Part shown: positions 1-64,000 of the stretch, in pieces | How the letters are laid out: every line of letters starts with the position of its first letter | Position numbering within the stretch: position 1 is the first letter of the stretch | Source of the DNA: Calcarisporiella thermophila CBS 279.70 | Taxonomy: Eukaryota > Fungi > Calcarisporiellomycota | NCBI RefSeq assembly: GCF_041956535.1 | Contig: NW_027192191.1 | Location: 241,698-305,697, forward strand | DNA: 64,000 nucleotides | Reading direction: 5' to 3' | Notes under the pieces: model-generated | Databases searched by the model: none | What the model was told of the DNA's origin: nothing | What the model saw: only the letters and a program-made list of their open reading frames with translations | Program-made: the position numbers and the translations under genes

Positions 1-2150
1 GTTGATGGAGGGCACTGATACAATACTTACAACTGCACCTTTTGTGCCGCTGGTTATGTCTTGTGCTAAAAGTTCGATTTTTAAAACTCGAGAAATGGCT
101 GCTAGAGCACTTGCGCCCCTTGTTACATCTGGAGAGTTGGTCAGCACTTGTGCAGAGTTGCTAAATATATGCTGTAGTACAACCTCTCAGAACGAAATGC
201 ACGGAAGATTGGCACAGATACAGTTGTTGCTGCGAGGGCATTTGTATAATGTCGCCTCTCCCGAGATCATGTTGGGTAAGGGCCCACCTCTATATAATTG
301 CTTTTTTCTTTGTTTGGTTTTAACCTAACCTTCACAATGCTAATGTTTAGATCTGACCGAAAAACTGCCCGACCTCTTGCTGTCAGCTTGGACTATCCTC
401 CTGATGGACAATCGATGTGCCATTACGCGTGCGCTTTTCCTACAAATTGTCACAGAATTCTGTGTGGAGTCACGGTGGCTGTCCCGTACATTAGAGGATG
501 AAGAAACCCAGGCAAAACTCTTAGCGAAAGCACATAAAGCTTTCGCTCTATTGAAGGAGAAGATGTCAGAATTCTGCCGTGAGGTGCTCTCGAAGACAGG
601 AGAGGTGGAGGAGTTAGGCCAACATCTTGTGCGGCAACAAGCTGCGGAGGCTCTCACCTTCCTTAGCTTGGATTCGACCAATGCTGAAGTGTTCCTTAGC
701 CTACTTTCTGACTGCGATTATGAAGTCCGTTTCGTCACTCTCCAACGCCTCTCTTCCTCTTCCTCATTACTTGAAAATGATGAAATTCGCACAAAACTTG
801 CGCGTATGCTTATAGAAGGCGAGCCGCATGTCTATTGCTTTGACATGGTGACGGAATTGTTGGCCAAGCTTCCGGAAGTAGGTGGCGTGGATTTGGCAGA
901 GTTTTGGGAGGTGGTTGAGGGATATGCCACTGGGCGGAAAGGAAAAGCAAGTCCCACAAAAATGGAGGCGGTATTGCCACTGCTGGGGTCTCTTACTCTT
1001 CAGACTTGGCGGAACCCTTCGTGCTCTGAGGAGATCCGTGCTCGTACTCTAAAAACGTGGTCGAACTTGGTTTATGAGAACAGCCATCCTGACAAGCCGC
1101 TTTCGTTGCGCGAAGCCGTCGTCTCCTCAGTTGAATATTTCGTGGAGATCTTGCCATTGAGCCGCGATATTGCGATGAAAAATGAAGATACTTCAGAGAG
1201 TTTAGCGAAAATCCATATGACTTTGGCGAGATTATTGCAGGATGATGATGCCGACGTTAGAGACGAAGCCGCAGAAATTGTTGGAAAATTGTCCGGCGGG
1301 AATCATGTAACGCATTAATGAATTTTTGGCAAGGTGATATTCAACGTTGACAATTTTATGTATAGGCACAGACACGGATAACTTCTGAAAAGGCACTCAA
1401 AGATATATATACCCATATTCTTTCCAATTTTCCCCGTTCACCTGCATTATACCGCATGCTTTTGTCAACGCTCCTTGCTAATGAGGAACCCTGTAAGTTT
1501 GTTATTTCTTTAATCCAATTCGAAAACCATGTGATTTCTAAGTTATGCACGGCTATTTATATGTAGTGCAAATACTGGAAGAAGAGCTCAACCCGAGCCG
1601 CGTGCTTTTCGCGGTCGAAAAAAGCAATATCTATAAAGAAGACCAGGCTGATCTCGAGATGACTTCGGTAGCTCTTTTGATGGGAGCATCTCAGCATAAA
1701 GAGGTCGTCAGAAGTGCAGTTGAGGGGCCAATAAGAGAGGCATGCAAAAAAGCATTGGACACTTTGAAGGCGGCTGCAAAATTACTCGAGAAAGAATCTC
1801 CTGACTCTAATGTATTTTGAAAACTCGCTAAATGAATTAGACTCGAAACTGACAGTTTGTATCCTGTGTAGGTGAAAGAATACGGTGCTTTGAACTTCAC
1901 CTCTCGCGAGCGCGTGTTCTTCATTCTGTGGCGAGCCATATTGGTTCTCTCTGTGGGAGTGGAGCTTCTCGGTTCGGATGGACCCGTTGGCGAAATTCAG
2001 AGCATGCTTATCCATTTAAGTGCGATTCCAATGCACCCTCAGCTCCACGATCAGCTCTATTTTAGGGAAGAGGAACATCATGAAGGGAGAAGGGTAGGGA
2101 TACTAGGGGGACAAAGTTTGTCGGAAAGGTTACGCGGGATATCCGTATAG
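1..2150 (+). CDS. TRM732: THADA/Trm732 (DUF2428, ARM/HEAT-repeat) tRNA methylation cofactor, 3' part; 5' end lies outside the window
   Basis: Spliced ORFs 2-275, 351-1306, about 1365-1492, 1567-1812 and 1872-2150. Motifs 'KTREMAARAL', 'QNEMHG', 'LLQDDDADVRDEAA' and 'VLFAVEKSNIYKE' are typical of the THADA C-terminus. Confidence 0.75.
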
Positions 2151-2388
2151 AAGAGTCGTTTCCATATAATTGCTATCGGTATGCAACTTGATTTCTGGGC
2201 ATGAATATTTAATATGGTATTTTGGAATTTTGAGCAAAGGAAGGGATATATTGTAGAAAAGTGACAGCTCTATAAAAGCTGTTCCCCAACAAAATCACAG
2301 ATTCTATATTCACCATAATAAAACATAGAGTTTCTATCGAGAGAGAAAAGAAAAAAGACAAAAACAAAAACGAAGCTCCGCCTCTAGT

Positions 2389-4135
2389 TTACCTCAAAAA
2401 CCCAAGCATAGCGTATGGTTCTGAGAGAAGTTGCTTCCAACGGTTGCTGAAGCGAGCCATGGTAGCTCCATCCACAACACGATGGTCAGCGCTGAAGCTA
2501 ACAGGCATGCTCAGCTTTCCGACCACCTTCTCCGTGCCATCCGCTCCAATTTCGAATTTCGGCACCCGCTCCACCTTGCCCACAGCGGCGATGCAGAGCT
2601 CACTCTTCACCAATACGGGAGAGGCATAGGTGCCACCGATGACGCCGATATTTGAAAGGGTGATTGTTCCGTCGCGTAAGTCGGCGGGAGCGAGGGCATT
2701 GCGTCGCCCGGCTTCTTGCAAACGGTGGAGCTCAGCAGCAATCTCGAAGATGGATTTTGCTTGGACATTTTTGATGTTGGGCACAATCAGTCCGCCGGGA
2801 GTATCCATCGCCACCCCAATGTTATGCGATCCGCGATAGCGCAGTTTAGGGGTGGAATCTCCGTCCTCCTCAAGGCAGGCGTTTAGAAGTGGGAACTCGG
2901 CGAGCGCCATGGACATGGTTTTGATCATAATTGGCATGAAGCTAACTTTGGGGAAACTGTAACTTGTTGGGTTTCGGGCAATCAAATTATTCAGTGCGCT
3001 CCTATACTCGTTCGTGGTGTCAAGAAGGAATTCATCGCAATAACCAAAGTGTGGAATAGTAAGGGATTGAGTCATCGACTTGAACATAGCCTTTTGGATA
3101 GTGGTAAGCGGAACCGTTGTGTCTGCGGCAGTGGGCACGTTGACAGCTGAGGATATTGTTGGCGCAGCTATCAGGGGAGGGAATAGGTCAATATGACCCA
3201 TTAAATTTTTCGACTCGAACGAAATTAAAACTTACCAGCAGCTTCTTGAGCAGTGACTCCACCGCCATTAACAAAAGCAATAACGTCCTCTTTCATCACA
3301 CGACCACCCTTTCCTGTACCTTTTACTAGAGACAAGTCAACACCATGCTCCCTAGCAATCCTCCTTACTGCTGGGGTAGCGAACACAGCCTCATTCTCTT
3401 CCGGCCTAACACCTTCCATCATAGGATGCGGTTTTGCTGGTGTAGCAACTCTGGAAGCTGCAGTGTTCGCAGACGAGGTTTCCGTTGCAGAGCTCGCTTG
3501 AGCCTCTTGCTCGGGACTAACATTTTCCGTAGCATCTGCTTCTCCCTCAACCTCTATATCCACCAAGGCTTGTCCAACTTTTGCCATATCCCCCACTTTG
3601 TAGTGGAGCTTCGCAACTTTTCCCGTGTACCGGGATGTGATCTCAACACTAGCCTTGTCGGACTGAACTTCGCAGATTTTTTCAAATTCGGCGACCTCTG
3701 ATCCCGGTTCAACAAACCTTTAAGATGTCACAGGATTAGAGCACCTATAATCGATATTATCCGAAATGCTATCATCATTACCATTGTACAACCTCACACT
3801 CAGTAATTCCTTCACCAATATCTGCAAGTAAGAATGGAAGGACTTTATGCGCAGTGGGTGTGGAATGGAATAGACGTAAATTTCCACAAAGAGGATATAA
3901 TGGACGCGCACTTAGACTAGACGAAGCGAAAGGGGCCTGTACCTATTGGTATTAATGTGGAATTAATGTAATTAAACTCTTTTAGTTTATGCGATGAAAA
4001 GTGCATTTCTACCTTGGAAATTGCAGGGAGATTTTGTTTCCGCGATGCTCTTACAAAATGAGTAGACAGAGTTCGCGATGGGATGACTCGCAATTGACTA
4101 GTGGCACTGCGTCTAAATGCAAGCGTGCGAAGCAT
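2389..4135 (-). CDS. DBT: Dihydrolipoamide branched-chain transacylase (BCKDH E2), mitochondrial
   Basis: Presequence-like first exon; lipoyl domain '[16 protein letters not shown]|FVEPG...[14 protein letters not shown]'; E3-binding '[11 protein letters not shown]'; catalytic '[15 protein letters not shown]'. Three introns. Confidence 0.93.
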
Positions 4136-4895
4136 TTGTTTTTTTTTTCCTTTGTAAATTATAATTAGAAAGAGGAGGGAATAAAAAAAAGTATCGAAGA
4201 TGGAGTGGGGAAAAGTGGTTGTTTGCTAGCAACCGTGAGAACTTTTCCAATAGAGTCAAACTAGAAAAAATATTATTAGGGGGAAATAAGGATTTTGACT
4301 CCGCATATTGAACTTATAGAAAAATCTTAATCACGATTGAATCACCCTCCGAAATAATTACTTCACTGGCGCTTCTAGTCAATCCATTTTCTGCCGTTTA
4401 GACGAGGGCTGGCGGCCAATCGATCTTTCAGTGGAGGTATCGGGAGAGGACCTGTTTCTCAGGCTCGAGATTAAGATCCTGCCGTGGGATATATTGACAG
4501 CTGTTAGTTTATACACATAATAACAATGCAAAAATTGCAAATAATAACAATGGAAAAATAGCCCTACCCACACAATGCCAAAGGAGAGTTCAATTAAATA
4601 TAGCACTTCCAGTTATAGCCATCCAAATCATTTGCTTTCAGATCACGGATTATATCCAAAGGGATATATTCACCAAGCAGGGCGTAGTCTCATTATCCCC
4701 TCCAGGGTAAAGGGATAAAGGCATTCCATTAATTAACAATAAATAAAAGTTTAATAAGTTGGTGAAAGGGCAATGAAAGACGATGACAATAAGAAATGAT
4801 ACAGAAGGAGGGGGGGGGGGGGGAATAGGCAGCAGTAAAAGAGTGCTATTAGAATAATCGAAGTATATGGAAGTAATAGGCCATAGGCATGTTTA

Positions 4896-6255
4896 CTACC
4901 CTTGCCGAGGGAAAGCTTCAAAACCCAGCAGCTCATCGGTCCCAGCTAACTCATATTGCCCGATGCTCTTTCCCTCGAGGCCGTAGTCCATCTCATCCAT
5001 ATACATGATTCCATTACTATCTGCCGAAGAGGGCGAGGGGCTTGGAGGGAGTGGCGTGTTTACTGCCAATGCATGCAGGTTCAGGCTTTCTGGTGAAAAA
5101 GGCGGCTGATGCAGCATTGGCTCCACAAAAGTCTGCGCCAAGTGAACATCGATCGGAGAAGGGAGACCATCTTGACTGTGCTGTTGTTGTATGTGCTGTT
5201 GTTGTAAGTTTAAGAAGGCAGATTGTGCCTCAGCAAGGATAGACGTAGTGGGATCATTGTGCGAGTGGTTGGCATTCTGTTGGAGAGGAGACATATAGTC
5301 ACGCATCCCTGATTGTGCGCCCGGTGTTTCCGCGCTAGTAATAAAGATAGGAGGCCGCTCCAATTTTGTTTCATAAGAGTCGTAGTTGAGTTCTGGTGGT
5401 ACTTCCTCTAGAATGAGTCCAAGAAATAAAAGAAAACCAATATAAGAACGTAATTCCGGACTCTGGTAAAGAAAACCATAATATTTACGGCCAGAGTGTT
5501 TGTATTGTTTCGCCAGGTGGTCCATTAAGCGACGCATGATTTGTTGCTGCATCGCCAGTTGTCGCTGTGTCTCTTCGAGTTGATGGAGCACCTCATTCAT
5601 ATTGCTGCGCATCTGAGTCATTTGCTGCCCAACTTCGCCCTTAAACACCTTGAGTCCTGCAACTTCCGTTTGCAAATTTGAAGCATCGGATTCGCGTCGG
5701 GGTGCAGTTGTATCAAGCGCCTTTCGCCTTATTTCCTCAACCAGCTCGGGTCGATCGCGCTGGAACTTTTCATGAGAGAATTCCCATTGCTCCTGATCAC
5801 CTTTGGTTGAGCTGCCACTGTTTCTGTTTGATTTGTTGACCTTATGGAAACCGTACCTACAAATAAGATGATAATGCTGCAAAATTATACATTAAGACGA
5901 ATGACGGATAGAGGGAAGTTGCGTACATATTCAGCTGCCGAACAAAGCTTGAGAAATTACTGTGCTTGAACATGGAAGGCAGAACCTCCTGCGAAAACCG
6001 CGGTGTATTGTGGACGAAAAAAGAATCGCCAGCGGCGCTCCAATATATCAAATCTTGGTATCTTTCATCCCCCACCATCCTGTATAGTTTTCGCACAAAT
6101 GAATTGCCTCGTGGGGCGCCAGATGTGCCTGGCGGCTGAAGCATGTCAGTGCTCGGTGGCGAGGACGATGCAGATGTGCAGTTATCTTCGAAACTTGACG
6201 CCGAAGAGGCAGAGAATGAGCGCGGCCGATTAGGCTGCCTGAAGTTAATATTCAT
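4896..6255 (-). CDS. Heat-shock-factor (HSF)-type transcription factor
   Basis: HSF DNA-binding domain 'FVRKLYRMV...FKHSNFSSFVRQLNM|YGFHKV...WEFSHEKFQRDRP', followed by a coiled coil and a Q/P-rich tail. Introns at about 5857-5926 and 5408-5488. Confidence 0.9.
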
Positions 6256-6500
6256 GCTGGATATTAAATATGATCTTGGGAGAGAAGAGGAGAACCGTGT
6301 GATCTGGTGTATATCTGAATAGAAATGAGGACGATCAGAGGATCAAAGAGATTTTGCAATGAGAAAAAATGGCGAGATCTCAAGTGAAAAATAGAAGTAC
6401 TGCAAAACAAAAATTTTCTCTCAAAGATCCTCAGCCAACAGAATTTTTTTTGCCACTTCGGTTGTGGAAACTATACCACACCATAGAAACCCTGCCCTAC

Positions 6501-7445
6501 ATGACAGAGCAAGCCAAACTCCCCAAGCACTTGCTGGAATACCGCTCAATTTGCGAGCGATTCTTTTATAATCAAGAATCCGACGCTGCACATTTACTCG
6601 CACTAGTGGATGCAGCCATCGCTAATAATCCATCATTACCTCTCGAGGCCAACTCAACCGCCATCCTCTCACTTGGTCTAGACCCCTCTTCGGGACTTCT
6701 GCAAAATCCTTTAGAAGCGAATCTCTATACATCCCTAAAATCCCAGATCCGTAGTCAGTTCCATGTCAGAGAGCAGGAGCGCCTGCATCAACGATTTGAA
6801 GAAATTATTGCTGAATCTTCCAGCGAGACGAATGGAAAACTAGCATCTGAGGAAGAGGGGATGAAATCGGAAGTATCTGTAGAGCATGCACGTAACGAAT
6901 TGCACCGATTTGTATCTGCTTATCGTAGCCAGCTTGGTGCCGGCGGCTTTCTTAGAGGTTTGCGGGCTGCACTCCAAGCTCTCTTGGGCCAACCAATACC
7001 TGTACTTTTCCGGATACACGATGATTCCCTTCTTCAGCATGGCGAGGCCTTTGCTTTTGATGCCCTTCGCCTTCTCTTCAGTGGAATTGGTGCCTATCCA
7101 TCTGAAAGCACTACCGAGCTACTCTCTGACCAGAGTCCCTCTACGGCTAATTATCGATGGTGGATCATTGGCTCCCGAATATCGGACGACACTGCACGCA
7201 TTCTTCTAAATGGCATTCCCTCTGATCACACACTCCCCCCTGGGAGACCAATGGGCGAAGTCAAGACGGGGGATGAGAGGATCACTCATAGACCTAAGCT
7301 ATACTATGCCAGGAAGCCATATAGCACTAGATTGACGTCTCAAGTAATAGCTCTTTCGTACTGGCTACTATGGCCAATAGAACGGATTCATTCCTGTCTT
7401 TGTTCACTTTGGGCAGTATTGACAAGAAGAAAGACTTCACTCTAG
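6501..7445 (+). CDS. Hypothetical protein, intronless, divergent from the HSF gene
   Basis: Long ORF 6369-7445 with protein-like composition; likely start ATG at 6501 (MTEQAK). No family recognised. Confidence 0.6.
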   Translation: MTEQAKLPKHLLEYRSICERFFYNQESDAAHLLALVDAAIANNPSLPLEANSTAILSLGLDPSSGLLQNPLEANLYTSLKSQIRSQFHVREQERLHQRFEEIIAESSSETNGKLASEEEGMKSEVSVEHARNELHRFVSAYRSQLGAGGFLRGLRAALQALLGQPIPVLFRIHDDSLLQHGEAFAFDALRLLFSGIGAYPSESTTELLSDQSPSTANYRWWIIGSRISDDTARILLNGIPSDHTLPPGRPMGEVKTGDERITHRPKLYYARKPYSTRLTSQVIALSYWLLWPIERIHSCLCSLWAVLTRRKTSL

Positions 7446-8480
7446 GTGGACGAAGACTTCATGCATAGAGTAGATGTACCTATTCTTCTTATTCAAGTCC
7501 TTGCTTGTCCTTCATTCATCTTGATATTTATAGTATTTATTGCCTGCTCTTTAGAGTTAACAAAAGACCAACCTTTGTTCACAAATAAAAAGAGAAGGCG
7601 TTTACTTTAGCACTCATAACCACTTCAACGCAACCCACGGATAATAAGAGTTGCGTTGTACACACGAAGTGCCTGTTGAGTTGTAAAGGGGGTATGTTTC
7701 AAACACTGTCTTTTATGAAATGCAAGTTTATTATCATTTATAGATTTCATGCAGAGCCTAATGAAGAAAATAAAAAGACTATTAGCTTAATTCTCTTCAT
7801 TCTCTTTAAGTCTTGAAGGGTAGAGGGTCAGGACAATAAAGCGGAAAAATTTCATCAATAAATTATGACTGACGTGCAAATATGAATACGTTCATCATTC
7901 TCATAAAAACACGGAAGAGGAAAAGGAAATAAGCAAACTTACCTTTATAAACAAAAGAAAAGAAAAATCGATGGGAAAGAGGGAGGGGGAAGAAAAGTAA
8001 ATATTTGGAATCAGGAAGATATCATAAACAAAAAATTAAGAGACAAAAGATAATAGAGAGACACGAAACTTGTTTACCAATTTTATAGATTCATTATTAG
8101 CAGTCACAATACTCTTCGAGTGAGAAAACACAGTCGTTCTTTAGCAAGGAATAGCCTAATTAGCCTGAATTAGTCCAACAACAGATATAAAGTCGGTTAA
8201 AGAGCTGAACAATCCTTTATTTGGCCTATCGATCAGAGACATCCCAAGAAATATAAACTTTATCCTATTGAAATATTAAGTCGAAAATAAAATATCAAAA
8301 ATATCAAAAATGTAGGAAAAATGGGAAAAGGAAAGAAACTAAAGTGGTATAAACTAGAATGAAAAGTTTTCACAATGCGATCCATAGCGAAATAAAAGTT
8401 ACTATAAACACAAAGAAAGAAACCATGCTTGTTTTCTTTTTCTTATTTTCCTACATTTTTTTTATTGTTTTCTCATTTAT

Positions 8481-9644
8481 TCAGCATTCACAGACAAACA
8501 CTCCCTGATCCTCCTCCCGGTCTCGTTCAAATTCCACCATCTTGCGCTCGCCTTTTCCTTCAAAGGCCATGTCGAACACCGGCTTTGAGAAATCCATTTC
8601 CTCCGGCTCGTCCGCCATATCCGACCATGACCACGCTGACGACACAGAAAATGCAACCCCAGAATCCCACCCGCGCACCAGCGAATGCGCCATCATTCCG
8701 GAACGTGCGGGAATGGCAGCTGTGGCTGGATCCACCACGGATTGTTTGTCAGCTGCTTGATCCTCTTCATTGCTCGATGAGAAACGGGAAATGCTCTGCA
8801 CTCTTTTGATGGCCGCTTGTATGGTGGGCCGCTTTTCAGGATCAACGGATAATAAAGAGGTGATTAACGCGACGCATTCGTTCGTGAGCCACGGGAACAT
8901 CTCGTGAATCATGGCCACTGGATTTTCGACATAGGCAGCAAATACTGGATCTCGCGATGGGGAAGCCTGCTGCCAAGCATTCTTCCCTGTCAGCATCGCA
9001 AGCATCAGCACACCTAGAGCCCAAATATCCCCTTTGGCAGCATGGTATTCAGTGCCTGCCGCATCCTCATGCTGCTCTGGTGGAATATATTGCAAGCTCC
9101 CGACACCATATTCGCCGGGGAATTCCTCCGAAGTTGCAAGGCCAAAGTCTGCGAGCTTCAGCGAGCCATCGTCAAAAAGCAGGAGGTTTTCCGGCTTAAT
9201 ATCACGGTGATACACCCCCTGCGAGTGGCAATGCTCTACGGCTGAGAGTACTTGTACCATAGCAGTTCGTACGTAATCATCATCCACTTCTTCACGCCCT
9301 CCACTCAAAATATCGAATAAATCTCCACCAGCACATAATTCCATTACCATCCAAAGATCCTCTTGTGTCTCGATCACGCAATGAAGTTGAACTATGTGCG
9401 GATGATGAAGGCGTGCGTGCAGCTGGCACTCTTGGCGGAGAAGATCGAGCTCTGAAGCATCTAGGCCAACTTTGCCAAGGCGCTTCACAGCGAAGTAGGC
9501 GTTAGACGCGGAAGGGGAAGATTGGCGAGCAAGATAAAGACATCCGTACGAACCACTGCCGATGGTGTCAATGAGCTCATACGTGTTGTCAAGTAAGGTG
9601 CCGATCTTAGAGGTTGCGTATGTCTGAAAGGCGTCTTCTAGCAT
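8481..9644 (-). CDS. Ser/Thr protein kinase, Ran1/Pat1/Sks1/Vhs1-like
   Basis: Motifs GSGSYG, AVK, HRDIKPEN, LADFGLAT, 'GVGSLQYIPPE' and 'GKNAWQQA' (Ran1-type). Intronless; likely start MLEDAF at 9644. Confidence 0.88.
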   Translation of the reverse strand: MLEDAFQTYATSKIGTLLDNTYELIDTIGSGSYGCLYLARQSSPSASNAYFAVKRLGKVGLDASELDLLRQECQLHARLHHPHIVQLHCVIETQEDLWMVMELCAGGDLFDILSGGREEVDDDYVRTAMVQVLSAVEHCHSQGVYHRDIKPENLLLFDDGSLKLADFGLATSEEFPGEYGVGSLQYIPPEQHEDAAGTEYHAAKGDIWALGVLMLAMLTGKNAWQQASPSRDPVFAAYVENPVAMIHEMFPWLTNECVALITSLLSVDPEKRPTIQAAIKRVQSISRFSSSNEEDQAADKQSVVDPATAAIPARSGMMAHSLVRGWDSGVAFSVSSAWSWSDMADEPEEMDFSKPVFDMAFEGKGERKMVEFERDREEDQGVFVCEC

Positions 9645-11824
9645 TTTTTGGGGTGATTTGAAGGGATTGAAATAATAATAACACAAAAAATATAATACAG
9701 AAAAGATAACAGCAATGATAAAACACACACAAAAATTGTCCTTTTTTTTTGATTTATATACTGGGGGGAGAGGAGAGATTAATTGAAATCTGGCCGATTT
9801 TAAAGAGAAATGGGATGTGGAGAGTGAGCGGGAGAAAGAATGTTTGAGCTATAGAAAGATTGTCATTATAGTATAGGGGGGGGCAAAAGGAAACATAGAA
9901 GAAAAAAAATATATAAAGAAATGAGGAGAAATGAAGAGCAGACCACAACAGAGCGAAAAGAGAAGCAAAAAGAAGGATGGAGAAAAAAAACGCTGAAACT
10001 CAGCTGATCGATGGCGAATTTGGACTGATCGCCCTGGTAAATTGAGCTCTATTGTGCATTAGAATGTTTTAGAGTTGGGTTTGCTTTCTTTTGTTCTAGT
10101 GGATTCGGTTTTGGGCAGCTAAGAGCAGGTCCTATTCCATATTTCGCACCATCCCGGCACATTTTGGTATCGAACCCACTGGGCGTCTTCGCGATATTTC
10201 CTTGGACTTGGGTGGCCGAGCCCCATTGGCCGGCCAAATCCTGCTCGCGGTCCCCATTGCCATGTTTAAGAATCCTTGCAATATAGCAATGGTGACCCGC
10301 TCCACAGTCAAGGATTGCCTAAACTTGCCGTTTCTATTACTAAGACGCCTCTAAGAAAAGCAGTCCTCCCTCCCAGTCTTACTCTGCTTCTACTCTTCTC
10401 CTGGCTAAATGTGGAGTCGGAAAAAAAGTGCTGGAACTGGGAATGCAAAGGATGAAAAACAACTCAACGCAAAGGAGAATGCACGCCTTGCAGGAATAGG
10501 CTATTCTTGTATAATCGTTGTTAAAACAAATTGCAAGCTACAATAATCAAAGAGCAGCCAGAGATTGTATATATTAAATTACTGCAAACACTCTGAAATA
10601 AACAAAAAAGTAGGTTAGTTTATGATTCAGAGGAGAGGTTTGAGTTCATAGTCACGACCAAATTCAAACTTAATGACCACTAAAGATACCCTGGCAAATC
10701 TCATACAATTGTCATTCAATATATATAGATGCATTAGTACTATTATTGGGCATTAGACTCTTTTTGCTAGTCGAGCATGGGTTCCTGACATTATACTTTA
10801 CTAGGTATAATGAGGTTGAATATGAATGGGCGTCCACAAAGAGTGAGCGCATCCTTTTGCCTTAAATAACCCCCAAATTATAACAAACTTTCAATGGTTC
10901 CAAGCAAAATAACATAGAATTTACAAGTAAAATAAAAGCATAAATCTAAATCCTTCAAGAACTTCCTCTTCCTCCACAGCACCCAGCCATCTGCTCTTTT
11001 GTGGCTCGCGGTTTCTTTCCTTTATTCATCCGTATGGTTTTATTATCGCCTAATTCGTGCTGGTCCTTATTTAGCCTTAACCCTACAATGACAAAACTGA
11101 TGAGATAGGCGATCCGGATGATATAGGTAGTAAGGCCTAGTATTTACGATAAATCTCTGACTGGTTGTCTCGCTTCACCGCCTGCACCACATTTCTGCGA
11201 AGAATGGTTGCCGCCTCTTCTGCGGCCTGAATATGCTGTAACGCATAAATGATAAGTACATATGAGGAGAATTAGGGGGGGCTTGGCACAGTGGTCATGT
11301 TTACAAATCTACCTTTTTGATAACCTCTGGATCCGATTCGTTTTTGTATTTTGAGAATTCCAAGCGTATGCGCTCTCTAGCAGCTATATTAATAAAAGGG
11401 ATAATACTCCTAAATATTTCACTTCATCAATAGCAGCATGCTTCTAGCTTACCCGAATATACAAAAGTATCCCCTTTTAGCAAATCAAGCAATAACAAAA
11501 CCGATATTGTTAACTACATTTACTTTGAAATCAAACAATTCAATATATTATCAACCTTCAAATGTCGAACGAGCCGTTTTCATTAACGTTCTAAATGCCC
11601 GCAATACATTGTTCCTCTGAGCCATTGTCTTTCTCTCTCTTCTTACAGTAACTCGAAGCCTCTCCAAATTTTGAATTTGTTTTTATGAATGTGGCGCAGA
11701 AATTCTTAACCAGTCATTTACGGAATTTGGAGCACTCCGTGTCAATTCCAGGAAACAAGTATAGGTGTGGTTGACAGCGATAGATGCTCGATAGCTGAAT
11801 ACCCTAAAATTCGATGCTATCGAC

Positions 11825-14541
11825 ATGAAGTTCTCGCATGCTTTGAAAATAAACTCGGTACCAGACTGGTCCGAACATTATGTCGCGTATCCTTTCTTTT
11901 GTCAATCCCAGAGTGGATTTAGCTTTATGGCACCTTTATACTGCAGGGCGTTCTCTCAATGGTCATTGTTATCCTTAACATCTCTTTTTCTCCTCTTTTT
12001 TTAGATACTCCAATCTCAAGAAGATCATATATCAACTAGAAAAAGATGTTCACAACCAGGCGCTGGCCCATACCGACGAAGAGCGTCAGGCACTAATTGC
12101 GGGTAGCGAAAGCCATGTTAATGCACTCTTTGTTCGCGCACTCGATGTGGAGCTCCAGAAATGTGTTAACTTCTACATCAAAAAAGAAAAAGAACTCTAC
12201 GTGCAACTCGAAGCACTCATTATGGATGTCGAATACATCGAGGCACAGGGCGAGGCATTGGGGCGAAGGCAATCTATGGCAGCATCAAACTCTCTTGGTG
12301 AGAGAGGTGGGTTCGCTAGGTCCCAGTCACAGGGTCTAAGTAGTAGTCTAGGGTCGGAAGAACACATAGATGACACGCTATCCCTTCAACCAAAATCTGG
12401 GAAAATTCGTAGGAGTAGTGCGGGAGGAGTAAGAATCAATTTGCCCTCAGGTTACGGGCTTGAGACATCGACAGCTTCACAAGCAGTAGACATACCTCCT
12501 AGGGTACGATATACGGAAGATTCGGACTCTGAAAATGCGCACACACCTCCGGGCGAACTTTCTTTCTATGGCCGCAATCTCTGGGACGATTACGAACGCT
12601 ATCAGCAGCGCCTAACATTCAAGCATCGGATCGTAGACCTATTTGTTCTTCTCTCCGAGCTCAAATCGTTTGTCAATCTGAACCTCCAAGCATTTTCCAA
12701 GATCCTTAAAAAATTCGACAAAATCACCGGCTCGAAACTCAAGTCCGTTTATTTAGAACAATCTGTCAACGTTGCATATCCTTTTCGTGCTGAAACAAAA
12801 GATCGGCTGAATGGGCAGGTTCAAAGGCTGGAGCAACTATACGCCCGTATCTGCACTGATAATGACGTGGATCAGGCTATTCGCGAGTTAAAGACACACT
12901 TGCGCGAACACATTGTAATGGAAAGAAACACCGTTTGGAGGGATATGATCAGTTTAGAGCGGCGATCACAAGCCCTAACGCCTCAGGACCCACTCAGTGC
13001 CGGAGCTGCAACCACAAAATTGGTAACGCCAATGGGAATGGTGTCCGTGCCAACTCGATATTTGCGTCAAGTGTTGCTACTTATCGCGTGTACGGCGGTG
13101 TTTTCTGTACTGTTGTATGTGCCGATTTTTAAGAAGGTCGAAGAGAATAATTGCTTCGCCCTACTCGTATTTGCATCGATCCTGTGGGCAACCGAGGTGA
13201 TACCTCTCTTTGTTACCTCCCTCCTGATCCCATTCCTCGTAGTCATTCTTCGTGTTATGCGCGATGTAGACGGCAAACACCACTATCGTCTCGACGCGCC
13301 AGAAGCAACAAGGCGCATTTTTGGAGCCATGTTTTCGCCTGTCATTATGTTGCTCTTGGGTGGCTTCGCAATTGCAGCAGCACTGAGCAAACACCACCTC
13401 GCCAAAATGCTAGCCACCTTTGTATTATCGAAAGCAGGGACACGACCCGGGAGTGTTCTCTTTGCAACGATGTTGGTCGCCACATTTTTGAGCATGTGGA
13501 TTAGTAACGTTGCGGCCCCTGTTTTGTGCTTTTCAATTATTCAAGTATGGCTTAGAATGCTTCTAAATCTATAATTCCACGTTGGTTTACTAACCGCATC
13601 GTTTCTTTTAATTTTCACAGCCCATATTAAGAACGCTCCCCCCCAACAGTTCCTTTGCCAAGTGTCTTATTCTAGGAATTGCTCTCGCCTCTAATGTCGG
13701 CGGAATGGCATCTCCAATCAGCTCTCCGCAGAATATAGTTGCCATTGCAAACATGAATCCCCCACCAGGGTGGTTGGAATGGTTCTTTGTCTCAATTCCG
13801 CTCTGTATCACAACTAACCTTTTGATATGGATGCTTCTTTTGTGGAGCTACCGCATCTCGGCGTCCACATCTGTGCACACCGTTCGGCCCACTCAAGATC
13901 CGATTAATCGGACTCAAGTGTTTGTGATCATGGTGACAATTTTAACCATATTCCTGTGGTGTATTGCGCGAAGATTGGCCCCAGTCTTTGGAGATATGGG
14001 TGTAATTGCTGTGGTGCCTTTGGTGTGCTTCTTTGGAACCGGTGTTCTAACGAAAGAGGACTTTAACAACTTTTTGTGGACCGTCATCATCCTTGCGATG
14101 GGAGGAATAGCCCTTGGGAAAGCAGTGGACTCGTCTGGGTTGCTGCACACCATAGCGGGCGGAATCAGTGGATTTGTCGGGGGATACGGATCCTTCGCCG
14201 TACTGAGCATTTTTGGAGCGCTTGTACTGGTGGTGGCGACATTTATCTCTCATACAGTTGCCGCACTGATTGTATTGCCTATTGTCGCCGAGGTTGGTAC
14301 TCGTATGCCGGATCCCCATGGACGTCTCCTTGTCATGGGCACCGCCCTTGTTTGCTCCGCGGCAATGGGACTCCCCGTAAGTGGGTTTCCAAATATGAAC
14401 GCGATTATGTTAGAGAATGAGATGGGAAAGGCATATTTATCGACGCGGGATTTCCTGAGAACAGGTGTTCCAGCCTCAGTTTTGGCGACTGCATTGGTCG
14501 TGACCATGGGATATGGTTTAATGGAACTGCTGGGATTTTAG
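11825..14541 (+). CDS. SPX-domain low-affinity phosphate transporter (Pho87/Pho90/Pho91, SLC13 family)
   Basis: Exon 1 'MKFSHALKINSVPDWSEHYVA|YSNLKK' (SPX), then 'LNLQAFSKILKKFDK', 'LSMWISNVAAP', 'GGMASPISSPQN' and 'GLPVSGFPN'. Exons 11825-11886, 12005-13545 and 13621-14541. Confidence 0.93.
11887..12004 (+). other. U12-type (minor spliceosome) GT-AG intron
   Basis: 5' splice site GTATCCTTT (11887-11895), branch site TCCTTAAC (11972-11979), AG at 12003-12004. Removal restores the SPX frame (GC|A TAC TCC). Confidence 0.88.
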
Positions 14542-14974
14542 TGATACATCCGCCTTGAAATTTTAAGTATCTCGTAATTCCCCATAAATCTCAGGATTTG
14601 GGTTATTTAGATCGTTTTTCTACCACCACTATCACCTCTTCTTTTTCGTATCTCTGAAGCTGGTGAACTCACAGCTCCTAGGTTATTTTTTCATACTTCG
14701 CCTCCTCCTGTAATTATTTCATGTTGATGAAAGGAAAAAACATTGAAAACTTAATAAAAGAGAATTAATAATTCGGTAAGGTTCCACAACTATGGATGAG
14801 ACTGAGCCACAGGAAATTTTTGACGTCTTCCAAGCTTGAAATTAAAGCTCCCCGAAAGGGAATTAAGACAGGCACTCTAAACACACTATTCCGGCGTTAT
14901 TATATTTGTTTTTTCTTGATTCATCTTTAAAATCTTGTGCACACCTTCTATAAAGTGAAGAGTTAATTGAATCA

Positions 14975-16149
14975 ATGTCCACTACTCGAAGACGCCCTCG
15001 GCCCACAAACGGTTCGGTTTCACCGCTTTATGCGGCAACAACGGTGTCTGCAACTAGCACACCGACAGAGGACAGAAAACGACGGAGAAAAGAAAGTGAG
15101 GATGAGGGAGAGGGATGGAGCGGCAATGGCAATGGTAAGATTACCAATGACTTGCTTGTTCTTTCCGATGCTAACCTATGTTTGAATGATGGGGCTCTCC
15201 TTCAAGGCTTGGATTCCCCTGCTACGGATGAGAGCAGTAAGGAAGATGATGACGAGACACGTAATCTAAAACGGGTGTATAGACTCACCAGCGGGCGGAT
15301 GAAAAGACTGAAGGACAAGTTCATCGATCTAAAGGACCAGTAATATCTACTATTTTTTAAGCTTCATTACTCCATCCATTGCGATAACGCCTCAAAATCT
15401 AATTTAGATTGTTCCTGGCCCAGCTGAAAGATCTCGAGCAGGAAAGCACAGAGTTGGAAAATGGGCAACACACAGGGCTAATCGAGCGACTACAAGGTGC
15501 AGAAGAACGATGTAAAAAAAGCTGCGAATTGGCAGAGGCCCGTTTTCGGGTGCGCCAGGACGCGGCTGAATCGCTGTATAAGGGTGAGGTGAAAAGGGCT
15601 CGGGATGATTTTTTGGTCAGTGGTTTCATCAACATACAGTTTACTTTACTTTATCCCATTTACTAATGTGTGGGGGGGTATATTTTTGCCTTTTAGACTA
15701 AAAAAGAGATGCTGCGACAAGAAATGATAGAGGAGCTGTTCGCTCGAGCAACGAAAATTCGGGACGAGTTAGAGATGGAGCTGACATACGTGCCTGGTCG
15801 GCGTCGCCAGAAAATAACAACTTTGAGCACACCAACGGGTTTACAAGAGAATGAAATCGAGATGGATTTACAGATCATCCGTGGTACTGCCTTTGCAACC
15901 CCCCTCCAGACGTTGGCTAGAACTACTACTTTCGAGGCTCATGCTAAGCCAATAGCGCAGCCGGAAGCTCAAATCTCGCTCCTGCCACCCTTGCAGCACC
16001 AACTCCCTCCACCACAAGTGCAATTGCCTCCACCTCAGCCTACCGTTTCTCCAGCTCCTCCTCCAATACACCATCTTCCCCCGCCTTCCCAACCACAACT
16101 CCCTACATCTTTACCCTCTCTATCCTCAATTACCGCGGCTATTTCACAC

Positions 16150-16181
<32 letters not shown>

Positions 16182-16302
16182 GCAGCAGCAGCAGCAGCAA
16201 ATGCTCTTACAGCAGCAACAAGAACAACTACCGCATAGAGAGGATGGATTCGTATATTATCATAGTTCTATGCCTTATTTCTATCATCATCAGGCTTATT
16301 AA
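14975..16302 (+). CDS. Sds3-like (Sin3/Rpd3 complex) coiled-coil protein with a Pro-rich, poly-Q tail
   Basis: 'RMKRLKDKFIDLKDQ|LFLAQLKDLEQE...' helical pattern resembles the Sds3 domain. Two GT-AG introns. Confidence 0.6.
16150..16200 (+). repeat. (CAA/CAG)17 poly-glutamine tract
   Basis: Read directly in the last exon of the Sds3-like gene. Confidence 0.9.
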
Positions 16303-16772
16303 GATCTATTAATTGGGACGCTTCTGATTATTATGTTTTTATCTGTAAAATACATTTTTCTTTTTTCTCTTTTCAACGATTGTTCTTTGTGCCAATTTTA
16401 CTTAGTTTGCTTTCTCATTTTTTTTAATTTATTATCATTGTGTTGTAAATGAGTGAAAAGGAGAAAAAAAACGACGATAATCGATTATTATTTCGCCTTC
16501 ATATATTCAGAACTTAAATTCCATAATCCCTAAAAATATCCTCCGCTGCATGAATTTGTGTGGCCACTGGACTTTTTAACTTAGAAAGGCATGTGGGCTT
16601 ATGCCTAACACACCACAGCCTCTTTATATATCTCCACACTTTTTAATTCTCCTTCAACTTTGATTAAGAAAACTCACAAGGTATAATAGACGGGAAGCCT
16701 CCAAAGGGCTACCATCCTTTTTGCCCTTCATACTTTCTACGTGCTATTGCTTAAGTTAGAGTTCAGCTGTCA

Positions 16773-18048
16773 ATGAGTATTGTCAGACACAGTGACCGCC
16801 ATTCCTCTCCAGCCTCACAGCTGCAAAATGAGCCGAGATATCTCGCGCAAGATTGTCTGACCTCTGGAAATTTCCTACAAGGCACTTACTTGGGCTCGCC
16901 AGGCTGGTAAATGCTCTAATATTGAATCTCAACTTGACAATGTATTTCAGCTCGCTTCCTAAACAGGAGTTTCGAAGCCGTTAGTTATGAAAGTACGTCC
17001 GCGGGTAATATTCCTCGCCAAATTTCGAGACCTACTCTGCCGACCCGAGGATCGACTCAATCGGCACTTTCCATCGCGCCTCCCGTTCCGCCCAAAAACT
17101 CGGAGGAGGAAATGGAGTCTCAATCCAATGTGACACGATACTCAACAACTTTGGCAAGTCAATTGGAAAATGCGCGTAAAGAATTGAGCGAATGGCGACA
17201 AAAATACCATGCACTCAATCAGGAGAAAGAAAATGAAATAAATGATTTGAAGAGTAGGTTACTTTTAATTTTTAAGTGAATACGAGAGTAAAGCATTAGC
17301 AGGAATGTTAATTAAATATGGTTTTCGTATTATCTAGGAAAGTATGCTCGGCTAGAGCGTGAATACACCATAGAGAGGAGCACCCTCTCTTTCGTACACC
17401 GAGAGTCAATGCAGGATTTAGACGCGAGAATCGAAGATTTACTGACAACAAATGAAGTTTTACGACGACAACTGCAAGAGCTTGGAGTTGAGCCCGCTAC
17501 AGCACTACCTCGAGAAATCAAACTAGAGGAGTCCCGTGAATTCTTGGAAGAGTCGGGTAGTGAAAAGTGCACTAGGTATTTCATTGAGAGAGAATATTCC
17601 AAAGCTATTCATGGGGGAAGAATATACTCGGAGGAGCGAGCACAATATTTAAATAGCATCCAAAATACCGTAGAGGTAGCTATCTGTTTTGATAACAATC
17701 CTTACCTGAATGTCATCTAATACCTATGCTCTTCTCTCCTATCTCTAGGAACTGACGGCACTTCTAGACACTGAAATGCACCAAATTCAGAGCATTTCTC
17801 ACTCTCAAAATCTTGATTTCCAGCTGGCGTCCAATATCAGTGTGGCCGAAGCCTGTTTAAAGAGTCCACCCCCCCCTCCTCCACACCGAACATCAAGTAC
17901 TCGGCCTGAAAGATCGCCTTCTTCTGCATCCTCTTCGAGCACCTCAACTCTTTTCTCTACTCCACCAACATCACCATATATCACTCTTGGGGAAAAGCAG
18001 CCCATCGTCGGATACACCTATGTTGATAACGCTGAAATGTATATGTAG
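16773..18048 (+). CDS. Hypothetical coiled-coil protein (4 exons)
   Basis: ATG at 16773. Introns at about 16907-16967, 17253-17337 and 17676-17748 join the frames through ORFs 17409 and 17776. Heptad-rich middle and Ser/Pro-rich tail. Confidence 0.55.
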
Positions 18049-18296
18049 TGAGGATATATACATCCATTATTCTTAACTTTAACAATTTACAACAATTTTG
18101 CCTAAGTATATTTAGTGTATACATTTTTTCACCCCCACAACTTGCATTCATTTTATTTTAAAGCACTCTTTTATAATGTGAATATCTCCAAATTCTTCTA
18201 TAGCCATTTTAAATATATATGTATAATGAAATAATTTTATAATTTATATTTGAATTTATTAAAAAAGTCGAAAAAAAACTCTAAAAGGAAAAACTT

Positions 18297-18873
18297 TTAT
18301 TCTTCATCTGCTGCCTCTTCATCGTTTTCAGATCGTGCCGCCAATGACTTATCAGCAACTGTTGATCCTCCTAGTTCATTCTTCAATCCATCATAAGGAT
18401 AAGTGCGGGGTATTACTGGAGAAACTGGATGGCTCTCTTTGATATTATAAGCAAACAAACCCACACCGGCAAAGAATAGCGATAGTTGGAAAAGAGCCTT
18501 GTAGGGATTATACTTGTGGAGGTCTGGAGACCAGATCGAAAGAATCTCATCTTCTTCATGGATCTAATATAGCAAATTTACCACCACATTAAGTAAGCAA
18601 AAAAAAAAAATAGCATAATTCCAACTAAAAGCTTACAGTCTCATTATAGTTACGACGCTCTTGCTCATCCCACCATCCGAATACCGGCTTCGTTTGCGCG
18701 TTCGTCCAAGGAAGGTCAGGGTAGTCCCCGATCTGTGCATCGGAAGAGGTCTTAGTTGGAGTCGTTGACTGGTGACGTGCGGCAACAGTGGGGGTGATGA
18801 AATTGCGCTGACGTGTCGCGATGCGACCGGCCAAATGGGCAGCTGATCGAAGTGACATGGCTGATTTTATCAT
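18297..18873 (-). CDS. NDUFB8: NADH:ubiquinone oxidoreductase subunit NDUFB8 (ASHI/NIAM)
   Basis: Presequence, then 'QIGDYPDLPWTNAQ...WWDEQERRNYNET|IHEEDEILSIWSPD', one TM helix and 'PRTYPYDGLKNELGG'. Confidence 0.88.
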
Positions 18874-19295
18874 TATCTTTGATTGAAAATTCAACAAGAG
18901 CTTATCCTACCCCCGAAGTATAAGAAAAACAAGTGGTGACGTAACCAACCCCTAGAGAGGTTTCAGCATTTCTGCAACTAGGTTTCAATTGTTAATTGAA
19001 CACAAAGTAATTAGTGGCGACCGATCTCACCCGCAATTTTTTTTTTTCGTAAAGCGGATTGCTTCAAATTTCATTATTTCCTCTTCTATTTTTTTTCGCA
19101 TTCTCCATTAAGTTTTTATATCTCTCCTGGCTAAGTTATTTTACATTCATTCCGGCACGAATTTTTTCTGTCTCTTTGTTGTTAAAGATAATTTATAAGG
19201 TGTGCATAATCCATACCATATCTCAACATTCAGCTACTGACCTTTATTGTACTTTTTATTTCAGTTAAATCCGAAAACAAAACTGGTTGCGAGGC

Positions 19296-20051
19296 ATGGC
19301 TGGACTTTTGCTGGCATCTCCCTTTATTTTATCCTTCACTCTCCTTATTTTCCAATTCTTAGTTGGAGTTTCCGGTATGCCCTTAAAAAAATCCCAAAAG
19401 CGCGGCATTCTGGATACACTCTTTGGAGGAAATGAGCGGCCCAAGGAGCCGAATCCCAATCAGCAACCCCCATCCAATAACAACAATCCATCCCCATCCG
19501 AGAATAACAATGGAAACAAGAATACATCACCTAACGTGGAGAAGCAGCAACCACCTCAAGATACCAAACCAAACCAACCCTCGAATCCTCAACAGAATGC
19601 ACAAACAAGTAATGCTCAAGCTCCGGACCTCCCCCCCATAACCTCGACCATTATAGTGCCCCCTCCGTCAGCAACTTCTGCAGCTGCGAAACCGACCTCT
19701 TCTGCCAATCAGAAGCTAACGAGTGGAACTATAACATCCACTCTTATTGTTCAGCCGTCGGCCGCTCCAAATTCTGAAATACCTGGAGCAGATCTTACCA
19801 ACCCGTCCCTCCCTCCCTCCGCTGCTGTTAAACCCCAGTCTCAGGACGATGGCAAGGGTCAATTGATGACTGCAGGCATTGCTATCGGGTGCGTTGTCGT
19901 TGCGGCGGCAATTGGAATTTGGGTATTTAGAAAATGGAAATTGTCTCCGTCTCGAAGCTTCAGAGAAAAGGTGTATGGGAATGATAGCCCTGGATGGTCA
20001 GCACGAAGCAAGGATATGGATAAGGAGTTTTTGAGGCAGCTAAGAGTGTGA
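19296..20051 (+). CDS. Type I membrane protein: signal peptide, N/P/S/T-rich ectodomain, one TM (Mid2/Wsc-like surface sensor)
   Basis: Hydrophobic N-terminus, KR dibasic site, low-complexity stalk, TM 'AGIAIGCVVVAAAIGIWVF' followed by 'RKWKLSPS'. Confidence 0.65.
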   Translation: MAGLLLASPFILSFTLLIFQFLVGVSGMPLKKSQKRGILDTLFGGNERPKEPNPNQQPPSNNNNPSPSENNNGNKNTSPNVEKQQPPQDTKPNQPSNPQQNAQTSNAQAPDLPPITSTIIVPPPSATSAAAKPTSSANQKLTSGTITSTLIVQPSAAPNSEIPGADLTNPSLPPSAAVKPQSQDDGKGQLMTAGIAIGCVVVAAAIGIWVFRKWKLSPSRSFREKVYGNDSPGWSARSKDMDKEFLRQLRV

Positions 20052-20950
20052 ATCCTTGAAGAGGAGTAGAGTTGTATAGTTCCTCTCTTTTGACCCACAA
20101 TTTGTATATTAACTTTATTCCCTGTGCTTTTTTTCACTACTCTGGGCTACTTTACTCTTTTCTCTTTTTCCATCATATTCTTAGCTTTGAATGTATGAAG
20201 TTTTCAGTAGGTGTTTCTTCATTGAAGGCGACATACATGGCGTGCTATTTTCCTCTCCCGTTTCTTGCATGTTTATTTTATTAGCATCCATTCAGTACCC
20301 AACCATTTGATATCTAACTTCAATATATATATATATACATCTACAACTCTATATTTTGTGCACATCAAACTAGATAAAAACGGATCACAAAGGAGATGGA
20401 GATTTCGTGTGCATTAAAAACAAAACCTGTATTCGCATTATCACGACTCGAATCACACTCGTTTTCAGGATAAATTTTTGGACCATCTCCGACATTGTCC
20501 TGAATGATAAACTCTACAAAGACCCCTCGTGATAACAACACCATCTCACTTTCATCAATGGCCCTCAAATACAATTCCAAGTGTTATAGCGTTTTATTCC
20601 GTCTGATCTATATGACTAGGCCATCCATTTCAGTAAACTTTATTTATCTATATACTGGTTTCGTCAAATCACATGAAGCAGGGAGATTGGTAAAACGGTT
20701 CATTAATTTAAACCAAATTGAAAATCTTTTCTTGAGGAGTTCGAATTTGGGTTTAGTGTAGTCAATGATTTTCCGATACTGGATACTTTGGAACATGAAC
20801 CGCTTTAAGAACGAGCACCATAGAGTTGTATAGGTAAAACCATATATTATTTTAATACAGGTGAAGAAACAGAATTGAACTAAATTATAAAGCCTTGGAA
20901 ATTTTGTAGTATCCAATACTAGCGATGAAGATTGTGAAATAGGAAGGAGT

Positions 20951-22883
20951 TTAGGAGGAGAAGAGTTTCTTTTCATACGAGTGCAGATTGTGTACACCGC
21001 CCTCGAGCTGCGCACTTGCAGTGCGTCTCTCGAAACGGACATTTCCAGCATAGACCTCCTCATTGAGCTCCTTGACGGATTTGACACCAATATCCTGGAA
21101 ACCATGCTTCACACCCGTGATAAGGTAGGGGATAAATCGACGAATACTTCCTTTATCGAGGACTGCACCAGTAACGCCCTGCGCGACCTTGACTTGGTCT
21201 TTCTCCGAGAAGTACCGTTTAGTGGCAGCGTTACCATCGCCCGAATCGCTCGTCTTCTCCATTGCGTCAAGTGAGCCCATGCCACGGTACTTCTTCAAGC
21301 GCTTGCCCTCGTGATAGAAGTAATCACCGGGCGCTTCACTCGTTCCAGCAAGCAAACCTCCCATCATGACTGCCGAAGCTCCAAGAGCCAAAGCTTTGAT
21401 GACATGGCCGACATTGGAAACGCCACCATCAGCAATGACGGGCACTCCAAAGCGTCTCGCGAAGAGAGCAACCTTGTAAACAGCAGTTCCTTGAGGGCGA
21501 CCAGAAGCCATCACCTCTTGCGTGATGCAGATACTTCCACTTCCCATACCCACACGCAGGGCGTCTGCGCCAGCGGCAATCAGATTGGCGGCTTGGGCCT
21601 GGGTCACGACATTCCCGGCAATAACTTGCAATTTATCGCCATACTTCTCCTTAATCCACTTGATCATTTCAATCTGGAAGATCGAGTTGCCTTGACTGGA
21701 GTCCAATACGACCACATCTAAGCCAGCCTCTACTAACATATCAAGCCTCAGCTTGTCATCTGGGCGGGTTCCGATAGCGGCACCGCAAAGCAGCTGCTTC
21801 GAGTCAGGGGCCTTGCTAGCGTGTGGGAAGATCTGGTTCTTCAATAAATCGGAGCGAGCGAGCAAAGATACGAGTTGTCCTGAGTTGTTGACGATTGGGA
21901 GTTTTCCTTTCTTGCTTGAGCGGAGGATTTGATTAGCCTCTTCCAGGGTAACGCCCTCGGGCGCCACAACTAGATCCTTGGTCATAATATCGCGCAGAGG
22001 AATTTGATCATCCTCAAGAAACTGGATATCACGGGCGGTAACAATGCCCACAAGCTTGCCCCCAAGTTTACCAGTTTCTAGAATGAAGGGATGTAGGTTA
22101 GCCATGTCCAGAGTAAGGTAACCAAAATAATCATAAAGTGGATGGGTCAGAAGTAAACAGTTCCACAAGGATGCCAAAAAGCAATTCCTTTCGGAAGAAC
22201 GAAAGTTATAAATGATATTTTGCTCATCATAACAGCGAAAAAACGTGAATTATGCTTAAGAAAGACTCACCTGTGATGGGAATACCGCAAAAGCCCATTT
22301 TTTCTTTGATAGCACGCACATCGGCAACCTTGTGGTCAGGAGAAAGAACTACTGGATCGGTGATGAATCCGTTCTCGAATTTCTAAGCATATGAAAATGG
22401 GCTTGAGAACTTTCTTATATATCCACTAGTTCAAAAATATATCTTACCTTGACTTTACGAACCATCATAGCTTGCTCTTCAGCTGAGCAATTGTGGTGAA
22501 TAATTCCGATACCACCCAGGAGCTATTATAATGTTAAAACTTGAGTTTGGGAATTCGCAAGATGCATATATCAATTGAGTACTTACAGCCATATTGATAG
22601 CCATATCCGCCTCCGTTACGGTGTCCATAGGACTTGACATGAATGGGGTCTTAAGCGCGATACGACGGGTAATTTTGGATTCGAGACTAACCTCATGAGC
22701 AGGAAAGTCAATATAGCCGGGGAGGATCAGAAAGTCATTATAGGTAAGGCCACCGAATTCGTTTTCACTGAAGAGCTCGTTAATGGCCAGGCCGTCCTTC
22801 TTTTGGATGGAAGCAAGGTAAGAGAGCGCTTCTGAAGCAGGAAGTATCTCCTCCGAGATTTTGCCGTTTTGCAAGTTGCTCAT
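20951..22883 (-). CDS. IMD: Inosine-5'-monophosphate dehydrogenase
   Basis: Motifs '[13 protein letters not shown]', 'SSPMDTVTE', a CBS pair, 'DSSQGNS', catalytic '[13 protein letters not shown]' and 'YRGMGS'. Four introns. Confidence 0.97.
22143..22234 (-). ncRNA. snR54: Intronic box C/D snoRNA, snR54/SNORD59-like (guides 2'-O-methylation at the 18S rRNA A974-equivalent)
   Basis: On the minus strand: box C ATGATGA (22230-22224); guide TAACTTTCGTTCTT (22208-22195), complementary to the conserved 18S sequence AAGAACGAAAGTTA; D' CCGA; box D CTGA (22150-22147). It lies in an unusually long IMPDH intron (22078-22270). Yeast snR54 is also hosted in an IMPDH (IMD4) intron. Confidence 0.85.
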
Positions 22884-23128
22884 TGGTAGGAAAAGGGAAA
22901 AGAGGAAGAGAAAATAGATAGGATTTTTTTTAAAGAAAAAAGAGGAGTATATAACAGATAAATTACAAAATGTAGTCGGGCAAACGAAGTGATATGTTCG
23001 TTGCCAGAAAAAAGAAGAGAAGTAAACAATACAGCAGAGATTTAAATAAGATTGCGGCATCGTTTCTATTGGTTGTTTGAATTTCTACGTAAATAAGGAC
23101 TGCTTTTGAAAATATCCGTAGAAAGTGA

Positions 23129-23147
23129 TGACGTTATGTCACGTGAC
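23129..23147. promoter_or_regulatory. CRE-like TGACGT and palindromic E-box GTCACGTGAC in the IMPDH/RPN2 bidirectional promoter
   Basis: Motifs read directly; they match ATF/CREB and Cbf1-type bHLH consensus sites. Confidence 0.45.
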
Positions 23148-23303
23148 AAGAGAGTAGGTGTACGTAACATATCTTATAATTTCTCGCGTCTCTTTACGAG
23201 AACCAAGGGGGTAGTTTACTTTTTTTAATCTTTGTTCGCGCGATTTCGTATACATTTTCTAAAATAAATTCCAAAAAAATCCTGCAGCAATACTCCTGTG
23301 ATC

Positions 23304-26300
23304 ATGGTTGGACTAACCACATTAACCTCGGCAGGTAAAGTGCTGTACTCTTTCTTGGGATTTGAAAGATCTAGGCATTCGATATTGAGTTGTAATTTTT
23401 AATTCTCAATGTCCTAGCGGGCGTGATTTCGTTGCTTGATGAAGAGGAAAAAGATCTCAAGATATTTGCTCTCGAACAGCTCAACAAGGTGGTAGACCAA
23501 TTTTGGGCTGAGATTTCCGATTCAGTGTCAAAGATGTACGTAACATACCCTCTTTCTTGTTGCTATCTGGAATAGTCGCTTTCTTACTGAAAACTAACTT
23601 CCTCGATTGGTAGTGAGGTGTTATACGAAGATAAGCATTTTTCTCATCGAGAATTGGCTGCCCTTGTGGCTTCCAAAGTGTACTATCATCTCGAGGCATT
23701 TGATGAATCTCTTTCTTTCGCTCTTGGTGCTGGGAAGCTATTCGATCTATCATTAAAAACCGAATATGTTGAGACGATTATTTGTAAATATTCCGTACAG
23801 ATATACCAGTTTGGTTTTCATAACTGATGTTATTTTTTTATTCTTTAGCAAAATGCATCGATAAGTATATTGCTCTGCGAATCCAGCAATACGAAGACCC
23901 AAATTCCGGTGCTACTATCGATCCTCGTTTGCAGCAGGTTGTTGAGCGTATGTTCCAGCGATGTTTAGATGATGGCGAATATAACCAGGTATTTATCAAG
24001 GGCAATTACCACTGGGCTGAAATTTGCTTAACGTAAAATATATCTAGGCTATTGGTATTGCACTTGAGTCACGTCGACTCGATATTGTTGAACGCACAGT
24101 TTTACAAGGAAACGCAAGGGAATTACTACAATACGTACTAGACATAAGTATGACATTAGTCCAGAATCTGGATTTCCGCAACAAGGTAAGGCATTGTTAT
24201 CACCTGAGTTTTTTATCTCCTTTGTTATATATTGTGGTATAAATATCTAGGTTCTTCGTCTTCTGGTCAATCTCTACTCTAATCTTTCCGTTCCCGATTA
24301 CATCTCCATAAGCCAGTGTCTGGTCCATCTAAACGACTCATCTACTTGTGCACAGATGCTGCAAGATCTCGTAAACAAAGGAGACGATGTATGATATCAA
24401 GTATTCATCTGTTATCTTTCTGGCATCTAACCTTTTTTTTTAAAAAAGTCATCGCTACTTATGGCGTACCAAGTCGCATTTGATTTGGAGGAAAACGCGA
24501 GACAAGACTTTTTGCAAAAAATTTCGAATGAGCTTCCCAAGCCTGAGCCCGCACCTGAACCTGCCCCCTCTGCTCCTGCTACCGCTGAGACAAGCAACCA
24601 AGAGGCAATGGAGACGGAAGAAGCTACCTCTGAGCGAAAAGAGCCGGTTTGTATGAAACATGATTACGGCTGTTTCCAATATTGATTATCTGATTCTTCC
24701 ATAGGAGACAAGTAAATCGCCATTTGACAAAATAAGATCGATTCTCTCTGGCGAAGAGTCGATTAAATTGCATCTTGAATTTTTATATCGAAACAACCAT
24801 TCCGATCTTTTGATCTTGAAGAACACAAAGGTATGTACTCTCGATTTTCCGGTGGTAGTGTTATTGTGCCAATACCATAGATTTGCCCTCCCCCCTAGGG
24901 TGCTCTTGATTCTCGTAATTCGGCATATCACTCTGCTCTCACTTTCGCAAACGCATTCATGCACTCTGGTACGACAAGTGACGAATTCCTGCGACAGAAC
25001 CTTGAATGGCTCTCACGCGCAACTAATTGGTCAAAGTTTAGCGCTACGGCTGCGCTTGGTGTCATACACAAAGTACATTTATCCTACTGGGATTCTTACT
25101 ATTTTTTTTTTTTACCAATATTTTTCATCCTATAGGGACAACTTTCTCAAGGATTGTCACTGCTACAGCCTTATCTTCCTCAAGATGGCGTAAGCGGTAG
25201 CCCATACTCCGAAGGTGGCGCGCTTTATGCGCTCGGTCTTATTAATGCAAATCATGGCCATGGTGTATTGAATTATTTGCTTACTGCTCTGCGTAATACT
25301 CAAACTGAGGTTGTGCAGCATGGTGCATGTCTTGGTTTGGGAGTCGCTGGAATGGCAACAGAAAACGAAGAGATTTATGAAGAGCTAAAGACGGTTCTTT
25401 TCGGCGACAGCGCAATTGCAGGTGAGGCGGCTGGCTACTCAATGGGCTTGGTAATGATTGGGTCGGCATCTACAAAAGCCATCGACGAGATGCTGCAGTA
25501 TGCACATGAAACGCAGCACGAGAAGATCATTCGAGGTCTTGCCATGGGAATGGCGCTTGTAATGTATGGTCGAGAGGAGCAGGCCGACACGTTGATTGAG
25601 CAGCTCTGCCGAGACAAGGATCCAATTTTGCGCTATGGAGGAATTTATACAGTAGCCATGGCGTATGCGGGCACAGGAAATAATAAGGCCATTAGACGCC
25701 TGTTGCATGTTGCAGTGAGTGATGTGAATGACGACGTGCGTCGTGCGGCTGTTACTTCGCTTGGATTCATTTTGTTCCGAGTGCCAAACCAAGTTCCGCG
25801 GATAGTGCAACTTCTTGCTGAAAGCTATAACCCCCATGTGCGATATGGAGCGACGCTAGCTCTGGGAATTGCTTGTGCGGGAACTGGCCTGGTGGTGAGT
25901 TGTTTTAGTTTGCACAGGTTAATGATACTTTGATTCACCTCTGCCTGCCATCAGGACGCGATTGAGCTTCTCGAGCCCATGACCAAAGACACCACAGACT
26001 TCGTGCGACAGGGTGCTCTTATTGCCCTCGCGATGGTCCTCATCCAGCAAACAGAAGCCACCAACCCCAAGGTTGCCTCCGTGCGCAAACTCTACGAGAA
26101 AATTATCAGCGATAAACACGAGGATCCAATGGCCAAGTTTGGTGCGGTGCTAAGTCAAGGCGTTATCGATGCTGGAGGTCGCAATGTGACGATTTCTTTG
26201 CAGTCAAGACTCGGCCACGCTAACATGTCGGCGATTGTTGGGATGACTATTTTCACACAGTTTTGGTATTGGTATCCGCTGATGCACTTTTTGTCGCTTG

Positions 26301-26986
26301 CTTTCACCCCAACTGCAATAATTGGGCTGAACAAAGATTTGAAGGTTTGCTTCATTTGCATATTAATTCTAACGGAGCAGAGGGTGATAACTTAATTTTT
26401 TCTAAAGGTACCCAAATTTGAGATTGTCTCAAATGTAAGACCCTCGTTGTTTGCCTATCCAGCGCCCACAAAGCCACCAACCGCCAATGTAGTGGAGAAA
26501 GTGGCCACCGCAGTTCTGTCGACAACGGTGAAAACTCGTGCCAGAGCAAAGCGTTCCGAGAAAGAGAAGGAAAAGGCAGAGGCCGAGCCTATGGAAACGG
26601 ATGAAAAGAAGGAGACGTCGGAGAAAGCCGACACAAAGGCAGAGGATTCCCAAGAGAACCAGGCTGAAGACTCCGGAAAATCCTCCTCTACCGATAAGAA
26701 AGGCAAAAACAAGAAGGCTAAGGAAGAGCCTACCTCAGAGACCCTCCCCAACATGGCTCGGGTAGTTCCTGCCCAGCTCAAATATATCGTGTTCCCCGAG
26801 GATGCCCGCTATGTACCCGTGAAGCAAACAAGCAATCTCGGGGGAATCTTGATGATGCTGGATCGTAAACCAGGCGAGGCAGAGGATTTGATCCAGCCAA
26901 GTGCACCCACTGCAACAGCGCCAAGTGCAGTCCAGGAAGAGGAAGCACCCCCTCCGGAACCTTTCGAATATCCATTTGACGATTAA
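23304..26986 (+). CDS. RPN2: 26S proteasome regulatory subunit Rpn2 (PSMD1)
   Basis: Motifs 'LTSA|AGVISLL', 'FWAEISD', '[15 protein letters not shown]', PC repeats and '[11 protein letters not shown]', ending '[12 protein letters not shown]'. About 11 introns. Confidence 0.97.
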
Positions 26987-27597
26987 GGGCGAATCACATT
27001 ACTTTATGAATATGCTTCTATCCAATTTAGACGTCTCATATTATTTCTCTCCCGTCGTATGACAACCTCCCTTTCCTATACTCTTATGTTCAATTTCTTT
27101 TTTATTTTCCTATGATTATTAGGTAAATTGTGATCTGGGAATTGTTTTTTTTTTGGGAAAATATATAAAGCAGCGAGACTTCAATATAAATATTTTAAAT
27201 TATTTAGTCTCTTTCGATGCTATCAATGTCAGAATCGGAATAGAATATCTAGAGGATAGCTGAGAGATTACTAGTTTATTCAACAAGGAAATGATCTTTT
27301 TCTCCAAAAAGTCTTGATCCTCGCTCATACTCGTTAGTAGAAATCAAAAGGAGACCACGGGGATTTGTGCTTTAAGTTGATATCTCAAAGCAGTGTTTTG
27401 CAAAGGCCATCGGCCATTGACAGCTATGAGAAATTGATGTCACGATAACTTCTATTTTTTTTTTAGAAAAAAATAAAAGGGAATCATCCATCTGCTTATT
27501 TACATTGTATATGTATTAAAAACTAGGAAGCGAAGAAAATAAGGAAAGAAAAAAATACAAATATAAAAATAAAAAGAAACGCAAAAAATAAAATTAA

Positions 27598-30001
27598 CTA
27601 AACATCCTCGTTGTACTCGTCATATGCGTCGCCATATTCATCGTAGTCGTCATATCCTCCATCGCCTTCCGCAACATATTCTTCCTCTACTTCCTCCTCC
27701 CCTTCTTCTTCAATAACATCCTCCTCTTCACCCTTCTTCGCGCTACTTGATGCGGCCTGTGTAGACCTCTGTGTTCCATAGGCGGAATCAGCCTGGCTTG
27801 ACTTCCCGCCCTTCCCTAACAAACTATCCAGCCCATCTTTATCAAAGAGGGAGTCCACAATGGCATGGTTAATCTTTTTAGAGATCCGCTTTTGTACGAA
27901 GAGATGTCTCGTCGCTTCGGCTGGAGTGGCCGCTCCTCCCGCGGTCACGTTCATCCCACCCGCTTGCTTCCTCTTCTTGCGTGGAGGCTTCTTGATACCC
28001 ATGGCAAGATCGCGTGCCTCACGGAGTTGCTTCTCTTCCTGCTCGCGAAGGTAGTCTTTGTTCAGCTCGGTCCACACTTGCGTCTTAAGGCGCACTTCGT
28101 TATCGTCGAGAATCGCGTCCGAGACTTCCCAATCATCGACATCGTCCCAGTTTGCAACATCTGGGTCGAGCTCTTGCGCTTTAGACTCCTTGCTATCCTG
28201 CTGCGTGGACTTCAGCTGTTGCATTTCCAGCTCGTGCTGGGTTTTCATCTCAGCTGTTGTTTGGAGTAGGTGAGTTAAAAACAGGGAAACAAAAATAACG
28301 CCATAACCTAAACTGACCTTTCATTTGTTCCTCTAGATCCTGCAATTTTTTATTCCCCAGTATCTCATGTACTTCCTTCTCTAATTCTTTCTCTACGGCT
28401 TCCTCTGCTTCTTTCGCCTCTTTCTCCTCCTCTTCGGCCGAGTCTTTTTCAACTTTCAACTTTTCAATTTTCACCACCCCATTTTCTCTCTCTTCTTCTT
28501 CCCTCTCTTCTTCTTCTTCTTCTTCTTCTTCTTCTTTTCCACCCTCTGACTCCTTCTCCTCTGGCTCTCCATTCTCCGGCTCTCCATCCTCTGGCTCTCC
28601 ATCCTCTGCTTCGCCATCTTTACTCGCATTGCTCTCACTCTCCTCATCGTCTTCCTCTAATTCGTATACTCCCTCATCCTCCTCTTCCTCTTCCTCTTCG
28701 TCCTCCTCTTCAATTGCGGATTGTCTCTTTCCTTTCGCCTTTCGAGTGGCTTCCCGCACTTGTTGTACAGAGAGCTTGCTTCCACGTCGTTGTTGTACAT
28801 TCAGCTCGGTTGCTTGCGCCTTCCTTGCCCGTTGAAAAGCGGGCGGATCGCACTCATCTTCCAACCACACACTTTGGAAATCTCTTACGGTTAATTTGCT
28901 TGAGGGAGTTTTCTTGAATTCGTTCAATCGTCGACGAAGAGTAATCTCTGCAATTTTGACCACATGGATAATCTCCTGTTCGGTCCGACGAAACCCATTC
29001 ATACGAGAGGCAATCAAAAGACATGCACCGCAGATACCCGACGGGCGCCGTCCCGTTTGAATCCAATCTCGGTCCATGCGTTGCACGAGACGAAGTGCGT
29101 CTTGAGCAACCTTGTGTGTATGATCGCCAAACTCAAGCATGGAGGCAAACCGTGAGATGTAGAGAGAGGGGTCAACAAGAGGGAGATTCAAGTGAAGCAC
29201 TTTGATAAAACGGAGAAAAGTGGACCCGAGTTTAAAAACGTTTATCTAAATAGAAATTGCGAAAGGCAAGTTCAATCAAGAATGGTTTGACACTTTGTCA
29301 GTAAGAGAAAGCACAGGAGCATAAGATCTACCCTCAATATATCGGAAAAATCGATCAGCATATGGCTCGATTTCTCCATGCGGCACACAGTATACAGACA
29401 CACCGCGATTACATTTTGCATGCGACGGCCTTTTGTAAAATTATTGGAAACAGCGAGATTGAAGTACCGCTGCGCCGATTCCTGATAGCGTTCTGGAAGG
29501 CGCAACGCTGTAGCGAGTTCGACGATGCGGCGACGACCTAAAAGATTTTCAAAATTAACCCAAGAAAAATTCTTTTTTATCCAAGGCCCTTACCAGCTTC
29601 CATCGTGGCTTCTCTGGACTCCATCCCAGTACCACCCCGGCGAAAGTTTCCGGTCGAGCCAATCCTCCCTTGAAAGATTTCACACTTTAGTTACCATTTT
29701 CTGCCAAATTCAACGCACTAACATAACAATACCTTTATCTGCAGCGACAAAGGATCCTTGCAATATCGCCTGCCCGCTTGATGTCTCTCCAAATGTAACC
29801 TCGGCAACAATGGTATTTTCTTCCAATACCTATCAAATGCATCCATAATCACCATTGTTTAGTAAGTTTGCCACCCAATAAACAGAGGAAAAAGATGATG
29901 GATTAGAGCCGTACCGTTCCACACCGACTACAGAAGGCATTACCGGCAGCCCCATCCATTTCGATGGTGGGCATGCCACCTGGACATTGACATTGTGACA
30001 T
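27598..30001 (-). CDS. BRF1: TFIIIB subunit Brf1
   Basis: N-terminal Zn ribbon 'CSRCGT|VLEENTIVAEVTFGE', cyclin folds 'WIQTGRRPSGICGACLL' and C-terminal 'SKKINH'. Confidence 0.93.
28508..28618. repeat. (TTC)9 microsatellite plus four 15-nt tandem units encoding the acidic Brf1 linker (E-tract; DGEAE/DGEPE/NGEPE)
   Basis: TTC run at 28508-28534; units ctctggctctccat(t/c) at 28559-28618. Confidence 0.8.
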
Positions 30002-30280
30002 TGAATGAAAAATCAGTAATGGTTGAGATCCTTGAGTGCAACGAAACTAAAAAATATCGAATATAATGCAACAGTATAAAAGACCAACTTCTGTTTACTC
30101 AAAATTTTTTTTATCAGGTTGCAGTGACTCAATTGCAGAAGCGTCAAAAACGAGTGGAGAAGAGCTCGAGTTCGAAACTCTCAAATTGAAATTTAAAAAA
30201 AAAAATAAAATCATACAAATAATAATTGCACGACCTATGTTTATATCGCTTTAATATAATATTTGAAATTGTAAAATCTT

Positions 30281-32482
30281 ATGTCAACACGATCCTTTGT
30301 GAATTTTTGCTGTCGATCGTGTTATCCCCGGTACCCGCCTCGGCCCACAAGAACATCCTATTTTCCTCTTTATCTTTCCAAAAGCAACACCTCCACCCTT
30401 TCTTCGACATCAAAATCTCAAGCACTTGCCCTCGCACCCGCCCATTCCAAACCAAGTCGATCTGTGCGACATGCCTGGACTCCTAATGAGGACGAGCTTA
30501 TCCGTCAATTTGTGGCTACACATGGCCCGAAATGGGCTCGTCTTCACCGCGAGCTTCTCCCTCATCGCAATCCTAATTCGATCCTAACGAGATGGTATGA
30601 AGTGTTGGATCCCTCCCTTAAACGTGGCCCTATTACTCGCACAGAGGCAGAAAAACTTCGGGCAGGCGTCGAGAAATATGGGAATCAGTGGGCTCTCATC
30701 ACGAGGGAGCTCCCTGGCCGTACATCCAAATGGTGTGCCAACATGTGGAAATATGTCATTGATCCCAATGTGTCCAAGCGTCAGCCATGGTCTGAGAAGG
30801 AGGACGAAATTTTATTAGAGGGTGTGAAAAAGTATGGGAGAAAATGGGTTGAAATTGTGAAACTCCTGCCAGGGAGAACACAGCTGCAGGCGAAGACTCG
30901 GTACGACCAGGTATTGCGGGTGAATAGAACGCCATGGACACCGGAAGAGCGGGATATACTGCTGCGACGTGTGCTCATGTACGGCCCACGGTGGGATATC
31001 GTCGCAGAAGGACTGGAGGGGAGAACCGCGCCACAGTGTAAGACTTATTGGGAGGTTTCCGTAGATCCTACGCTGTTACGAAACAGTAGCAATCCGCAGA
31101 AAATTGAAGGTGGAGAGGCTGTGGCCGCCCCGGAGCCGGACCTGGGCGAAGAGGACGAAGATCAATTGGATGTAGAAGGAGGAGGGTCGCAGATGGATGG
31201 TCCGCTGGAAGGACAAGAAGCACCGGATTCAGAACGTTCGACGGGGTACAATTGGACGTTGCAGGAGGAGCTTCTTTTTTGGGACCAAGTCAAAAAGCAT
31301 GGTCCACAGTGGACCAAGGTTGCCCTTGCTCTCCCTGGTCGCTCACGCATCGACTGTTTTTACAAGTACCGCAATACGGCGGAGCGTATGCTGGGCAATG
31401 TGCCTCGCGATGGTCCGACTCAAGCTTACTCCGAAAAGCAGGCCATTGAGCTCGCCAATATGATGTCTGAATTGCTGAGAAAGTGTCTGAACGCTGAGAA
31501 GAGCGACGACGCCGACCCCCAGGACTCGTTGGTGAATCTTCTTTCTCTCCGGAAAATTGGTCGTTGGACGGAGGAGGAGTCACGCCGACTCATGAAGGCT
31601 GTAGCGGCTGAGTTGGAAATGAAGGATAATAAGAGCAACTCTATCGACTGGATGAAAGTATCCATGAGCATACCCGGGCGAAGTCCACTACAATGTCGCC
31701 TGCGGTATCAGTATATGCAAATCAAAGAGCGGGAGACGAATGCGCCGTGGACCGCTGATGATGATGCTGCGTTACTAAATGCTGTCGAGACCTATGGCAG
31801 ACGGTGGACGCGGATCGCCACAGCACTCTCCCGCACTGCTACCCAGTGTGCAAACCGATATTCGGCACTGAAACGCGACGCTCGGGGGGGACACCTATCG
31901 GAGGAGGAGAAAGAGCGCCTGAGCCTGCTAGTAGATATTCATGGCACGGACTGGATAACCGTTGCAAAGCATCTGCCCGGCCGAACCCCCGCACAGTGCA
32001 GCTACACTTGGAATAACTGGGTCCGACCGGGAATACGGAATGGGCCATGGACGCCTGCGGAGGACGAGCAGCTTCGACTCGCGGTGGAGCAATTGGGTAC
32101 TCGGGCGTGGAGCCAGGTTGCTCTGCTGATGCCGGGCCGAAACCGATACCAGTGTCGCCAGCGCTGGGAGGAGTCCCTAGCTCCGGGGATCAAAAAGGGG
32201 CCCTGGACGAACGAGGAAGAGATGCGTTTGATCGAAGCGGTTGTGAAGCACGGGATGAAGTGGCAGCGGATTCGCGAGGAGGTCCCAGGGCGGTCGGCCC
32301 GCATGTGTCGATGGAAGTACATGATGATCATGAAGCTGAAAAACTCGTCGGACAATAAAGACTCGGCAATCGGAGAAGGAAAGGGACTGAGTCGGCTACT
32401 CTTGGAGGCGGCTTGGCGAGCCGACGAGAAAAGTATGGCGGATTCAGAAACTCCTACTCTGAAGGAGGAACGATTCGATTAG
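30281..32482 (+). CDS. Intronless multi-Myb protein with 10 Myb/SANT repeats and a basic, acid-free N-terminus
   Basis: Ten units of the W-T/S-x-E-E-D...G..W..IA..LPGRT..QC..R-W/Y pattern in a 733-aa ORF. Confidence 0.88.
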   Translation: MSTRSFVNFCCRSCYPRYPPRPTRTSYFPLYLSKSNTSTLSSTSKSQALALAPAHSKPSRSVRHAWTPNEDELIRQFVATHGPKWARLHRELLPHRNPNSILTRWYEVLDPSLKRGPITRTEAEKLRAGVEKYGNQWALITRELPGRTSKWCANMWKYVIDPNVSKRQPWSEKEDEILLEGVKKYGRKWVEIVKLLPGRTQLQAKTRYDQVLRVNRTPWTPEERDILLRRVLMYGPRWDIVAEGLEGRTAPQCKTYWEVSVDPTLLRNSSNPQKIEGGEAVAAPEPDLGEEDEDQLDVEGGGSQMDGPLEGQEAPDSERSTGYNWTLQEELLFWDQVKKHGPQWTKVALALPGRSRIDCFYKYRNTAERMLGNVPRDGPTQAYSEKQAIELANMMSELLRKCLNAEKSDDADPQDSLVNLLSLRKIGRWTEEESRRLMKAVAAELEMKDNKSNSIDWMKVSMSIPGRSPLQCRLRYQYMQIKERETNAPWTADDDAALLNAVETYGRRWTRIATALSRTATQCANRYSALKRDARGGHLSEEEKERLSLLVDIHGTDWITVAKHLPGRTPAQCSYTWNNWVRPGIRNGPWTPAEDEQLRLAVEQLGTRAWSQVALLMPGRNRYQCRQRWEESLAPGIKKGPWTNEEEMRLIEAVVKHGMKWQRIREEVPGRSARMCRWKYMMIMKLKNSSDNKDSAIGEGKGLSRLLLEAAWRADEKSMADSETPTLKEERFD

Positions 32483-32800
32483 GGTTGGCGACTTGTTTTC
32501 AGATATACTTGGGCTTTCTCAACTTGGATTCCTCGATCACTTCGCTTGTTCTCTCCCCTCCTCTTGTACTTTTTCTCCTTGGTTGCATTTAGCTAACTCT
32601 AATCTGACATTTTTGACGAGGATTATAAATTAACCGACTCCAGGATATCAGTAAACCTTAGCAAATTAAGTTTATGGATTTTTCTTCTTCTACATTATCC
32701 CTACACCCTTATTAATAGCCGTTGCAAACTCAAAACCATACAACTCATTCTTCCATTCCTTCTCTTCTCTCCGTGTCCCCCTTCAATTAATCACCAAGCC

Positions 32801-35007
32801 ATGCTTCGATCTCTAGGGCTTTCTCGCGCCCGCCCCAAAGAAGAGCATCTTGTCGAGGAATCTGTAATTAGAAATTGGCTGGCGGACACTCACAAAGGTG
32901 TGAATCACCTCTTCAATGACGAGTTTGCCGCAGCCGAACAGGTCTTTTCGAGCAATCCGCTCTCCCCATTCCACGCCATCGGCGTGGCCCTTATTTCATG
33001 GATGAGCGCTATGCTTGGATTCGAAGAGCAGGCGCAGGCAGAAGCGTTGAAGAAGTTGGAACATGCTGAAACGACGGCTCGGAAATTCAAGGAATCCGTG
33101 CAAGCTGCCAGCAAGGAAAGGAAAGGGGATAGCGGAAATGGCAGCAGAAGATCTCCTCATGGGATGGAATTTGAAATTATTGAAGCGGACAACATTTTGA
33201 TGAGTGCCCTGGTCAGCTTTGTAAGAGTGAGTAGGATTTCTCTGGCTTACTAATTTTTTAAATGGAGAATTGATGGCACGTTCACTTCCCCTTAGGAATC
33301 CTTGACGGAATATCTTCGTGCTGCCTATCGGTAAACCCCTGCTCACTAATGGGATGCTCGACTCGAGCTTTAGACTAACATGGATTGAATTTGGTTTTAT
33401 CAGAATTCGAAAATCCTACAACATGTACTCTGCTATGCACAAAATTCTTCTTCAGCACAACGTGGTAGCTCATCACACGAGCTCCAATTCCAATCCCAAT
33501 TTAACTGGGTCTTCTAATGTGAAATTCAATGGCTACACCCTCCCCTCGAGTTCTTCCTCCTCCTCTTCCTCATTTTTCTCCACCTCCACCCAGAGTGCCA
33601 CCACTACACCCGAGTCGGACGGAGAGTCGTTCTATGATGCAGCGACCACTAGCTCGGCCCCCGTAACCCGCTCGGGGAGGGACACAGATGACCGTGGGAC
33701 AACGGCTACTATGGGGGAGGGAAACATTATAGATTCGAACGTGATCGATGGGGTTAGTTTTGGCGTGGGGCTTTTCTCTTTGTTGTTTTCAATATTGCCT
33801 GAGAAGGGTAAGCCTCTCTGCCTCTCTCTCCTTTGCCCAACAAAGGACGAGCTTCTGATAACAGCAAACCGGTTCTCCTACTGATGGATGCTCTTCAGTG
33901 CATAGAATCCTTAGCACCTTTGGATTTAATGGGGATCGTGAAACCGGCTTATCTCAACTGCACAGCGTTTCCCGATCCGATGGCATTCACTCTCCGCTTG
34001 CATCTCTCATCCTTCTCACCTATTATACCGCGATAGCGGCCTTTTCAAGTTACCTCCCTCGTGGGATCCGGTTCGAGGACTGCGAGAGTATACTGCGAAC
34101 GGTCAAAGCTCGGTATCCGAACGGTCGCCTCTGGATGCTGATGGAGGGCAAAGAGCTACGGCTCAAGCGAAACATTCCAGGAGCGCTGGCCGTCTTCGAG
34201 GGGGCGATGCAGAGAAAAAACGAGAAGGAGGTGGGGAAGCTGCAGCAACTGGATGCTCTTTTTTACTATGAGATTGGGTGGTGCCAGATCCTCTCGGGCG
34301 AGTATGCTAAAGCGGCTGCGGCGTTCGAGACACTGTCACAGAAGAACAAGTGGTCTGCGGTATTCTACCAGTTTATCATCGCCCTTTGCTATCTTGAAGC
34401 CGGCGATGCCGCTCGAGCTGCCGAGTATCTGAACAGCATCCCAACCGCGAAGAGCAAGCGGTTTGGCGGCAGACCGATACCTGCGGAGCAGTATGTGCAG
34501 CGAAAGCTGAAGTATTACACCGCCAAAGCGCAGGAGCTCCGCCCGGCCGAACCCGCTCTCACGGAGGACACGCTACGGAGCGTCGTCACCATCTCCCCTT
34601 TGCTCGAGCTCTCATACTTTAACAACGGATTCTCCCACATGTCCGATGAATTGCTCACACGGCATCGCACTGCACTTGAGAGCACGCAAGAGGAGGGTAC
34701 ACCCGATGATGTTGCGGTGCGCCATCTCCTGCTCGCCTCCATCTACCGATGCCAAAAGGCCTACGATGACGCCAGTCGTCATCTCGATCAACTGATGCAG
34801 ATGGATGCCTTGGTGGTGGGAGATCGATACGTGTTTCCCAATGCCGCCTACGAGCTTGCGGTGATCGCGCTTGAGAGGGGCGAACGGGAAGAGGCGACAG
34901 CACTGCTGCAAAAGGTTCTTGACTCAGGCGCATGGGGGGAGTATGATTTCGAGAGTCGCAATGGCCTGAGGACGAAAATGGCACTTGAGCGCCTGATAGA
35001 GGGCTAG
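32801..35007 (+). CDS. Iml2/TTC39 family TPR protein
   Basis: Motifs 'AMLGFE', 'ESLTEYLRAAYR|IRKSY', 'GVSFGVGLFSLLFSILP', 'FGFNGDRETGL', 'NKWSAVFY' and 'YDFESR'. Three introns. Confidence 0.85.
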
Positions 35008-35757
35008 GACATTTTTGGGAGGCGACCTTCTATATTTTTTCGTTATTAAAAGTTGAATCGGCCAAATGGCATTATGTAAACACGGCAATAATTTAATTCC
35101 ACCGTTATGAAAGAGAGAATCCAAGCGGCTTTTGGTCTGAAATCATGCAGGTTCCAATTGATTTCCAAAAGCCAGAAACATTTGACATTTTCACGTGGGC
35201 CATTATGCTGCGGAGAAGTGTCAAAAGCAGTTGATTAAGGAAAATCCCTGAAGTTCTGTGAGGTGATCCCCTGGGAAGATGGCGCCAGTGACTCAGTCGG
35301 GACGGGACGAGGACGGCGCCGCGTGTGGGCTGAGGGGGAGGGGGCCAGCCGGCCCTGCTCATCAGGGAAAGCTTGAGCGGGGGCCATTTTCGTGATAAAC
35401 AATCCGGCAACAAGCCATCGATGTGTTGTCGAATAAGCGGCATGCGGTGGTTGGAATGGGCCGTATTTCTCAGATTTTCAGGTGCTTTGCTCTCACCTCT
35501 TTAAATGCACGTGCGTTTGCGGTCTCCACATGCAATTTCTCAATGCTAAAACATCCAGTTGATAAATTGCGTTGCCCCGATTAGCTTTTTCGGTCTCGGA
35601 ACATATAAATCTATTCCCAAAAAAACATTACTTAAGCGTTGCCAGCTTCTCTTCTGACCGCTTTTCATTGTTTTATTTCGACCCCTTCTTCTTGCCTCTA
35701 GTCGCCTTATTCTCCTCTTTGTTGTTCCCCAATACCACTCCTCCTCTGTCACAAAGC

Positions 35758-36537
35758 ATGGTTAAAGAAGCCGTATTCGGCCTGCTCAACCTCTCATCCC
35801 CAAACAGCGTCTCCTCATCCCCGGACTCTCGCCATTCCCGGCCAACCCCCACCGCCAGGGACCGGCCGTACCAGTGCCCCATTTGCCCAAAGGCATTCAT
35901 CAGGCTTGAGCACAAGACCCGCCATTTGCGCACCCATACCGGAGAGAAGCCCCATGCCTGCACCTTCCCCGGATGCTTGAAGCGGTTTTCGCGCAGTGAT
36001 GAGCTGGTGCGGCATCTCAAAATCCACGCCCCGGACAATCGCAGACAGCAGCTGCGAGAAACCAGGGAGAAGGAGCTAAGGAGGGCGAGGGCGCGGGCGC
36101 GCGCCCTCGATTGCCCGCACTGCGGACGAGTCTTCTTGCGGGAAGGCCACTTGACCCGGCACATCCACAAGCATCAGGCCGAACAGCACCAGCAGCTGCC
36201 CACCCCCGAGATATCCCCACGCATGCACTCTTCACTGATCGACTTCTCTGCAGAGGAGTCCGAGCACAGCGCTCCGGCCTCCCCTTCCAATTCCCCCTCC
36301 ACCTCGCTCTACCCGGACTTCAGCCCCTCCACACCGACAAATCCGTGGAGCGGCAACCTCATCGATATCATGAACGATTCGGAGCCCTCGTCTCGGCTCC
36401 TCCCGCTGCCCCCCATCGCCTCTATCTCGAGCCATCAGGGCTCCTTCCCGCCCTGGTATACAAGGGCCCAGAACAGCTCGAGTTCGGGCCCAGGGTGTGT
36501 ATTGCCACCCATCAGCGCCCTCCTCTGCATGCAGTAA
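35758..36537 (+). CDS. creA: CreA/Mig1-like C2H2 carbon catabolite repressor with an extra third finger
   Basis: '[55 protein letters not shown]' and a C-terminal LPPIS motif. TATA at about 35604. Confidence 0.8.
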
Positions 36538-37266
36538 TCACCCACATCTCCCTCATTGGCTGGCTTGTACAAAGTTCCTGGATGTTACTTCTAAATCTAA
36601 TGCTTTTTTCTTTATCTGTAAAAATGTGCAATTCTTCTTCCTATCCTATCCTATCCTATCCCATTCTATTCAACTATATAATTTCTTGGACATAAATAAA
36701 TGGAATTCGTATGGAAGCTTGTTCCTTATCATGGTTTGCAAGATAGCCGTTCCAGTTCTGCAAGAATCTTCCATCCACGGCGGACGAGGTAGAAGATGGC
36801 CAAACAATGGGACAGGGGTGTGGTTTCATGGTAAGCAGTTGTAAAAACTCTGATAGATGGCGGCTCTAAGCCGTATCAGACTGCTGAAACTCAGAGGGAG
36901 GATAGGCTATCTGCGGGGACGAGATAGGAAGGAAAAAGCAATAGGCGAAGGCTTCGATTTGTGCTGATTGAGCCCCCCTCCAACCGACGAGACAACCTAA
37001 AAAGGATGGCTCCCCTATTTTCCCACCCCTCATGATGTGGGTCACCCTAAGATTGGCAAGAAAGCCAAGAGTTAATTTGCCGAGCCAAGCGGGTTTATCT
37101 TGCCGAAGGGGGCAAAATGGCTTGATCTACCCAAGAGCTTTCAAATCATTCACCACTTGGATGGTCTCATAAGCTAAATTTTAAATTTTCAGGTGATATT
37201 CCATCTATTCAACTCTAAAGGGGGAGAATCATCCGCCACACCGAGCTATTCATAAACCCCTCGCCC

Positions 37267-38724
37267 TCAGGCAATGGCAACCACCTCCTCCAATATCTCC
37301 GTGTATCGCGTGATGAAGGCCCGTAGAAAGGCCTCGTCACAACTCCCCTCCTGCCACGTCAGAGTCCCGCCGAGCCCCTCCGCAATCGAGACAAAATTCA
37401 GGTAGAGAGTTGCACCGGTCACCTGCACGCTCTGGCTAAACCACCCCTCCACCACGTTCCACTCCCCCTGCTCAAATTTGGCCCTCCCCAGGTCGCTGAT
37501 TTCGAAGCTTGCGCGGCGGCCCATCGACGCATCGCCCTTGCTCTCGAGCGGATCGACCCAGAACTGGATCCAGTTGTCCGGGAATCGGCCCAGATACGCA
37601 AGCAAGCCCGTCTCCTTGATGGCCGATGGGCGTAGATGTTCAACCATCTGCTTGTAGTCCCTGCACTCGGGCCAAAACCGGGAATACAGCGGAGCGGTTG
37701 AAAACGTCGAGAAGGTCTTGTCGATGCTCACCGACCCGACAAAGTTGCCCAGCTCCCTGCTGGCGAGAGGGGGATTCAAGTAGTTGCGCGCTGACACCAC
37801 CGTATTGGAGCGGAAGGTGATTGGGGGGGATTGCTGAGGATACTTGGAGGAGAACGCCTCTAAGGTCTCGAGGAGACCCAGAAGGCACGCAACATAGAGA
37901 GCCGCATGAGGAGTGGTGCGCTCCTTCTTCGCGCGGTCACAGAGCCGGTTGAAGGGGTCGCGGGGGACTGAAAACACTAGACATCGGGTACAGTGAGGCT
38001 CTCGGCGAGCAGGAACATGTCCGGCCCAAAATGGCGGGGAGAGCCAACGCTTGATATAGGAAGGGAGAAATTTGGAGCGAATTAATATGGGAAACAGGTC
38101 AAGAACGCCCGGCTTAAGGCTCACTCGGTCATTAAGAGGGCTGGGAAGTGTCGTGGGGTGTGTCGGGTGGAAAAGGGGGGACATTTCTGTCGAGGGCTTT
38201 ATCGCAGAGGATATGGCCAGGAGGCGCTGGCATAAGGCAAGGGAACTTAGCCCATCGGCGATAACATGATCGAAGGAAAAAGAGAGGACGAAATCGGCGG
38301 GACAGATTGGATCCAAAAGTATGCGGATGCGCCAGAGCGGCATCGTGAGATCTGACAGGTCGAAAATTTCGCGCTTCTCAGCCTCTAAATAGCTGGAAAG
38401 TTTGCACGGATCGGTGAATGGTATCTCCCGGGCAGAAATCACCCTCGAAAGATCAATCTCCTTGAGCCCAGCGAACCGTGGGGTCGGAGTGTCCAAATCG
38501 ATGACACCGATGGTGAGGTGTGCAAATTCAGAACAGAGACTGCGAAGAATAGGGTAAAATCGAGAACGAAGGTACTGCTCGCGTTCAGTAAAAGCGCGAA
38601 AGCTACTCAACTCAGCATCATGGATGCGGATCGTGAGAGCAACGGTTCCATAAACATCAACCAGTTGCTTTGATACCTGGTATTTTTCAAGGTAGCCGAG
38701 AGGACGAAGCGATAATGAGGTCAT
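37267..38724 (-). CDS. Alcohol O-acetyltransferase (Atf1/Sli1, condensation-domain fold)
   Basis: N-terminal 'LRPLGYLEKY', catalytic HxxxDG 'DHVIADG' and 'FEISDLG'. Intronless. Confidence 0.82.
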   Translation of the reverse strand: MTSLSLRPLGYLEKYQVSKQLVDVYGTVALTIRIHDAELSSFRAFTEREQYLRSRFYPILRSLCSEFAHLTIGVIDLDTPTPRFAGLKEIDLSRVISAREIPFTDPCKLSSYLEAEKREIFDLSDLTMPLWRIRILLDPICPADFVLSFSFDHVIADGLSSLALCQRLLAISSAIKPSTEMSPLFHPTHPTTLPSPLNDRVSLKPGVLDLFPILIRSKFLPSYIKRWLSPPFWAGHVPARREPHCTRCLVFSVPRDPFNRLCDRAKKERTTPHAALYVACLLGLLETLEAFSSKYPQQSPPITFRSNTVVSARNYLNPPLASRELGNFVGSVSIDKTFSTFSTAPLYSRFWPECRDYKQMVEHLRPSAIKETGLLAYLGRFPDNWIQFWVDPLESKGDASMGRRASFEISDLGRAKFEQGEWNVVEGWFSQSVQVTGATLYLNFVSIAEGLGGTLTWQEGSCDEAFLRAFITRYTEILEEVVAIA

Positions 38725-39129
38725 TCAAGATGAATTGGGGAGCGAGAATGACTCAGTGCTTCTTGGCTTATGGTGCCTCAATAATTAACTGGAGTGCTAC
38801 TCATTATATCACGTGATCACTCTATTCGAATCCTATTCTCAACAGCCCGAGTTTCTTTGGTCTCCTTAAAGAGAAAAGCAAGCGCAATTCGTCGCATAAC
38901 AAATTATATGTGCTTTATACCTTATAAATATCCGCTTGCTACAACGTTGTAAAATTCTATTCCATGCCAAATGCATAGAATCACTTAAGGTAAAGTAGCA
39001 ATTATAGCCGATATAGAGTACAAGTAGCTTTTCCCTTGCACTATATAAAATTGCTGGGAATGTAGTGACTTCCATGATTCCATTCCATATACGATATCCG
39101 CCAAAAGCCTTGACTCGCCATGGTAAATC

Positions 39130-39276
39130 TTCAACTCGATGATTAAATAATCGAGCTGAAAGTGCTCTATCCAGGTAAACAGTTTGCCTGGATAGAGCAA
39201 TTTTCCAGACGCCACTACCGATACTCTATAAGCTCGATAAAGGGTTGAACGAGTTTATTGGCAGTGCCCACTGCCA
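39130..39276. repeat. Cluster of three inverted repeats (hairpins)
   Basis: 39130-39160 (11-bp arms, 1 mismatch), 39163-39199 (18-bp arms, 1 G-T pair) and 39259-39276 (8-bp perfect arms). Confidence 0.7.
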
Positions 39277-40852
39277 CTGTTCATCACACGCTTTATGCCG
39301 GTCTTCAGCCACCAAAAAATAGAGACCGAAATCCGTTTGGTGTGTCGCATTTGACACATCTTAAATGTTGGTAGGGAGATATAAGATAATAATGTCAACT
39401 TGTACAATGATGCAGCAGAAAAGGACTCTATTCTCCTTCATGGACAGTATTGATTAGAAATACTCCAAATCGTCCACCCTGATCCTTCGCGGGATAGTAC
39501 AAATTAAGGTCACCTTAGGACATGTTGGTCAGATTGTTGAGGTTGGAAGTCGGCTAGAATAAAATGAGTTGTGGAATATGGCTGAGCAATTGGATTAATC
39601 GGTTGCACGGCCATATTGAGAAGCAAAGAAGAGTTTGAGTTTCAGTGATCGTAATACGAATCTATATTCTCAGAAACGGCTAACGAAAAGGGCAAAGAAA
39701 AAATTAAAAAAAATAGTTAATATGCTATTCTGAGTTTGGTACCGATACTAAAGTGGTCTATGTAAAACTTTGACTCGATAAATGGAATTTATTCAGATGC
39801 ACCTTCATATTGAAAAGATCGAGATATATATGCTCCCTGAACAAATGGGCAAAAAGATGAGATATGAGATACATTTGAGATACGTTTCATCAACGGAACA
39901 ATGGCGGTGTCTTCCATTAATGAACAAATCCAAGTAGATCTGGGATGTCCGAGAAGGAATACCTAATAAATAGTTAAGAAATGTCAAGGTAAAAGACTAG
40001 TGCCTTGTCCCACCTGTCAGCCTGTCGCATTAGCTTCACGGAATCTGACAGAGTTGAACAAATACCAAGTAGTCCAGCACTACGTTGCTCTCCAATGAAG
40101 TTTGCTCCGCTATACCGTTCACAAGGGAGCAGAGTGTGCAAACACTTTATTTAACATATATACGCAAAAAAAATGCGATAATGGTTTATCGTCCGGCTGC
40201 AGCAACCTATGAAAAATAGATGGGAAACCGAGTAGATATCGTGCGCTAACTTGGACATGGGAGTCGAAGTAGATAACAAGGTAGTGGTGGGGTCAGCAGG
40301 GGATCTGAATAGAGATTCAATAGCGCGCAAAGCTCCTACCGTCCCTTTTTTTTGAGTTGAGCTAGTGATAGATGGTATCGACTGAATTTCGTGTGCGCAA
40401 AAACCCGATTTCTACACCCTCTATGGGATGCGCGGTAGGAGGGTATACTGTAACAATAGATTGGAAAGCAGTTTTTCTGCCATCTTCTATGGTTGCCATA
40501 CGAATAAAAGGTGTTAATTTTGCGTCATAACTAGAGATTATCATGTTCGACCGAGATTAGGATTGGATAGGGTAAACTGAGGGCCTGCCTCACCCCTTTT
40601 GGGGTAATAGCACTTAATCGAACCTTTTTTTTTTGCTCACGCTAAGAATCGTCACAAAATGCTCCTATGAGACGGGGGCTATGACTAATAGTTAGAGCAA
40701 CCTTGGTGAGTCTCAAGATAAGTGCTATGGAAATCGCATTATTATGAGAAGTATATAAAGCGGACCAAAAAAAAACAAAGTGAAGGCGGGAAAAACTAGT
40801 GAAACTCGAGAACCATTCCAGAAACCCTGTTAAAACACTTCGTCATAAACCA

Positions 40853-42232
40853 ATGCAATCGAAGGATTTCAATCCCGATAAGCTTGAGCTCTCCACGCTC
40901 ACCATCCATTCGGACAAGAATGCCTATGTTGGCAAGATATACGATGTTGCTCCGCCTCTTCACGTCTCCACCACCTATCGAGCGTCTCTAGGGGACGACG
41001 ATGTTTATTTTTACACTCGCGAAGCCAGGCATCCTACGCGTGATCGTACCGAAGCGGTCTTGGGATCGCTGTACCACCCATCTGCTGCAGTGACCTATTC
41101 AAGTGGTCTGGCTGCAGTCCATGCGGCATTGTTGCACTATACCCCTAGAAGAGTGGCGATAAGGGGCGGATACTTTGGGATTCACAATGTGCTTCGTTTG
41201 TATCGGCGGACTAGCGACTTGGTATTGTAAAGCCGATGGCTGCTTTCTATTTTCCAACCCCAACACTAACGCCTATTCTGCAGCAAATCATTGATATTGA
41301 CGACGAACTGCAGGAGAACGATCTAGTGATTATCGAATCCCCACAGAATCCATCGGGCGAGATATTTGGTACGCGTGTTCGTAGCGCTGAATTCCCAGTA
41401 GCTTTCTAAAGGGTATTTGCTTTGTTTCCGTGTAGATATCGAGCATTATGCTCGGAGGGCCCATGAGGCTAAAGCTAAACTGTTCGTGGATGCCACCTTC
41501 GGCCCGCCTCCGCTGCAAGACCCATTCAAGCAAGGCGCCGACATGGTATTCCATTCCACGACTAAATTTTTGGCGGGCCATTCTGACGCGCTCGGGGGAG
41601 CCTTGTTTGTCAAGAGCAAGGAGGAGGCTCACAAGGTGGGGGAAGAAGGGAGAGCACTCCCGATCTCTAATCTCCCATGATCAGCGTTGAACGTGGTTTT
41701 ATTTCTTCTTTAGCTTATTGAGGACCGAAGCGTGGTGGGCTCCGTCCCGGGAAACCTTGAGAGCTGGCTTTTGCTTCGCAGCCTTCGCACTCTTCCGCTT
41801 CGAGTCACTCAGCAGACTCGTACCGCTACTGCGCTCATTCAATGGCTGTCCCTCGCATCCGAGGGCCGCGCTCATGACGGTATCCCAGGCGGCACCATCC
41901 GCAGTGTTTTGCACGCCTCCATCCAGAAATCGGCCGATGCGTACCGTGACCGGCAGATGCCTGGAGGCTATGGCGCCGTCTTCTCGATTGTCCTGTACAC
42001 GAAGGAACTGGCTAAGATGCTGCCCCACTGCACTCAGCTGCTGACGCCGGCAACCTCGTTGGGTGGCGCGGAGAGCTTGATTGAGTGGAGGTACCCCCTT
42101 GATAAGACATTGGATCCAGGCTTAGTGCGCGTTAGCATCGGTTTGGAGGGGCTTGAGGACCTAAAGAACGATTTCCGCCATGCTCTTCTAGAAGCGGAAA
42201 AAAGAGTAAAGAAGCAGGCCGATGCCAATTAG
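40853..42232 (+). CDS. Cys/Met metabolism PLP-dependent enzyme (cystathionine gamma-synthase/beta-lyase-like)
   Basis: Motifs 'YSSGLAA', 'IESPQNP', 'VDATF', PLP-Lys 'HSTTKFLAGHSD', 'ATSLGGAESLIE' and 'VRVSIGLE'. Three introns. Confidence 0.9.
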
Positions 42233-42560
42233 ACGCGGACAACGGAGGTTTTGTTGGGGATGCTCGAGAAGGGAGGCGGTACCTACACATATGTTTTCTG
42301 TATGAGATAAACTCGATTTTGAGCGGTCATGTTCTTATATGGGTGCTTTTCTTTATTCTATTTTCTTCAGCATTAATACAAGGCTAATGATTGGATTCAG
42401 ATAAAATGGATGACCAAATTGGGAGCGAAGCCGCTCTGCCAAAGGAAAAACCTGGGAGCCTCTCCCCCTAACCGAAACTTTCTACTACACACCAGTATGG
42501 AGAAGGGTAAAATATAAATAGCCACAATCTCCTAGACCCTAGAATCCTTGCCGACCAAGC

Positions 42561-43145
42561 ATGTCAACGTCCACCTCCACCCTTTCCCACTCCGAACATC
42601 GCTCCCTTCGCCCGAAATCATGCATTTGGAAGACCAGCCATGTCATCCCTAACACTGGGAGTACATGCAGAGATCATTTAGGTAGGCTCCCATCGCCCCT
42701 CCTCTCTCTTCTCACTTTGTGACATAAAATGGGGAATTGACTTTTGGGACTTTCTCATAGCGAATGAGCGAACCTTTCTGAGCTGGCTGAGAGTATCGGT
42801 ATTGCTAATGCTGGTTGGCATATCCATGATATCGCATGTACACTTCGGGACTTTGCATATTACATTTTCACGGAGCACCCAGGGCGCTTTGCCCATGGGC
42901 TCTGTGCTGTGTGGACTTGGCTGCCTGGTGGGTATTTGTTTTTCCCCACGGGGCAATACCACGACGTCCATTAACCACATTATTTTTAGGCTCTTTTAAC
43001 CTCCGTACTCTTCTATTTTCGGATCCAATATCTCTACGTGAACAAACGCGGGTTCGTCGAGCATGGACAATGGAGTTTTCTGCTGGCCTTCCTCATTGGC
43101 CTAGCCATCACGGCCGCCACTATCCTCGCCATAGTAATGCATTAG
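42561..43145 (+). CDS. DUF202 (YidH/Vtc1-like) small membrane protein
   Basis: Spliced 'NTGSTCRDHL|ANERTFLSWLR' signature and three hydrophobic segments. Exons 42561-42681, 42761-42927 and 42990-43145. Not called intact in the ORF track. Confidence 0.82.
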
Positions 43146-43287
43146 ATATTTAACCCTGTAGGACATTAGCATGTAGATATGGAAGCCACGGTTCAGATGA
43201 ATCTCTTCCTTGTTTTGATTTTTCTCGGCTCATCCATAGCTGCATTTTATTTATTCTCTGTATTCCTGTATTTTGCATTGTATTACC

Positions 43288-44957
43288 TTATAAGATCAAC
43301 GCACCCAAGGGCTCGGTGGAGAAGCCCTCGGCCCGCTCGTAGGCCGTCCGGCCTCGCACCACAGTTCGTTCCACAACCCCGTACAGCTCGACCCCCTCGT
43401 AGGGAGTGACCTTGTTTTTGAAATGGATGTCCGCCTTCTGCACGGTTAGCCTGCTTTCTGGCCGCCAGATCACAAAGTCGGCGTCTCCGCTCACGAAAAT
43501 CGCCCCTTTTCTGGCGACGAGGCCGACCTGCTTCGCGGGCTCATGGGCCAGCCATCGAAGTAGGTTGTGCAGGGTATGGCCGCGCTTTCTCGCCTCCGTC
43601 CAGAGGACACTCAGCCCAAACTGGACCCCAGCAATCCCGCCCCAAGCCTTTACGAAATCGCCCTCCTCTAATCGCTTGAGCTCTCCTGTGCAAGGAGAAT
43701 GGTCACTGACCACATAGTCGATCGTCCCGTCTTGCAGGGCGCGCCACAGCTGCTCTCTGTTTTCCTCGTCTCGGATCGGGGGGCAACATTTGAATTGCGT
43801 GGCGCCGTGCGGAATGGCGGAGGATTGGAAGAAGAGATAGTGGTGACACGTTTCGACGGTGAGGGGTGCTCCGCGGGATCTGTAGTCGCGAATTTGGGGA
43901 AGGGCTGCAGCAGCGGAGAGGTGGACGATGTGGGAGCGTACCTTGGACTCTAGGGCGAGACGGCAGACGAGGTCGATGGCTCGGACTTCAAGCGCAGGCG
44001 GCCGAGAGTCGAGGAAAGTCCGGTAATGAGTGGAATCGGCCGGGGGAGCTGTACGAAAGAGGGAAGCACAACCAAAAAGCGGGGGTTAATCCTAGCACAA
44101 ACAACGTGGAAGTAGACGCGGATTGACCCTACCCTTCTGATCCTCTTCGTCGCCCTCCATCTCAGCATGGTACAACAGAATCGATCCCGTGCCTTTCAAC
44201 TCTTCCAGGGCGCTCCTCACGTCCTCCTCCTTTACACACGGGAACTCCTCCACCCCGCTCTCTATCAGAAAACATTTAAATCCGCGCACGCCTCTCTCCA
44301 CCAGCGGACGCAGCTCTTTCTATCCTCCCCATCCACCCACAGTTGAATAAACTTACGAACTTTAAGCATTCTTATTTTCTTCTAAATACTCACTTGGTTT
44401 CCTGGAATAACACCGCCCCAGAATCCGACATCTACCCAACATTTCCCTCTCGCAGCGGCGAGTTTTGTTTCGAAATTCGCCACAGTCGTGGTGGGAGGTA
44501 TGGAATTGAGAGGCATGTCGATGACCGTGGTAAACCCGCCTTGCGAAAAATAGAATGCCGCATTGAATGACCGAACTGATAATAAAAAGGGGAGGCAATA
44601 GCCGTTTACCTGCAGCAGCAGCTTTTGTTCCCGTCTCGAAGCCCTCCCATTCGGTCCGTCCTGGCTCATTTAGATGAACTATTGGCAAAGTAGGCATTTG
44701 AGTTAAGACCCAGTTCAATCGCAGCGAAACCAATCTGCGAGCATACCATGTGCGTCAATCAGGCCGGGCATCAGGACCTCTCCTTCTCCAAGCACCAGGG
44801 TTTCGCAATTCTCATTTTCGTATTTGCGATCATCTATCGCGAGAATGTCAATCACCTTTCCCGAGGAGATTTCAGCCACCACCTGGGTAGAGAGAGGCGG
44901 CTCCGAGTGGGAGAGTAGAGTAAAGGGGGCCTTAATGATGAGATAGGTCGCGGGCAT
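43288..44957 (-). CDS. DAL1: Allantoinase
   Basis: Motifs 'MPGLIDAH|[18 protein letters not shown]', '[11 protein letters not shown]', '[11 protein letters not shown]', 'FKCCPPIR', 'VSDHSPC' and 'AWGGIA'. Four introns. Confidence 0.95.
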
Positions 44958-45413
44958 TTAGAGGGGGAATGTCAATGGGTAGATGGAGAAGAATAAAAAA
45001 GGATAAGCGTATTGCCACCACTGTGTGCATCCACCTCGGCTGTCGGGAATTTTTGCTTTTGCTTTTCTCACCCTCTATCATTCTCCATTTTTATTCCATA
45101 CATTATGAGCACAGCGTTGGTAAAATGCCTCTTCGCCGGTAAAAACAAATACATAACCAGAAGAGGGCCATGGTGTTCAAATACAAGTACACACACCCAA
45201 AGTGAATCGAACGGAAAAATCACTCGTATAAATAATAAATAAGCAATTGGGAATATGTATAAATAGAGAGTCTGTATGGAGTAAGAGTAAGCGAAAAACA
45301 AAAGCAACATGGCCATCCGAAAGCCAAGGTCCAGGGGGTTCTACCTTAAATGTGTTTTTTAAATGAAAAAAGAACGAGCGAGCTTCGAGGAATATGGTTG
45401 ATACAGAAGGTAT

Positions 45414-46836
45414 CTATTGGCCTGGTGAAGCAGGAGAAGGGTTGGGTATCGCAACCTTTGGTATAGGGGGGACGGGCAACTTGTCTTTGGTTTGGTATCC
45501 AATGCTTGCCATTGCTCGAAGAAGTAGGGGTCCGACCGGCCCACCGTATTGAGCGATCGACTCGGCGAGCGACATGGGCCGATCAGCAGCGAACATCATC
45601 AGGCGCTGGCTCGTGTTCCAGTAGTGCTTCATTGCAACGTGCGACACAGACGAGCCCTGCCGGTAACGAGGGAGCCCCGTCTCGAGCCAAAGATAGTCGT
45701 TCGGCGCCTGCGCGCCAAACGGAAGCAGCGCCAGCGTGTCATTGGTGGTGGCGGCCTTCATCATGTCTCTGGCGGGTTGGAAGTCGGGCGCCGTCTCGAG
45801 CAAACTTGCGACCTGGGCGGGGGTCGTCGACTGGGTGAAGAGCTTGGTGGAGGCGGCGTTGAGCGCCTTTGTGAACTCGGTGCAGCGCTGTGGGGAGGCG
45901 CCGCTCACCAGGGTCATGTAACGGTCCAGAACGGATTCCACAAAGAAGTCATCGGTGGGCATCGGGTTTTCCTGCTCGTCATAGATCAATCCGGCCGGAA
46001 TCAACGAGCCCGGGGAGGCTGGGAGATTGGCCCACGAGCTGAGGAAGCCGAGGCCATGCAGAAGTTCATGGACCACGGTCTCCTCGAAGTCGGTCTGCTG
46101 CGCCGAGGCTAGCTTCGGCCCATCTGCCCAGAAGTGCCATGGAACTATAACGAAAAGAGCAGAGAGCCATTGGTTGGTCAGCCGCCTCTCTCCAAATAAC
46201 ACCGCAATTCAAACTCACGCTCAGCATTGAAATCCGCATAAATGTCATAGGTGTGATAGGCAGGACGCGGCGTGAGATTGAACTGCTTGACCACCGTCTG
46301 CGGGTAGATGCGCTGTACGTTGTCATCGTCCTGGAGCAGCATCATACGAGTCGGCTTTGCCAAGCCTATCAGCCAAAAAAACAAGAGGGAAACGGTCCCG
46401 CATCAGCTACTCCGTGCTGAACGACGGCCAGGAGCAGAGGAGCCCCGCACTTACCCGCTATCGCCGAGAGGCCTCGCGTGCGGCAGTTCTCGTCGATTTC
46501 TGGGTCGCTCTTGCAAAAGAGGTGGAACGACGCGTTCACCCTGACCGGCGCGGCGAAGCTGATAAAGCTGGACAGGATCTCGCCGGACTTGCGGAAGCCT
46601 TCCTTGGCCTTCAGGCACAGCTCAGGGGAGGCGTCGCAGTAGAAGTCGAAAACGAAGGCCTGCGACGAGTTGAAGGTCTCCGGCGCCTGGCGAGGAGCAA
46701 TATCATGGACCAGCGGGCATGGGACGCGAGCGCGTTTGGTGAGGTCGCGCGGATCGTAATGGTCAATACATATGGGATTGGCCAGGGCAAGGGTCAGGCT
46801 TGCAAAGAGAGCGGCAAGCGGGATGGAGAGGTGCAT
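45414..46836 (-). CDS. Secreted zincin-type metallopeptidase-like protein (HExxH)
   Basis: Signal peptide MHLSIPLAALFASLTLALA; motifs 'YPQTVVKQ', 'DIYADFN', 'DFEETVVHELLHGLGF' and 'GSSVSH'. Two introns. Confidence 0.72.
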
Positions 46837-49134
46837 TCTAGCGAGGATGAGAGAGCAGCGGCAGAAGGAGAAATGCACGCCTTGCAATAAAAAGTGGGTG
46901 GCCGGAGACCAGTTGAGGCATTTGGAAAAGTTGATTACTCAACCCTCTCCTCCCGCAGCCTATGGTCGTGCGCGTCGAATGGATCGTGCGAATGAAACTG
47001 CGCTGGCAACCTTAATTTATTTCTTGGGCCGCATCCGCCCCTAAATGGGGAATTGTTCATTTTGCGGGCCAATGGGGCTCGGTGTTCCAAACCAATAAAA
47101 GGACAGATCGGGCACTAAGAAGCCTTGAACTCTAAAATAAGAACAAGAAAGCATCCAATATGCTGCGGAGGCGCTGGCGGCGGGGAAAAAGACAGATGGA
47201 AGGTTCTGCTATACTCTAACGAGTAAAAACCCAACGTGACGCGGCCCTTCTGCAACCTCGTGTCGCTTCAGTCGTCCAAGCTCCAGCTAGCTTCGACAGG
47301 CACCTTCTTTTATTGAGTTGAGGCTGAGGCCGGCACCCTTTCTACCACATCCGAAGGCTTCTGCAAACCCTACACTAGCCGTAATAAAGCACAACAACTC
47401 GAGCTCTTCTCCGTCAATCTACAATGGATAAAGGCTAGTGTATACTGCTGCTCATTGGGCGGGAAACAGTAAAGACTAGCACGCTGGTCAACATGTGAAA
47501 TCTATTGCTAGGCATATTCTAATTTCTTGAACTATACTAAGCGGCATGATTTCGATTTCCTATCGGCTGCATTTTCACGCCATCTCCGTCGTGATAAACT
47601 CTAACGAGTTTAGTTCACTTGGCAGTATTAGCTCGCTGTCCATTACTGGGCGCCCCTCTCTCGTCTCTCGATTTTGTTCTTTTTCACGCTAGCATGCCAG
47701 GAAGAGAGAGCAAGGTATTGCCCAACGCAATAGCCTTTCTCACGGCTTAAATCACTCACGCTTGGATACCAACCCCTCTTTGTAATTGGGCTGGTAGGAC
47801 CCTTCACAGCAGATCAGTTGAGGTAAAGCAACATGGCATAAAAGCGCTCAGAGATACTTGGATAGGCTCTGACATCCGCTTAAGTGTCCTATGGAAATTC
47901 TATTTAATGTTCTATCCTCTTTTCTTTTCAACTAGCCTTTTTTTTTTCACCTTTGAACGACATTAAAGATCTCTGAAGCGATCCATCAAGAGGCCACAGC
48001 TCCTAAAATTCCTCCAATTCAGCTCTTGTTTGCTCCCGTGACAATTCCCATAATGCGATGACGATACCTGCAAAACTCTTCGAGGCACCCTGCTCCTCCA
48101 AGAAAGTGCGAGGCTGTGGGCCTTTATCAATGCGGTCCTCTCATGCAAAACGAATTAAATCTAACGTGCTCCTGGTTTCTGTGTATCCGAGTTGCCTTTT
48201 CGCAATGCATTCGAGCACGTTTTGAGCCGGTGTGCAATTAAAAGTGGTGCTACAGAAAGTACAGGCCGATGCGGGGATGGAGGAAGGTATAGGTTCGCTC
48301 GTTCGATCAAGGATCCGTGGATCTCCATGCTTTCTGCCTCTAAGCACAGGATGTTTTCCGAAACGGAGAGTATAGGAGCTCTCGAAGGAAACTCGGATAT
48401 TCCCCCAGTTTTGCGCGAAGAGTCCTCTCTCTCTCTTGATGGTTCGCGGGGCAATCATTTTTAGAGCAACAAGGTTTGATTACCTACTCTTGATGAACAT
48501 TGAATCAATTTGGATTTACGGTCCTTATTTTTCACAGAGATTCGAATGAACCACGATTAATCTCGGGAGGAGGCACAAAACCCGTTTCCATTTCAACCCA
48601 AATAAACCATTCTTCGAATTGTTTGTTATTATTTTCCGGGAACTACAAACATGAGGTGGAAAAATACCATTGAAGTCACCGTGGGCACAAAACCCGGGCT
48701 ACTCTCAATACCATATGGTGAGAACAGAAGGACAACAATTCGGAAATACCGGGAAATGCCCCTAACTTATTCCATATCCACCTTCTTGTGCTTGAAAATG
48801 ATCAAATCTACCCGGAAGTAGCAGTCATGGACTCAGCCGGTGCGTGTGTAGTTCTTCGACACCCGCGGTTCATTTCCTTCCCTTTCGCTAAAGGAATCCA
48901 TAAATTGCTTATATGTGCTCTCGGTATATAAAGTGGTAACGAAAGGCAAAAAAATCGAGACTTTTTATACCTACTATTTAAGCCTGGTGCTTTTTCAATA
49001 CCTTCTCCTCTCCTGCCACTTGTATTGATCTTTCTTTCATAGACACCTTTCAGCGAAAGGCGCCCCTCTGCTATTTACATTACTATTGACATATCTATTT
49101 CATTCGTTTATTACATTTTGTATTCATATCCATC

Positions 49135-50567
49135 ATGTTAGTCATCACCCCCGCGCTACTTGCCCTGGTCTCCCTTGCCTTGGCTCAGCAGGATCGCCCC
49201 CGCTTCCAGCTTCCATTCCAATGCAATACTCGTTGGCAGGCCAACACGCGTAATAACCACAGTCCTCAGAATGCCGTCGACTTCAACAGGTTCCCTGAGG
49301 ATTTCAATGATCCCATTCTTGCGAGTTTCGACGGGAGGGTCTCCAAGGTTCAGAATCTCGGAAGGGTCAGCTATGGGCTGCACGTTATTGTGGACCATGG
49401 GAACGGATGGAGCACTCTGTATGCTCATTTGAACAGCGTCAATGTTAGGTAAGTGGAGCCCATGAGTAGAAACGTGAATTTTTCCATAATCACTCTCTAA
49501 CCGGTTGAAACAGGCAGGGCCAACAATTGAGGCAAGGACAAGAGTTAGGAAGGCTTGGGACGACCGGGTTCAGCACAGGCCCGCATTTGCACTATGGTAT
49601 GGCAAGCTCTATGGCTGGATTTGGATACCATGAGCAGGGACTAATTTCATGCTTTTTGCTTCCACCTCGCAGAACAACGTTTCAACAACCGCGATGTACG
49701 CATTGCATTTGACAACCAGCCTCTTAGATACTTTGCAAATTCTAATCTAGTGAGCCGCAATTGCGGTGGAGGCAATGGTAACAATAACCAAGGCAACGAC
49801 AATCAGGGTATCGACAATCAGGGCAATAACAATCAAGGCGTCAACAATCAAGGCAACAATGGCCGCGGTAACAACAATCGGGTCAACGGCAACCGAGGCA
49901 ACAACAACCGAATCCCTGGCAACCGAGGCAACACCGGCCAAGGCAACATCGACCAGGCCAACGGCAACCGAGGCAATGGAAATCGAGGTAATGGAAACCG
50001 AGGCCCTGGCAATCGCAATGGCACCGGAAACCGTAGGAAAGCTCGTCAATCCGCTGAACCCGACCGGCCCACCCCCACTGCTGAGCCTACGGAATCCCAG
50101 CCAGAAAACACCACAAGTGCCGAGCCCGCTAAACCCAATTCTAATGAAGAGCCCGCTGAACCTAATGCTAATGAAGAGCCCACTGAAACCAAGACAAGGT
50201 GTAATGCCACTGAGGAAGAAGAAACTGGAAAGGGGAACTGCAAAGGCCCCTTCAAAGTCAAGGCCAGAGGAGGGAAGCTTAACATGCGTTCCGGTGCGAG
50301 CGTGTCTGCCAAGAACCTTGGTCAGCTCTCGGATGGCGATGACGTGAAAGTGTGCTGCCAAACACGCGGTAAATAGCTAGTGGATTTACGTGATAGTGTC
50401 TTTCTGTTTTCGCAAGACATTGACAGCGGAAATATAATGCTATAGGCTCTCGTGTCAGCGGAACTTTCGGCTCTAGTACCATTTGGTCCCGTCTAGATAA
50501 CGGGGCATTTGTGTCGGATGCATTTATCGACACTGGAAGTAACGACTTCGTTATGGACCAATGCTAG
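49135..50567 (+). CDS. Secreted M23 family peptidoglycan endopeptidase with an N/G-rich linker and a C-terminal bacterial SH3-like domain
   Basis: Signal peptide; motifs 'HSPQNAVD', 'YAHL' and 'GTTGFSTGPHLHY|EQR'; C-terminal 'LNMRSGAS...VCCQTRG|SRVSGTFGSSTIWSRLDNGAFVSDAFIDTG'. Introns 49449-49513, 49597-49672 and 50369-50445. Confidence 0.9.
49775..50035 (+). repeat. Degenerate ~15-nt tandem repeats encoding NQGNN/GNRGN units
   Basis: Recurrent ggcaac(c/a) and aatcaaggc units in the M23 linker. Confidence 0.75.
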
Positions 50568-50988
50568 TTTAGAGAAATTCCACCTTCATTAGTTGTTGTA
50601 GACGATGAGCCCTTTATTTTTTTTTTTTGAAATTAAAGAATTTGAAATTGCCTTATAATAACGTCATTTTTTCAAAAATGATCCTCTTCTAGTCGGATTT
50701 CCGGTTTGGGCACAGACACCACTGACCAGCTGGCGTTGAATGGATAGCGAATCTTATCATCATCATTTAAAATGATTCATTTTACCCTTATCGACCATTT
50801 TCATATTGCTTTTTACTTTTTTGACTTTTCTCCCACTTTGATATGGCATTCCTTGAACCAAAGCCCTAGCATTACAATAAATTATTATTATTTTTTTATT
50901 ATAAATCTTTTAGAGGCAAAAGGCAATATTAATTTGCTACTTCTCCCCCTCCCTCCTACTTTACTTCTTTTAATCCAACCTTATCAGC

Positions 50989-51879
50989 ATGGCACCCGTT
51001 TATCAAAATCATGAAATCATTCCTCCGGCTTGGGCTGAATTCCTGCGCATCTGCCAACTGACAGTATGGAAGCTTGATCCACCTTCATTTGCCGCACTTC
51101 CGCTACGCGTTCGCGTCCTGCTCTCCAATTTTGCCCTCCGGCTGGACTCCGCCGCAGACGGACAATGTGGTTCCACCCTATTCCGGTGTGCGGACGAATA
51201 TGAACGCCGATTTAGAGAGGCGCAATGGCTTAATGAATGTCTAAATGATTTGGTGGAAGATAGCCCCACATCCTTTAATGCTACTGTTGGTGGAGTAGCC
51301 GCTGCTGACCAGGAGGGAGAAATCATTAATCAAGGGGAGGCGAATATGGAGGTCGATGTAGATAGAACATTGGAACCAAATGAGGAGACGCGTATGGAGG
51401 TTAAGATGGACGAACAAGACGTTGATCAGGAAGAGGGGACTTCCATTCTTCAGCAAGAATCGGGGGAACACGCGGACAACTCTGAATCTGGCGCGGTAGA
51501 GCGAGACACTCAGACCGAGGGAGAGGGTGAAGAGGAGGAGGAGGAGGACGATGAGGAGGAAGTGGAAGAGGAGGTGCTCAAGGAGCGAAAGGGGCCCCGG
51601 ATCACAGCCTACAAATGTCCACCGACGCCAGACATCGGCCCGCTTCGCTTTGACCGTCTCTATTGGAGCCTGGAGACGGACTACATCCTCTCGAAAGAGC
51701 AATGGGAGTGTGTGGTTCCGGCGTGGCGACACCCACAGGAAACGCTGATGTGTCGACCGCTTGGAAGCTCGGTGTCTCAGGTCCTTTCCACCCCCTGGGG
51801 GCCGGACTCGGTGCAGTCGAACAGCGTGTGGATATACCCCCCAACCTACGGAAAGCGCGATCATCATTACTATTGGTAG
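50989..51879 (+). CDS. Hypothetical acidic protein
   Basis: 296-aa intronless ORF with a Glu-rich middle. No confident family assignment. Confidence 0.55.
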   Translation: MAPVYQNHEIIPPAWAEFLRICQLTVWKLDPPSFAALPLRVRVLLSNFALRLDSAADGQCGSTLFRCADEYERRFREAQWLNECLNDLVEDSPTSFNATVGGVAAADQEGEIINQGEANMEVDVDRTLEPNEETRMEVKMDEQDVDQEEGTSILQQESGEHADNSESGAVERDTQTEGEGEEEEEEDDEEEVEEEVLKERKGPRITAYKCPPTPDIGPLRFDRLYWSLETDYILSKEQWECVVPAWRHPQETLMCRPLGSSVSQVLSTPWGPDSVQSNSVWIYPPTYGKRDHHYYW

Positions 51880-52678
51880 CAGTGGCCCGCATGTTTATTA
51901 TTTGTCTTATTAATTGTCATAAAAACTTTTGCTTTTTTCGTGTATTGTTACTCTTTTGCTGTCCTCAGTTCTATTATGTAAATTTTTCTCGCTATTTACT
52001 CTGCTTGTCTTCCCTATATATCTTATCCACGGATTTTGTCGCCCATTTTTCTATCGACACCATCGTTTATGAGCTTTTGCGAGTTTCCTAGTCGTGCTTT
52101 GTTTATTCCGTCTTTTATTCTCGCTATGAAGGTCCAATAAATATATATTCAATGGTATTTTTATTGAGGAATAAAAGATAGAGTACAGGGTATCCAGGCC
52201 CAGGCGCGAATCCTATGATAAAGACAACAGACATAAGCATATTAGCCAGACTGACTTGACCAACCATGTGTACGCAAGAAGCAGAAACAAAAAAATAATC
52301 AGATTTCGTCCAAGATGCGTGCATAATGAGAACAATATTCGAAGATATCGAACCCATTCAAACAAGAGGTGCCAGATAAAAGGAAATCATCATAATAAAG
52401 AATGCAACCATCCATCCATCCATCCATCAAGCTTGCTCTATTTACCTTGCGACCTCACCCGTGGAGGTGATGAAGAGACGGTCGAAAAAAGAGTGGGAGT
52501 GAGGAGGAAATAAGAGAGAGTAACGGCAAGTTGAATGCCTGGTTATTCCTTTATAAATTTAGAAGTTTCAGATATCTGATATCTGATACTTTGCGCTCAT
52601 CCTTGGGCTGGCCTACAATTTCAGGATGGATTAATACACGAACAAACACGAATTAGTTCCCTAGGCATCTTCCATAAA

Positions 52679-53440
52679 ATGCCAGACATCAACCCACTCC
52701 GGTTGTATTCTCATCTAACCACGCTTCAATCCATATCAGGCTTGGGATTTACCGTGACTTTAGTTGTGCATTCTACCGCGATCTGCCTCGCCCCGCTTGG
52801 TCTTGACAAAGCGAATGGCGCCATGCTCCTAGGGCGCGAGCTATACCAGACGCGATTAGAGCCTCTTCTCGTGCACGGTGCCATAGCAGGCCACGTAGTC
52901 GCAGGGGTTGGTAAAAGACTTATTTTGCGTCATTTGCGTAAGCGGCGAGGAAAAGGGAGGGACCTTAAAAAGGAAGCTGCGACGGTTAATGCGGATGAAC
53001 TAAAGGGAACGCTCCGCTACCATGCTGAGACCGGATACCTGCTAATTCCCATTCTAGGGGTCCATCTCATTCTAAATCGGCATCTCCCTCTCTCTCATTT
53101 TGGTGACTCTGCTTTCCTCGACTTCACATTTGTCACGGCAGCGTTGGAGCGTTACCCCATCTGCACTTCGTTGGGTCTCAGCGGGTTGTCGCTGCTTGGC
53201 GTGTACCACTGTGTATCCGGGCTACCAGTGATTTGGCGGAGACTTCATAGTAGTGAAAGTGAAAAGGGTACGCACAAACGCCTGAAAAGAAAATGGAGTT
53301 ACGGAGCAGCATTTGGCTGGTCAGCCCTAATGGTGGTGGGGCTAATGGCCATCGGGGGTGTGTTCAGCTCAAGGCGGATTAAAATTCCGCTTCGCCGGGA
53401 TTACTACGCAATCATGGATCGAGTCGGGTTTCTCTTCTAG
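52679..53440 (+). CDS. MCP1: Mcp1/DUF1691 mitochondrial outer membrane protein
   Basis: Motifs 'LQSISG', 'MLLGRELYQ..LEP', 'HVVAG', 'GYLLIPILGVH' and 'YHCVSG'; several TM helices. Confidence 0.75.
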   Translation: MPDINPLRLYSHLTTLQSISGLGFTVTLVVHSTAICLAPLGLDKANGAMLLGRELYQTRLEPLLVHGAIAGHVVAGVGKRLILRHLRKRRGKGRDLKKEAATVNADELKGTLRYHAETGYLLIPILGVHLILNRHLPLSHFGDSAFLDFTFVTAALERYPICTSLGLSGLSLLGVYHCVSGLPVIWRRLHSSESEKGTHKRLKRKWSYGAAFGWSALMVVGLMAIGGVFSSRRIKIPLRRDYYAIMDRVGFLF

Positions 53441-53523
53441 AGGATGCTATCCATCATGTAAATTAGATACAATACAGTTTATTTACAAAAAAAAATGCGG
53501 GACATGACAGATATCTCCCGTGT

Positions 53524-54358
53524 CTACGATAGTATAGCAGCTATCTCATCTTCAGAATACACTCTTCCAAACTCGTTGTCCCCGCTCATGTCAATAAACG
53601 AGTACAAGTTCATCGCGCACCCTTTTAATAATGCACTGCATTTGAGTACGATTATACAAATTGAATTACACAATGTCATGTTACCCACCTGTCGTCCGTA
53701 TTGGAGGATACGAGGGAGGGGGCGAAATATACTCGCCGTCCTTTACCTAGTGATTGTAATACGGCTGAGCAAACTGCTTTAAAATACAAGCGACTGTACA
53801 TTTTACCATGTGGGATCTATTGGAAGCAAAAATACGACCGTATTCTCTCGCACTGAGCACTCGCAGCTTTCTCCTGAATTCTTCAGGCAGCATTACCTCC
53901 GGCCGAAATGCTTCTGCAATGTAGACGTCTAGGGGGCAAGGGAAATCCAGAGTAGTGTCAAAATCATATACCCAACTAGTGTGTGAACCCAGTTAATAAA
54001 CAAGAATAAACACCATGGAACAACGAAATCAGCACCTTTGTGAGCGCGTACGCAGAACAAGAATAACATGATAGTCCCACAGAACTGGTAAGCCGGGCGA
54101 ATGTTGCTTCTGTTGACTCCATAAGGGTATCTACACCAGTCGAATAGGCAGAATGTTTATTCAATTCAGAGTGCACTCCAATTCAAGATCGAACAGATCT
54201 ACCAATTTTCGAGGATTAGATATGAAGACAACCGACGCTTCGCTCTCCTCCTCTATCCGCGGGAGAATGGCTTTGGCTAGCAGATATATGTTTTCTTCGC
54301 AGTAGCATGGGGTATAAGTGAGCGATTCTTTACATAAGTCTAGGGGGAGATCCAGCAT
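53524..54358 (-). CDS. NTAQ1: Protein N-terminal glutamine amidohydrolase (WDYHV1)
   Basis: Motifs 'YTPCYCEENIY', 'VVFISN', 'WDYHVIL', 'VYDFDT' and 'FASNRSHM'. Four introns. Confidence 0.92.
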
Positions 54359-54471
54359 TTCCACTTGGTTCGATAATATCGAATCGATTCAATCTTAGAA
54401 AATTCGACAAGTTGAACTTAGTTGTATTTTTTTTTTTTCGCTCTCTAAAATCAAACCAAATCCTTCCGTCC

Positions 54472-56103
54472 ATGAGTGTTTCGAAAGATCCACCCCCCAA
54501 TCCCGATCCTGCCGCCACTCCGTCGACTAAACGGGCCCATTCAAAGCCCAACAGGTACACAAACACCGATCGACTCAAAGTGGTCATCCGGCAGCTCCCG
54601 CCCCACCTTCCTGAGCAGGTTTTCCTCCAGTCCGTCGCGCAATGGGCCAACGAGGAGACGACAGACTGGTATTCCTTCTTCCAGGGGAAATTTAGCAAGA
54701 GGTCAGAGGGTGCTATATTGATGAACTTTTGCGCAAAGGGTTGGAGCTAACCACGGGTGTTTTACCATCAATTAGTAAATCCAAAGAAAGCATTGCCTCT
54801 CGAGCCTATTTTCATTTCAAGAACATCCAACAAGTGATCGAATTTTGTCGCGGCTATGACGGTCATGTGTTTGTTGATAGTAAAGGTATTGAAGCCTCGC
54901 TTCGTTATTTTTCAGATCTTCAGCACATTTATTTGGTAAACCCTTCTCTATTGAAGGCAATACGAGTAGAGCCGTCGTAGAGTTTGCTCCATACCAGAAG
55001 CTTCCCAAGACAGGAAAGAAACCCGATCCTCGACAGGGGACCATTGACGATGGTATTTTATCCTCCTTACTTCAATAGCATTGACCATGGTTGAATAACA
55101 CGGGAAACTATATTAGACCCAGATTATTTGGCATTCTTGGAGTCGCTCAAAGCCGAGGAGGAAACCGAGGGAAATAAGGGGACCGACGGGCTAACAGGGA
55201 CGAAACTAGAAGACCGCATTGCTAACCAACAAGCAGGTATGTTTGTATACTACAGATCAAAGGAGATGACAAAATCAACCTGAAACTTTTCTCTCAGCGC
55301 TTGACGCAGCCAAGGTCAATCCGAAATCTACGCCTCTGCTCGACTTCCTTCGCGAGAAAAAGGCACAGAAGATGAGGCAGAATATGAAGAAGGCCGCGAA
55401 ATTTGCGGCGGCGGGTAAGGCAGCGGATGGGGCGAAGCCGAGCAAATGGCAGCGGCGACGAAAAGCAAAGGAGAAGGCGGCAAAGGAGGCAGAGAAAGCA
55501 AAGGCAGCAGGCTCCGAATCGATGCCTGCCGCCGACTCGAGCACTCCGGCTAAAAGTGGTGCTAGTGCTGGCTCCAGCGCGAAAGCAAGCAAAAAGGCGG
55601 CGCCCACTAACAAGGCGTCGGAAGCCAAATCCTCCGCTGAGTCCAAGAAAACAGTTCTGCAGCCGGGAGCGATACAAATTGTGACAAAACCTAGCAGCAG
55701 CAAAGCTGAAGTAGGTGGTGGAGGAATTATAAATAATGCCGAATCCGGCGGTTCTAATAAAAACACTCGCCACGGAGAGGAGAGAAGTGGGGCAGAGCCC
55801 GTCACGAACAGTGGATCCAAGCCGACTTCGGCTCAGCCCATTAAGGATACCAAACCAGAAGCACAGCCTCCCCACAAGCATATCCCTGCCCATAGAGGTG
55901 GGCGTGGCGGAGGAGGTCGCGGTGGACGTGGTGGGCCACCGCCGAGAGGAGGACGTGGGGGTAGTGGCGGACCCATGCGAGGTGGATATAGAGGAGGGCG
56001 AGGTGGCGGTGGCCCGGTGCGAGGAGGGCGAGGCGCATCTCCAGCGGGAGGACATCGAGGTGGGGCAGGAGGCGGCCCAAGGGAAGGAGCACAGAACCGT
56101 TAG
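54472..56103 (+). CDS. UPF3: Nonsense-mediated decay factor Upf3 (RRM-like domain, RGG-rich tail)
   Basis: Motifs 'LKVVIRQLPP', 'SRAYFHF', 'FVDSKG|..RAVVEFAPYQK', 'GTIDD|DPDYLAFLESL' and 'STPLLDFLR'. Confidence 0.9.
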
Positions 56104-56630
56104 ATGCTGTCTAGAGACGATGCTCAGTCGAGAGCTTACATCCTGATTCTGTTGTCTTTGATGTTGTTTGTTTTGTTGCCAGCTCTCCCGCATCTCCGCA
56201 TTCCCGAGGGATGAGCTTCGTGGCACCATCAGAACTCGTCGGGTGGAAGAGGGATCATTAGTTTTGCCAGAGTGAAGGTATACTCCGACCTCTGTCCCCC
56301 CTCCCCATATTCCTTATTCGCCTCTGTTTTCCAATGTGCAACCTGGAATAAACTACTAAATCAATATTGAATTGAAGCCCAGGCTCTGTCACTCCTGGCG
56401 ATTTCTCTCTTTTTTCTGACATGGCAATGGCCTAAAGCTGGACTAATTGGGAAGGTTCGATTTCCTTTATGTTGGGGTACAAATAATTTATTGGGATTAT
56501 GAGGAGTGCTCGTAAACCATATTACAACACTTTTCCAATCTCTTGGCAAACACACGCATACAATATTAAAATAGACGAAATAATACTTTTGGGAGGTCGC
56601 TAGCGTGAGTAGAGCTAGGTATCAAGTCCA

Positions 56631-57319
56631 TTACTGGCAAGGAAGGCCGGGTTTGGAGGAGGGGGTCTTGAAGAGGGCGACCTCCTTCTTTCGGCGCTTG
56701 ACCAGACCTGGGAGGACTTTGCCACCACCGTAGACCCACTTGGGCAATTCTTGCTCGGCCACTTTGTTCGGGTTTTCTGTTGAGAGAAAGAGAAAGAAAG
56801 AGAGGTCAAATACCAGGGGACAGAAGACGAGGGTGTGAGGCGGTGTTACCCTTAGCGTTGAGTCGCTTGCGCAGAGTCGAGCTTCGCAAGTTTCCGCACC
56901 CGAGGTTGAAGGTGAAGCTTGCGAGCGCGCCCAGCTGGTTGTCGTTAAGCGGAACGGTGATGCTGGTCTTGAGGCATTTCAAGGCGGACTTCAGGTCCTG
57001 CTTCAGCAGAGCCTCGCCCTGAGCTGATATGCATCCAAAACGCGATTAGAGCGAGAGCTGGACCCACGGGCTTTCCAGCCGAAACAACATAGTTACCTTT
57101 GGTGATGGGCTCACGGATTCCATTGCAAGCACTGCCGATGCAGGCGTGGCCGTAGCCAATGGTCCTGACACCGGCGGGATCGATGTAGAACCGGGCTCTG
57201 AACCCTTCGCTCTCCTTGATCAGGTTGAGCGCGGCCTGGTTGGCCTGGCAAGCGATGGCGTCAACAAGCGCGGTCCCGGTGAGAGCGGCGGTGAGGTAGA
57301 GAAGGAAAGACAGCTTCAT
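56631..57319 (-). CDS. Secreted GH24 (T4/phage-type) lysozyme
   Basis: Signal peptide; catalytic E-x8-D-x5-T in 'SEGFRARFYIDPAGVRTIGYGH'; motifs 'NDNQLGALASFTFNLG', 'SSTLRKRLN' and 'KWVYGGGKVLPGLVKRR'. Introns 57024-57096 and 56777-56849. TATA at about 57400. Confidence 0.92.
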
Positions 57320-59131
57320 TGTTTTGAATGTTTTCGGGGGAAGGAGAGGATGAGTGCAAAGTGCGGATGAGTTGAGCTGGATGCTCCTTCTCGACGGCCT
57401 ATTTATACGTGCATGGATACCCCGATTCGTTTTGTTGGATTCTGACTCTCTGGAGCGCTTAGCCCGATATGCTAGCTCTTAATGCTTCATCACCTCTCCT
57501 CCACGCACAAAATCACTCGACGCCAAATTAGATTTCATAGTAGCGACTATTTTCTTAATTTTGAAGAAACTCTAACTTGGGTTGTTCCACGCTACTGTGC
57601 TCCATGGTCGCGCCACACGATTTATTATTCGCGCACTTGGAAATGAATGAGGCGAGCGCCTCAAGTGAGGCTCACCACTCAAGCCAAGGGGGTTGGAGGA
57701 GAGGGAGAGGAGGGTTACATTTCCAGAAATCATGCAGCGATTTGGACTCCGCGCAGCTAAGGCGAGATTTAGGTTCCAGGGCGAGCTAAGGGGATTCCTT
57801 GATCTAGGTTTAAGAGGATTAAGAGGGCGGTTAGTCCCCGAACAGAGAGCCTCTTGGATGAGCATGAATCAGTCTTTGCGCCCTTAAGTAACCAAAAGCT
57901 AACAACCAAATATATGGGTAAAGTGGATTAGGTTAATTAGGCTTGTGCACTCAGTACAGACCACCTCTTTTTCCCTTGGCTAATCCCCACGGCAAAACTT
58001 TCTTGGCCAATATCTGGATTGAGTCAGCGTGTTTGATTCAATAGAGCACGCGAACCGCTTCCATGGCTATTGCCAACACCTGACTTCAACATCGGCCAGC
58101 ACCCGCTCTGCCTTCTGTTTCTTCTGTTAAGTTTTATTTTTGTATAACAACATTCTCAATTTACCCTGCGTGTGGTAAAGTGAGAAGACTGCACGTGTTA
58201 ATATTATAAGCCGACGATTCTTATTATAATATCTTGGCTTTTATTTTTTTTTTTTTGCTAATATTGTGGGTTGAGGAGAGAGGGAGAGAGAGAAAGAGAG
58301 AGAGAAGGGGCCATCATTTTTGATTGCTATCCACTTAAACTCCTTTACTGGTTGGATCTAGAAGCACTCGAAACTCACAAATGGGTAGACAAAGAATAAT
58401 TATGATACTTTTTTTTTTAGATGGCCGGTGCAAACTAACAAAATGTACTTCGTGCCGGAGACTCCGTGACTATTGGTTCTCTTCTTGGACCCCAGCTTCA
58501 CAAACTACCTCCATTGTATCCTCACTCTCAGCAGAGAGGAACCATTGTAAAATCGCCATGGCCATGGAAGTTGGGACAAATGTAGCAGTGGCGAGGATGG
58601 AGACCAAGTTGGAAGAACTCTTCTGGAACCGTTTAATATGCCATGCAAACACGGTGCACCCCCAGTCATCGTACTCCTAGCACATGTCCAGGAGAGGGTG
58701 GATGCTTTGCAAGGGGAAACCGGTTGTCAAGAAATCAATCATCCGGAACAAGCTTATTCACGGGAGAGGAACGGGGAAGGAGGCGAGGGTGAGGGTACTC
58801 ATACGAGTCGGCGCAAGAGGGCCTGAGTCTAGCTCTATCTGTGGATAGGGAGGGTCCTTGTTCCTTCCCCCCGTCCTCCCTGAGATTTCGAGATTCATTA
58901 AACAGGGTCTGTGTCACCCAGCGGAAGGCAATTTTTCAAAATAGCCAAGAGGAGTCCTCGGCTGAATAGGAGAGGAAAATTGGATTGTGACGGAGAAACA
59001 AAGTCGTAGAAAAACAAATACATGGCCCGAAATAAAGGAAAACGAGAAGATGTAATGAGGTTTAAAAATGACACCATATTAAAACATCAGAAATCGATAT
59101 CACAGTGGATATTGTTCTAAAAACACGGGGA

Positions 59132-60837
<1,706 letters not shown>

Positions 60838-61210
60838 CAAGTTCGAGATTGATATGAACGGGTTGTTCGCTGTGACAGTTGTCCTTAATTTTTCTTACTT
60901 TCCAATCAACAGTAGGGGCGCAGTGATCCCCCCTTTGGATTTAGGGGGAAGGAAGGGGGAGTGCAAGAAAGGAAAAATTATATGCTGTATTTACATCCTA
61001 TGATGGTTGATAATATGCCAAAAATAAAGTGCAACAAACATAAATAGAGTGATGACAACGAGGGAAGCAGTAATATAGTTGCGATAAAAGTATTTGCATC
61101 GGCGAGAGAGAAGTGGTAAGGTTACTGGATCAAAAGGAAAGGGAAAATTGTGCACAGCAAATAAAAAAAAATGTAAAAAAAAAAAACGGTTGGAGGTATG
61201 TTTCTTTGAA

Positions 61211-63315
61211 TTAATCAAAGCAATAAATCTCTAGTCGCTCCACTCCATTATCGCTACCCTGCATTGCTGCTTCGGCTATTGTCCGTGCTACCATCAAATC
61301 ATCATCGTCCGTCATCAGCACAAGCTCGTTCTCTTCGTCGCGATACTTTAGACGAAGAGGCCTTGGGCTTCCAAACTTGTCTTGTATGCGGCGCATGAGT
61401 TCATTGTAAGTGACCTCGACATCAACCAGGAGCACACGGGTGTTGTCAGGTTGGGATTGATGATAACATTTTACCTTTAGCTGGAAAACATAAGGGATAA
61501 AGCTTTTGTCAATCGCCTGTATCGTTGAGAGGAAATTTCCAGTCTACTCTCTTACCTTGCCCTGCAAAGTTGAGATAGAACGGGCCGACATGGAGGTATC
61601 TTGGCGCCTCATGGGGAGTTTTTGTGGACCATTGGAGCGCAGTGAATCCTGTCGCGCCATAGGGTTAATCTTATTTTTGCTGAAGGATTTTAGGGGTCCT
61701 TGGTTGTATCGAGGCTATTGAAAAGAGGAATAAAAATGATGAATACCCCTTTATCCATTAATCATCCCTCCCCTCTCCAATCTCCTCCAAGCTGGGGAGC
61801 TTCTTCTCTTCGAAACTACTTACTTTATCGGCATATCGTCCATTCGAACCAGGATTGGAGCGACCCTGTCCTTTCTCAGGAGAGTATCTTACGTCGTTCG
61901 AGAATTGAGGGCTATCGTTGGATGACACGGAGCCGGGAGAGGAGAGGGCGGGTGGCGAGGATTCGCCGTTGCCTTCGTTGTAGTAGCCGTTGGGTGGGTA
62001 ATTTGACTTTGCATACCCGTTCATACCGCCGCCGCCGCCACCGCCCATGCGCATGTCACCCATTCTCCCGTCTTGGCCCCCGTTTTCCCCATCGTACCCG
62101 TAGGGGGTCGATTTTCCGTTGCCATTGTAGTACTCTTGGTCGTCCCGGTAGTAGAGGTCAAAGTACCCCGGGGTAAAGGGCTCCTGGTTTTGCATGTCGG
62201 ACAGGTCGGTGCGCTTGTTCATTTTTAGGCGCGTCGCGTTCATGGTGTTTTGCCGGCTGAGGTTGGGGGTGGGAGATCCGGGGAGGCCGCCTGGAGCGGG
62301 GGTGCCGCCGCGACTCATGGATCTCTGGGGAGGGAGCCTGGCGGAGGAGTCCTGTCTAGACAGGCTGTCCTTGTCCAGCACCGCTAAGGCGCGGGTGTCT
62401 TTCGGGGGAAGGATGGCCGCCTTGCCCACATTGGGTGCGGAGCTTGGCTTGTTGGCGCCACCGCCGCCTCCGCCACCTGAACCATTGGACACCGGTTTGG
62501 ACGGCTGTTTAACCGTTTCGGGGGGCATGAAGCCGGTGAAGGTGTCTCCGTTCAGACTGGCCACGACACGTGCGCTCCCCAGGTAGTCGACCTTTTTGAC
62601 GTTGCGAATTTTGTGTTCGGGCGGGCGGTAGAGGATCCCCGGTGGTATTGAGAAGACGGTGAAGCCGTCGCCCTGGGCGGCAATGGCCTCCTCGATGACC
62701 TCGTGAGCCTCTGTCTGCTTGTTTTTTCTCGAGTAGCTCAGATCTTCCATGCCCGCTTCGTAGTAGCCTTGGTTGAGGCGGGCCAGGCCCCGGTTGAACA
62801 AGACCTCGCATAGGTAGAGCTGGTGCTGCAGGCCCAACTGGTTGTAGTCGATCATGGAGTTCCCTCGCATGTTTTTTAGCGCAATGTCAAAGTCGGCCTC
62901 GGCGTCGACCATGTTCCCGAGGAGAAAGTTGGAGACGCCGCGCTGGAAGTAGGCAATCGCCATGAACTGGTCGCATTCGGCGGCCTTATCGAACCAGGGG
63001 AGGGCCTCCTCCTGCTGGCTGATATTTGCGTAGACCATTCCAATGTTGAAGTAGATTTTGGAGGATTCGGAGACGAGCTAGAGAGGGGGAGGGTTTGAAA
63101 TCTCCGAGAAACGAGAAGAGGAAGAGAGAGCACTCACTTTGAATGATTCTAAGCATTTTTCAAAATCCTGCTGATCAAAGTAATCGACAGCCGCCTGCCA
63201 GTTTTCTAGCTCATACTGAGAGGCACAGAGGAAGGAGGTGGAGGAGAAAATACGAAGACTTTCAGAACCAAGTGAGGAAGTTAAGAGGAGAGTTAGGACT
63301 TACTTTGAGAGACAT
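61211..63315 (-). CDS. noxR: NADPH oxidase regulator NoxR (p67phox homolog; TPR and PB1 domains)
   Basis: Motifs 'MSLK|YELENW', 'SKIYFNIG', 'AIAYFQRG', 'MRGNSMIDYNQLGL', 'CEVLFNRG' and 'DYLGSARVVA'; PB1 'LKVKCY...LRLKYRDEENELVLMTDDDDL'. Confidence 0.92.
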
Positions 63316-64000
63316 TTAAAAGCTGGGTGAGGTGGGGGGCGGCGAAGAGAGGGAGGAGGGTGTTGCTCAGTATTCTGGCGACCTTCAAGAGTGAGCGAAG
63401 GTGCAAGAAGAAGAGAGAAGAGGAAAGCGGAGAAGAGAGATAGCACACAAATAAATAGATAGCGTGGTGGATATGTACAAGGGCGTCTTTGCGTCGGCTC
63501 AGGCGTTATTATAAGACGAGAGGCATATGAGGGCGGAGCAGGAGGGCGCTTTGCAGCGGTGGAGATGAACAATTGAGGAATGAATCAGGGGAATGAGCCG
63601 CGCATGCAGAGCAGAGAGAAACAAAGGCAGCCGGAATCACACCGCAGGCGAGGAAGAGAGCAAGCGAGCAGCAGGGGAGAAAAGCACACACGGGCGAGGG
63701 TCGGGGAGGGGGGGCAAGATAAGGGAGCGCAGAGTCGCCCGATTTAAGCCAAGCAAGTGGAGATTTTTACCCTTATTTTTTTGGATGCTATGCCAATTGG
63801 GTTACGCGCAGGTAATTTAGCTGTGTGGGTCCGATTTGGGGGCGGAATTTGGTCTCGACATCGGCACGTTTGCGCAGGAATTCAATGCCGACCGCAGGCG
63901 GGCCAGAAAGGAAGGTGAGCGCATTAGAACACTTGGGTCAAAGGGACCATAAATCCCCCATCGGGTATTATTGCCGGAGCTCGAATCGTGGAATTGGGAG

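Follow-up and report, generated by a model that had tools for sequence, protein, structure and literature searches.

The window, a 64-kb stretch of DNA from the thermophilic, early-diverging fungus Calcarisporiella thermophila, contains a four-exon gene on its forward strand (49135–50567, TAG stop), whose product is a predicted secreted protein with an M23 peptidase domain, a long linker and a C-terminal cell-wall-binding domain (CWBD) (Table 1). Searches were run exon by exon, with residue numbers counted from the ATG at 49135, and full-length work was carried out with the deposited C. thermophila protein (P0003, XP_069256517.1). When compared by BLASTP with the intronless ORF of Lysobacter sp. 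1R34A (locus L001), the exons were collinear with it: residues 7–104 of exon 1 aligned with ORF residues 112–209, 2–27 of exon 2 with 212–237, 1–36 and 184–230 of exon 3 with 239–279 and 268–317, and 3–39 of exon 4 with the last 37 residues of the ORF (322–358, E 3e-10). All three introns fall at zero-gap junctions relative to the intronless bacterial homologues, with one residue, the split codon, left at each junction, and P0003 has the identical three junctions. Together with the contiguity of the Pfam profile described below, these alignments bear out the coordinates, the anatomy and the three GT-AG introns proposed in an earlier, sequence-only reading of this DNA.

Table 1. Features of the M23–CWBD gene and its upstream region, in window coordinates.
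Feature	Position	Strand	Description
13-mer GGCACAAAACCCG, two exact copies	48572–48584, 48684–48696	+	450–560 bp upstream of the ATG
Alternative 5′ exon of the deposited model	48651..48717	+	First 22 residues of P0003; doubtful
Exon 1	49135–49448	+	Signal peptide and N-terminal half of M23
Predicted signal peptide	49135..49185	+	17 residues, hydrophobic core, A-L-A before the predicted cleavage site
Exon 1, mature part	49186..49448	+	FQLPFQC motif, H42, D49, H98
Intron 1	49449–49513	+	65 nt, GTAAGT..CAG, phase 2, CTAAC branch-point motif, GC 0.415
Exon 2	49514–49596	+	M23 core with HxH motif
Intron 2	49597–49672	+	76 nt, GTATGG..CAG, phase 1
Exon 3	49673–50368	+	M23 end, linker, first half of CWBD
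M23 C-terminal end	49673..49764	+	Up to the conserved Cys in SRNC
Linker	49765..50232	+	Within exon 3
CWBD first part, end of exon 3	50233..50368	+	BLASTP, PDB, Pfam SH3_3
Intron 3	50369–50445	+	77 nt, GTAAAT..TAG, phase 1, splits CWBD, GC 0.364
Exon 4	50446–50567	+	Second CWBD half, conserved terminal Cys, TAG stop

The deposited gene model begins at an upstream ATG (48651) and joins at 49142 after a 424-nt intron (48718–49141), which exchanges the Met-Leu of the sequence-only reading for 22 extra residues ahead of the hydrophobic segment. This intron exceeds each of the others more than fivefold in length and has a TATA-like box near 48926, and the exon upstream of it contains one of the two copies of a 13-mer, GGCACAAAACCCG. 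No further copies of the 13-mer were found in the window (expected 0.06) or in the whole 28-Mb genome, nor did the region upstream of the neighbouring GH24 muramidase gene show one when up to one mismatch was allowed. The pair is a candidate promoter element. The start at 49135 gives a cleaner predicted signal peptide than the deposited start, and the 5′ end of the deposited model is probably in error. The N-terminal 17 residues are predicted to be the signal peptide; the bacterial homologues have signal peptides of their own, which end directly before the conserved FQxPF motif.

Both parts of the catalytic domain searched with the Pfam Peptidase_M23 profile (PF01551, cut-off 28.7 bits), a check that the sequence-only reading had proposed, scored above the cut-off. 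Exon 1 matched profile positions 12–57 (41.3 bits, E 1.8e-10) and exon 2 positions 59–85 (31.2 bits, E 2.5e-7), the profile being contiguous across intron 1 (57 to 59); P0003 has a precomputed PF01551 assignment and no other Pfam family in its list. Exon 1 was 47–60% identical to bacterial ORFs. H42 (49258–49260) and D49 (49279–49281) in NHSPQNAVD, H98 (49426–49428) in YAHL, and H129 (49584–49586) and H131 (49590–49592) in PHLH all occupy columns that are 99–100% invariant (153 and 81 homologues), and H-L-H-x-E is invariant across homologues. Of the columns conserved at 95% or more, the fungal domain keeps all 16, and of the 36 conserved at 85% or more it keeps 33, with every zinc-binding and catalytic residue among those kept, so the zinc ligands that had been recognised in HSPQNAVD and PHLH are intact. 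Judged by family invariance and whole-domain fold matches, H42 and D49 are the predicted counterparts of the zinc ligands of solved M23 enzymes; searching the PDB with the region of the N-terminal motif (P0003:42–100) returned chance matches only. The spacing of these two residues is H-x6-D instead of the classical HxxxD, and specificity is therefore not transferable from lysostaphin or LytM.

The structural model of the M23 domain (pLDDT 92.2, pTM 0.86) was confident up to the Cys of SRNC, after which pLDDT dropped. From the sequence, this Cys likely forms a disulfide with the Cys of FQC; the two columns are 96–98% conserved. The model matched DipM (Z 17.2), ShyA (17.1), lysostaphin (15.5), LytM (15.3), beta-lytic protease (15.3) and LasA (15.1), with rmsd of 2.0–2.5 Å across the listed M23 matches. 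The secreted predatory or competitive bacteriolytic enzymes of the M23A group, LasA (3it5), beta-lytic protease (8af1) and pseudoalterin (6ik4), gave the widest coverage of the model (131–137 residues) among the low-rmsd (2.3–2.5 Å) M23 matches, and this coverage included the N-terminal extension: LasA and beta-lytic protease spanned model residues 3–146 and pseudoalterin 3–143, and the sequence alignment with LasA ran from the FQLPF region onward. These enzymes are, however, only 19–26% identical to the fungal domain, have no CWBD and are not placed ahead of M23B members by Z, and we do not claim M23A membership for the fungal protein. Lysostaphin and LytM (M23B; sequence E-values 7e-9 to 1e-5), with the SH3b (SH3_5) domain, resemble it in overall plan, a secreted zinc endopeptidase with a C-terminal SH3-like wall-targeting domain. 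They have HxxxD where the fungal protein has H-x6-D and an N-terminal FQLPF extension, and the SH3b domains of lysostaphin and ALE-1 belong to a different SH3-like family (TM 0.41–0.43 to the CWBD model). We therefore rejected membership among the lysostaphin-type enzymes.

The C-terminal domain had been described in the sequence-only reading as SH3b-like. Its support from the Pfam SH3_3 profile (PF08239) was weak: the exon 3 piece alone scored 17.9 bits, below the cut-off of 27 (E 0.0035, positions 2–27 of 54), and exon 4 alone gave no match, the domain being split by intron 3 and searched exon by exon; many bacterial homologues carry PF08239. The general assignment stood through a match to the solved SH3-like CWBDs of fungal muramidases, both in sequence (phmmer; 8b2h E 2.7e-8, 8b2g 1.3e-7, 8b2f 2.3e-7) and in fold. 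The CWBD model (pLDDT 92) superposed on these structures with TM 0.79–0.81 and rmsd 1.2–2.0 Å (Foldseek; 8b2f TM 0.81, rmsd 1.2 Å; 8b2g TM 0.79), as expected of the same domain family, whereas the next SH3b fold reached a TM of only 0.54. One such muramidase domain binds triglycine in the crystal, and M23 is among the catalytic modules attached to this CWBD in TrEMBL (PMC10394673). In the muramidases, the CWBD lies N-terminal to the glycosidase, whereas in the fungal M23 protein it lies C-terminal to the peptidase.

The cysteines of the domain separate it further from the muramidases. Their CWBDs have two disulfides, Cys9–Cys53 and Cys33–Cys72, which, according to the authors, are conserved in every example that they identified (PMC10394673). 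Of these, the M23 protein has just the second pair of cysteines, with Met and Ala at the positions of Cys9 and Cys53 in the alignment with 8b2h, 8b2g and 8b2f, and its bacterial relatives have the same one-disulfide pattern, which marks the fungal CWBD as a bacterial-type variant of the domain. In BLASTP alignments that run to the final Cys, the CWBD shares 37–45% identity with the C-terminal domains of some 40 M23 proteins from bacteria. The invariant W, D and T are present in it, as is the terminal C.

These roughly 40 bacterial proteins share the M23–CWBD layout of the fungal protein through the last cysteine, and the motif order in the bacterial homologues is essentially the one that the sequence-only reading had given. 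The closest systems are secreted two-domain endopeptidases, all of them uncharacterised, such as those of Laceyella sacchari (WP_102993375.1, cluster of P0164), a Bacillota MAG (HEX6593205.1, P0286) and Plantactinospora sp. (ORF in L004), as well as the Lysobacter ORF in L001. The likeness extends from the signal peptide and FQxPFxC through an M23 domain with H-x6-D and HLH and a Cys pair to a CWBD ending in Cys, with 49–55% identity in M23 and 37–45% in the CWBD. The bacterial genes differ in having no introns and a Gly-rich linker of about 10–20 residues. In the fungal protein, the linker is ~150 residues long, with an N/G/Q/R-rich part followed by an acidic P/E/T-rich part, and its DNA contains tandem repeats with a 15-bp period at 49780–50004 and a 27-bp period at 50122–50190.

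We then considered where the gene came from. In an exhaustive HMMER search of 1.84 billion cluster representatives, only the protein itself fell below E 1e-30. The next matches were 45–60% identical, and every named one was bacterial (best 150 listed; only some of the database matches carry a name). A word search with the M23 domain gave 1380 matches, of which the best 120 (41–55% identity) were bacterial wherever named, and no fungal protein appeared among the named entries of either set. The word search with exon 1 returned just two short bacterial or metagenomic matches, as the length window was limiting, and is uninformative on fungi. Among the 12 best genome loci, 11 were from Actinomycetota and one from Lysobacter. 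With every named close relative being bacterial, capture of the gene from bacteria is most likely, and the view of the sequence-only reading, argued from the shared layout, that both domains were transferred together as one gene is well supported. A metagenomic fragment 60% identical to the fungal protein (P0004; contig of 605 bp, GC 0.59) continues in frame across the site of fungal intron 1 and thus looks bacterial, not fungal.

Vertical inheritance within an ancient, under-sampled fungal M23 family would be an alternative to capture. Early-diverging fungi are sparsely sampled, with one Calcarisporiellomycota genome represented among the proteins found, and the same genome has a second, unrelated M23-like gene. 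That gene is just 17% identical to the one studied here, however, and no fungal relative closer than the bacterial ones was detected, among the named matches of the best 150 exhaustive or best 120 word-search hits; the earlier reading had named grouping with widespread fungal homologues as an outcome that would count against transfer. The fungal sequence also lies inside the bacterial radiation, not beside it, and it has the same two-domain layout as the bacterial proteins, including the terminal Cys. We consider vertical descent highly improbable.

Contamination by bacterial DNA or a chimeric assembly would likewise account for the fact that all close relatives are bacterial. Against this, the gene lies ~290 kb into a 1.70-Mb contig with fungal genes on both sides, among them a fungal MCP1 gene 2 kb downstream (52679–53440), and its three introns carry fungal splice and branch signals within an otherwise collinear coding sequence. 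Computed from the concatenated in-frame exon DNA, GC3 is 0.56 (host ORF range 0.41–0.74) and the GC of the gene is 0.53, compared to 0.68–0.71 in the actinobacterial and Lysobacter homologues; intron GC is 0.36–0.47. The argument of the sequence-only reading that introns and fungal neighbours speak against contamination thus held, and the probability of an artefact appears negligible. The contig, the neighbouring genes and the host-like GC3, taken with the bacterial identity of every named close relative, lead us to reject both contamination and vertical descent. The 28-Mb genome has just one copy of the M23–CWBD gene. At a distance of 6.4 kb from it there is a gene for a GH24 muramidase, and as no further copy of the CWBD was found in the genome, this GH24 is without one.

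The sequence-only reading had pointed to an actinobacterial donor, which these data do not establish. Actinomycetota make up most of the named relatives of the M23 domain, but the named two-domain relatives include Bacillota (the thermophilic Laceyella/Thermoactinomyces and Symbiobacteriaceae, and the Bacillota MAG) and Lysobacter as well as Actinomycetota (Plantactinospora, Allonocardiopsis). In the 153-row M23 tree, the fungus fell in a polytomy. The 26-row two-domain tree paired it with the Bacillota MAG at 96/95, a pairing we regard as suspect, given the long fungal branch and the deviating composition of both rows. AU tests rejected none of five alternative placements (Plantactinospora, p = 0.44 and 0.28; Allonocardiopsis, 0.69; Laceyella, 0.59; Lysobacter, 0.15). 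A one-residue insertion after FNR, common to 19 scattered sequences including P0004, Actinophytocola, Janibacter and Lentzea, was considered as a donor marker and set aside; it is probably homoplastic and carries no donor signal.

The fungal branch measured 0.83 in the M23 tree and 1.22 in the two-domain tree, compared to medians of 0.27 and 0.23, that is, 3–5 times as long, which could reflect relaxed constraint or a changed function. Such a branch, together with the uncertain 5′ end, would also be compatible with a gene left over from an old transfer that is not expressed or is decaying. The four exons are nevertheless open with canonical splice sites, and every invariant family residue, the conserved Cys of the CWBD disulfide and the terminal Cys are intact. 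Three introns and full compositional amelioration imply long residence, during which neutral sequence would have lost its frame and motifs, and we judge decay to be very unlikely.

The account we favour, and consider likely to be correct, is that this single-copy gene derives from a bacterial secreted two-domain peptidoglycan endopeptidase. The donor would have been a bacterium of an Actinomycetota/Bacillota-centred family with the M23–CWBD layout. After transfer, the gene would have gained three spliceosomal introns, acquired the base composition of the host and developed, between the two domains, a long linker made of repeats. We infer secretion, zinc binding, substrate and ecological role as follows. 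The N-terminal signal peptide would export the protein from the hypha, and the M23 domain, with zinc held by H42, D49 and H131 and catalysis by the histidines H98 and H129, would hydrolyse a peptide bond of the cross-link, thereby weakening or lysing bacterial walls. The fungus would benefit by killing competitors, by eating bacterial cells, or both. The protein probably cuts bacterial cell walls.

A bacterial origin could also be combined with a role other than antibacterial warfare, such as scavenging peptidoglycan from dead bacteria as food, managing endohyphal or surface bacteria, or acting as a protease on a glycine-rich substrate other than peptidoglycan. LasA and pseudoalterin, structural neighbours of the M23 model, act on elastin besides peptidoglycan, and the long fungal branch leaves room for a functional shift. 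Mucoromycota, relatives of this fungus, are described as hosts of endohyphal bacteria (PMC8091615). On the other hand, retention of the CWBD and of all catalytic residues points to continued action on cell walls, the predicted signal peptide points outside the cell and not to an intracellular symbiont compartment, and the GH24 muramidase gene 6.4 kb away fits an extracellular bacteriolytic toolkit. We believe such a role is rather unlikely, though it deserves more weight than decay of the gene. A bolder version of the bacteriolytic account, which we put forward tentatively and would not expect to hold in full, is that this is the first M23 peptidoglycan endopeptidase domesticated by a fungus. 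A complete lysostaphin-like weapon, with catalytic and wall-targeting domains, would have come from a thermophilic bacterium sharing the self-heating habitat (e.g. Thermoactinomycetaceae or actinomycetes) and, with its linker rebuilt, would now lyse bacterial competitors, perhaps with the GH24 muramidase. If so, the fungus would provide a bacteriolytic protein that is thermostable by nature and can be expressed in eukaryotes.

Capture of bacterial wall-degrading enzymes by eukaryotes is a recurring and instructive form of adaptive gene transfer. The fungal captures documented to our knowledge are of glycosidases (GH24, GH25, GH184). GH25 lysozymes in eukaryotes (Metcalf et al. 2014, PMC4241558) and the lysozymes in a survey of fungal horizontal gene transfer (PMC11708051) show the same pattern, in which a eukaryote without peptidoglycan takes up a bacterial enzyme that degrades it, but those enzymes are glycosidases, unlike M23; the text of that survey mentions neither M23 nor peptidoglycan, and no published case of transfer of an M23 peptidase to a fungus came up in our literature search. 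A lysostaphin-class peptidase with a targeting domain would extend the picture to the peptide cross-links of peptidoglycan, and would show a multi-domain architecture surviving intron gain, with one intron inside the binding domain, and linker expansion. As an M23 enzyme of a thermophile that a eukaryote may secrete, it is also a candidate bacteriolytic enzyme in the enzyme-discovery space shared with GH184 muramidases.

The linker of the fungal protein carries N-glycosylation sequons, and compared with its bacterial relatives the protein has three extra cysteines near the CWBD. The linker sequence also contains a dibasic RRKAR site, which might permit separation of the two domains.

Over window positions 48800-50900, the M23 gene was read as four exons on the + strand, translated as four in-frame pieces (Table). 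Exons were searched singly, and full-length comparisons were made with the deposited protein P0003 (424 aa; XP_069256517.1 / KAL1925255.1, 'uncharacterized protein VTP21DRAFT_138', Calcarisporiella thermophila). The bacterial homologues are uninterrupted ORFs collinear with the four exons, and against the Lysobacter sp. 1R34A ORF (L001) one residue was left over at each exon junction, corresponding to the residue of the split codon. P0003 shares all three introns with the sequence-only reading, and intron GC (0.36-0.47) was lower than exon GC (0.53). The three GT-AG introns of that reading are real.

Table. Features of the M23 gene and its surroundings
Feature	Window positions	Strand	Remarks
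13-mer GGCACAAAACCCG, first copy	48572-48584
13-mer GGCACAAAACCCG, second copy	48684-48696
Exon 1	49135-49448	+	translation; residues 7-104 = L001 residues 112-209
Intron 1	49449-49513	+	GTAAGT..CAG
Exon 2	49514-49596	+	translation; residues 2-27 = L001 residues 212-237
Intron 2	49597-49672	+	GTATGG..CAG
Exon 3	49673-50368	+	translation; residues 1-36 = L001 residues 239-279, residues 184-230 = L001 residues 268-317
Linker repeat, 15-bp period	49780-50004		G-N-N-N-Q/R-like pentapeptides
Linker repeat, 27-bp period	50122-50190		E-P-A-x-P-N-x-N-E
Intron 3	50369-50445	+	GTAAAT..TAG
Exon 4	50446-50567	+	TAG stop at end; residues 3-39 = L001 residues 322-358
Two ORFs (262 and 172 aa)	45414-46887	-	no Pfam match at E <=0.01
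MCP1	52679-53440
GH24 muramidase exon	56945-57319	-

The gene is integrated in the genome of this thermophilic fungus (phylum Calcarisporiellomycota). It is single-copy in the 28.2-Mb, 116-contig assembly and lies on a 1.70-Mb contig, flanked by the fungal mitochondrial outer-membrane gene MCP1 and other ordinary eukaryotic-type genes. Its GC3 (0.56) falls within the range of the long ORFs of the window (0.41-0.74), and GC reaches 0.68-0.71 in the homologues from Lysobacter and Plantactinospora. Together with the introns, this leads us to reject contamination, as had been argued from the introns and flanking genes.

In an exhaustive search of cluster representatives, the sole 100%-identity match to exon 1 was P0003, which was also the only protein below E 1e-30; 176 proteins fell below 1e-10 and 918 below 1e-3. 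The top non-self match (60% identical), P0004, comes from a 605-bp ENA metagenome contig (L026:239-605, GC 0.59) and appears bacterial in character, since it continues in frame at the position that intron 1 occupies in the fungal gene. P0004 carries a TAG in place of the conserved Tyr of TLYAHL with the frame open beyond, probably a read error given the coverage of 1.3x. The M23 region of P0003 had 1380 word-search matches, the best 120 at 41-55% identity; the named proteins among these 120 were all bacterial, comprising ~20 Actinomycetota (including Stackebrandtia, Saccharomonospora, Actinophytocola, Nocardioides and Streptomyces), Bacillota and one Chloroflexota. Cluster look-ups assigned P0164 to Laceyella sacchari, L. 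tengchongensis and Thermoactinomyces vulgaris, P0286 to a Bacillota MAG and P0008 to Priestia. Among the named proteins in the best 120 matches and the look-ups, no fungal protein besides the query was found. A pattern search limited to a single genome for each bacterial species found 19 loci; of the top 12, eleven belong to Actinomycetota and one to Lysobacter.

The trees placed the fungal sequence inside the bacterial radiation rather than beside it. In the M23-only tree (153 rows) its branch was long (0.83) and joined a polytomy. In the two-domain tree (26 rows, 226 columns) its branch was 1.22 and it paired with the Bacillota MAG protein P0286 (96/95), both rows being composition-deviant. 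AU tests did not reject grouping the fungus with Plantactinospora (p 0.44 and 0.28), Allonocardiopsis (p 0.69), Laceyella (p 0.59) or Lysobacter (p 0.15), and no shared indel among the M23 homologues was informative. From these comparisons we regard the bacterial origin as secure and the donor phylum as not fixed; the transfer proposed earlier therefore stands, with Actinobacteria as one candidate donor among several. Self-heating plant material is a habitat of the thermophiles Laceyella, Thermoactinomyces and Symbiobacteriaceae, which on ecological grounds only would be plausible neighbours of C. thermophila.

The catalytic domain appears intact. Exon 1 (profile 12-57, 41.3 bits) and exon 2 (profile 59-85, 31.2 bits) each surpassed the Pfam Peptidase_M23 cut-off of 28.7 bits, and the profile match is unbroken across intron 1. 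Across 153 non-redundant homologues, the fungal domain keeps 16 of the 16 columns conserved at >=95% and 33 of the 36 at >=85%, including the zinc ligands H42, D49 and H131, the catalytic histidines H98 and H129 and the Cys pair C30/C163 (numbered from ATG 49135; P0003 numbering is +20), which bears out the intact zinc site first read from the sequence. The first zinc motif is H-x6-D instead of the textbook HxxxD. The AlphaFold model (pLDDT 92.2, pTM 0.86), compared by VIA-align, matched DipM (Z 17.2, rmsd 2.0 A), ShyA (Z 17.1), lysostaphin (Z 15.5) and LytM (Z 15.3). The M23A enzymes beta-lytic protease, LasA and pseudoalterin scored Z 15.1-15.3 over 131-137 residues (rmsd 2.3-2.5 A), and all three cover the N-terminal extension, as their spans start at model residue 3 (3-146 for the first two, 3-143 for pseudoalterin). 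No solved structure was closer than ~33% identity to the M23 domain.

The last 77 residues are 37-45% identical to the C-terminal domains of ~40 bacterial M23 proteins, aligning to the conserved final cysteine, so that transfer of the whole two-domain gene, as first proposed, appears well supported. Exon 3 searched alone gave a weak Pfam SH3_3 match near its end. The model of this domain (pLDDT 92.0) superposes on the cell-wall-binding domain (CWBD) of Trichophaea saccata (TM 0.81, rmsd 1.2 A) but reaches TM <=0.54 with ordinary SH3b domains and ~0.42 with that of lysostaphin. The CWBD was described by Moroz et al. 2023 (PMC10394673), who showed that it binds triglycine and listed M23 among its attached modules. 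The fungal muramidase CWBDs of that study have two disulfides, whereas the C. thermophila domain and its bacterial relatives retain the cysteines of the second only, which fits arrival of the CWBD with the M23 domain from bacteria and not by shuffling inside fungi. No other CWBD copy was found in the C. thermophila genome. Within the bacterial subfamily, C-terminal modules are freely swapped (FG-GAP/VCBS repeats, inhibitor I36-like PF03995, tachylectin, BslA-like repeats or the SH3-like CWBD), examples being the members at loci L005, L007-L009 and L002-L003 and proteins P0008, P0020 and P0177. The main difference from bacterial relatives is the linker, ~150 residues against 10-20; it is made of tandem repeats and looks like a post-transfer expansion. 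A dibasic RRKAR site separates its basic and acidic halves.

The predicted signal peptide, intact zinc site, conserved cysteine pairs (of a type typical of extracellular proteins) and wall-targeting domain together suggest that the protein is probably a secreted bacteriolytic endopeptidase. Fungi lack peptidoglycan, so the predicted target must be bacterial, and the enzyme may serve in killing competitors, feeding or managing associated bacteria. Glycosidases provide well-documented cases of antibacterial wall hydrolases acquired by eukaryotes (PMC4241558), and an 829-genome survey of fungal HGT includes lysozymes, its text making no mention of M23 or peptidoglycan (PMC11708051). The text of a published comparative study of thermophilic fungi that includes the CBS 279.70 genome is likewise without M23, peptidoglycan or lysozyme. 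The M23-CWBD layout is already known in sequence databases; we found no literature report of M23 peptidase transfer into a fungus. The event would thus be of a known type and this well-supported transfer a new, M23 example.

P0003 starts at ATG 48651 and is spliced from 48718 to 49141, placing 22 residues ahead of the hydrophobic segment. We favour ATG 49135, which gives a compact predicted 17-residue signal peptide directly before the conserved FQLPF motif and avoids an extra intron of 424 nt, compared to 65-77 nt for the others; the signal peptides of bacterial homologues end at the same place, just ahead of the equivalent motif. The deposited 5' end (48651-49141) is thus likely mis-annotated. 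The 28-Mb genome has just two copies of the 13-mer GGCACAAAACCCG; they lie 112 bp apart upstream of the M23 gene, the second within the deposited 5' exon.

A GH24 (phage-type) muramidase exon (Pfam Phage_lysozyme, E 4.9e-6) lies 6.4 kb downstream, placing two peptidoglycan hydrolase genes within 8 kb. Its only PDB sequence match was the Trichophaea saccata GH24 muramidase 8b2s (E 3.6e-5); the gene contains no CWBD copy, and no GGCACAAAACCCG was found near or upstream of it at <=1 mismatch. On another contig, a second M23-like gene with introns (G000:C41:45328-45576; L023:1444-1767, + strand) has the classical HxxxD motif (HNGLD; PF01551, E 2.1e-7); at only 17% identity to the M23-CWBD gene, it is by sequence a separate lineage.
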